Source: Magallana gigas
Taxonomy: Eukaryota
Assembly: GCF_963853765.1 (NCBI RefSeq)
Contig: NC_088861.1
Coordinates: forward strand, 48,980,001-49,044,000
DNA length: 64,000 bases
Direction: 5' to 3'
Shown: positions 1 to 64,000 of the stretch, piece after piece
Layout of the letters: the number at the start of each line of letters is the position of its first letter
Numbering within the stretch: position 1 is the stretch's first letter
Made by a program: the position numbers and the translations under genes
Notes under the pieces: model-generated
What the model saw: the letters and a program-made list of their open reading frames with translations, nothing else
The model's database searches: none
What the model was told of the DNA's origin: nothing

Positions 1-69
1 GCCGGTATATGTAGCAAATCAGAGTGAAAACCAGTAGCAGCCATCACCATTGCAACGCATTCTAAAGAT

Positions 70-2280
70 TTGCAAAAGCAACAATCAGACGAATCAGAGA
101 TTGCTGAAGTCATAGAGTGGCTAAGAAACGCACATAGGGCAGGTTGGGACAAACTATCTACACGCAGCACAAGTTTAAAAGCGTACTGGGCTCAGTTTGA
201 CCAGTTGTCAGTAAGAGACAATATATTGTACCGAAAATGGTTTACAAACAAAGGAAAAGTGGAGAAAGAACAAGTAGCGGTACCAAATTCCATGAGGTCA
301 ACCATTCAAAAGCAATGCCATGATGCACCATCAGGAGGACATCTTGGTAGGCATAAGACTCTTACAAAAATAAAGCAAAGCTTCTACTGGCCAGCCATGG
401 ACAAAGATGTAAGAAGATGGTGTGCGTCCTGTCCTGATTGCGCAAAAAGAAAGAAATACGGTAAAACTCCACGTGCGCCTTTGCAAGTTACCGGAGCAGG
501 GGACCCAGGAGAAAGAGTTGCGATGGACATTTTAGGTCCCGTTCCTACATCAAACAGAGGGAACAAATACATTTTGGTAATTCAAGACTATTTCACAAAA
601 TGGGCTGAAGCTATTCCAATACCGGACATGAAGGCCAAGACGGTAGCGCAAGCTTTCATAGACAATTACGTTACCAAATATGGCGCACCTAGAACTCTCC
701 ATACTGACCAAGGACGCCAGTTCAAATCAAGATTATTCAAACAACTGTGCGATATACTGAAAATCAACAAGACTCGCACGACCCCCTACCATTCGCAATC
801 TGATGGCATGGTGGAGCGCATGAACCGCACACTTGAAAATATGTTGTCAATGTACATTGATTCAAATCAAAAGAACTGGAATGAAAACCTTCAGCTGGTA
901 TGCATGGCATATAGATCTGCAGAGCACGAGAGTTCCGGATTTACACATAACTATTTAACTTTTGGACGGGAGGTTGTACTGCCAGTAGAACTAGTAGCAG
1001 GTTTACCCGCTCATCAGAAGAGATCAACAGAAGAATATATCAATGAACTAGAAGATTCATTGGCAATAGCGCATGAAATAGCAAGAAATAATTTGTCGGA
1101 CGCTTTGAAACGGCAAAAACTGAGATACGACTCAAGACTGTCCTGGAAGAAATTTGACATTGGCAGTAAGGTTTGGCTGTATACCCCTAAGAGAACCAAA
1201 GGCATCTCACCAAAGTTTCAGAAGTGGTGGACAGGGCCGTATACGGTGCTGAAGAAATTCAGTGATGTCACATATCAAATTGGAAAAGACAAGAATCGAT
1301 TGGTAGTCCATGTTGATAGGTTAAAGACTTGTATTTGTCGTGAAGAAACAAGTGAAAGTAACGACAAGAAAAATAATGGTAAAGAAGTTTATTTTAAAGA
1401 AGACACAAATGACCCTCCGTATGTTTCGGACATAATTATTGACCCTGTTGTGGTTCTATACACTGATGACGATGCAGAGACCTTCAGTGTAGCCGGCGCT
1501 ACAGATTCAAAAGATCAAAGGTTTCATCGCGGAGCAACTACCCGGTATCAAAGACAATGCCGACCACCGAGACGGTTTGAAGATTTTCAATTGTATCGCT
1601 TGTCGGGAGTAGCCGAGACATCAAAGAGAGAGCCGCTCAATCCAAACATCATTGCTTGTGACTGCCATTTGCAAACTTGCAATCGTATGGCTAAGACGAA
1701 AAATACGGTGCGTAAAGTATCTGCAATGCATAAGTGTCCGCTATGTATAGAAATTTTCCAGAGCCCTGAAGAAGTGCTAGACCACGTTGGACGTAAACAC
1801 GACAAAAGGTTATGGTGTGAGTACTGCGACTACACATCTGAAAGATCAGCAGACATCAAGAGACATTGCGAACGCCGCCATCCTTCGCACGCCGATGTAG
1901 AGAGACCCAAGTTACGGATAGAGGAAGACTGTACTACCCGCTGCCGCACTCAGCCTATGCCTGTATTCAACCCTAAGAAGGACAAGCCGGCTGCGACCGG
2001 ATCATCGCGCGACAAGAATAACAACGCTGACAGTTTGATGTCCGTTATATCCACGGATGTTGTTCCTCCTGTAGATCAACATAAAACTTCTGTTGCGCCG
2101 CGATGCGATCAAACCGCCAGAAACGTTGGATGCCAGACGGATGCTGTTTACCTGTGTAAGGATGCCGCCATTCAGTGCAATGCGGAAATCGCGAGCCGTT
2201 GTGATGTTACCACCCAGTGCAATGGAGTTATCGTTCGTAAACGACGCGTATCTGAAGCCGAGTGGACGGAGTTTGAGTGA
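70..2280 (+). CDS. pol: Gypsy Pol C-terminal part: integrase (HHCC zinc-binding, DDE core, GPY/F domain) with an in-frame C-terminal extension carrying two C2H2 zinc fingers; 5'-partial
   Basis: CHDAPSGGHLG...CASCPDC (HHCC); VAMDILGP / LHTDQGRQF / GMVERMNRTL (D,D,E); WWTGPYTV...VHVDRLK (GPY/F); CPLC..H..H and CEYC..H..H at 1735-1881. The TTG at 70 is not a true start. Confidence 0.92.
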   Translation: MQKQQSDESEIAEVIEWLRNAHRAGWDKLSTRSTSLKAYWAQFDQLSVRDNILYRKWFTNKGKVEKEQVAVPNSMRSTIQKQCHDAPSGGHLGRHKTLTKIKQSFYWPAMDKDVRRWCASCPDCAKRKKYGKTPRAPLQVTGAGDPGERVAMDILGPVPTSNRGNKYILVIQDYFTKWAEAIPIPDMKAKTVAQAFIDNYVTKYGAPRTLHTDQGRQFKSRLFKQLCDILKINKTRTTPYHSQSDGMVERMNRTLENMLSMYIDSNQKNWNENLQLVCMAYRSAEHESSGFTHNYLTFGREVVLPVELVAGLPAHQKRSTEEYINELEDSLAIAHEIARNNLSDALKRQKLRYDSRLSWKKFDIGSKVWLYTPKRTKGISPKFQKWWTGPYTVLKKFSDVTYQIGKDKNRLVVHVDRLKTCICREETSESNDKKNNGKEVYFKEDTNDPPYVSDIIIDPVVVLYTDDDAETFSVAGATDSKDQRFHRGATTRYQRQCRPPRRFEDFQLYRLSGVAETSKREPLNPNIIACDCHLQTCNRMAKTKNTVRKVSAMHKCPLCIEIFQSPEEVLDHVGRKHDKRLWCEYCDYTSERSADIKRHCERRHPSHADVERPKLRIEEDCTTRCRTQPMPVFNPKKDKPAATGSSRDKNNNADSLMSVISTDVVPPVDQHKTSVAPRCDQTARNVGCQTDAVYLCKDAAIQCNAEIASRCDVTTQCNGVIVRKRRVSEAEWTEFE

Positions 2281-2356
2281 CAATTTTGTGAATAGTGAAC
2301 ATTTTATGTGACTTTGTTTACGCGATTCGGGACGAATCTACAAGAGGCGTGGGTTA

Positions 2357-2785
2357 TGTTACGGACTTTATCTTTTATAAAAGATTGTATTATAAATGTA
2401 AATGTGATTATCGCCCTTTAATTCTGTATTTTGTGAAATTGTATAGATGTCGCTTTATATTTGTCACGTGATCACTGTCTATATAAATGTTGATTATCGT
2501 GATATTTGATTATTCTTTGCTTTGCTTGGTTTTGGATAAGAGCTCAAGTTTCCTGAATAAGGAACAAATGAAGTCCTGAATAAGGCATGGTCAATTAGCC
2601 TGAATAAGGCTGCGACTATTCAGTTTACAACTGCTTAGCCTGAATAAGGCATCAGCTATTATTATTGTTTACATTTGATTCAATCCAGTGCTGACGCATA
2701 TTTGCTGTTTTCAAATTGATAGACTTCCAATAAATCCATAAACACAGAGACTTGTTTTACTTCAAGCAAAACGAACCCCGTAACA
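2357..2785 (+). repeat. 3' LTR (429 bp) of the Gypsy element
   Basis: Begins TGTTACG and ends CGTAACA (7-bp terminal inverted repeat); follows a purine tract; AATAAA at 2729-2734; four internal CCTGAATAAGG copies. Confidence 0.85.
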
Positions 2786-3160
2786 CTATAAACAATTTTA
2801 ATCAATATTGCAAAATTATACCAAGTAAACTAGGAGGATATGTTTTCTATTAATTTTCCGAAGTATGATTACAACATAACCTTGTTGGTATCTTTTTTTT
2901 TACAAATCAATTGACCATTTCTGCATGTATAAGGAAATAAATAAATAAAGCGATTTTTTTGCATATATACAATTAAAGTATTACTTGTAACTTTATATTA
3001 CGATTGTACTATTCAGAAATGACAATTTAAAACAGTTGTAAGAAAGGTTGACGAGGCAGCCAAAGATAATGTTTAGTTTTATAATACAGTAGGTTGGCGT
3101 GTTTCTGTGTGGGATTATAGATTTAATATACGATATATAATGTATTCATACTTTCCTTAG

Positions 3161-6100
3161 ACTGTGCTCCTGGTTTCTATGGACACGACTGCCAGGAAGA
3201 GTGTGGGAAATGTAAAGATGTCGCAGGCTGCAATCGGACTTCCGGTTTGTGTCCAAATGGCTGCAAAGAACACTGGGTACCACCACTGTGCAAAGGTAAA
3301 AACTTGTGATCATGATAGTTAATGACAAAAACCCCACCATGTCATATTCTATATCATTTTTCGTGGCATGCTTTCTTACAAATAAGTTTCCCGCCATGTG
3401 CCTAATTGGAAACAGAGAAAATTTGGCACTATTGTCATGCAGAGGCAGAATGCTTGAATATTGTTATTCATTATTTATGGGTTTTTTCCTACGTGTATTT
3501 CGACGAATGCATATACAATTTCATGTTCATTTATTATAAAACTGTGCTCGTGGTATTTCATGGTAAAGTAATCTGAACTGTTTTTCGGCAGCATTCAATT
3601 TCGGTTAATTATTTAACATTCCCTAGATTTACATGTATCCGCTTTAAATCTCTTGTTGCTTGCTTTTTGATTTGCTACGTACGTCAATCATGCTGTAACC
3701 AATTGCCCGCATCGGATTTAATATCTTGTTTGGGATGTATTACCTTAAATGGGGGCATAAATTTACAGTGCAAAATTTGGCAATTTTTCTTATAAGGAAC
3801 ATTTGTAATAAATCCTGATGATACTGAAAATTATTTCATTTCGTAGTGGCAATATATTTGTGTGATTCATTGTAATTAATTGGTACATTCACGAATAAAT
3901 TTCCTCCAAAAATTAATAAATTAAGGCAATAAAGTCATAATTCAATCTGTAGGTATATGATTAAAGGAAATTAGTCCTTACGAACCAGTAAAAATAAAGC
4001 AATCCCCGAAAATTGGCCCCCACAAATGTTTCTGATTTCACGGTATCCATAAAAAAACTTTGTTGAACAAGTTTTACCATAAACCTAAAGATTAATAATA
4101 TTTGAATATACTGAGGGATCGATTTCCAAAACAGTAGTCATGAAGAAAACTTATCTACCAGAAGATCTTATATATGAAGGATTTTTATCCGGATTTACAA
4201 AATTTTAGTCAAATGAAATTTTTTTTGGGCACTGTTTTTTAAATTCATATAGAGTATTTTATCCGAAATGAGCTATGAGACCTGTTTGGGAGGAAGAAGG
4301 TTCAGTTTCCTGCAATATATGCCATAACATTAAACAGTTGTTTAAATCTCATGAAAATACTACTACGCGGCTATGTTAAGGCTGCCCGAAGCTAAATATA
4401 TATCGAAAAATGATACTATATTAATTATCGAAAAATGCTTTAACCGAGTGAGTTTCTTTAAACTTTTATAACATAAGTTAACAGTTGCATCCAACACTAT
4501 ATTTGATGTATTTTTGTGACGTCATATATTTTTCTTAAGCACGTGACGGGTGTATTCTAACACGGTAAATAATCTATAAAAATCGCATCGGCACAAGTGA
4601 ATAATGACATTAAATCAAAAATATTTTAATGAAAAATCCTTCGATAAGTAATGTATTTTGCAGTTCTTGCTGGGGGTTCATATAAATATGTCGTTTATTT
4701 GAAATATTGTCAAAACATTTCGCACCGCCATCGAAATTAGGCACATTTTTACCTTTTAGGCTCGATTTACACAAAATCGGGTCAATCGGTAGGTTTCCCC
4801 CAGCAAGATTCACAGTGGTACTTATTTTCTCTCCCGATTTCACGTAAAATATACTAAGATTGTTTTTATCTTTCACTTGTGGCAAGCCGTTTTTTATATG
4901 CACATACATATCACCATTCATTAGATTACACGTAGCAGGGGGAGTCTCAAAACCATTAGTTTATGAATAGTTATTTACCTATTACAAAGCTTTAAAACTG
5001 TTGATTTTTTTATACTCCATATCGGTGATATTGAATTTAGTATCACTAGTATTTACAACAGTGTCTATGTAAAGGAATGAAGCGATTTTATTATGCACAA
5101 TGAATATCACTTTTTACGTTACAATACATTCCCTAAGAACGATCGAAAGGAATTGCAGATCGTGACGTCAAAGTTAACTATGACGTCATATCTTATGAAG
5201 TACAGACAAGTGACTTTCTACATATCGCTGTGAAATTAATCGGGCAGCCTTAACATAGCCGCGTATACCGTTTTGAAAACGTGGGTGTCTAAAGTTTTAA
5301 CTTTTTTTCTGTTTTTAAAAGGTAAAACTGATTTCATTAATAAACCTTATTTCTCAGAATATGCCGAAAATGATGAATAATGGCACATTTTCTGGTAGTT
5401 TTTTAAAGAGAAAAATGAAATGAATATATTTTATGCATTATCACGTTAATTTAATTGTGGGTGAGGGCTGCACATAAAATGTATAGTTTTCTACAAAAAA
5501 AAAAAAACTACGGAAGAAATTGTGTCTGCTGCTAAGTTTAAAAAAAATATATGAGGAAATGCACTTCTTGTGACATTTGAACCTCTAATCTGGTAAATTT
5601 TATACGGTCTGAATGTTCAGGTATTCATGTGCATATAAATGTTGCATTTTCATTTTTGGTGATATTTTGAAAACTGTAAAACATGGTACAGCATTACTGA
5701 AAGTGTACCTACTCTTAATTCCCGGATCTTAAATCCAAAGTCCGATTACTTTAACTCGACACAATCAACTTAAATACTGCAGATCTATCGCTCTACGGAA
5801 AATTGAGGTTGTGAAAAATAAAATTAACTAATGAATCCAAAACTAGCTCAAGTTTTGAGTACGGTGAATTGTAAATATTTAGGGCGAAAAACACTGTAGT
5901 TCCCGATTGTCAAATCGATTGTTCTCAGATTGGGTGCTACAGATCTGCAGCTATAATCATCTAACTCAATTGGAGAACGGCATTTAACTGACTATTAACT
6001 ATATATTACCTTGATAGCCATTGAATAAGTAAATAATACATATTACAGCACACCATGTGTTAAAGAAGTACACTATGCCAACCATCACATCAATCATTGA

Positions 6101-6555
6101 ATACTGAAGAATAGGCTCTAATAAATGCATATGCTTAATGTTCGCAATGATTCTGGTAAAGGGAATTTCAAATATATCTTCAAATTGAAAAAAAAGAAGA
6201 TATATGTATTTTCTTTGGCTTACCCATTAGAATGTGAACCTTATAAATACGGTCCTTACTGTGCGTTTGACGCACCTACTTTATTTGTTTCCTAACAACT
6301 CCATATATGTTTCACAATAATCTGTGTATTTTTGTCTTTTCAGAACCTAGTTTTTTTACTCTAGCCGTGGTTTTGTTAGTCCTTTTTACAGTTCTAATAG
6401 GTTTTGTGGTATTCCTAATAATTTATTCGAAGCGATACACTTCCTCACAACATAATGACGAGAATCCATTGGAGGATTCTGAAACAGAGGACCCGGAAAC
6501 GGATACAGAATGCAAAGAAAATCAAGAAAACGAGAAAATACTATCAGTTCTTTAG
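3161..6555 (+). CDS. Gene A (3' part): multiple-EGF-like-domain type-I membrane receptor; exons 3161-3295 (EGF) and 6344-6555 (TM + acidic tail + stop)
   Basis: 135-nt phase 1-1 exon DCAPGFYGHDCQEECGKCKDVAGCNRTSGLCPNGCKEHWVPPLCK, bounded by TTAG/GTAAA and paralogous to gene B exon 21218-21352. Last exon EPSFFTLAVVLLVLFTVLIGFVVFLIIYSKR... follows a TTTCAG acceptor. Confidence 0.75.
4366..5263. mobile_element. Non-autonomous TIR element (MITE, about 900 bp) with TA target duplication, Tc1/mariner-like
   Basis: TA-CGCGGCTATGTTAAGGCTGCCCGA at 4364-4389 is the exact reverse complement of TCGGGCAGCCTTAACATAGCCGCG-TA at 5240-5265; no coding capacity inside. Confidence 0.75.
6231..6295 (+). pseudogene. 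Truncated EGF exon of gene A (acceptor intact, 3' part and donor deleted, early stop)
   Basis: CATTAG|ECEPYKYGPYCAFD matches the start of gene B exon 21731 (ECLPYKYGPNCSLD), then diverges into APTLFVS-TAA. Confidence 0.65.
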
Positions 6556-6995
6556 GTTCTAGGAAACGTAGATTATTCTAAACCCTAAAATAGGCTTCTT
6601 CTGACCCCCTCCCCGCCAGTTTTTTTTTTCTTACAATTTTTCTCAACAAGAGCATCTTGGGACGTTGAATATTAGTTATAGTGAAGTGTAAAGACCCCTG
6701 TGTATTGTTAGCGATACATACTAGATTTACTGTCATAATAATACTCCATTATGGGTACTAACGGTATATATATTAATCATAAAATTTTCACCTGCATTAT
6801 ACTGATCTATAAAATAAATATTACTATAGTAATATCAAATGCCGGAAAACAAATACAATAATTTATGTGGTTTTCATTATTAATGACTAAAAACGTTGTA
6901 AAAGATGTAAACAATTTTTCTCATGTCTATATTATAAAGAAATAAAAACAATCGGATAAATACTGGTATTTTGAATACAAAGTAAACAACGTTTC

Positions 6996-7992
6996 AAACA
7001 AAAGGCCCAGGGGCTACATCGCTCACCTGAGCAACAATTGTTTTAATTCTGATCAAATTAGCATTACAGTATCAAAATATCTTGCCAAACTGAATACAGT
7101 AGATCTTGCTAAAAAAAATTGAAAATCTGCCAATTTTTATCCACCTCTTATTTTTTGGTAAATACCAAGCCCCTTTTGTTGTTGTACCTGTAAGAAGATT
7201 TTTCTCTTTTCCTATAACCCCCCCCCCTCTCCCCATTTCGTGGCCCCATTATTCTCTAGGGAATCATGGTTTCATCAAACTTAAATCTACCTTTAATCTC
7301 ATAACCTGTGCTTTCACACTAAGTACTGAGTTTTGGACCGAAAACTTTCCCAGAATATTTTTAAAGATTGTAAAACTTGATCCTCAATTGTGGCCTCACC
7401 CTACCCCTGGGGACCATGATTTGAACAAACTTGAATCAACACTTCCTGGGGATGCTTCAATTTTAATTTGAGTTTTTCTGGCCTAATAGTTTTTGAGAAG
7501 AAAATTTTTAAAGATTTTTTCTATACATTCCTATGTAAAACTTGATCCCCCAATTGTGGCCCCACCCTCCCCCTCGGGAACCATGATTTGAACAAACTTG
7601 AATCTACACTTCCTGAGGATGCTTCCACTCAAATTTGAGCTTTTCTGGCCTAATAGTTTTTGAGAAGAAAATTTTTAAAGATTTTCTCTATATATTCCTA
7701 TGTAAAACTTGATCCCCCAATTGTGGCCCCACCCTACCCCCGGGGACCATGATTTGAACAAACTTGAATCTACACTTCCTGAGGATGCTTCAATTTTAAT
7801 TTGAGCTTTTCTGGCCAAATAGTTTTTGAGATGATTTTTAAAGATTTTCTCTATATATCTACACTACCTGATTATGCCTCCACACAAGTTTAAGCTTTAC
7901 CGGCCTAATAATTTTTGAGAAGAAGATTTTTGAAAAATACCAACAAATTTTCAATAATTCTCAATTATCTCCCCTTTAAAAAGGGCGTGGCG

Positions 7993-8024
<32 letters not shown>

Positions 8025-8072
8025 TAGTGGTGCTTTGTGCCAAATTTGGTTGAAATCTGCCCAGTGGTTCTT

Positions 8073-8103
<31 letters not shown>

Positions 8104-8143
8104 ACGACGACGACGACAACGACAACGACGACAGACAACGGAC

Positions 8144-8175
<32 letters not shown>

Positions 8176-8195
8176 TGGCTCAGGTGAGCTAAAAA
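6996..8195. mobile_element. Helentron-associated non-autonomous element (HINE/pearl-like) carrying Cg170-like 166-167 bp tandem monomers
   Basis: Starts AAACAAAAGGCCCAGGGGCTACATCGCTCACCTGAG; GATTTGAACAAACTTGAATC recurs at 7418, 7585 and 7751; (GAC)n/GACA microsatellite near 8103-8140; ends GCTCACTTGAGCCTTTGGCTCAGGTGAGCTAAAAA. Confidence 0.8.
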
Positions 8196-8440
8196 GCATT
8201 GGTTGTGTATTAATATGTTTTGAATTTTTTCCCAAAACTGTCAACGTACTATGTTTGATATGGCGAAAATGTGTTTTGACCTTCACCATTCATGTTTTGT
8301 ATAAGATTATCGATGTTCGTAATCAAACCACTTTTTAGTTCACCTGACTCAAAGGTCTATGTGAACTTTTAAAAATAACAATCTCTGCCCCTTGTGTGCA
8401 AGTTATTTTTTTCTATTAATTATGTAATTACGCAAGATAA

Positions 8441-9116
8441 ATATGCTGACATGCACGATAGTTATGTCAACATGCAACATAACTATATGGACATGCAAGA
8501 AAACTGTAATTTAATAAGAATTATACAAATCTCAAATATCGCCAACATGTGACATCCAATATGCTAGATACGTTACCTTGATGTCAACATGCAACTTATT
8601 TATGTTACCATGCAACTTCTTTATGTTGACATGCAACTTTTTTATGTAGTCATGGAACTTAGTAATGTTTGCATGCAGGATAAATATGTTGACATGCAAC
8701 TTAGTTATGTTGACACACAACTTATAAGTTGCATGTCAACATATTTATCTCGCATGTAATCATAACTAAGTTGCATGTTTACGTATTTATCTTGCATGTT
8801 GAACAAAAGTAAGTTGCATGTCGACATAAATACGTTGCATGTCGACATAGATAAGTTGCATGTCGACATAAATAAGTTGCATGTTGAGATAAATAAGTTG
8901 CCTGTTAGCATACTTATCTTGCATGTTAACATAAATAAATTGCATAAAAATGTAGCTTCTAGCATTTTGGATATGAGAGGGGGGCAATATTTGAGATTTT
9001 TTGAGATTTTGTATAACTCTTATCTGGTTGCAATTTTCTTGAATGTCAATTAATTTTTTTGCATGTTGGCAAAATTATGTTGTATGTTGACATATTTATC
9101 TCGCATATCGACATAT
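8441..9116. repeat. Degenerate 21-22 bp minisatellite arranged as an inverted (foldback) array
   Basis: ATGTTGACATGCAACTTATTT-type units on the left, their reverse complement AAGTTGCATGTCGACATAAAT on the right; the switch occurs at the palindrome CAACTTA|TAAGTTG (8718-8731). Confidence 0.75.
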
Positions 9117-10505
9117 TGGATAAAAAAATAACTTGCACACAATGGACAAAATTAACAAAATCAGCAGATTTCACAGTTTTGTTTTTATAATGTTTTATGT
9201 ATGTCGGATCAACTTATAAAAAAATATAAAGATGTATAATTCTTTAAAATTTAGAAAGTGATACAAGAACTATTGTTCAGGCGAGCTATGTGGCACAAAG
9301 GCATAGAATTGCAGATCTTTGAGAACAAAAAGCAAAAAGAAATGCCGTTCAATGAAATAAAACTTTGTTTTTAAGGAACAAATATTTTCGTGTTTTACTT
9401 GACATAAGTAATATCAGGATATGATTAGATTTAAAAAAGTTACAACGTTATTATTTTATAATTTGTATGCTTGGACTATTGCATTAGGCATTCTTTCTGA
9501 TGATTTTAGATACATTGTAACATATAATGAAATATATTAAGAACTAGCATTTCAATAATAGTTTATTAAAAGGATATAATGATTAATGAAAATATGAGTA
9601 AAAATCAACATATCATCTCAATGTGCATTGCATTCTTTTCTTGTACAAACATTATCAAGAAAGATATGGTCTGTGATTGAAAAACGAAAGATGCATTAAG
9701 TCGTGTTTTTTTTTGTACATGCTATGACAATGAAAGCATATGTAATGTTTGATGTAATTATATACGTCCATTAAGAGGTTTTGTTAGTCATGACCATATT
9801 TTGACTGTGTTGATCTCCTTTCAAAGAAGAACTCTATATGAAAATATTAAAAAAATACCCAAATTTAAAAGATGAAATATCTGATTTGTTTCTTTACCAA
9901 ACAAAAGTTTATAGTTAAAAAAATATATTTTAAAATTTAAGGCAGACCTGATAGTTAAATTGTTAACCATCCAGCCTTATTTGAATTATTTAAAAATTGA
10001 TAAAAAGAACGACAAGTCTGGTTGTTTTTTTAGCATCATATAACCATAAAGACGACATTTACAATTTGTATGGAATCCAAATAGTTCTACGATGCAAACC
10101 TTCTTTTCTAAAAGAGCTAACAACATTCAAATTTACTTCAAACTTATTACAACTAACTTTTAAAGTCTAACGTTTCTTGAATTTATCTTGTAAATCTAGT
10201 ACTACGGCTTTGTTGAGTCAATGCTTTCTCTTTTTTTTAATAGCTCAGGGAAGTATTGATTCATTATAAAACGCAATAAAAAAGTATTAACAACCAATTA
10301 TTTCCTTTTTATTTGTGTGTGTATTCCTTCAACACGTTTTGATTTATTAAGATTCAACTAATTCGGCTCGAAGTGTAGTTCTTAATCAACTTTGATGTTC
10401 AATAAATGATTAATCGAATATGCGTTTAATACGGTTTTTATTTAAAACGGTGCTTATATACGAGTGATTATTTGTACACATACATGTGTTATACATGTTT
10501 CGACT

Positions 10506-13500
10506 ATGATCTACCTGTCAAACATCGCGTTGTCGTATACCAATGTCGTCATTTTGTTTCTCCATTTGACTGAAACGTCACATTCCTATGGTGAGTGAAG
10601 AATTAATATGCTTTTATTATGGCATTTGGCTTTTGTGTAGGAAATATTAAGTACGAATATCTTAAACCTACTTTTATTTTAATGATTGTATATATCGCTT
10701 TTTTTAATCAATTCGACAGAGTTTATCGTATTATTTGTTTGACTGCAAATGGTAGTGTATAATCCTATTTATATCATATATAGTAATGTGTACAGAGTAA
10801 TATTCACCACCGTTTATTTTCACCCCTTTCAACCTCACTGCCAGCGAATTTAAGACTTGACGAATTACAATGTATCATATTATTTTTTTAAACAGAAGTC
10901 TGTCTGGGCGAATTCTAGGCGAAATTTTGTACAAGTGTAAAAGAGCGAAAATGACACGGGGTGAAATTAACCCTGTATGTAAAAGATTGCATTGCACTGC
11001 ATCAAACAATATTGTAATGTTATTTGTTGATACATGAATATATATATAAGTTAATCTACATTGAAATAATGACATTTAATGACAACGAACAGTGTCTAAA
11101 ATCAAAATTTAAAGGGGCATGGTCACGATTTTGGTCAATTTTTTTTCTTTAGATTTTAATGTTTACAATGAATTAGTAAGGCGTATTTAATAGACAACCA
11201 AAATTTTAGTGTCATTTGATAAGTTATAAGCGAGTTACAGAGCTTACCATTCTTCGCTATGTAAACAAAGCGTTTGTTTACATATCGAATTTCCAGTTTT
11301 AGACCCAAAATAAATGTGTTAATCGTTAGGAAATATTTATCTATGCTTTAAATGAATAATAAGATAGACAAAGCAGCTTTAAAAAGATATTTTCCTGGTA
11401 TATTGAACCTATGTAAACAAAAACAGGGCACGAGCGTTGTTTACATGACGAAGAATTGTGAACCCTGTATCTTGCTTAAAACTCAACGACTGGCACCATA
11501 ATTTCATTTAATCATTAGAAATGTATTCCTAAAGCATTCCAAATAATAAAAACAGAAAAATAAAATTTGACCAAAATCGTGACCATGCCCCTTTAAAAGG
11601 AGAAATGCAAAACAGGTGCAGGGCAAACACTGACTACTAAAGTATTAAAGAAAGGATCAGGTGCCATGGAGGAGTAAGCATCCTCTGTTGATCGTCCACA
11701 CCCCCTGGTTGTCGTAATCGGGAAAAACGTAAAAATCCGTAGACAATTAAGTGATAAATTATGTTCCAACATTAGGTATGAAAAAACGTCAGTCAGCATG
11801 CCACCCTTTGGAAAATTGTATTTGCTGATAAGTCAATTACAACAGAAAAACGTTTGCAGAAATAATATTAGATTGCATAAATGGTTACTTGACATTGAAC
11901 CATTGTAAAATGGCTGGACTCTGTCTGCAAAATGATATTGTACATACAACAAAAGCAAACAGCAAAATAATCACTATAGCCAAGTCTAAAATTGTTTTGT
12001 CTAAATAATTGTTAAAGTTTACTTAAAGTTTTGTTATCGAATAACATACGGAAAGTTCTATATTACTTAAGTTCAGCATAACACTGGAATTGTTTAAGTC
12101 ATATTAAACGAGAATTATAACATTGTCAAACGATGTACATGTATAAAAACGAATATTCAAAAGATATACATTAGTAACACGATGCGAAAGTATAACATTG
12201 TGGTAATGCATTACATCAATTTAAATAAAAATATGATCTTGCATGAAATGTATTTACTTTAAATGATACTAATTGGTAATTCTCAATTCAGAATACATAA
12301 CTGAACTTTGTTTTGATATCATAACATTTTGCTTGTTTTCTATCTTAGAAGCAATGACACAAATGCTACAAATTCAATGTTACAAAAAATAAGATTAAAA
12401 GAAATCATCAACTTTAAGAATACAAGTTATTTAACTAAGGAACATCTCGCAAATAAATGTTATACAGAACGACAATAATGTAAGGCCTTTTGCACAAAAA
12501 TATGACTGACCGAAATTAATAAATACTCTTTTTAATCATTTAAGTAAAAAATCAAAATATCAAAATAAATTTTCGCCATAATAATTTCAATTCATATTGC
12601 TTGAACTTCTCATGGTTGACTTTATTTTACTTTTTTTTTTATAAAAAAAGGTAAACAACGAACTTGCAAATAATTTATTGAATTTTTTTTTACAGCACAA
12701 TGTCAAAAATGAGTAGGGGTTAATCTATTGCTAGGTTTGAAATTTAATAAGTCCGTTTGCACTGTCTAATATGAATATTTCCGCAGAGAGATATTCAGCA
12801 CGCTATGTTAAACATCCACAGTGAAAGGAAACAAAACCGCAAATATTGTTTAAAGAAGTTTCATTACATTAAGTCATTTTAATTGAAAGTAATGTCAATT
12901 GCAATGGGGAAACCTTTGCTTCTCATACGTTTTGTTTAAGATGGTCACCCGGAATAGTTCAGAGTATCTGATTTTTATAAGGACGTATTTTCTTTTTACA
13001 CGAAATACAATATAATTCAAAAACGCTTAACAACACTCATCTATTGATACTTTTGAATACTCATTTTATCTTTAACATTTTTATTACGCACTTTTTATAC
13101 ATATTGTACAAATTATTAAAACTACGCATTTCTTGTTTGAGGTCAATGAATGAACTCAGATATCATTTTTGCCAGTCGTAAGGTGCAATCTTTTAAAAAA
13201 ATGCAGTTTATTTTATCGAAATATTTAGCGATTCATATATCATCTTTTTTTATTTGAATTATACATAAGAAATAGAGAGAGACACTTAAAACTTCTCGAT
13301 GCCGTCCTAAATAGGAGTGAGAGGGAGTTAGCTATAAAATTAATGGAATTTAAAAATGTACCTTTAATATGCATATCTAATGAAAAACATAAACGGATAT
13401 TCTCAATGATTAAAGGTGCCTCAATTATAATTGTAGTTGTTATGGCCCAACAGCTTCTAGTGTTAAAGCGTGACTCGAAAGTCCTTCTTTTAAAAATGGT

Positions 13501-13605
13501 ATTGCTCTTTTTTTTAATATGTAATCGTTGTAACATTTTTTTTAGAAATGGATACAACAGTTATGTTCTAAAAAATCTTCACCATGGCGTATGGATTAAA
13601 GGTGT

Positions 13606-13670
<65 letters not shown>

Positions 13671-16600
13671 GTCTGATAGCAAAAAAGAAAATTTATAACA
13701 TGCGCAGGTTGAACAAGAGAGATAAATTCATAGTTACGAATTGTATGAAACATTGCTCTTTTGTTAAAGCTATTACCTTTGATTCTACGTAGAATCACTC
13801 CACATTTAGATGTTTCTAAATAAGGACTAATAGGTGGGTTGGATTCATTTTTTCTTACATTTGCATTTGCGCTACCAGTTCCCTAACTCATATTGCCAAA
13901 CATTCACATTTATATTCATCCACCTTTTTAGGATACATTTATGCGTTGTTAAAATGCATAAATAATTGTCCTTGCTGATTTATTAACAACCCACAAAAAA
14001 TGAAGATAAAAAATCCCTTTAACTACTAAACTAAACTAAAATGTATCTCACAGATACTAGTAGTGACTTCCTCTATTTTAACAAAAAAAAACCAGTTTCA
14101 TTTAATAGCCATAAGGCATAATTATATGATGTAGTCACACAAAGTTGATTGTTGCCCACTCTGCTTAGTCAAAGATGTGATAAATAAAACCTATTAAAAG
14201 ATGTCTTCTTCAGTGCGTCTTCTTTTTGCAGTTAATGTTGCCTTGTATAAACCAGCATACCAAAAGCACCCTGCGTACCCTGGCTATGACGAATATGACG
14301 CCAGTAACGCTGTAGATGGGCTCAGGTCAGACCTCAGATGGGAGGGAAAACAATGTGTCGTGTCACGTGGTTCTGATACCGCCACCTGGTGGGTCAACCT
14401 GACCACTATCTACAGCATCCATCACATCACGATTTACTACAGAACAGAAGGCACCACATGGGGTATTCTGAACTTCATTGTATATTGTCCTATGCAGTCT
14501 GTGGAATACAAATTCTAATTAGCATTTACTGTGTCCTGTTTATGTTTAACATTTGGCTGTTTATACACGTAGCATTTTCGGCGGAAAGTTGTTGTCACTA
14601 AGTTATGTACATATCTAAATAGCGTGAACATATAAAAATGAATTGGTGCTTTCTGAAATAAGCTCATACCACGTAAACTTCTTGAAAAAGCACTTGCCGC
14701 TTAATGTACATGCTAAATATACTTTGTCTACAGCATTAATTCTTTTTGCCCGGACGAGAGCAAACATGTTTTTATTATGTAAGCTATTTTATATATTTCA
14801 GTCATGTTTTTGCAAAAAATAAAAAAAGATTACAGCAAGAATTTCTAATAAAAATTATGCATATTGTATTCTATGCGATATTTAATTGATCGCTAAATAC
14901 CCCAATGATTATTAGATTAATAATTTGATATTAATTGGATACAATTTTTTATTCAATATACCCGAAATTGTTCTTTTTGTGCTATAAATCAAAATCGATA
15001 TGAAGCATAGTTTTGATTGTCAAACCTACGTTTCAAAAGTATTAATTTTATCATGCATTGTTTCTGAATTGTCTATTTCATAGTTTAATTTTTTTTCCAG
15101 GTAGCAATACATTTTTACCGGCAAGCTTTTTGGGATTTTCGATCTATATCTCGAACACAACAGACATTCTACAGGGGAAGTTGTGTTTCAAGGACAGGAA
15201 CTTTACACTTTACACAATACCTGCTGTCATAACAGTCACCTGTCCTGTACATGGACAATACGTCATATATTGCAACGAGAGGCTCCCACGGGTTTTTCAC
15301 CCGGACGGCTATTCTGTGAACGCCTACAATGATCTTTGTGAAGTGGAGGTGTTCGGTAATTAGTTTTTAAAGGGATAAATAGTCGTGGCCATCATTACAG
15401 TATAGTTAACTAACTTTAAAAATGAGTTATGTTTAGAAATATAAGAATTTTTTTCAAAAGGACTACGTGCCGTATTTTGCATTTTTTGCCCCCAAAATTA
15501 AAGTTTGATAAAACTCTTTAAAAAAAAGGTGGAAAATAATTGAAATCAAATCAAAAATAAGTGTGTAAAAGGTTATCACTATAGTGACGGTATAATGCAA
15601 AGATGACGTCATGAAGATCGTCTTATTTTGCAAAAATGTATGTTTTGTAGCAAAATATGGGTGTTTCCCGATGGTTTTTCTACTGGAAAACATCGAGCGC
15701 AGGCTTCTTCAAGCACTATTTTTAGTATGTGTATAAATATATTAAAAACATCATATGTTATATTTGTACTTGAGCAGACCTGCGCTCTATACTTTCGAAT
15801 GCAAAATATAAAGAAAAAAATGACAATATTTTCATTTGTTTGCAAATTTGCGGGAATTAGGTCATATTTAAGACGTCATAGAAAAACACAGCGAATGAAC
15901 AACAAAGACTTAAATCAAGATTAAAATGTTAGGCATCATCCTTACTTTGATTTATACAGATTTGATTTTTATAAGATAGTATTTAAAAATTTGAAAAAAA
16001 AAATGGGGAAGATATTTGACCATACCGAATATAGTCCTTTTTATAGATGATCTATTTTGATTTCTTCTTACTCTATATTTAGGTGTAAAATCATACCTAC
16101 AATGTAAAGTTATCTAAAAGGTATATTTTCTGACTAAACAGCCTCTGTGAATATCAGCAACTATTCATTCAAGTATATTTATAATTAATGTAAACTTAAT
16201 CAAAAAAATCAAATAAAATTTTATCTTCTATCTTAGGTTGCCCAACAAGTGGATATTATGGATCCAACTGCTCCCTCCCCTGTCCAGACGTAAACTGTCG
16301 GTTCTGTCACATAGAGACGGGCACCTGCCAAGGCTGTAAACCTGGATATCAAGGTCAACGTTGTGAATTAGGTAAACTAATACACTGTCACCATCAAATA
16401 ACGATACAAACACAATGTTATTTCGTTACATATGTGCTTTCGTGAAACCAAAAAATCAACAAATGTTTGCTTTGCACATTTATGACAGTTTGATTAATTC
16501 TAAAAACAACATGGATACTCACCAAACCCTGCTTTTGAGCCGTTGTAAGAAAAACATTTCAATTGCTTTAGTAATGAAAGAAACTGAACATATTCATGAC

Positions 16601-19600
16601 GTTGTTTTTAAAATATTCGAAAAGAAAAACTAAATTTAAATATCACTGTCTTAAAGTTTGATTTGTAATTTTAATTTCACAGAATGCTCAAATGTTAAGT
16701 TCGAGGACGGTTGTCACCGAGATTGTGGATATTGTAGAAATATGTCACTTTGTCACCACGAAAACGGCGCATGCCCAAACGGATGTGAACCTGGATATAA
16801 ACAATACGATTGTAAACAACGTAAGTCAGACTATCCTCACATCATTCTCACTTTAAGATACATTACCTTTTCTGTTAATATAAGCAATACTTTCAACTCC
16901 CCCAAAAAGGAAGATTGAATCGTAAAGACATTTCAGTAAAATTAAGTTATGCAGGTGAACGGTAGCAATGCAATTAAATAAACTATCAAGCTATCTAGTA
17001 CATTTTTTTAACATGATAAATAGATTATCAACAATCTTCTTCAAGGTATGTGTACATAAAAGTATTGGAAAATCGAGCAAAACAGACCCCCCCCCCCCCT
17101 CAAAAACAAAAAATAAATAAAAAAATAAGAATAAAAACAAACACCAAAAAACCTCCCAAAACAAGACAAAACGTGAAACACACTTGTAGCATCAGAATGT
17201 CCCTTACAAAATTATTTATTTAATTTTCTATACAAAACATAAATTTTAAGAGAGTGTCATATTGCAAGAGGATAAAAAGTCCAGGCGAGATGTACAGACG
17301 ACTTTACTAAAAATTAGAATGAAATAAATAATGTGGCAATTAAATGATGAAGACGTTTCTGTGTATCTAAGTTCATCAATGAAAATAAATGAATATAATT
17401 TAAGTTTTGCAATAAATATGATATAAGCATGTGGTAACATTACATAAATAGAAAAAAATCCCACACAAAATGTGTTAATTGTTTTTCGTTTTTTTATAAC
17501 ACATGTAGCTTGTGACAAAGGATTCTACGGGGTTGATTGCAATAAAACGTGTGGTAGTTGCCTCGATGTCAGCCAATGTTTCCACATAAATGGGACGTGT
17601 TTGACTGGATGTTCTGCTGGTTATCAAGGGGAATTTTGTAAAACACGTGAGTACATTTATATGGATATAGAATTCATAAAACATTTCATATACTTTTAGA
17701 AATCATTTCAGCCCTATTTTGTTACGTTGTTGCAGCTTTAAACAATTCTTAAACAAAACAATACCTGAATATTATCAATTTGACAGCTTGTACCAGAGGA
17801 TCGTACGGCATTCACTGCAACGAAACTTGTGGTCACTGTTTCAATGGGAGCCAGTGTTCATCAATAAATGGGTCGTGTCCACGTGGGTGTGATACTGGTT
17901 ATACCGGGGACCTGTGTACAACAAGTAAGTACCGGGGACCTGTGTACAACAAGTAAGTACCGGGAACCTGTGTACAACAAGTAAGTACCGGGGACATGTG
18001 TACAACGATTAAGTACCGGGGACCTGTGTACAACAAGTAAGTACCGGGGACCTGAGTACAGTAAATAAGTACCGGGGACCTGTGTACAACGAGTAAGTAC
18101 CGTACACCTGTGTATGGTAAGTAAGTACCGGGGACCTGTGTACAACGAGTAAGTACCGGGGACCTGTGTACAACGAGTAAGTATCGGGGACCTGTGTACA
18201 ACATGTAAGTACCGGGGACCAGTGTACAGCGCGTAAGTATCGGGGACCTGTGTACAACGAGTAAGTACCGGGGACCTGTGTACAGTAAGTAAGTACTAAG
18301 GACCTGTGTACAACAAGTAAGTACCGGATACCGGTGTACAACAAGTAAGTACCGGGGACCTGTGTACAACAAGTAAATACCGGGGACCTGTATACAACAA
18401 GTAAGTACCGTACACCTGTGTACAGCAAATAAGTACCGGGGACCTGTGTACAACAAGAAAGGACCAGGGACCTGTGTACAACAAGTAAGTACCGGGGACC
18501 TCTGTACAACAAGAAAGGACCGGGGACCTGTGTACAACAAGTAAGTACCGGGGACCTGTGTACAACGAGTAAGTACCGGGGACCTGTGTACAGTAAGTAA
18601 GTACTCAGGACCTGTGTACAACAAGTAAGTACCGGATACCGGTGTACAACAAGTAAGTACCGGGGACCTGTGTACAACAAGTAAGTACCGGGGACCTGTG
18701 TACAGCAAGTAAGTACCGGATACCTTTGTACAAGTAAGTACCGGGGACCTGTGTACAACAGGTAAGTACCGTACACCTGTGTACAGCAAGTTAGTACCGG
18801 GCACCTGTGTACAACAAGTAAGTACCGGGGACCTGTGTACAACAAGTAAGTACCGGACACCTGTGTACAGCAAGTACTCAGGACCGGTGTACAACAAGCA
18901 AGTTGATAGGGTATCTACATATACAACTGTTAGGATAACTTTGTCATACATTTCTGTTTAACTGTAAGCCAACATTATTTCGCAATTTAAGGAGATAAAC
19001 TGTCTCATGGTACCCAACTTTAGCAAAATATTTTAACTTTAGTATACAAAAGATATTGAATGAATGGTGTGAAGCAATAAGTGTTGGCGCTGACGATTTT
19101 CACGCATATCTTGCGAAAATTGCTCGCACGTAAAAATAGTTTGGTTTGCAGTATCTAACCATTTATAAAATGTGAAATCTTATAACGGGTACTATTTTGG
19201 GGTTATGATAGGTTGTGCCTATGGAAAGTATGGCAATGAATGTAAGGAAGAGTGTGGACATTGCCGTTATGTGAAACAGTGTGTCCATAGCAATGGTTCG
19301 TGTCTCACCGGATGTAGTGATGGTTTCCAGGGGGAACTGTGTAAAACACGTGAGTACATTCCAACTATACTATTTATTAAAAGTTTGGACATCCATACTT
19401 TTAAGTTAAAACACATTGAGTTAACAAATGCATATATTTGAAAAACCGTATATCCGGTTATTTTTACATTATCTAATTTTCGCTACTAGAAATATCCCGA
19501 ATCGCTGAAATGACTGACGCAAAAATGAGAAAATATTATCTATCCTACTTTTGAAAATTTTGTGACACGCGTATAAAAATCCGGGTATACAGTATACACA

Positions 19601-22600
19601 TGTAAATAAAAGTATAATCAAATGTAATAATTCAAATTAAAGGTTGCGACAAAGGACGTTACGGGGTTAACTGTTCAGAAAATTGTGGAAACTGTGCAGA
19701 CATGAGCAAGTGCTTCCATGTGAATGGCACGTGTTTGACAGGCTGTGAGGCCGGATTTCAGGGTGAACTTTGTAAAACACGTAAGTATAAACCAACCAGA
19801 ACTCAAGTTTTTAAATGTATAAAGGAATATCATAATGATCGAAAAATTGGTTTAACTTATACTTGAGAATGTTTACTGTTCGGCAATGTCAGAGGATATA
19901 TGTATGATTATATAAACACAAGGTTGTGATAGCAACCTATACGGAATTAACTGCAATGAAACCTGTGGGAACTGTCGTTATGACGACCAATGTCTGAACA
20001 CAAACGGAACGTGCTTATATGGATGTGCCGATGGTTATAAAGGCGACCTATGTAAAATTCGTGAGTACATGATATTGTTATTCATGCTTATGTCCACATA
20101 TAGATATTTGATATATTGTCCTACTTTATTTTTGTTGTATATGTCTTTTTAACTTGAAAGGTTGTCAAATTGTACGGTATGGGGATCAGTATATTTGAAT
20201 GAGAAAGAAACGTTGTTAATTTTGTAAAGGGATAATGTAAATATATATTCTCACACTTATTCTTGTCATGGAAATGTCTGTTTGATATGACAGCCTGTGA
20301 GAATGGACGGTATGGGGATCAGTGTAGTGAAATTTGTGGACACTGTCGCGACCTTACCCAATGCTCTCACATTAACGGAACCTGCTTAACCGGATGTAAG
20401 CCTGGTTACCAAGGAAAACTATGCAAACCACGTGAGTAGGTTAAAAACGTAACGCTTTGTAAGCAGAGAAGATGTATAGTTATGAATAGGTACACTGAAG
20501 GTGAACAGTTAGGTTTGACTGCTGGACAACCGGTAAGCTAAACAGAAAAACTGAAAATATGCTGAAAAAAAGATGAACGCTTTCTGTTTGGTTCCAAATG
20601 AAAAACATAAAGATGTCTCTCTTCACATAATCAAACATGTATTTTATGTATCTTATTCGCCTATTCATATTAAAGCACAATTTTTGCTTTTTGCATTTAA
20701 ATATTTCATTTTATTATCAATCTTCAGTGTGTAATTTTAAGTCCAACACATCAAACGAAGAGTGCATATTTTGCCTCGGTAATTGCAAAGATGATTTACC
20801 TTGCAACAACTTGACAGGGATATGTGCGAACGGATGTAAGAACTATTGGACTGGGGAATTCTGTCAAGGTGTGCAGTTTGTATCCTCTGTGTCTTTTTCT
20901 AAAGATATTTTATTTATAAGTAAAAACTATTACGCAAATTGACTTCTGATTACTTATGCTATAAATAAAAACAATCTTTAAATTGCAAAATAAGGGCTTG
21001 CTCTTTGTTTGAACATAAAGAACAAAACTACCAAAAATATATGTTAAAAAGCTTTTATGTTTCATAATAAAGTCCAAACGCTTACATGTAATCAGACCAA
21101 TCCATATTATAAATGCAATTAAATGTACCCATCATAAGGAAATCTCAGTTGAATTTTCTGATATTTATTTTATTTTATTTTTTGTGTGTGTTTATATTCT
21201 TATTTTGTTACGTATAGATTGCACAGTTGGTTTTCATGGAGAAGACTGTGATAAGAAATGTGGACAGTGTGTGGATGGAATGCCATGTAATGTTTCATCT
21301 GGTGTTTGTCCATCGGGGTGCCAAAACTACTGGGTAGGACCAATGTGTACAGGTAAATATAAATATAATGACCAATATGTTTATCAACAAATAAGATAAC
21401 ATTAATTTTAATTTAATTCTGATCTCTGTATATCTTAATGTTTTTCCATGGTTTTCTTCTTGGTTTTGCATTAGCTGTTAGGCAATTTACAGTGTAAACG
21501 GTTAGGTAAATAAGGTTGCCGATGTTTTAATTTACGTGTTTATACGCTAAAATGTAACCAATACCATATTAGATAAAGCGCACATAAAAAACCCAACAGA
21601 CTATTGATATATTTTTGCAGATCGGAACTAATAGCTAGAAAACAGACTACTAAAAACAAAAATCAATCGAAATTTAATCATTTCTCTTTTTATACGAAAA
21701 AAAAATCAATTATAAGGTTAAACCTTTTAGAATGCTTGCCTTACAAGTACGGTCCAAATTGCTCGTTGGACTGTGGTCATTGTAAAAATGCTAGATCATG
21801 TTCCTGGATGACTGGAAAATGTGCAGATGGATGTCAACAAGGTTGGACTGATGCTTTTTGTTTAACAGGTATGAGTACATGTTAGATCGTTTCCGTTTCA
21901 AACAGTAAGAAATAGGCTTGGGACAAATCATATATATTAATTTTTGATATATTTATATTTTTAGCGATTTCAACAGACATTTTAGTAACAAAAAGTAAGT
22001 TATATTTGCAATTCAAAAAAGTAAGATCTTACAAATTTCTTTATACCTTGAGGGAAATGGTCACCATTTCGGTCGAAATTCATTTTTCCATTTTAAATGT
22101 TTACAGTGCTTCAGTAATCTACCAAAATTTTATTGCCAGTCGTTACCTTTTTTTTTGCTATGTAATCAAAGTCCGGGAAATGTTTGGTTAATATGTTAAT
22201 GCTAAAAAGTGAAAAACGATGTGAACTGTTTATTAATGTTTAAAACGAATAAGAAGATAGATATATAATCTTGAAAAAGAACTTTGACCTGTTTATTAAA
22301 CCAACGAAAAAACAAAAATATGGCACGAACCTTGTTAACATAGCTCTGTATCTTGCTTATGACGCTACGGCTGACCCTTACATTTTTGTTGATAGCTGGA
22401 AATGCATTACTGTTGCATTGCAACCGATTAAAATAGAAATACAAAATTTGACAAAAATAATGATCATGTCCCTTTAAAATTACGATATCAATATCCTTAC
22501 TGTTCTTTATTTTAGGCGAAGGGATATCGACCCTATATCTCTATGCCATCATAGGTGCTCTCGCCATGTTTCTATTAGTAGCCATTGCTGTCATTTTCCT

Positions 22601-22784
22601 TAAGGTAAGACGGAAGTCAACAAATCCTTACCATAAACATCCCACTGACGACGCCAAGCCAAACATTCAGAATGTTTTGAACCATTATGACAGCCTCAAC
22701 AGACCCGGGGGAATGAATATTTACTTTTCATTGGAACCGAAAAAACAAGAGTCGCATTATGAAGATATTAACATAACCATGTGA
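10506..22784 (+). CDS. Gene B: signal peptide + F-type-lectin-like (FTP/F5-8 type C) domain + 11 EGF/laminin-EGF-like repeats + TM + tyrosine-motif tail (MEGF10/11- or SREC-like receptor), about 784 aa
   Basis: Exons 10506-10590, 14232-14462, 15101-15355, 16237-16371, 16683-16820, 17509-17646, 17787-17924, 19212-19349, 19643-19780, 19923-20060, 20294-20431, 20728-20868, 21218-21352, 21731-21868, 22516-22784. All introns are GT-AG in phase 1 and the joined ORF (2355 nt) has no internal stop. Confidence 0.85.
10789..10980. mobile_element. Degenerate small MITE with TTTTCRCC-rich imperfect TIRs
   Basis: Left TACAGAGTAATATTCACCACCGTTTATTTTC roughly mirrors right GAAAATGACACGGGGTGAAATTAACCCTGTATGTA. 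Confidence 0.4.
11113..11592. mobile_element. Kolobok-like non-autonomous DNA transposon (480 bp), TTAA TSD
   Basis: TTAA|AGGGGCATGGTCACGATTTTGGTCA ... TGACCAAAATCGTGACCATGCCCCT|TTAA: perfect 25-bp TIR. Homologous to 57889-58381 in the opposite orientation. Confidence 0.85.
11600..11710 (-). mobile_element. Probable 3' UTR fragment of a widespread bivalve non-LTR retroelement
   Basis: Minus strand GGGTGTGGACGATCAACAGAGGATGCTTACTCCTCCATGGCACCTGATCC resembles a motif I recall from bivalve retroelement 3' ends; not verified by search. Confidence 0.3.
13609..13668. repeat. (AG)30 microsatellite
   Basis: Perfect dinucleotide run. Confidence 0.97.
14232..15355 (+). CDS. Gene B F-type-lectin-like domain exons (14232-14462, 15101-15355)
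   Basis: NVALYKPAYQ...ASNAVDG...C...ATWWVNL...ITIYYR...FLGFSIYISNTT...C...C...GQYVI...LCEVEVFG: the N-terminal, central and LCEVEV signatures of the fucolectin/FTP fold. Confidence 0.85.
15456..16041. mobile_element. Possible old MITE with short imperfect TIRs
   Basis: AAAAGGACTACGTGCCGTAT at left versus ATACCGAATATAGTCCTTTT at right (10-bp perfect end plus partial match). Confidence 0.35.
17903..18898 (+). repeat. 28-bp minisatellite (about 35 units) derived from the last 22 nt of an EGF exon plus its GTAAGT splice donor
   Basis: Unit ACCGGGGACCTGTGTACAACAA|GTAAGT; unit 1 (17903-17930) spans the real exon/intron junction at 17924/17925. Confidence 0.95.
20161..20199 (+). pseudogene. Relic 5' fragment of an EGF exon
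   Basis: AG|GT TGT CAA ATT GTA CGG TAT GGG GAT CAG TAT ATT TGA shares ACGGTATGGGGATCAGT with the next exon (20294). Confidence 0.5.
22516..22784 (+). CDS. Gene B terminal exon: TM helix and cytoplasmic tail with YDSL-x8-YFSL-x8-YEDI
   Basis: TTTTAG acceptor; LYLYAIIGALAMFLLVAIAVIFL followed by KVRRK; three tyrosine motifs; TGA at 22782-22784. Confidence 0.85.
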
Positions 22785-24232
22785 GATCACATTGATATTA
22801 ACCTTGTTACTTATTCTAATTATATTATAGGATCAAACAAGTTACTTGATGTGGTGTCAATCACTGGCATTGTGACTGTGTGGCTGCCACGTTCTAAAAG
22901 GAAATACTATTTTGTTTTCTAAAGATTTTAATCTGCATCAGTAACAAAATTGGTCCAAAAAATCAAAGTTGTAAATATATTTTTGTTAGTTTTTTTCCTA
23001 AATGATTTCTTTATATTTTGGAAGAGAAAAACGTTTAAGAATATCAATTTTTGTATTTTTAAAATAGACATTTCCTGCTTAATATCATGAAAATGTATAT
23101 GTTCAGCATTTTATGCTAAAAGCGATTTTAATGTTTGATTTTTCGTGTTAAAAAGCAACGATGAAAGGCAAATTCCAACAAAGTATTTGATTTAAATTTC
23201 TCGGGAACTCCAACTTAATGAAATGTGTCTTACACTTAAAAAGAGGAAGGGAAGGTCTTTTTTTAGAAGTAGACTTAAATTAAAAATGAAATCTGTCGTT
23301 GAACTAATTTGTACCTGTACACTTGTCAAATAAGTCAAATCACATTTTGAGAATAAAAACAAGCAAAATATCAAAATATATTGACAGATTTGAAATAAAA
23401 AAATATACACTCGTCGGATAGAAATGCTTGCATAGCAATTAAGATGTGCTCCTACTCGAGGGATATCATCATGTATAACACGGTATGCTAAGAATTGAAA
23501 GACATTTGTATGTAATGATCATTTTTGATAATCACATGCTTATTCTCTAGACGTTGTGTAAATAATACTTGATTAATAAAAGTATGCAATCAATAGTCTT
23601 TGCATGTTTCTTTGCTCTTTAATCATCTGTATACTACAAAAGGTTATATTTGTACAAATGCACATACATTATTAATAAGTATATAGATTTATTGCTCAAC
23701 ACTAATACGTTTTATTTTGGGGCTTACTCCAAAAATTAAAAACTTGTTATAAATTAAATTAAATTGTCTATATCAATGCAGTTCATACAAAGTTATCCAT
23801 ATCATTTAAATTATCTATTACGAAAAGTTTCATTATTTACCCCAAAGTCGTTAACTAAATACTTTTGACTGAAAAAAAACCCAATAGTTAACTGGCTTCT
23901 GAGTATGACCCAATTTGTCAATAACATTATTGCATTATTGAATTGTTTTTACTACTTGTTAACATTTTAACGCGTTCTAATTAATCATAATAGTATCAAA
24001 TTGATGCATCGCCTTATATAATAATAGTCCCGAATCTATTAAAATACGTGGACCAATCAAAAAAATACGAAGACTTTGGCCATAGCTATGTTATTTAACG
24101 TCTTATAATATCAAATTTAGCAACCATTATTAAGCAATTGTTTCAAACAATTTGAAATAACAAAAGTTCATATATTCCTTTATTTCTAAGAATTATTTAG
24201 AATTTAATCCTGAAAATGAAGTCACGGCGCAT

Positions 24233-24380
24233 CACAGGATGAATCTCTGCCATTCAGTCAACTGAATGTTACTGAATGGTCTGGAAAGGTGACTGAATGG
24301 CACACATATACCATTCAGTCACTTTTCAGCTACCTTTTAGTCACCTTTCAATTGACTGAATGACAGAGATTCATCCTGTG
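24233..24380. mobile_element. 148-bp MITE with CAC...GTG ends and a 3-bp (CAT) TSD, CMC/EnSpm-like
   Basis: CACAGGATGAATCTCTGCCATTCAGTCAACTGAA versus TTCAATTGACTGAATGACAGAGATTCATCCTGTG (34 bp, 2 mismatches); CAT on both flanks. Confidence 0.7.
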
Positions 24381-25798
24381 CATGGTTAAGTTTTGTGTTA
24401 TGTCAACAATAAACCATATTATGTTGAAAGTAATATCTCAGTTAATCAACTAATACTGAAACCTAAAATTACAAATTGTCATGATATTCTATGTACCAAA
24501 TAATGACGGGATATATATACTAGTTGAACAGATATCAGTGACTTAAGACATAAAGTCCTCTTTAAAATTGACTAAAAACGTTGACGTCGCGTGACGTCCC
24601 GGCGCAACGAAAAGTATTAACAGTATGGATTTAACTCGGGAAAAAACCGATAAAAGGTGTGAAAATGGTAATTGGTGGAAAAAAATAAGTCAAAAATTAT
24701 TTGCACATTTCTGTGTAACTCTACCACATTTTGTTTGGGTTGTGGAAAGTGTATTTCGAACATTAATCAGTTCGAAAAAGAGTAGAATATCAGTAAATAT
24801 TTGATAAAAAAAAATAAACAAATAAACAATTTGACAATTAAGGATTTTCTTACTGTAAACGAATAGATATGCGGTAAAAAATAAGAAAATTTCGGAGGAC
24901 TAACTTATAATTTTCAAACAAGTGTGAACAAACTAGATGTCAAGTGATATAGTGCCGATATAAATTGTATGGTGAAATGCATAACAGACTCAGGATAATA
25001 TAAAGATTGGATAATTCTATTAACTGTGCGTGCGTCATTTTGACGTCATGTTTTCAACGTTACCGTGCGCTGTGGTGACAAAACATGTTGTTTTTAAAAT
25101 CGGGTAACAAAAAAAATATTTATATCAAATGGAATGAAACTTTGTATATCAATAAAATATATATCGTTGCCTAAATTAATCTGTTAGTTATGACTTTTAT
25201 GAAAAATACATGGTAGACGGCCCAATTGTCTTCGTATTTTTTTATTGACCCTCGTAGCTCTCATCTTTGACATGTACCAGTGAAATGCCTAATAAAATCA
25301 AACTCTTGCATGAACCTGCATTAATAGCAAACTTCTTGCCGAAATATCCGCTCTATATATATAGCAACAGTCCTGCGATGTTGTGATTTTGATTTATGAA
25401 GGACTTTTTTTGATGAGGTTTGAGTTCTGTCTCTTCTCAAAATGTAGTTTGTGAATTTGAGAAAATTTATCAAACATAAAACAAGTGAAATAAACCACAA
25501 AAATCTAAAACAACATTGGTAAACTTTTGATCTATTTTGGCGTTACTATAAAAGGCTTTTTCAACACATTCTTAAATTCATAAATTAAACATCATACTTC
25601 AATAGCTCGACGTGTAGAGCACAATGTTGCTGTAGATTTTTTTTTAATGAATATCGTCATTTATATAAAAATGTTGTAGTAACAAGCGCGCCTTTGGTTT
25701 AATTTCACATAACTTGTAGGAAATACCCAGTGTTCAAAAGTGCCTTTTAACTAATGAATTCACATGTACGATCTTTATACACACGGTCATGCTGGACC

Positions 25799-26720
25799 CA
25801 CGAACAATTACGCAAGATACACGAACGATTACGTAAGATACACGAACGATTACGTTAGACACACGAACGATTACGTTAGACACACATTACGTTAGACACA
25901 CAAACGATTACGTTAGACACACGAACGATTACGTTAGACACACGAACGATTACGTTAGACACACGAACGATTACGTTAGACACACGAACGACACGAACGA
26001 TTACGTTAGACACACGAACGATTACGTTAGACACACGAACGATTACGTTAGACACACGAACGATTACGTTAGACACACATTACGTTAGACACACAAACGA
26101 TTACGTTAGACACACGAACGATTACGTTAGACACACGAACGATTACGTTAGACACACGAACGATTACGTTAGACACACGAACGACACGAACGATTACGTT
26201 AGACACACGAACGATAACGTTAGACACACGAACGATTACGTTAGACACACGAACGATCACGTTAGACACACGAACGATCACGTTAGACAAACGAACGATT
26301 ACGTTAGACACACATAACGTTAGACACACAAACGATTACGTTAGACACACGTACGATTACGTTAGACACACGAACGATTACGTTAGACACACGAACGATT
26401 ACGTTAGACACACATAACGTTAGACACACAAACGATTACGTTAGACAAACAAACGATTACGTTAGACACACATTACGTTAGACAAACAAACGATTACGTT
26501 AGACACACATTACGTTAGACAAACAAACGATTACGTTAGACAAACAAACGATTACGATAGACACACATTACGTTAGACACACAAACGATTACGTTAGACA
26601 CACATTACGTTAGACAAACAAACGATTACGTTAGACATACAAACGATTACGTTAGACACACAAACGATTACGTTAGACACACGAACGATTACGTACGATA
26701 CACGAACAACTACGCAGGAT
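25799..26720. repeat. 21-bp minisatellite (ACACGAACGATTACGTTAGAC)n, about 44 units
   Basis: Direct tandem array with shortened variants and an internal 193-bp block duplication. Confidence 0.95.
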
Positions 26721-28913
26721 ACACAGTCGATGACTAACTACAAGTTAATACACGATAGAATATTGATAGCGATAATAAAGTGAACACAAATAATTCTACA
26801 CCAACAAATAAGTAAATCAACAAGAAAATTGAAGAAGTAAAAATTGGAAAGTAAAATATACAAATATTGTATAATGTATCGACAACTTATTTTATACGTA
26901 ATTTAGACGTAAACTCTGAGTGCTTAAATGTATGTCCACTTTAGGTTATAATAAGTTAATGATGTTACATCTCTTTTGACATTTATTCATTCAATGAAGT
27001 TTGGTCAAAATAGGAAACTACACCCTAACTTAAGCATGCGTATTTTTTTTTTCAAGACAGGAATTCGCCAAAATATAGAGTACACTTTTCACCTTTAGTG
27101 CATACTAAAATATACGCGTATCCAGATCATAAACGAACAATTATCCTTACTCTTTAAATTGGGTATTTGGCATTTTATCTTGAAAATGCGGCCTAACTTA
27201 TGAATGCACTAAAGAGGTTTTTACACAACTGTATTTGTTTGTTAAATGTTTTGACAAATGCAGAACAAATTACACTCTTGAACTGGCCAATATTAAAATT
27301 CCTAAATAATTATTGCGACATCGTGCACAACAGGAAGTTTTTTAAACCATGAAGATGAAAAGCACTTGAATATCGTCGGTACATAACCTTTTGTAAATAG
27401 TATGTTCATTCTGTGTATGATTTCTTTTCAGACCGAATGACCTTATTCTTAAACTAACTTTTGACAGAATAGGTTCAGAACAGTTCGAGAACGGAGACAC
27501 TGTTGCTATAGTAGGTGTTTTATCATTGCCAACATTGATTTCTTATAAATGATGTGAATATATCTAAAGAACATACTTCAGTACTAGTGAACAAAAATAA
27601 AAATATTTTGATGACATATACGTTACTTTAATAATACTTATATCATTGTCAAAATTTAGAAACTGACTGGACTGGTCTTTCACATTCTTTATCGATTACT
27701 ACATTTATTTGAATATCTTTATGTTTAACAAATACATTATACGTTGTACCTTCTATACCAATAACCTAGTGTGAAGTAAATGAAAAGAAATGAGGGATAG
27801 GTTTGTTTATTCACGTATAATACTCAGTCTTCTTATAATTGAGATAACAGCCATACTCTGTCCGAAGTTTCTGCGTCTACAACATTTTGCTCAATATTTC
27901 CATAATTATAATATTTTTGTGCCCAAACAGCGTTTATCAACTTGACGAAAAAAGTCCTGATTATCTAATTTTCTGTTCTGAAATGCACCCTCTTCTGCCT
28001 TGGATTTCAATACTCAGCCCAAAATAGAAAGTTCAATAGAAAGAAACAAATGGAACATATTCATATTATAGCGATGACAATTTTTGAATAGAGAAATTTT
28101 CTTTATAGTTTTGTTAAGATATTTATTTTCGTTTATATAAACAAATATATACAAATAGATGATGTATCAATGAAGACTTCTAAGATGTTTATTCGTTGAT
28201 CGATTTCAATTCTACTTTATCGATAGGTATTTGTATTTTCATTAAAATTAGTCACAAAGTAATGGAAACAGTTTCCTTTGTCTCAACAACAAATCGTAAT
28301 TTAAATAGAGATAGAAAAACCTTTATCGCAAACACAAAAATATGTTTAAGAATTTCTACAGCATCTCAGTTTGGATATGTATCGTTAGGTTTGACATTTA
28401 ATTCTTAAAGAAAATTTAAAACAAAATAAGAATACTCTTTAAAGCAAACTGAAATTTTAGAAATTTCCAACATCTTAATCTACTGTATCGTATAGTTCTG
28501 ACACACGATAAATGATATATGCAACATTCATTGTCTTAAATAGTATATCATTATTGCACCGGTTGCCAAGTGATTTTTGTCCTTCTTTAAAATTAGATAG
28601 ATTTCTATTTGGTATTTAAATTTACGAATTTCTATGTAGTCACTACGTAGATATATGCAAACCAACAGCCACACAGATAAGGCAAAACAAACCTCTTGAA
28701 AAAAAAGAAAGTATAAAACCGCCTAAGCTTGTAATTGGTATTTTCACTTCCTTTTCATTCAACAGGTTATAATTGCTTTTGTGAATTTACATTCTAAAAG
28801 CTTAATATCTTTCAAGACATTTATGCAGCTTATTTGACTTTAGGTTAAAAAAAATCATATTTCGCCTGTAGGCGCTTTAACAAGATTGATTTGACCTAAC
28901 CAGATCCCTTATC

Positions 28914-31900
28914 ATGTTGTTGCCGCTTGATGACAATCTTTACAAAATAATCGTTTGCAGTTGTCTGTTGAGTTCTACTGCGGCATTTGGTAAGTAAATG
29001 TTTTTTTTATATATATCTTTTATATAATTCTTATAGTTCGAAAATATTTGTATTTCATTCAGCATTAAAAGAGTGGTAATGATGCGGATAGGTGAATTAA
29101 CACAAAAAGTCATCCATACTTTTTAAATTGACCTTACAAATATTTTTTTCCAATATTACTTTATAGTATCAATCAAAGAAGTTACTTATTTATTCTTAGG
29201 TTATAAATACAAACTATGTATTAAGCAGTGTTCAATTCCTAAATAGTAGTAGTGTTTAATATTTGAGAGTAATATGAGATTTTTTTAAGAATACAAAGGA
29301 CACACAAATCTTGTTTTGAATTATAATAACATATTCAAGTGATAAATTGACAGTCAATATTGCACTCAACAAACCGGCATATCAAAATAGACCTTGGGAT
29401 GAAGATGACGCCCAAAATGCAGTAGATGGTCGTAAATCAAACCTATCTTGGAAAGAAGGAGAGTGTTCTATGACGTACGGTGAACAGAACGCCACCTGGT
29501 GGGTGAACCTGACAGGCATCCATAAAATTCATTACATTATCATCTACTACATGAAGAACTATCGTAAGTGGGGTAAAGCTTAAATTTTACTTTTTCTATT
29601 TTACCAACTTTATAGTTAACGTTTCTTCAATAAAAAAAAATCCTAAATAATTTTTTTAAATTTATCAACTAGATGATAGCCCGCTAAAGCGCTGGGAATA
29701 CTTGTTACACTTAAAACTTTTTTGCGATTTGTTAAACCAGAGTTTCTTTGTATATATTGGGTCAACATGTTTTCTTATTTTTTTCCTGTGCTCATTTTTA
29801 AAAACATAAATGAATAAGCTACTGGATGTATATTTAGAGGTGTGAATAGGGATAATAATCTTAACTGAAATTGAATATATGTAGCTTTATTACTATATCT
29901 ATATATTTTTGTAGCTGACTGAAAAACTTCAATCTTTTTAGGCGTTTGTGTGTTTGTTCAATCTGCGGTTAATTGTTTCAACATGATATTTTAGATTTTC
30001 GGATCGTTTGAATAAAAAGTCACAACTTGGTCGCATATACAGGCATGGTGATTTTTTTTAAATCGAGGACGGGGTTTCGTATCTTTTTGCTTTAAATTTG
30101 TTCCTTATGACATTTTTAATAATAATTTTTTAACAATCTCCCAAATAAGATTTCAATATGTTAATTTTGGATAAAAGCCTGCTTTAAAAACAAAAGTGAG
30201 GAAAAGGGCAAACTTCTACTTCCTGGTGCAACATATCAGTTTTATGCATGAATCATTTATTTTAAAAGATTTCATATATACTGTAGAGTTATCAACACAA
30301 TCTGTTCATCTTTTACAAAATAATATTTAAGTTTTACCAAACTTTTGTTTGTGGTCTAAAATAATGTTCTTTCTATCAAAGCTAAAATCGCACATTCGAG
30401 AAAAGAATTGTTGCATTTTATTTATTCAACGTTTGTCAAACTTTAACTTCTATACATGTATATATAAAGGAAAAGAAAAGTTGTTCAGAAATGAAAATTG
30501 GTTTTTGAGCACAGTTAATTACTAATCATGTAAAATTCAATTATGATAGTTTACGGACGTATTGAAATAATAAAAGTGAAGTCAATTACTCTGATCCAGT
30601 CATTCCATTGCTTATTGGCTAAACGTCTTTGTTTGTAATTATAGAAGTACATAAAGCTAGTGATTGAATTATGTTCCATTTAGAAATCAATATTACACAT
30701 GTGACAGATTATATATATGATTATAAATCAGGACACCTATTTAAAAATCGTTGAAGAATTTAATTGTTTTCTTCCCTTATAATCTATGTACACAAAACAA
30801 AATTATATTGTGTGTATTTTAATGTGTATCCATTTGCTTTATGTAGGTACTGTAGTCTGTCCAAAAATATTTATTCTGAACATTTTGGCGATTTAAAAAA
30901 CATTATTACACATACCCGTGATTTAAGTGCAAATGAAATAGATAAAAAGGAATATCTTACTAAACTATTTACTAATTTAATAAAGGCAGTGAATATTTAT
31001 AAGCCCTCGAAAAATAGTTCCTGTCTCAAGTTTGATATATAGCTATCCCAACTATATCCATTGGTTAAGTGTACATTGAATAGGTGTATAATATAGATGA
31101 CTGAATAAATGAGAAATGCTATTTTAAATGACAATCATTTTTTAATATGAAGCTGTTAAAATTAATTGATGATTGCTTGATTATTCAGGAACTGTTGGAT
31201 CTTCTGTGTATGTTTCAAATACAACAGATATATCAGATGGGTTAATGTGCTTCAACGACAGTGACTATACAATAGACACGGTGCCTGCTATTGCTAACAT
31301 TTCATGCTCGACAAAAGCACAATATGTGATATACTATAACGAAAAACGCCCGCAAGTCATGTATCCTCGCTTTAACTATACATTTGCTGCGAATTTCCTT
31401 TGTGAAGTAGAAGCATATGGTAAGATATACTTTATGTTTATTAAATGTTTTTAGGAAAGCATTTAATGTCCATTTATGTTGTACTAAATATCATAAAGGA
31501 CTTATAAATCGCCAAATTAACAGCTTAAATCAGAAAATTAGACATACTAATTTTAAACATGTCCTTTCAACGGTTACCCTCCCAAACAAGCACTATTTAT
31601 TATACTCAATGTCTTATTTTTAATGAAAATGTTTAATGAATATTTCACTGCTTTTATATAGAAATAAACTGAATTCTACGGCGAATTGTACGCGCATAAT
31701 TTACGCGCACGTAACAATTCGTTGTGATACCCGTTGCCAAGTGTGTTGCTAACGCTGAGGGTAATAGAACGATAGAATAGAATATAATAACCAACTGCGT
31801 CTAAACCAATCAGATTTCAGTATTTAACATGAAAGTTTAATAACATTAATTGTTCCTGTTATTTTTATTTCAACACCAAAAAGTGGGCGCTCACGATCTA

Positions 31901-34900
31901 CGTGCCTATTAATTATCAGGCTCATCTGGATAGGGATTACATGTATATATGCGCCTGTGTTAAATACAAATTCAAGTAATAACAACAGTAAATTTTGTGG
32001 ACTATCAATACATTATATTTCTATATATTTCTATCTAAAATATAGTGAAACAATTTTTAAGGAATAAATATATATATATATGATATNNNNNNNNNNNNNN
32101 NNNNNNNNNNNNNNNNNNNNNNNNNNNNNNNNNNNNNNNNNNNNNNNNNNNNNNNNNNNNNNNNNNNNNNNNNNNNNNNNNNNNNNNNNNNNNNNNNNNN
32201 NNNNNNNNNNNNNNNNNGCCCCCCCCCTCTTAAAAAATCAAAAAAATCGATGTTTTCCTATCAAGTAATAACATCTACATTTGACTTCTTTTTTTAGGAA
32301 GGAAGGACAATAAGTATAAATTTATGATTTGATATGTCACCAAGCATGTTTATTCCAAATAAAAAAAGTCCCACTAAGTTCTCCTTTTTAAGCAATAATT
32401 TTAAGGTAATTGAATATATATTGCTTTTAACTTACACTCATTTGGATAAAAGCAATATCAATAATTTTCAATAAGCATTTTTCAATTAGATTGGAAGGAT
32501 TTTCATTATTTTTCATATATTTTTAACTCATTTGAAAAATATCAAGGATCAAATATATCATGAATAATGATGTTTCACATCTCACCGCAAACACAATCCA
32601 TTGTTTTTTTTTTAATAAAAAGTATATACAAGAAGCTTTAAGTACCATCACAACAATTATGCTGTGTATTTTTGTATAGTAAACTAGGTTTTAATACTGA
32701 AAATTTATTTTTTTTAAATATAAGATTAACTTTTTCCAAATGTATTAATATGAAAACGGACAATTTAAAGCTAAAAAAATATCTTAATGCCTTTCACTAA
32801 TATCATATTTTGCTTAGGATGTCCCAATACTGGGTTTTACTACGGAATAGATTGTTGCTCAAATGTTAATTGCCAATACTGTCACATGGACACAGGCACC
32901 TGTCTGGAGTGTAAACCTGGATATATAGGCGACAAGTGTGACATAGGTGATGTATAGACAAGTTTGTTTATCATTAACTTCAATGTTAAGTTCAAGAGGT
33001 CATGAGGAGATTAATTGTTACTATTTAAAAAAAATAAAACTTGCAAATATAAATCTTACTGATATCATTTGATAAACCCTTAGAACTCAAAGATTTTAGT
33101 GATCAAACTTATGACACAAAATAGTTGTATATAGTTTTGAGTTTCTACAATAATTGGTGTCTTCTTGTTTTTGGGCACATGGAAATGATATGGCATTTTC
33201 CAAATGACATCTGATTTATTGAGAGGTCAAGCGATTTTGTGAACTTGAATGTGCAAGTTACAAAAGTATCAATGTTGAATTAACTCTCTGATTTTAAGGA
33301 TTATGCTTTTAAGAATATTACCTGGGGTTTCATATATATTTATATAATAAAATGTTAAGAAATGTTAAAACGCTCAATATTTACTTTTTCCCATTCTTGC
33401 CAACTTTGACTAGTCCTCAAAATGCAGAGTATGTCATTTTGTCTCCAAAACCTACACCTATTTTATCCATTCATTTTTTTTTACCAATGACAACTATATT
33501 CACAAATCGTTTTATGACTTTTAAGCAGTATTAATACTTTATTTTTAGAATGCACAAATGGTAAATATGGAAAACAATGCCATAATGATTGTGGCTATTG
33601 CAGACACATGAACAAGTGTAGTCATATTAATGGGACATGTGTAAAAGGGTGTAAGCCGGGATATAAACAACCCATGTGTACACAAAGTGAGTGGATTGTT
33701 AAAAATTCCAAGCGCAGCTTATCAAAAACATATTTCGAAATATGATATAAATGTTGTCTTTTTTATTTAATCGTACATGGAATTCGGTCAATTTTCTTTC
33801 AACGATTTTTAACCACAAATAACCTTTTTCGACCCTCTCCCCCAATTCTTAATTAAAAGAAGAAGCAATTCATATTGTTTTATCATATAATTTATTTCTA
33901 TTAAACTTTATTAAACCAAATAATCAATCAACAATATCTCACAAATACAACACAAGTTTTATTAAAAAGGGATTGTTTAAAATACCTTCCAGTTGAATAT
34001 AAATGTATGTTATAGTTATGTTTATATCTCTGTTTGTTTTCAACATGTGTATGCATTTGATTTTAATATTCCTTTTGTAATATTTAGATGAACTTTTTTT
34101 ATTGTTACTAGCACAAAGCATTAATATTATAGTTGATTTTTTTTGTTCGTGTTTGAGAATGTGAATTGGGATCATATGGAGATGAATGCAGTGAAACTTG
34201 TGGACACTGTCTAGACGTCCGCCAGTGTTCCAATAGCAATGGGATATGTCTAAAAGGGTGTGATGCTGGGTATCAAGGTGCAATCTGCAAAACACGTGAG
34301 TACATGTTTTTCATATGATGTAAACCAAATTTAATTCGCGCGCGAGAAAAATTTACGTACCCCTCGTCGCAAAAAGTTGTTGCTGCGAATCATACATGAT
34401 CTGTATATATAATCTACATTTTGATCGCGAAAACTAGTCTCCATGAACCAGTTTTTCTCCTATTAATCTTCAATTAAGTAATCGAGAGATATATTGTAAA
34501 TCTATAAGCTTATTTCCATTAGGACTCTGATTAAAAACTGTAGTAGTACTTTTTAACAATTCTGTCTTCACTATTATGCGTAAAATTATATCCTACAGAA
34601 TGCTCTGCACGAAGGTATGGGGAGGCTTGTCAGCTTCATTGCGGTTACTGTAAAAACATGATAAAATGCCACCACGTAGATGGGACGTGTAAAAACGGAT
34701 GTGAACCAGGATTCATAGGAGATAAGTGTAAAACAGGTGCGCCGAAAATGTTACCGAACAAATTATATTTCTCATTTTATTTTATAGAGACACTCACTTT
34801 TCAAAAGTTGTTTTGTAGCTCATTTTCAATTTTGTTTCATTTGCATCACGCTTTCTCTTTTTTATAATAAAAAAATGACTCTTTAAGTAGACATACCTCA

Positions 34901-37165
34901 AATTTATGCAAATATCGATGAACAACAATGTTTTGTTCGTTTCTTTTTCGTAGACTCAATTAGTTCATTCATAAACATATTGATGTAACATTCATACTTT
35001 TTTTTTTACCATTTTCGTCTTTTTATTTTACAATTGAAAACACAGTCTGTGACAAAGGATGGTATGGTGTTCAATGCAGGGAGCCATGTGGTCATTGTCA
35101 GGACTCAAACCAATGTCTGCAATCAAACGGAAGATGCTTAACGGGGTGTATGGCTGGGTATAGTGGACATCTGTGTAAAGCACGTGAGCATATGACTTAT
35201 ATTACTATTCTCTTTAACATGTAGATAAATTACTGTTTTTAATTTGCAAACTTTAATGATATTTGCATCCCTTTTATTTTAAGAAAAAACATGTTTACCT
35301 TGCAAAATAACATATCTTGTATTTAACTCAAGTTAGCCGTCTAAAAAAATATGTTATGTTACCACAACTTAATTGCATGTCAACTATCTTTCAGCTGGCA
35401 AAATTACAGAATTGACAACATACATTTTTCATCATAACTAACTTTATTTACGGATTCCCAAAAGTTTAAAACAATGTTAAGGGCGAATACACAATAGATT
35501 TAAACTAAGTACAACATGTTGCAAGAACATTCCAGAAAGGAAGATTCCGGTGCTCTTGGTTTTTCCCTTATTCTGCATTTTAAGAAATTTTCATTTGATA
35601 CTCTTACTAAGACTAATGCCTATAACTAAAAATGTTGCCAAGAATATAAAGTACATGCTGAAAACGCTTCATTCTTGTTTGAGTTTTTGTCACGTGTAAC
35701 TGTTTTAAATCAGTATTAATTTTGTTATTACCAAAATATTGTTTATCAGGTTGAGCAACTTGGAGTTTTGTTTAGTGCACATCTCTGATTGACAACACCT
35801 CCTTCTAAGATGGTCTTTCAGTAAACAAACAATTAATCTGGTGACACATGCTAAAATATTCCTTTACAGATTGTATTGCACTGCAATGTATACAAGTATA
35901 ATTAGTGTAAAATGATGATGTTAATTAGAAATCGTTATTAAAAAGCAATGAAAGATGATGCTTTTGTGTTACAGAATGTACACACAGGAAGTACGGTGAT
36001 GGTTGTCGGACTGATTGTGGACACTGTAAAGATATGGGGCAGTGTAACCACGTGGATGGGGTTTGTCCAAACGGATGTGAACCCGGATATACACAAGACA
36101 ATTGTACACAACGTACGACGATGATTCGCTATCAACTCCTTGTTGTTGGTCAAACGAAGCAAATCAAAACATTTCTATATATCCGTTTTACTTTCATGCA
36201 TATGCAAGCAAATAAATGGTTAAACAAACAATACAATGCAACTAAAGGGTCAATTAAAAAAATAATCCAAAGCACGTTTAGTAATACATTAAAAATTATA
36301 GAAGGATATATATTCAACATATCCATATTAATGTTAACCAAGATTATTGTTTATTAAAACTGTCTTCAAAACACGAAACTCTTGCAGATTGTGAGATAGG
36401 AACGTATGGAGTTGACTGTAATGAGACCTGTGGACACTGTCGTGATTTAAACCAGTGTTCTTACACCAATGGAACATGCTTCACTGGATGTAATGCTGGT
36501 TACCATGGTGACCAATGCAAAACAGGTGAGTACATAGACTAATTGTGTGGGCAATATAAATCATGATCTATTAGAATAATGAGGTGTACTTCTTTTTATT
36601 TTAAATTTCATATGTATCTGTTGAATCAAATTACATGTTCTAAGTATTTGTAAAATTAAAAAAAATAAATAAAAAACACCTATTGGCAAAGTAAACTGTC
36701 GTATCTTATTCAATGGTCTGCAAATGATGAGATTTTTGTGTAATATAATGAATACTGATGATACCAATAAAAGAATATTTTATATTTCTTTTTTCATGAA
36801 CATTGTTTCATCAATTGGCTCTGGTAAATATGTTGACATTATATGAACTTTACGTTTCAGTTGACGAACTGTCTAGAAGAACCCTTCTCTTTTTTATTTT
36901 TTCGTTATGTTCGATATTGGGGCTGACATGGATTTGTTGGATAATCTCCACAATTTGTAATAGAAGAGGACGGTATGGACAACAAAATTTCAAGCAATGC
37001 AAAAAGGAAGTCCAGGCTGAAGATTTACATATGAAAGCTGAAAGTGAGCACATGGCGCGAATATACGACGATACAAAGTGTAAGAGTCCGGTGGAAAATC
37101 AGGCGTGTTTCAATGTTCCTGAAGACAACACTTATGTTGAAATGAAACATATTTATCAAAATTGA
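28914..37165 (+). CDS. Gene C: signal peptide + F-type-lectin-like domain + 7 EGF-like repeats + TM + tyrosine-motif tail, about 595 aa; paralog of gene B
   Basis: Exons 28914-28989, 29354-29572, 31189-31419, 32818-32946, 33549-33686, 34158-34295, 34599-34736, 35046-35183, 35975-36112, 36388-36525, 36861-37165. All phase 1; the joined ORF is 1788 nt and open. An assembly gap lies in intron 3. Confidence 0.82.
31660..31845. mobile_element. Interspersed repeat fragment (unclassified non-autonomous element)
   Basis: GC-richer island with internal inverted repeat CGAATTGT...ACAATTCG and the motif AACCAATCAGATTTCAGTATTTAACATGAAAG; family not verified. Confidence 0.3.
32087..32217. other. Assembly gap (131 N)
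   Basis: Run of N. Confidence 0.99.
36861..37165 (+). CDS. Gene C terminal exon: TM helix and tail with YDDT, YVEM and YQN
   Basis: TTTCAG acceptor; TLLFFIFSLCSILGLTWICWIISTIC followed by NRRGR; ends ...NTYVEMKHIYQN-TGA. Confidence 0.82.
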
Positions 37166-37880
37166 ATAACTCTACGGAGCTTGACAGCAAAGCGCAACTT
37201 AACCATTCAATAATTTATGAGCTCCTTTCCAGGTGATCAATGGCGATCAATAACGAGCTTCAGATTTTGGTTTTATTTTTTTATATATATTTAAAAATCC
37301 TTTGAATTATAGAAAACATAGATTCCATATTGTCGCAGGTCAATTTTCCTTATAGATTAGAGATAAAATTTGGAGAGGCTATATAGAAAAATGACAAATT
37401 TATAGTTGCATCAACCGGAGCCTTTATAGTTAGGACAATGCCATGTACAATGCACATCACTTAAATGTGTTCCTTAGTTAGAGTTACCTTTGTAGCAGTT
37501 GGATAGGCAAAACTCCAAACATTTCTCAGGATGAAACGTAAAAGTACAACACTGAATACTCAGGGGAATTTACAATAAATGTAATAAAAATTATTTAACA
37601 TCCGTCGATGCCCAATATAAAATTGGGAAGTATACCCCCCTCTCCAAAAAAAGTGAAAATAAAATAAACACGGGGTGTAAAAGTCATTACAATAATGATA
37701 ATCCTAATTTTTTTTTAGCTATGAAGTTGCAGGGTTTCGTGTTAGTGAATGCAAATACCTTGCAAAGAATGTTGTTGTACAAAGTGAGTGTAAATTTCAT
37801 TGACTTGATATTTGTTTTCGTTTTTTAAGTAGCTTGTTTTTTTTATGTTTGACATTGTTTGTATTAGGTTCAATGTTTAA

Positions 37881-38385
37881 AGGGACTTGGACACGATTTG
37901 AGATCAAACATTTTATTTTTTATGTATAAAATGGTTAACTGGTGCAATTTAAATGATTGACCAAAATATTAAATGTTGAAGTCAAGTTACAAGCGAGATA
38001 CAGAGGTAAGAATTGATAGTTATGTAAACAAAGCTCGAGTCTTATAGTTGTTTACAAAAAATGTAATGTAGAATTTTAACATTTCTTAGACCAATTAAAA
38101 TGTAAAAACCATTTAAACTAATTCAATATCTTTATAAATACTATTATCATCAAAAGAAAGTTATATTTGATTGAAACCTACACCAATACAACACATATGT
38201 AAAAATGACAATATTCGAGCTTTGTTTACAAAACAAAGAATTATAAACTCCGTATCTTGCTTAGTACTTGATATTTGAGTTTCAAATTTTGACATAGTAT
38301 TATAAATTTCTATATTTATCAGTAAAAACATAAAAAATGGAAAAACAAAATTTGAAAATTTTAAGTCAAATCGGTTAAAGTCCCT
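37881..38385. mobile_element. Kolobok-like non-autonomous element (505 bp), older related subfamily
   Basis: TTAA|AGGGACTTGGACACGATTTGA ... TCAAATCGGTTAAAGTCCCT|TTAA; shares internal blocks (TATGTAAACAAAGC, GTATCTTGCTTA) with 11113-11592. Confidence 0.7.
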
Positions 38386-39164
38386 TTAATGTACTGTTTT
38401 TGTGTTTCATATGTAAATAGAATAATTTTGTGTTTTTGTATTTGTAGCATTACATGTAAACATAAGTTTTTATTATTGTAATCTAATCCGTGTCAGTACA
38501 GCATAGACGGACGTGACATATATTATCGTATTTATAATAAATCACAAATATGTATTCCAAACAAACAATTTGATAAAATTATGATAGTAAAAAACATTGG
38601 TTATAGTTTTGTACCTTTCTTAACGTTGGAAAATATATAGCATGATATCATGATATACACATTTACTAATGACCTCGTAATCCAACCTGCTATTTTTAAA
38701 TAGAGAGTTGTAAAGCTCCATGTAGATAATCAAAATCAACAATAACCTCTAAACTTAAATCAGTTTGAAAAAGTTCATTTAAAATTTGTTTTTAAGAATA
38801 TAGTATAGTTTCGCGAATATTAAATCTGTATTATTTAATCTTAAATAAAAACGTCAACTAGACTTTAAATTTCGACGCAGCGATATTTCATATTTATAAT
38901 GCTTTGAACTTATGTATTATTTTCATTTTGCAACGAAGGTGTATAACTTTTTAAATTCTTAAAAAAAATAATGATTGTGATTACATCATGATACATAATA
39001 ATAAATAAGTCCTTGGTATTTTACAACAATGTAGTGAGTTCTCCTTTGTGGGTTCTAACTACGAGAAATATTAATATTCCCTACCTTACATTATGTTTAA
39101 TTTGATTATTATAATAAACTGAAATCACTTTACTTTGATCTCAAATACGATTGAATACATATAT

Positions 39165-39520
39165 CTTTTTCCCCATCTGCTTAAGTCCCCAGGTCAAAAC
39201 GTCTAAACCTTTACGTCACAGCAAGTGTGCTCAACCAAAACTACACAAACTTGAGTCTGGGAGAAATGGTTATAAACAACCTTGTAATTTTTTTTTATAT
39301 TTATATAGCAATTCAAGAACAGATCGATCTCAAATGGTCAGATTGCATTGATTTGAGACTTTGCGATCGACAGCTGAACTCCCCACTCCTTACTGTTCTG
39401 TTTAATATGTTTGTGAGCTATCTGCTGTTTAAACCCCGTCAAGCAGAATGACTGCCTTAGATACTCTTTTAAAGCTCGTTCTATTATATCAAATGACCAG
39501 GTATCATCGGAACTTGATAA
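39165..39520 (-). pseudogene. Possible decayed death-domain coding fragment
   Basis: Interrupted frames read KQQIAHKHIKQNSKEWGVQLSIAKSQINAI, TQVCVVLVE and KGLDVLTWGLKQMG, resembling death-domain helices; stops and frameshifts are present. Confidence 0.25.
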
Positions 39521-40239
39521 AACCAAACACAAAGAATATTACATAGCTTAGGAAGCAACTTAATTTTAACCAATTTACCAGAGATGACATTTTCTAACTA
39601 GTTAACCGGTCGGAACAGTGGTAACCGATTATAAATTATTAAAAAACTATAAAAAAAATTTATAAAAATTATAAAATATAAAATTATAATAAAATTATTA
39701 TATAAAAATTGTATATATTAACTCAATTTCATTAAATATTCAATTTTTTTGTATCTCTCGAGACATTAAATACAGGTAACATACAAATTAGAGACAATAA
39801 AAGCCCCGAGACTGTGCTTTTGAATGCATTTGTCAGTGGATGATTATGGTAATGGATAATAATAACTATTAAAACAACATGTCTGTTCAGCTTTTATTCT
39901 GTTATTAATGAATTCTTAAAACAATATTGAGTACCGTTACAGTTATCATTAGTGTACTTTATTTCAATAGTTTTTCAGATATTGTTTTAATCAATACATT
40001 TGTCTATATTGAACACATACATATAATAGCTACGATCATACAGGCATTTTTTTCCGCATTTGTGTCTTCTATGTGCCTGAGTAATCAATAAATCGCATCA
40101 AGTTACATCTCTGACTTTTCAAAAACAGATAATCACAGATCTAAAAGCTCACCGTGACGAGGCGTCACTTTAATGAAGAATCACCTTTATGAAACCACCT
40201 TTATCATATTATATGAAAATCATTGTTAATGATCTTGGT

Positions 40240-40915
40240 TATACATGGATACTGTTTTGACACAATATCGTATTAAAGTATCATATGTTAAAAATTGTAT
40301 GATAATCATATGTTTATTTCATGCCGTAATTGTAGACACATTTTTATCAAAACAATAATATAAAATACGATATTGCATCCTATGATACTTACAATATCTA
40401 TAATATGAAACAACAAAATGCTGTAATAAATATTGATGCATATAAAATTGTAACATATGATATGACAGTGTATTGTGTTATACATTATTGTATTTGATTT
40501 TGTAATACAAAATCATAAAACTGATACAATGAAGTATTATATGAAACACTATCATATCACATAATACATGGAAATTTGGTAACATATGATATTATATTGT
40601 ATAATGTTTAATGATATTGTATTGTATGATACAATTTCATTTGATACAACATTGTATAATATCATATGATACAATATCATGTGATAAAGGTTTATAGATT
40701 AAATAATACAATATTATATCATGTGATAAAATGTTATATATTTCAATATCACATAATTCAATTTCATGTGATATAATAATTTATTATGTAGATAATATTA
40801 TTTTATACAGTATCGTATCATATTATACAATATTATATATTGCAACATCATATAAAACAAAAGCATGTGATAAAATGGTTTGTTATACAATAATACAATA
40901 TCATGACACAAAATT
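40240..40915. repeat. AT-rich low-complexity degenerate array (ATATCATATGATACAAT-like units)
   Basis: Recurring ATATCAT / ATGATAC / ATACAAT / ATTGTAT motifs in both orientations. Confidence 0.55.
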
Positions 40916-43051
40916 ATATTATAATGCACCCTAAAAATATCACGTTTGAAAAAAAATCGCTGTTTACGGTCGCCATGTTAATGATAAAATTCGAGAAATT
41001 CCAAGTGCGATTTCCGACAAAATGACAGGCAAATTCAAAATGGCAGTTTAGTCATGTTTTAACACAGGCATATAGTGTATAATTGTAATAATATATTTTT
41101 TTTTTGGGGGGGGGGGGGTCGGCAGATGACACTATCCAAATACGAATCAACACAACAAGTTGGCATTTTAACTGAAAGATATGTTTACAAAAATCGGGAT
41201 AAAACTGTATACATGTATAATGCGCATGCTTTGAGTGAACCATATGGCTTAGGGGCATAGTCAATTTCATAATCAAACAGTCATAGTAATGTTTTAGGAT
41301 TAAAAAAAAAGTTTTTGATATTTTGTCCATGCAAATTATGCATTTGTATCTTGCTAAGCAAAAGTTAAAAGTAATGCTTAGATAGGCAAACTGGTCTACA
41401 ATTTCAAGCGTACATGTTTATCATAAATATACCATTTTCACATTATTTTACCCCTTTACCTTATTGTAAAAACAACAATCGTTGACGTCAACATAATTGT
41501 GCAATTTTCATTTTTTACAACAATCTCTTAATTGATCAAAAATACATTGAATATCAGCAATTGCCTTTGAAATAATCGCCATGCCATCAATGTTTAAAAA
41601 GAAATTACATCATATAATTTCAAAATGTAGACATCCAGAATTTAAAACTAAATTAATTTCATACAAAAAAAAAATAAAATGGACAAAAGTACTTTGCCTT
41701 GCAATAAACAAAGACTTCTGACAAAAATCACACAAAAAATCATCAAATTGTTCTTCAACACGTTTATATATCATTTAATTACACGCAGAAGTTTCCCATG
41801 CGTACCAAGTTTAGAAATGCTCACTCCAAGTTAAGGCATTCCACGGTCAAATATTTTTTTGAAATTAATAAAGGCATGGCAGAGATTGATTTTATTTGCA
41901 AACTTTAAATGATGAAGTTTTTTTTAAGAAGGTGGGACATAATCTGCATCACATGTTTTACAATTAGATTTAGAACACAATTGTGCAGCAGAAACGACAT
42001 TATTTTCATTTAACCATGTCATAAGTAGTTTAAAACAGAAATAACAAGTATTCCTTTTAAAGGAACGATCGGCATGTAATATTATTAGTCACCCCTGTTA
42101 ATGAAATGCAAATGCATTACAGTACATACAAAAACATAATATATAAGATATATAGCACCGTTTTGTTCATTTCCGAAATAGCAAGCCAGGAAAAATGCTT
42201 TACTTTAAGTGGGAGAAGTATACGTCCAATTTACATTCTTACGCATATGTAAGAAAAACGTGATTTAAATCATTATGTATAATACTGTATAAATGTTTTA
42301 CTTTCAAGCCAAACGCTTTAGAGTAGCGTTTTAGTAATCTTCGTGTAATTAAAGATTTATATGAGGTTGTCATTGCATAGTAAATAAAGTAGTGCAAGGC
42401 ACAATACGTGCGCACATAGTAAAATTTGTTGGAAGCCTTATATGGACACAACTGTGATCGACCAAAGCAGATTACAAATAGATTGCAACATATGTTACAA
42501 ACAAATTGATTATCTATAGTTATTCAAATCATATCTATCTCCCTTTTTCAAATTAAGCATGATAATAAAAATGACCAACATTCAGGGTAAAAACAAGGAT
42601 GTAGTATACAATTTAAAAGGTTAAAGTAGTTAGGCAACATATATTCGTCAACTTAAATGAAGAAGTCATAAGGTAAACAGTCATTACCATGTTAATTGCC
42701 TGTTCTTTATTTATTTATTGCTGCAATATCGTCATCTGTATCTAGTTCTTCAAATTTACATCTTCAGCATCAATGGAAATATCAATACCTAGAATGCATT
42801 GTGAAATTATTTCCAGTGATTAAAAAACTAACTTTAAAATACATTAGAATTAAATTTATATTTTTGTTAAAAATTGTAAAAACTGATCGAGAATATTTTC
42901 TGTAAGAAATTTTCCGTTTTTGACTCTGATATAATTAACACTGTTTTTAAACATTAAACTACACAAAAATAACATGTAAGTGGTTTTTTTTTTTTTTTTT
43001 GGCTTTTTTTTTGTTAACATACCGATTCTGTATACCATGGCTGCATGTTTC

Positions 43052-43239
43052 TTATGGTATAAGAGTGCGAACCCTACTCTCAATTGGTGATCTACACACC
43101 GGGCACGTTTCGACTCTTTCGCCACACGATCGGCAGCAACATAGGTGATTACACGGTTGAAACATCACCTCCAATTCGAAATCAAGACAGACCTTACACT
43201 TTGTCTTCTGTCTTAGTTCACTAACCACCTGTTCAAGGT
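43052..43239 (-). CDS. Terminal exon: IAP/MDM2-type RING finger
   Basis: DLEQVVSELRQKTKCKVCLDFELEVMFQPCNHLCCCRSCGERVETCPVCRSPIESRVRTLIP-stop, after a TTTCTTTCAG acceptor. Confidence 0.92.
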
Positions 43240-46200
43240 CTGAAAGAAAAATCCCACGTATATCTCAAAATTGACAAACCGTGATCAAAATGTACTAAAT
43301 ATTTTAGAGCATTTCAGATAATTTTATAAACCCCCCATTTACAGAACAGTAAAATCACTATAGTATACAGGAATAAAGTTTTGGGAAAATTATTTGTTAA
43401 CTTGTACAATTATTTAATTTTTATTGAACCCATATAGTTTAAAATACTTAAGGACATTTCATCTTACCTTGGTTTTGAGAACTTGAGGTTCTACCCCCAG
43501 TACTAGGTGGCTGTGACCTTGAGGCGTTTTGGGGGATAACATGAGGGTTCTGGTCATTGGAATATTGTGTGTTTAAGACTTCACGAGTCTGCCCAAAATT
43601 CAGTACTGCATTCATCAGGGCATCGGAATTAGGGAATGCGTTACCTGAAGAAAATATAACAATAAATATAGATTATATATTCCAAGCGAATTATCAATCT
43701 GGTCTATGTTTCCAAAGACAACTATCGTACCTTTGAATAATGAATCAATTAGAGTCATTTTGTTTTCAACATCATAAAAGTCAGCAGTTTTAAATTGCTG
43801 AACTCTAATGTATATAATATTTGCTCATATGAGGACAGAAATCAGTGTCATTATTCACTATTTATCTTTAAAAAAATTAGATGTCTTAGGCCAAAAAAAA
43901 ATCAGAGAAATCCGCGGAGAATCTGGTTTGTCATTTTGAAATGTATTTTCGTATGTTGCATTGTTGTATGAGGAAATTTCAGAGTGCATTTTGTCATTTA
44001 GCATTTTAATATGCATGTGCATTCCAAAACATAGTTCCAGCGCCAAATTGGATAAATGCAAAGTTCGCTTTACCCAACAGTTTACAAATAATGTACCTTT
44101 ATTTCTATTTTTTTAATTAATTAGTATCAAAAGATTTGAGACATAAGATAACAGTGGTTCGCTAAGTGATATTGGTTTCTGTCGTCTCATTTGTCTGTTA
44201 AAGACATGCCTGAACCAAAAACTGCATCCAAACAGGTACTTGCTAGGACTGGAGGTCTTAAATCGCATGAGTGAGATTCAATGTTCGACCTTTCTGACTT
44301 GCGTACGTATGCAGTTATTATGCCTGATTCGTTTTTTACAGCTTGTCTAAAGGCTGACCACTTTCATAGAACGCGAATTCAATTATAAGTATTTGCTCTC
44401 CTATGGACAATTTTGAAAACCACATTTATTAACAAGGAGCGCTGATGTACACAAATCTTTGTCAATTTGTGCTACCACTTCACATTCAAACTTTCAAAGT
44501 TTACTATCATATTTCAATTTCAAACAGTCTTTAAAAATTCCTGCAGCTCCCTATTATGATTCAAAGGTTTGTAGTAATTCTATACGTTTCATCTCCTTTA
44601 TATTTAAAGAATTTTGCTTAAATTTTATTCTATAGCAGACAATGTACAGTCATGTCAATTAAATGGGCAAATAATATACGTGTTTTGTCTATTGACCACT
44701 TCTCGAATAGTTCCACAAGACAAAAATGTGCGCTAAATTCATTTTTTGAGGTTGAATAATTTGTTGTTTGATCCTACCTCTATTTGAAGCTCAACTGAGC
44801 TGAAAGCTCAAGTGAGCCTTTCTGATCACATTTTCACCAGAACCACAGCGGCAATTTCAACAAAATTTTGCCCAAAGCAACTTTAGGCAAGAGGAATCCA
44901 AAGTTGTGAAAATTAGGGACCACGTCTATTTGCAAAGGGAGATAATCGGGAATTATTGGGAGATTTTGAGAAATTTTAAAACATCCTTTTATCAAAAACC
45001 ATTTGACTAAGAAAGCTTAAACTTATGTAGAAGCATCCTCAGTTGGTGTAAATTTTAAATTTGTGAAAATCATGACCCTCGGGGGTAGGTTGGGCCCACA
45101 TGGGGGGGGGCGGGCTGTTCAATTTGTTTTGAAGAAATATATTGAGTTAATATTTAACAATCTTCCCAGAAACTAATCAGTCAGAAACAATGAATCTTAT
45201 GTGGAAGCATCCTCATCTAGTGTTCATTCAAAGTTTGAAAATCATGACTCTTGGGGGTAGGGTAGTGCAACAATTGAAGATTGAATTGAATTTCTATATA
45301 GTAATATAAAGAGTCAATCTTTGTTTTTTTTTCTCAAAAACTAATAAACCGGGAAAGCTTATGTAGAAGCATCCTCAGCTAGTGTAGATTCAACGCTGTG
45401 AAAATCATGACCCCACGGGGGTACGGGGGCAACACTAAGGGTTAAAACTTTTACATAGGAGTAAAAGGAGCAATTTTTAAAAAATCTTCTCCTCAGAAAC
45501 TAATCCAGCAGAAAAACTGAAACTTATATGGAAACATCCTCAGGTAGTGTAGATTCAAAGTTATGAAAACATGACCCCAAAGGGAACGGTGGGATCACAA
45601 TGGAGATTAAATTTTTGCGATGCTCATCATGTGAAATGACTATAAAATCATTTTGTTAGAAAAAGGACTTGGTTATAAACGTAAGAATATTGGAGGAGAA
45701 ACTGGATTTTTATTTATGCAGGATCTACATGTACATGTATTATTTCTATCGGTAATTTTTTTTCTTATTTAATATCGTCAAATTTTCTGATTATTTTTAA
45801 ATGTTGCTTGACTATTTATTTATAAAATACTCTTCCATGCAAGAATACTTATTCTATGTTCTATTAATCTGGCTTTAAATTTACATTAAGATCTTTACAA
45901 ACATTTATTAGTTTACGATGCGCCGCTTAAACTGCCGACGTCGCCGTCTTACTACAATTTTAAGTTGTTTTTTTTTTTAAACACTCTATAAACAATAGTT
46001 ATAACTCTGTCAAATGTGTTCACAATTTTACGAAAATGAGTAAAAAAAAAACAATTTTCGAATTAAAATAGTCCCTCAATTTTTATTATACTATTCTGTT
46101 TTTACATGTTTTCTTTGCAGTTGCGCCGCTTGTCAAATTCATTATCAAGTATGTTTTGTATTTTGAATATATTTTCAAAGATATATCTAATTACGTTAGT

Positions 46201-62290: not shown

Positions 62291-62484
62291 AAACACCACT
62301 AGTTTAAAACAGTTTTCAATAGAAAAAATGTATTTATGATATAATTTAATAATTCGTCATCCGGGTCAGCATGTATACATGTACAAATAACAAAAAAATG
62401 CAATAGAATTAAAGCTAAATGACGTTTTAAATCGGTACATGTATTTGTTATTTGCATCCATTTAATAAAATAACCGTGATTTTT

Positions 62485-62485
<1 letters not shown>

Positions 62486-62516
<31 letters not shown>

Positions 62517-63060
62517 CTATTATTCTGAAAAAATTTCAAATTTCTTATTATTTTTTTTTTTCTTCTAGACGCCAACTTTGATCCTTAATATCTCGCTCGT
62601 TTGTTCACCGATGGTTTTGAAATTTTCAGGACTGATAACATGCCGCGTGATGTTGTCGTTGCATATTTTAGTTGAGGAAAATCCCCATTCGGTTTTGAGT
62701 TATTCCCCTTTTAGTAAAATTTAACGACTTCTTTTGTCCAGGGGGGTTTAGCTATAACGATGGCTGACAGAGTCTCAAAGATGGGCTGGTTTGGAAGCTA
62801 ATACATTGAATTTGTGCGAGATATATTTTATTTATTATTTAAATGCAAATAAAAGGGGTGGTATAGATGTTGAAACAAAGGCAAGAAAAAAATTCAAAAA
62901 AATTCGCGTATTTTCCGTGTTAGTTTCCTACCTGATAAAAATTTGTTATAACATGTATTTTAAAAGATCTTGGTCTTACCAAGACCTTTCATTCGGTATA
63001 CAGAAAAAGGGGCTGGCCCCTATAATTAAGGAGTTAGATGCGTCAAAAGTTTCTTGTCAA
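62486..63060. mobile_element. Helentron-like non-autonomous element fragment with terminal hairpin
   Basis: Palindrome TAAGGTCTTCCGT-TTCCA-ACGGAAGACCTTA at 62486-62516, next to a T-run; the far boundary is approximate. Confidence 0.5.
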
Positions 63061-63417
63061 TAACTTGTAAAGGAATAAAAATTTCTAATGCATTATTGAA
63101 GCAAAGTTGTAAAGAAATTAATTTTGAATCCTTCCGTGGTATTCAATTTAATGTTTTCGTAATTTATAGCCAGTATTTGCAGAAACAATTGTTGTCAGTT
63201 CGGTCCATTTTTGTGGGGGTGCGCACGTTTAGGAGGTTATGAAAGGGCTTTTTGTAATGCACTAACTGATACATGCAGCGCGCAAAAATAATTCTACATA
63301 AAATTCCCAAATGTTTTTATTCATATGTACATATTCATTTCATAAAGATGAACGTCTTTGACCTTATTTTTGTTTTTTGTTTCATAACTGTGCCCCTTTC
63401 TATATTTAAATGCATTA

Positions 63418-63602
63418 CGAGACTCAGGTAACCGATCGATAGAAGAGTCGCTAGCTGTATTCAGGCCGTCGCCTTGACGACAGTGCATATGCTTGTAGAG
63501 TTGGACGTACACATGTTTAACGCCCCACTGTGTTACTGTAACAGAGACATTTTGAATTGTTTCAGTACTGGGAGATGTGTTAATTAAATGGTTCGAATGC
63601 AT
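63418..63602 (-). CDS. Candidate upstream coding exon (possibly the first exon of the UBA-RING gene); unassigned
   Basis: GC-elevated open frame MHSNHLINTSPSTETIQNVSVTVTQWGVKHVYVQLYKHMHCRQGDGLNTASDSSIDRLPES ending at a phase-1 C|GTAATG donor candidate; no recognisable domain. Confidence 0.22.
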
Positions 63603-64000
63603 GGTAATTAAACTCAACTTTTCTACAGTACGTATACACGGCCGTCATATAAAGCACAATGTGTATTACTGACATGACAAATGTACGCTGGCAATTTAAA
63701 CGAACGCGGGATTGCTCCCGATAGAACATTTCTTTTAAAGCAAAACAAAATACTGATTTCCGATGGATATAATATTATCATCGTGGAGATGATTTTAAAA
63801 AGTGAACTTAATATTCGTATACGATAATATTTGAATCCAAAGCCGCTATTTTTAAGTAACGGTTATTAGGGAAACATGTATTAATTATGACTTGCCCCGC
63901 GTTTCACGTTTTTTACTTGCAATGCATCTACAAACGAAAATACCAAACAACCTTCGGCAGCAATTTATAAATAATTTATTACATACTAGTACACAATATT

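Follow-up and report, generated by a model that had tools for sequence, protein, structure and literature searches.

The element and its open integrase frame

The window (the whole stretch of 64,000 nucleotides of Magallana gigas DNA that was analysed) opens with the 3' end of an LTR retrotransposon, which occupies positions 1-2785 and starts 4.2 kb upstream of the window (Table 1). The element is a low-copy, recently mobile Ty3/Gypsy (Metaviridae) LTR retrotransposon. Its LTRs, of 436 and 429 bp, have the TG...CA ends typical of the group (TGTTAC...GTAACA); it also has a target-site duplication (TSD), a PBS beginning TGGTGGCAGC and a purine-rich tract (PPT) before the 3' LTR. The domain order is Asp_protease, RVT_1, RT_RNaseH, Integrase_H2C2 and rve in precomputed Pfam matches of a Pinctada relative and of a 1116-aa oyster contig protein; this is the Ty3/Gypsy order of protease, RT, RNase H and integrase. 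The 4-bp TSDs, and a PBS and PPT common to Pinctada, indicate real transposition. The window copy itself is old, as judged from its LTRs, and upstream it is interrupted by stops and by a 124-bp duplication that shifts the frame. Each of the four oyster copies that were examined over their full length is damaged elsewhere in gag-pol, by stops, frameshifts or a deletion.

In frame 1, no stop occurs between 28 and a TGA at 2278-2280; the preceding stop is at 25-27, and the ORF runs beyond the left edge of the window. The first-pass annotation had described a Gypsy integrase with no stop after its tail motif, an internal ATG at 1687 (MAKTK) and two C-x2-C-x12-H-x4-H fingers at 1735-1881. These claims hold. 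Pfam matches three integrase domains upstream, the frame is open to 2277 past the tail motif, and direct reading agrees on the ATG, the finger spacing and every coordinate. The extent given for the feature (1500-1881) is right as to the fingers but not as to its end, since homologous coding continues to 2277; after finger 2, there are 130 further codons in frame.

Among copies, the integrase tail has a dN/dS of ~0.6-1.3, a value based on few changes. The linker that follows it has no pyrimidine tract plus AG ahead of the ATG. Its dN/dS does not fall significantly below the neutral value (P 0.06-0.28), so the open frame is the only sign that it is translated.

Table 1. Features of the element and of the frame that joins integrase to the accessory gene; positions are those of the window unless a chromosome is given.
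Feature	Position	Strand	Basis or remark
Ty3/Gypsy LTR retrotransposon, whole	C9:48975800-48982785 (6986 bp)		LTRs 96.3% identical
Ty3/Gypsy integrase	28-1326	+	Pfam matches
H2C2 zinc-binding domain	280-456	+	Pfam Integrase_H2C2, 1.1e-22
Integrase catalytic core	505-795	+	Pfam rve, 2e-15
SH3-like C-terminal domain	1234-1326	+	Pfam Integrase_p58_C, 5.8e-12
Integrase tail, poorly conserved	1327-1587	+	Ends in RYQRQCRPPRRFEDF (1543-1587)
In-frame linker of 33 codons, QLYRLSG...LQTCNR, stop-free	1588-1686	+	Replaces pol stop and 38-159 nt spacer of related families
Accessory-gene part (ORF3 homologue), 197 codons and TGA	1687-2280	+	Full-length homology to separate ORFs
Conserved start motif MAKTKNTVRKVS	1687-1722	+	Unstructured in model; resembles H3 tail ARTKQTARKST
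Zinc finger 1, CPLC-x12-H-x4-H	1735-1800	+	Sequence; invariant C and H columns; AlphaFold2 fold
Zinc finger 2, CEYC-x12-H-x4-H	1816-1881	+	Sequence; invariant C44, C47, R59, H60, H65
Linear motif R-x-x-T-x-P-x-P-V (RCRTQPMPV), in disordered half	1939-1965	+	R85, T88 and P92 invariant, P90 nearly so (24 homologues)
Three TQT-like motifs, 13-14 residues apart, candidate LC8 sites	2113-2220	+	CQT 2131-2139, IQC 2170-2178, TQC 2212-2220
Polypurine-tract-like sequence, adjoining 3' LTR	2342-2356	+	Identical in all oyster copies, near-identical in Pinctada
3' LTR (TGTTAC...GTAACA)	2357-2785	+	Self-BLAST against 5' LTR, 96.3% identity
Target-site duplication CTAT, 4 bp	2786-2789		Same CTAT on both flanks

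An accessory gene in two architectures

The accessory gene is predicted to encode a short N-terminal tail that is conserved, then two classical zinc fingers, then a long disordered half in which short motifs are conserved. In the AlphaFold2 model, residues 15-65 form two beta-beta-alpha fingers (pLDDT 85-94) and the remainder is disordered. The fingers have the spacing of classical C2H2 fingers and, in the model, their strand-strand-helix fold; they score below the Pfam gathering cut-off (best match zf-H2C2_5 to finger 2, 19.9 bits against 27, 5.6e-4), as single short fingers often do. Foldseek against the PDB returns generic tandem DNA-binding C2H2 fingers only, at E 4.5e-3 or weaker, and the ESM Atlas generic C2H2 clusters only. 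The pair is nonetheless beyond chance, because the same two fingers stand in the same place after integrase in diverged families, at more than 20 loci in the oyster genome and in three other bivalve genera. Computing dN/dS over the junction had been proposed with the first annotation, and it gives 0.13-0.26 for the accessory part against a subfamily ~80% identical in DNA (P ~4e-6); the zinc-finger part is thus under purifying selection.

The window family and the Pinctada element make up one clade, and here the accessory gene shares its frame with pol. Alignment of family copies, also proposed earlier, shows that oyster copies C1 and C5 keep the read-through, as do contigs assembled by Logan from other sequencing runs, which have 1116-aa RT-IN-ZF frames. 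Copies with LTRs that are 99.8-100% identical have an open junction. Pinctada imbricata has six loci in which the integrase core is 77% identical and an open linker of 24 codons leads into MARTKSTVRK and the fingers in a single frame. In C4b, an older copy, a stop codon lies at the position equivalent to 1622. A stop in most copies would make the read-through a loss peculiar to one copy; family members and the Pinctada relative stay open. A third word search, with the Pinctada protein as query, found no additional fused-clade member. A 2207-aa open frame at C3:54.79 Mb was considered as a second fusion and rejected; it is a many-finger host gene without an integrase.

Elsewhere the gene is free-standing. 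A separate ORF of ~200-270 aa follows the pol stop in six diverged oyster Gypsy families, in Saccostrea elements and in one Mytilus element, the LTRs of which are identical. In the sister clade, which comprises the six oyster families and the Mytilus element, the pol stop lies 3-8 codons past the tail motif R-x-R-[RK]-P-P-x-W-L-x-D-Y. The separate ORF3 begins at the equivalent of the 1687 ATG, always with M-A-[KN]-T-K-x-T, and a pyrimidine tract plus AG lies directly 5' of this ATG. These elements bear out the earlier suggestion that a separate accessory zinc-finger ORF has become fused to pol. Because the integrase tree is unrooted, either the fused or the split state may be ancestral. The accessory gene is old; it is found in both deep clades and in oysters, pearl oyster and mussel. 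Public annotations call its homologues uncharacterised or REST-like, and it goes unmentioned in the searchable papers, among them the principal account of LTR elements in molluscs (PMC6238403). At least four bivalve genera have the gene, which occurs naturally both as a free-standing ORF and fused to integrase. The two forms are in effect a natural experiment on whether the protein acts beside the integration machinery or on it.

Candidate binding motifs of the accessory protein

The disordered half carries motifs that suggest binding to LC8 (dynein light chain), a host hub protein. The published LC8 motif is a disordered stretch of ~8 residues with a TQT anchor, often with Asp at -4 and Asp, Glu or Pro at +2 (PMC6607443). 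In the tails of 24 homologues there are 29 exact TQT matches where 2.2 are expected (13-fold), and the residues around them (Asp at -4, Asp/Glu at +2) match the published motif; sister families have DKGTQTL, VGTQTEG and DASTQTE. The anchors in the window copy deviate from TQT, as CQT-D, IQC-N and TQC-N, and lie where pLDDT is <50. In a complex model of the window tail with the oyster's own LC8, ORF3 residues 143-151 (2113-2139) are placed in the LC8 groove; three runs share at least 90% of contacts, and partner pLDDT is at least 53. The CQT that is docked here is SQA in Pinctada. The ipSAE of the model is 0.75 against 0.44 for the best control. It passes a mark that 51 of 78 solved complexes attain, as do 2 of 108 mismatched pairs, with the caveats that one control stands at 0.44 and that peptide-like disordered partners lie outside the calibration of the tool. 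Solved LC8 complexes already known to the tool may account for the pass. The cysteines in the CQT/IQC/TQC stretch could form a small zinc site instead.

The start of the protein resembles the tail of histone H3. It is MARTKNTVRKVS in copies C1, C5 and C4a (MARTKNTVRK); the H3 of the oyster genome begins (MA)RTKQTARKSTGG. ARTKNTVRK of the fused clade corresponds to ARTKQTARK of H3, and TKTTARK of some sister families to H3 residues 3-9. In 24 homologues, M1, T4 and T7 are nearly invariant; residues 1-14 have no secondary structure in the AlphaFold2 model. In peptide form, the H3-like start is ARTKNTVRKVSA.

H3 N-terminal mimicry is described as iMet-Z-R-x-K, that is, an initiator methionine, a small residue, Arg2, any residue and Lys4 at the very N-terminus; the class is enriched in chromatin-binding proteins (PMC8166343). 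C1, C5, C4a and the Pinctada element have M-A-R-T-K at the ORF3 start. The window copy falls outside the class, as it has M-A-K-T-K internal to the Pol frame. The sister clade, with MAKTK or MANTK, also differs from the mimics in the absence of Arg2, and in the fused form generally the motif lies inside the Pol frame, where the N-terminus is not free. LC8 dimerises a piRNA-guided transposon-silencing complex in flies (PMC7861614). The accessory protein might conceivably hijack two host hubs, the readers and writers of the H3 tail as well as LC8, and so steer integration or blunt chromatin silencing; we consider this improbable. The LC8-type motifs and the histone-like start provide concrete binding hypotheses which can be tested by cheap assays.

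Expression, rival readings and known systems

In the fused clade, the integrase frame runs into an old accessory gene, the product of which would probably be made as a C-terminal extension of the Pol/integrase polyprotein. This mode of expression is suggested by the window family, which has no AG before the ATG, unlike the separate-ORF families. The fingers would bind nucleic acid and the TQT-type motifs of the disordered half would bind LC8; LC8 binding could pair two copies of the protein, tie the integrase complex to LC8-dependent transport, or both. Several viruses use such transport. In the sister clade, the protein would be made from its own ATG, probably via a spliced subgenomic mRNA. 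No joint between leader and ORF3 is seen in RNA (two poly-A runs, ~1% sampled, 1-4x; two RNA contig sets; 6 kb), and no GTRAGW splice donor is found near the leader in four elements. The joints that do occur in RNA include a skip of the 122-124 bp duplication of the window copy, a 40-bp LTR skip (in one run) and single-contig joints within pol. Two short contigs that bear ORF3 (L056 and L057) are colinear with the genome and therefore uninformative on splicing. Three loci (L006-L008) were considered as retrocopies of spliced mRNA. Their homology begins immediately 3' of an AG that corresponds to 1611; the candidates were rejected, as the upstream 246 nt are the end of a high-copy repeat, and L008 is a heavily deleted element.

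The junction could also be incidental, with the zinc-finger protein made alone from the 1687 ATG (whether by splicing, from an internal promoter or through internal initiation) while the Pol-ZF fusion plays no role. Every fused copy retains the methionine and N-terminal motif at the junction, Pinctada has CAG directly before the ATG as the separate-ORF families do, and the linker shows no significant coding constraint; moreover, an H3-like tail, if it matters, would need a free N-terminus (PMC8166343). However, the window family has CGT before the ATG, with no good acceptor within 75 nt. Two lineages, with linkers that are nine codons apart in length (a multiple of three), keep the frame open, and all six Pinctada loci are among them; no splice joint was seen, at very low depth. 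An incidental junction is doubtful. Another reading takes the fingers as an integration-targeting module which, fused to integrase, reads a short DNA motif and steers insertion as chromodomains do. The module sits at the end of integrase, among solved structures it comes closest to tandem C2H2 fingers bound to DNA, and the TSDs of four oyster copies are CTAT, CTAT, ATAT and GAAG with AT-rich flanks. Four insertions are too few to define a motif, however, and two fingers read only ~6 bp. The fold matches are weak, finger 1 is C2HC (H-x3-C) in the sister clade, and the protein of that clade is unattached to integrase. We regard targeting as unlikely.

A fragment of a host zinc-finger gene might have been captured recently by the window family alone. 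The fingers of the host gene at C3:54.79 Mb belong to the same subtype, with 45% identity over 58 aa, and one homologue is named 'RE1-silencing transcription factor-like' by NCBI. Against this, the whole protein of 200-270 aa is common to both deep clades, in the same position and in four genera. Any capture is therefore ancient rather than family-specific; an ancient host origin is possible, a recent one very unlikely. It is scarcely credible that the open junction is mere decay, a meaningless loss of the stop codon in a dead copy or family. The LTR divergence of the window copy, its upstream stops and duplication, and the stop in C4b would fit such decay, but not the open junctions in copies with near-identical LTRs, in contigs from other runs and in Pinctada, nor the purifying selection on the downstream part.

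To our knowledge, the accessory genes of metazoan LTR retrotransposons are for the most part not understood. Retroviruses carry env in the place where the related bivalve elements have a third ORF. The accessory gene resembles retroviral and errantiviral env in its position after pol and, in the separate-ORF families, in the acceptor-like signal before the ATG. It differs in that the protein has no signal peptide or membrane span (highest Kyte-Doolittle 19-residue mean 0.41 in the window copy and 1.35 among 24 homologues). Ty3/Gypsy integrases can carry C-terminal targeting modules such as chromodomains. The fused clade is like the chromoviruses in having an extra chromatin- or DNA-related module at the integrase C-terminus; however, there is no Chromo match in the window (Pfam, E up to 1), and what is attached consists of two fingers and a long disordered tail, a protein that has a free-standing gene in sister elements. 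Sireviruses (Ty1/copia) reportedly interact with LC8-like proteins, in work by Havecker and colleagues from 2005. The likeness is that of an LTR retrotransposon protein binding a relative of dynein light chain 8, but Sireviruses are plant copia elements.

In the host, ASCIZ/ATMIN has a comparable architecture of N-terminal fingers and a disordered remainder. It is described as a C2H2 transcription factor with many LC8-binding TQT motifs (PMC5963919, PMC10046861). In the accessory protein too, the C2H2 fingers are N-terminal, and TQT-type motifs recur in the disordered region behind them; the difference is that ASCIZ/ATMIN is a host gene. Within the Gypsy/Ty3 group, a counterpart is CERV, the accessory protein of the C. 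elegans element Cer1, which was characterised in 2023. CERV is lineage-restricted, is made from a spliced mRNA and is required for genomic RNA export; it has 517 aa, five exons, an N-terminus in common with Gag and a cysteine-rich putative zinc site of C4 type (PMC10309623). The bivalve protein is also a lineage-restricted accessory protein of a Gypsy/Ty3 element with a putative zinc site. It is set apart from CERV, as described, in its length of ~200-270 aa, its C2H2 fingers and its presumed splicing.

Open frame and copies of the element

The window begins within a low-copy Ty3/Gypsy LTR retrotransposon, the full copy of which (locus L047) lies at C9:48975800-48982785 and is 6986 bp long. 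Its LTRs (436 and 429 bp) are 96.3% identical and have the ends TGTTAC...GTAACA; the copy is flanked by a 4-bp target duplication (CTAT) and contains a PBS and a purine-rich tract. The part 5' of the window contains in-frame stops and a frame-shifting 124-bp tandem duplication in pol. This duplication is perfect (L047:3881-4126, C9:48979181-48979426; 124-bp copies, 122-bp period) and private to the window copy, since RNA-library contigs of other animals skip it.

Frame 1 stays open between 28 and a TGA at 2278-2280. The first-pass annotation had described an integrase motif without a following stop, an internal ATG and two C2H2 fingers, all of which are found in the sequence. Pfam assigns Integrase_H2C2, rve and Integrase_p58_C to the region before the fingers; both fingers score below its cut-offs. 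In an AlphaFold2 model (24 homologues as input), residues 15-65 of the 197-codon tail (1687-2280) form two beta-beta-alpha fingers with pLDDT 85-94; residues 1-14 and nearly all beyond residue 70 are disordered. In fold comparison the fingers weakly resemble DNA-bound tandem C2H2 fingers.

Features of the window copy
Feature	Position	Strand	Basis
Integrase tail motif RYQRQCRPPRRFEDF, no stop after	1543-1587	+	sequence
Internal ATG	1687	+	sequence
Finger 1, CPLC-x12-H-x4-H	1735-1800	+	sequence
Finger 2, CEYC-x12-H-x4-H	1816-1881	+	sequence
3' LTR	2357-2785	+	LTR comparison

Four copies of CCTGAATAAGG (starts 2552, 2575, 2599 and 2639) lie within the LTR at 2552-2649, with TATATAAA upstream at about 2482; in the R/U5 region they may serve as a repeated binding site for a factor.

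There are four further close copies in the genome. In C1 the LTRs are 99.8% identical and gag-pol contains two in-frame stops; in C5, where the LTRs are identical, an internal deletion leaves 5.1 kb. C4a, again with identical LTRs, carries several frameshifts and has lost 34 bp at the place of 1536-1569 and 1 bp at 2019. The older copy C4b, which is interrupted, has a stop at the position equivalent to 1622 and lacks 1 bp at the equivalent of 1698 and 3 bp at 1768-1770. The LTRs of C1, C5 and C4a (L048, L049, L050) are 99.8-100% identical despite stops, frameshifts or a 1.9-kb internal deletion, which suggests recent copying of defective RNAs, presumably with proteins supplied in trans. The target duplications (CTAT, CTAT, ATAT and GAAG in the oyster, CAAC in Pinctada) are too few for a test of site preference.

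Fused and separate forms of the finger gene

Conservation of the read-through had been posed as a check. No stop interrupts the frame from integrase to tail end in the window copy, C1 or C5 (C4b has its stop), and several 1116-aa RT-integrase-finger frames occur in a 50-protein cluster from assembled contigs of other runs. An element of Pinctada imbricata (6985 bp, identical 380-bp LTRs) has the same PBS and polypurine tract as the oyster's, and an integrase core 77% identical. Six Pinctada loci run in one frame from ...RRRRQPKRFEDF through a 24-residue linker to MARTKSTVRKQAAM..CPLC, and three of the six reach the common C-terminal ...SEWTEYE. The linkers, 33 residues in oyster (1588-1686) versus 24 in Pinctada, cannot be aligned; both are open. 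A single-copy feature is ruled out by C1, C5, the contigs and the Pinctada loci. The PBS TGGTGGCAGC...GGGAT directly after the 5' LTR is common to both clades, in elements of the oyster, of Pinctada and of Mytilus (L047, L048, L055, L061), so one tRNA primer was retained throughout the group.

The same two fingers are also encoded separately. A protein search with the tail found more than 20 oyster loci, in six families, in which an integrase 41-43% identical is followed, 38-146 nt after its frame, by a finger ORF of about 200-245 aa. Further homologues, 130-335 aa long, came from a profile search: they occur in Saccostrea cucullata, S. echinata, Mytilus edulis, M. galloprovincialis and M. coruscus, and carry either no name or one taken from REST. 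That of M. edulis sits 159 nt beyond the stop of a 1714-aa gag-pol frame, in an 8.9-kb element whose two 986-bp LTRs are identical. Homology to the window tail spans its full length and includes the start M-A-[KNR]-T-K-x-T, two fingers (finger 1 being C2HC in the sister clade), the motif R-x-x-T-x-P-x-P-V, Q-T-[DE] motifs and an acidic C-terminal end. In all split families pol ends 3-8 codons past R-x-R-[RK]-P-P-x-W-L-x-D-Y, the counterpart of the window's RPPRRFEDF; the window linker therefore stands in place of the pol stop and spacer. Purifying selection on the finger part, also posed as a check, was detected: tail dN/dS is 0.13-0.26 (P 4e-6 and 4e-5) against L006 and L008, of a subfamily about 80% identical in DNA.

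These two loci and L007 (L006:1255-1500; C9:3.47 Mb, C9:3.65 Mb and C8:1.36 Mb) are degraded relatives that share about 80% identity with the window family. They carry a high-copy repeat of 246 nt that includes a (GACA)n stretch and ends exactly at the place of 1611; a first look at the genome gave more than 1000 candidates for this repeat, of which some form tandem arrays of about 165 nt. A host open frame at locus L060 (5643-9899, C3:54.79 Mb), longer than 1400 aa, encodes many C2H2 fingers of the finger 2 subtype (C-x2-C-x-[YF]-x-S-x5-[DN]-L-x-R-H-x4-H) and may be a distant source of those in the element.

The integrase tree has two well-supported groups: a fused one (window family and Pinctada element) and a split one (six oyster families and Mytilus, 60-80% identical to one another). 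Fused and split integrases are 43-48% identical. The tree has no outgroup, and either a fusion or a split may have come first. The Met and start motif are invariant at the junction, which suggests that this Met served, or still serves, to start translation. The first-pass annotation had offered either a DNA-binding targeting module or an accessory finger ORF joined to pol; separate ORFs in six oyster families and Mytilus support the latter. Taken more widely, the finding is an accessory gene, not described before, that bivalve Gypsy elements carry in split and fused architectures.

Translation of the tail

Every split family has a pyrimidine-rich tract and YAG 0-10 nt upstream of the ATG (for example TTTTTTTTCTGTTGTAG/AGAAATG and CTCTTTTCATTTGTTGTAG/ATG; TTCTCTTATATTACAG/ATG in Mytilus), most naturally read as a putative 3' splice site for an env-like subgenomic mRNA. 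No GTRAGW donor was found near the leaders of four elements. The Pinctada element retains CAG/ATG. In the window family the sequence is CGT/ATG, with no credible acceptor within 75 nt; for this reason translation as part of Pol is preferred there, and is probably the main route. RNA reads on this family reach 1-4x depth, with no leader-to-ORF3 joint, and linker dN/dS is no proof of linker translation. Two poly-A RNA runs of one study (X20, X21) cover L047:650-6649 on opposite strands, the first mate being nearly always + in X20 and mostly - in X21; the element may be read both ways, or library strandedness may differ.

Candidate partners and known systems

Two hypotheses follow from the accessory-gene finding: LC8 binding and histone mimicry. 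The latter is speculative, a low-probability lead. The start of the tail is MARTKNTVRKVS in C1, C5 and C4a, and in the Pinctada element it is MARTKSTVRKQA; H3 of the oyster itself reads MARTKQTARKST, and some split families have TKTTARK against H3 residues 3-9. Under the published pattern for H3 N-terminal mimics (PMC8166343), only tail starts that have Arg2 would fit, provided that their N-terminus is free.

LC8 binding by the disordered half is a moderately supported candidate. Exact TQT occurs there 29 times in 24 homologues, versus 2.2 expected from composition, often 2-3 per protein and flanked by Asp at -4 and Asp/Glu at +2, the published preferences of the 8-residue motif bound by LC8, a hub protein (PMC6607443). 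The window tail has three variants (CQT, IQC, TQC) spaced 13-14 residues. The coding part of oyster LC8/DYNLL is an intronless 89-codon frame (L062:1489-1755, C3:44659302-44659568); a second match, on C7, is partial and contains a stop. Two LC8 chains modelled with two copies of tail residues 138-197 scored 0.75 (best of three controls 0.44), with at least 90% contact agreement between runs, partner pLDDT of at least 53 and residues 143-151 in the LC8 groove. Among solved complexes 51 of 78 attained this mark, as did 2 of 108 mismatched pairs; disordered peptides lie beyond this calibration, and the modelling tool may have learned solved LC8 complexes. In Pinctada the docked CQT is SQA; IQC and TQC are conserved.

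A plant retrotransposon reportedly binds LC8-like proteins, which would be a precedent. ASCIZ, a finger protein with many TQT motifs, is another. In Cer1 the accessory protein comes from a spliced mRNA (PMC10309623), as we infer for the bivalve split families.
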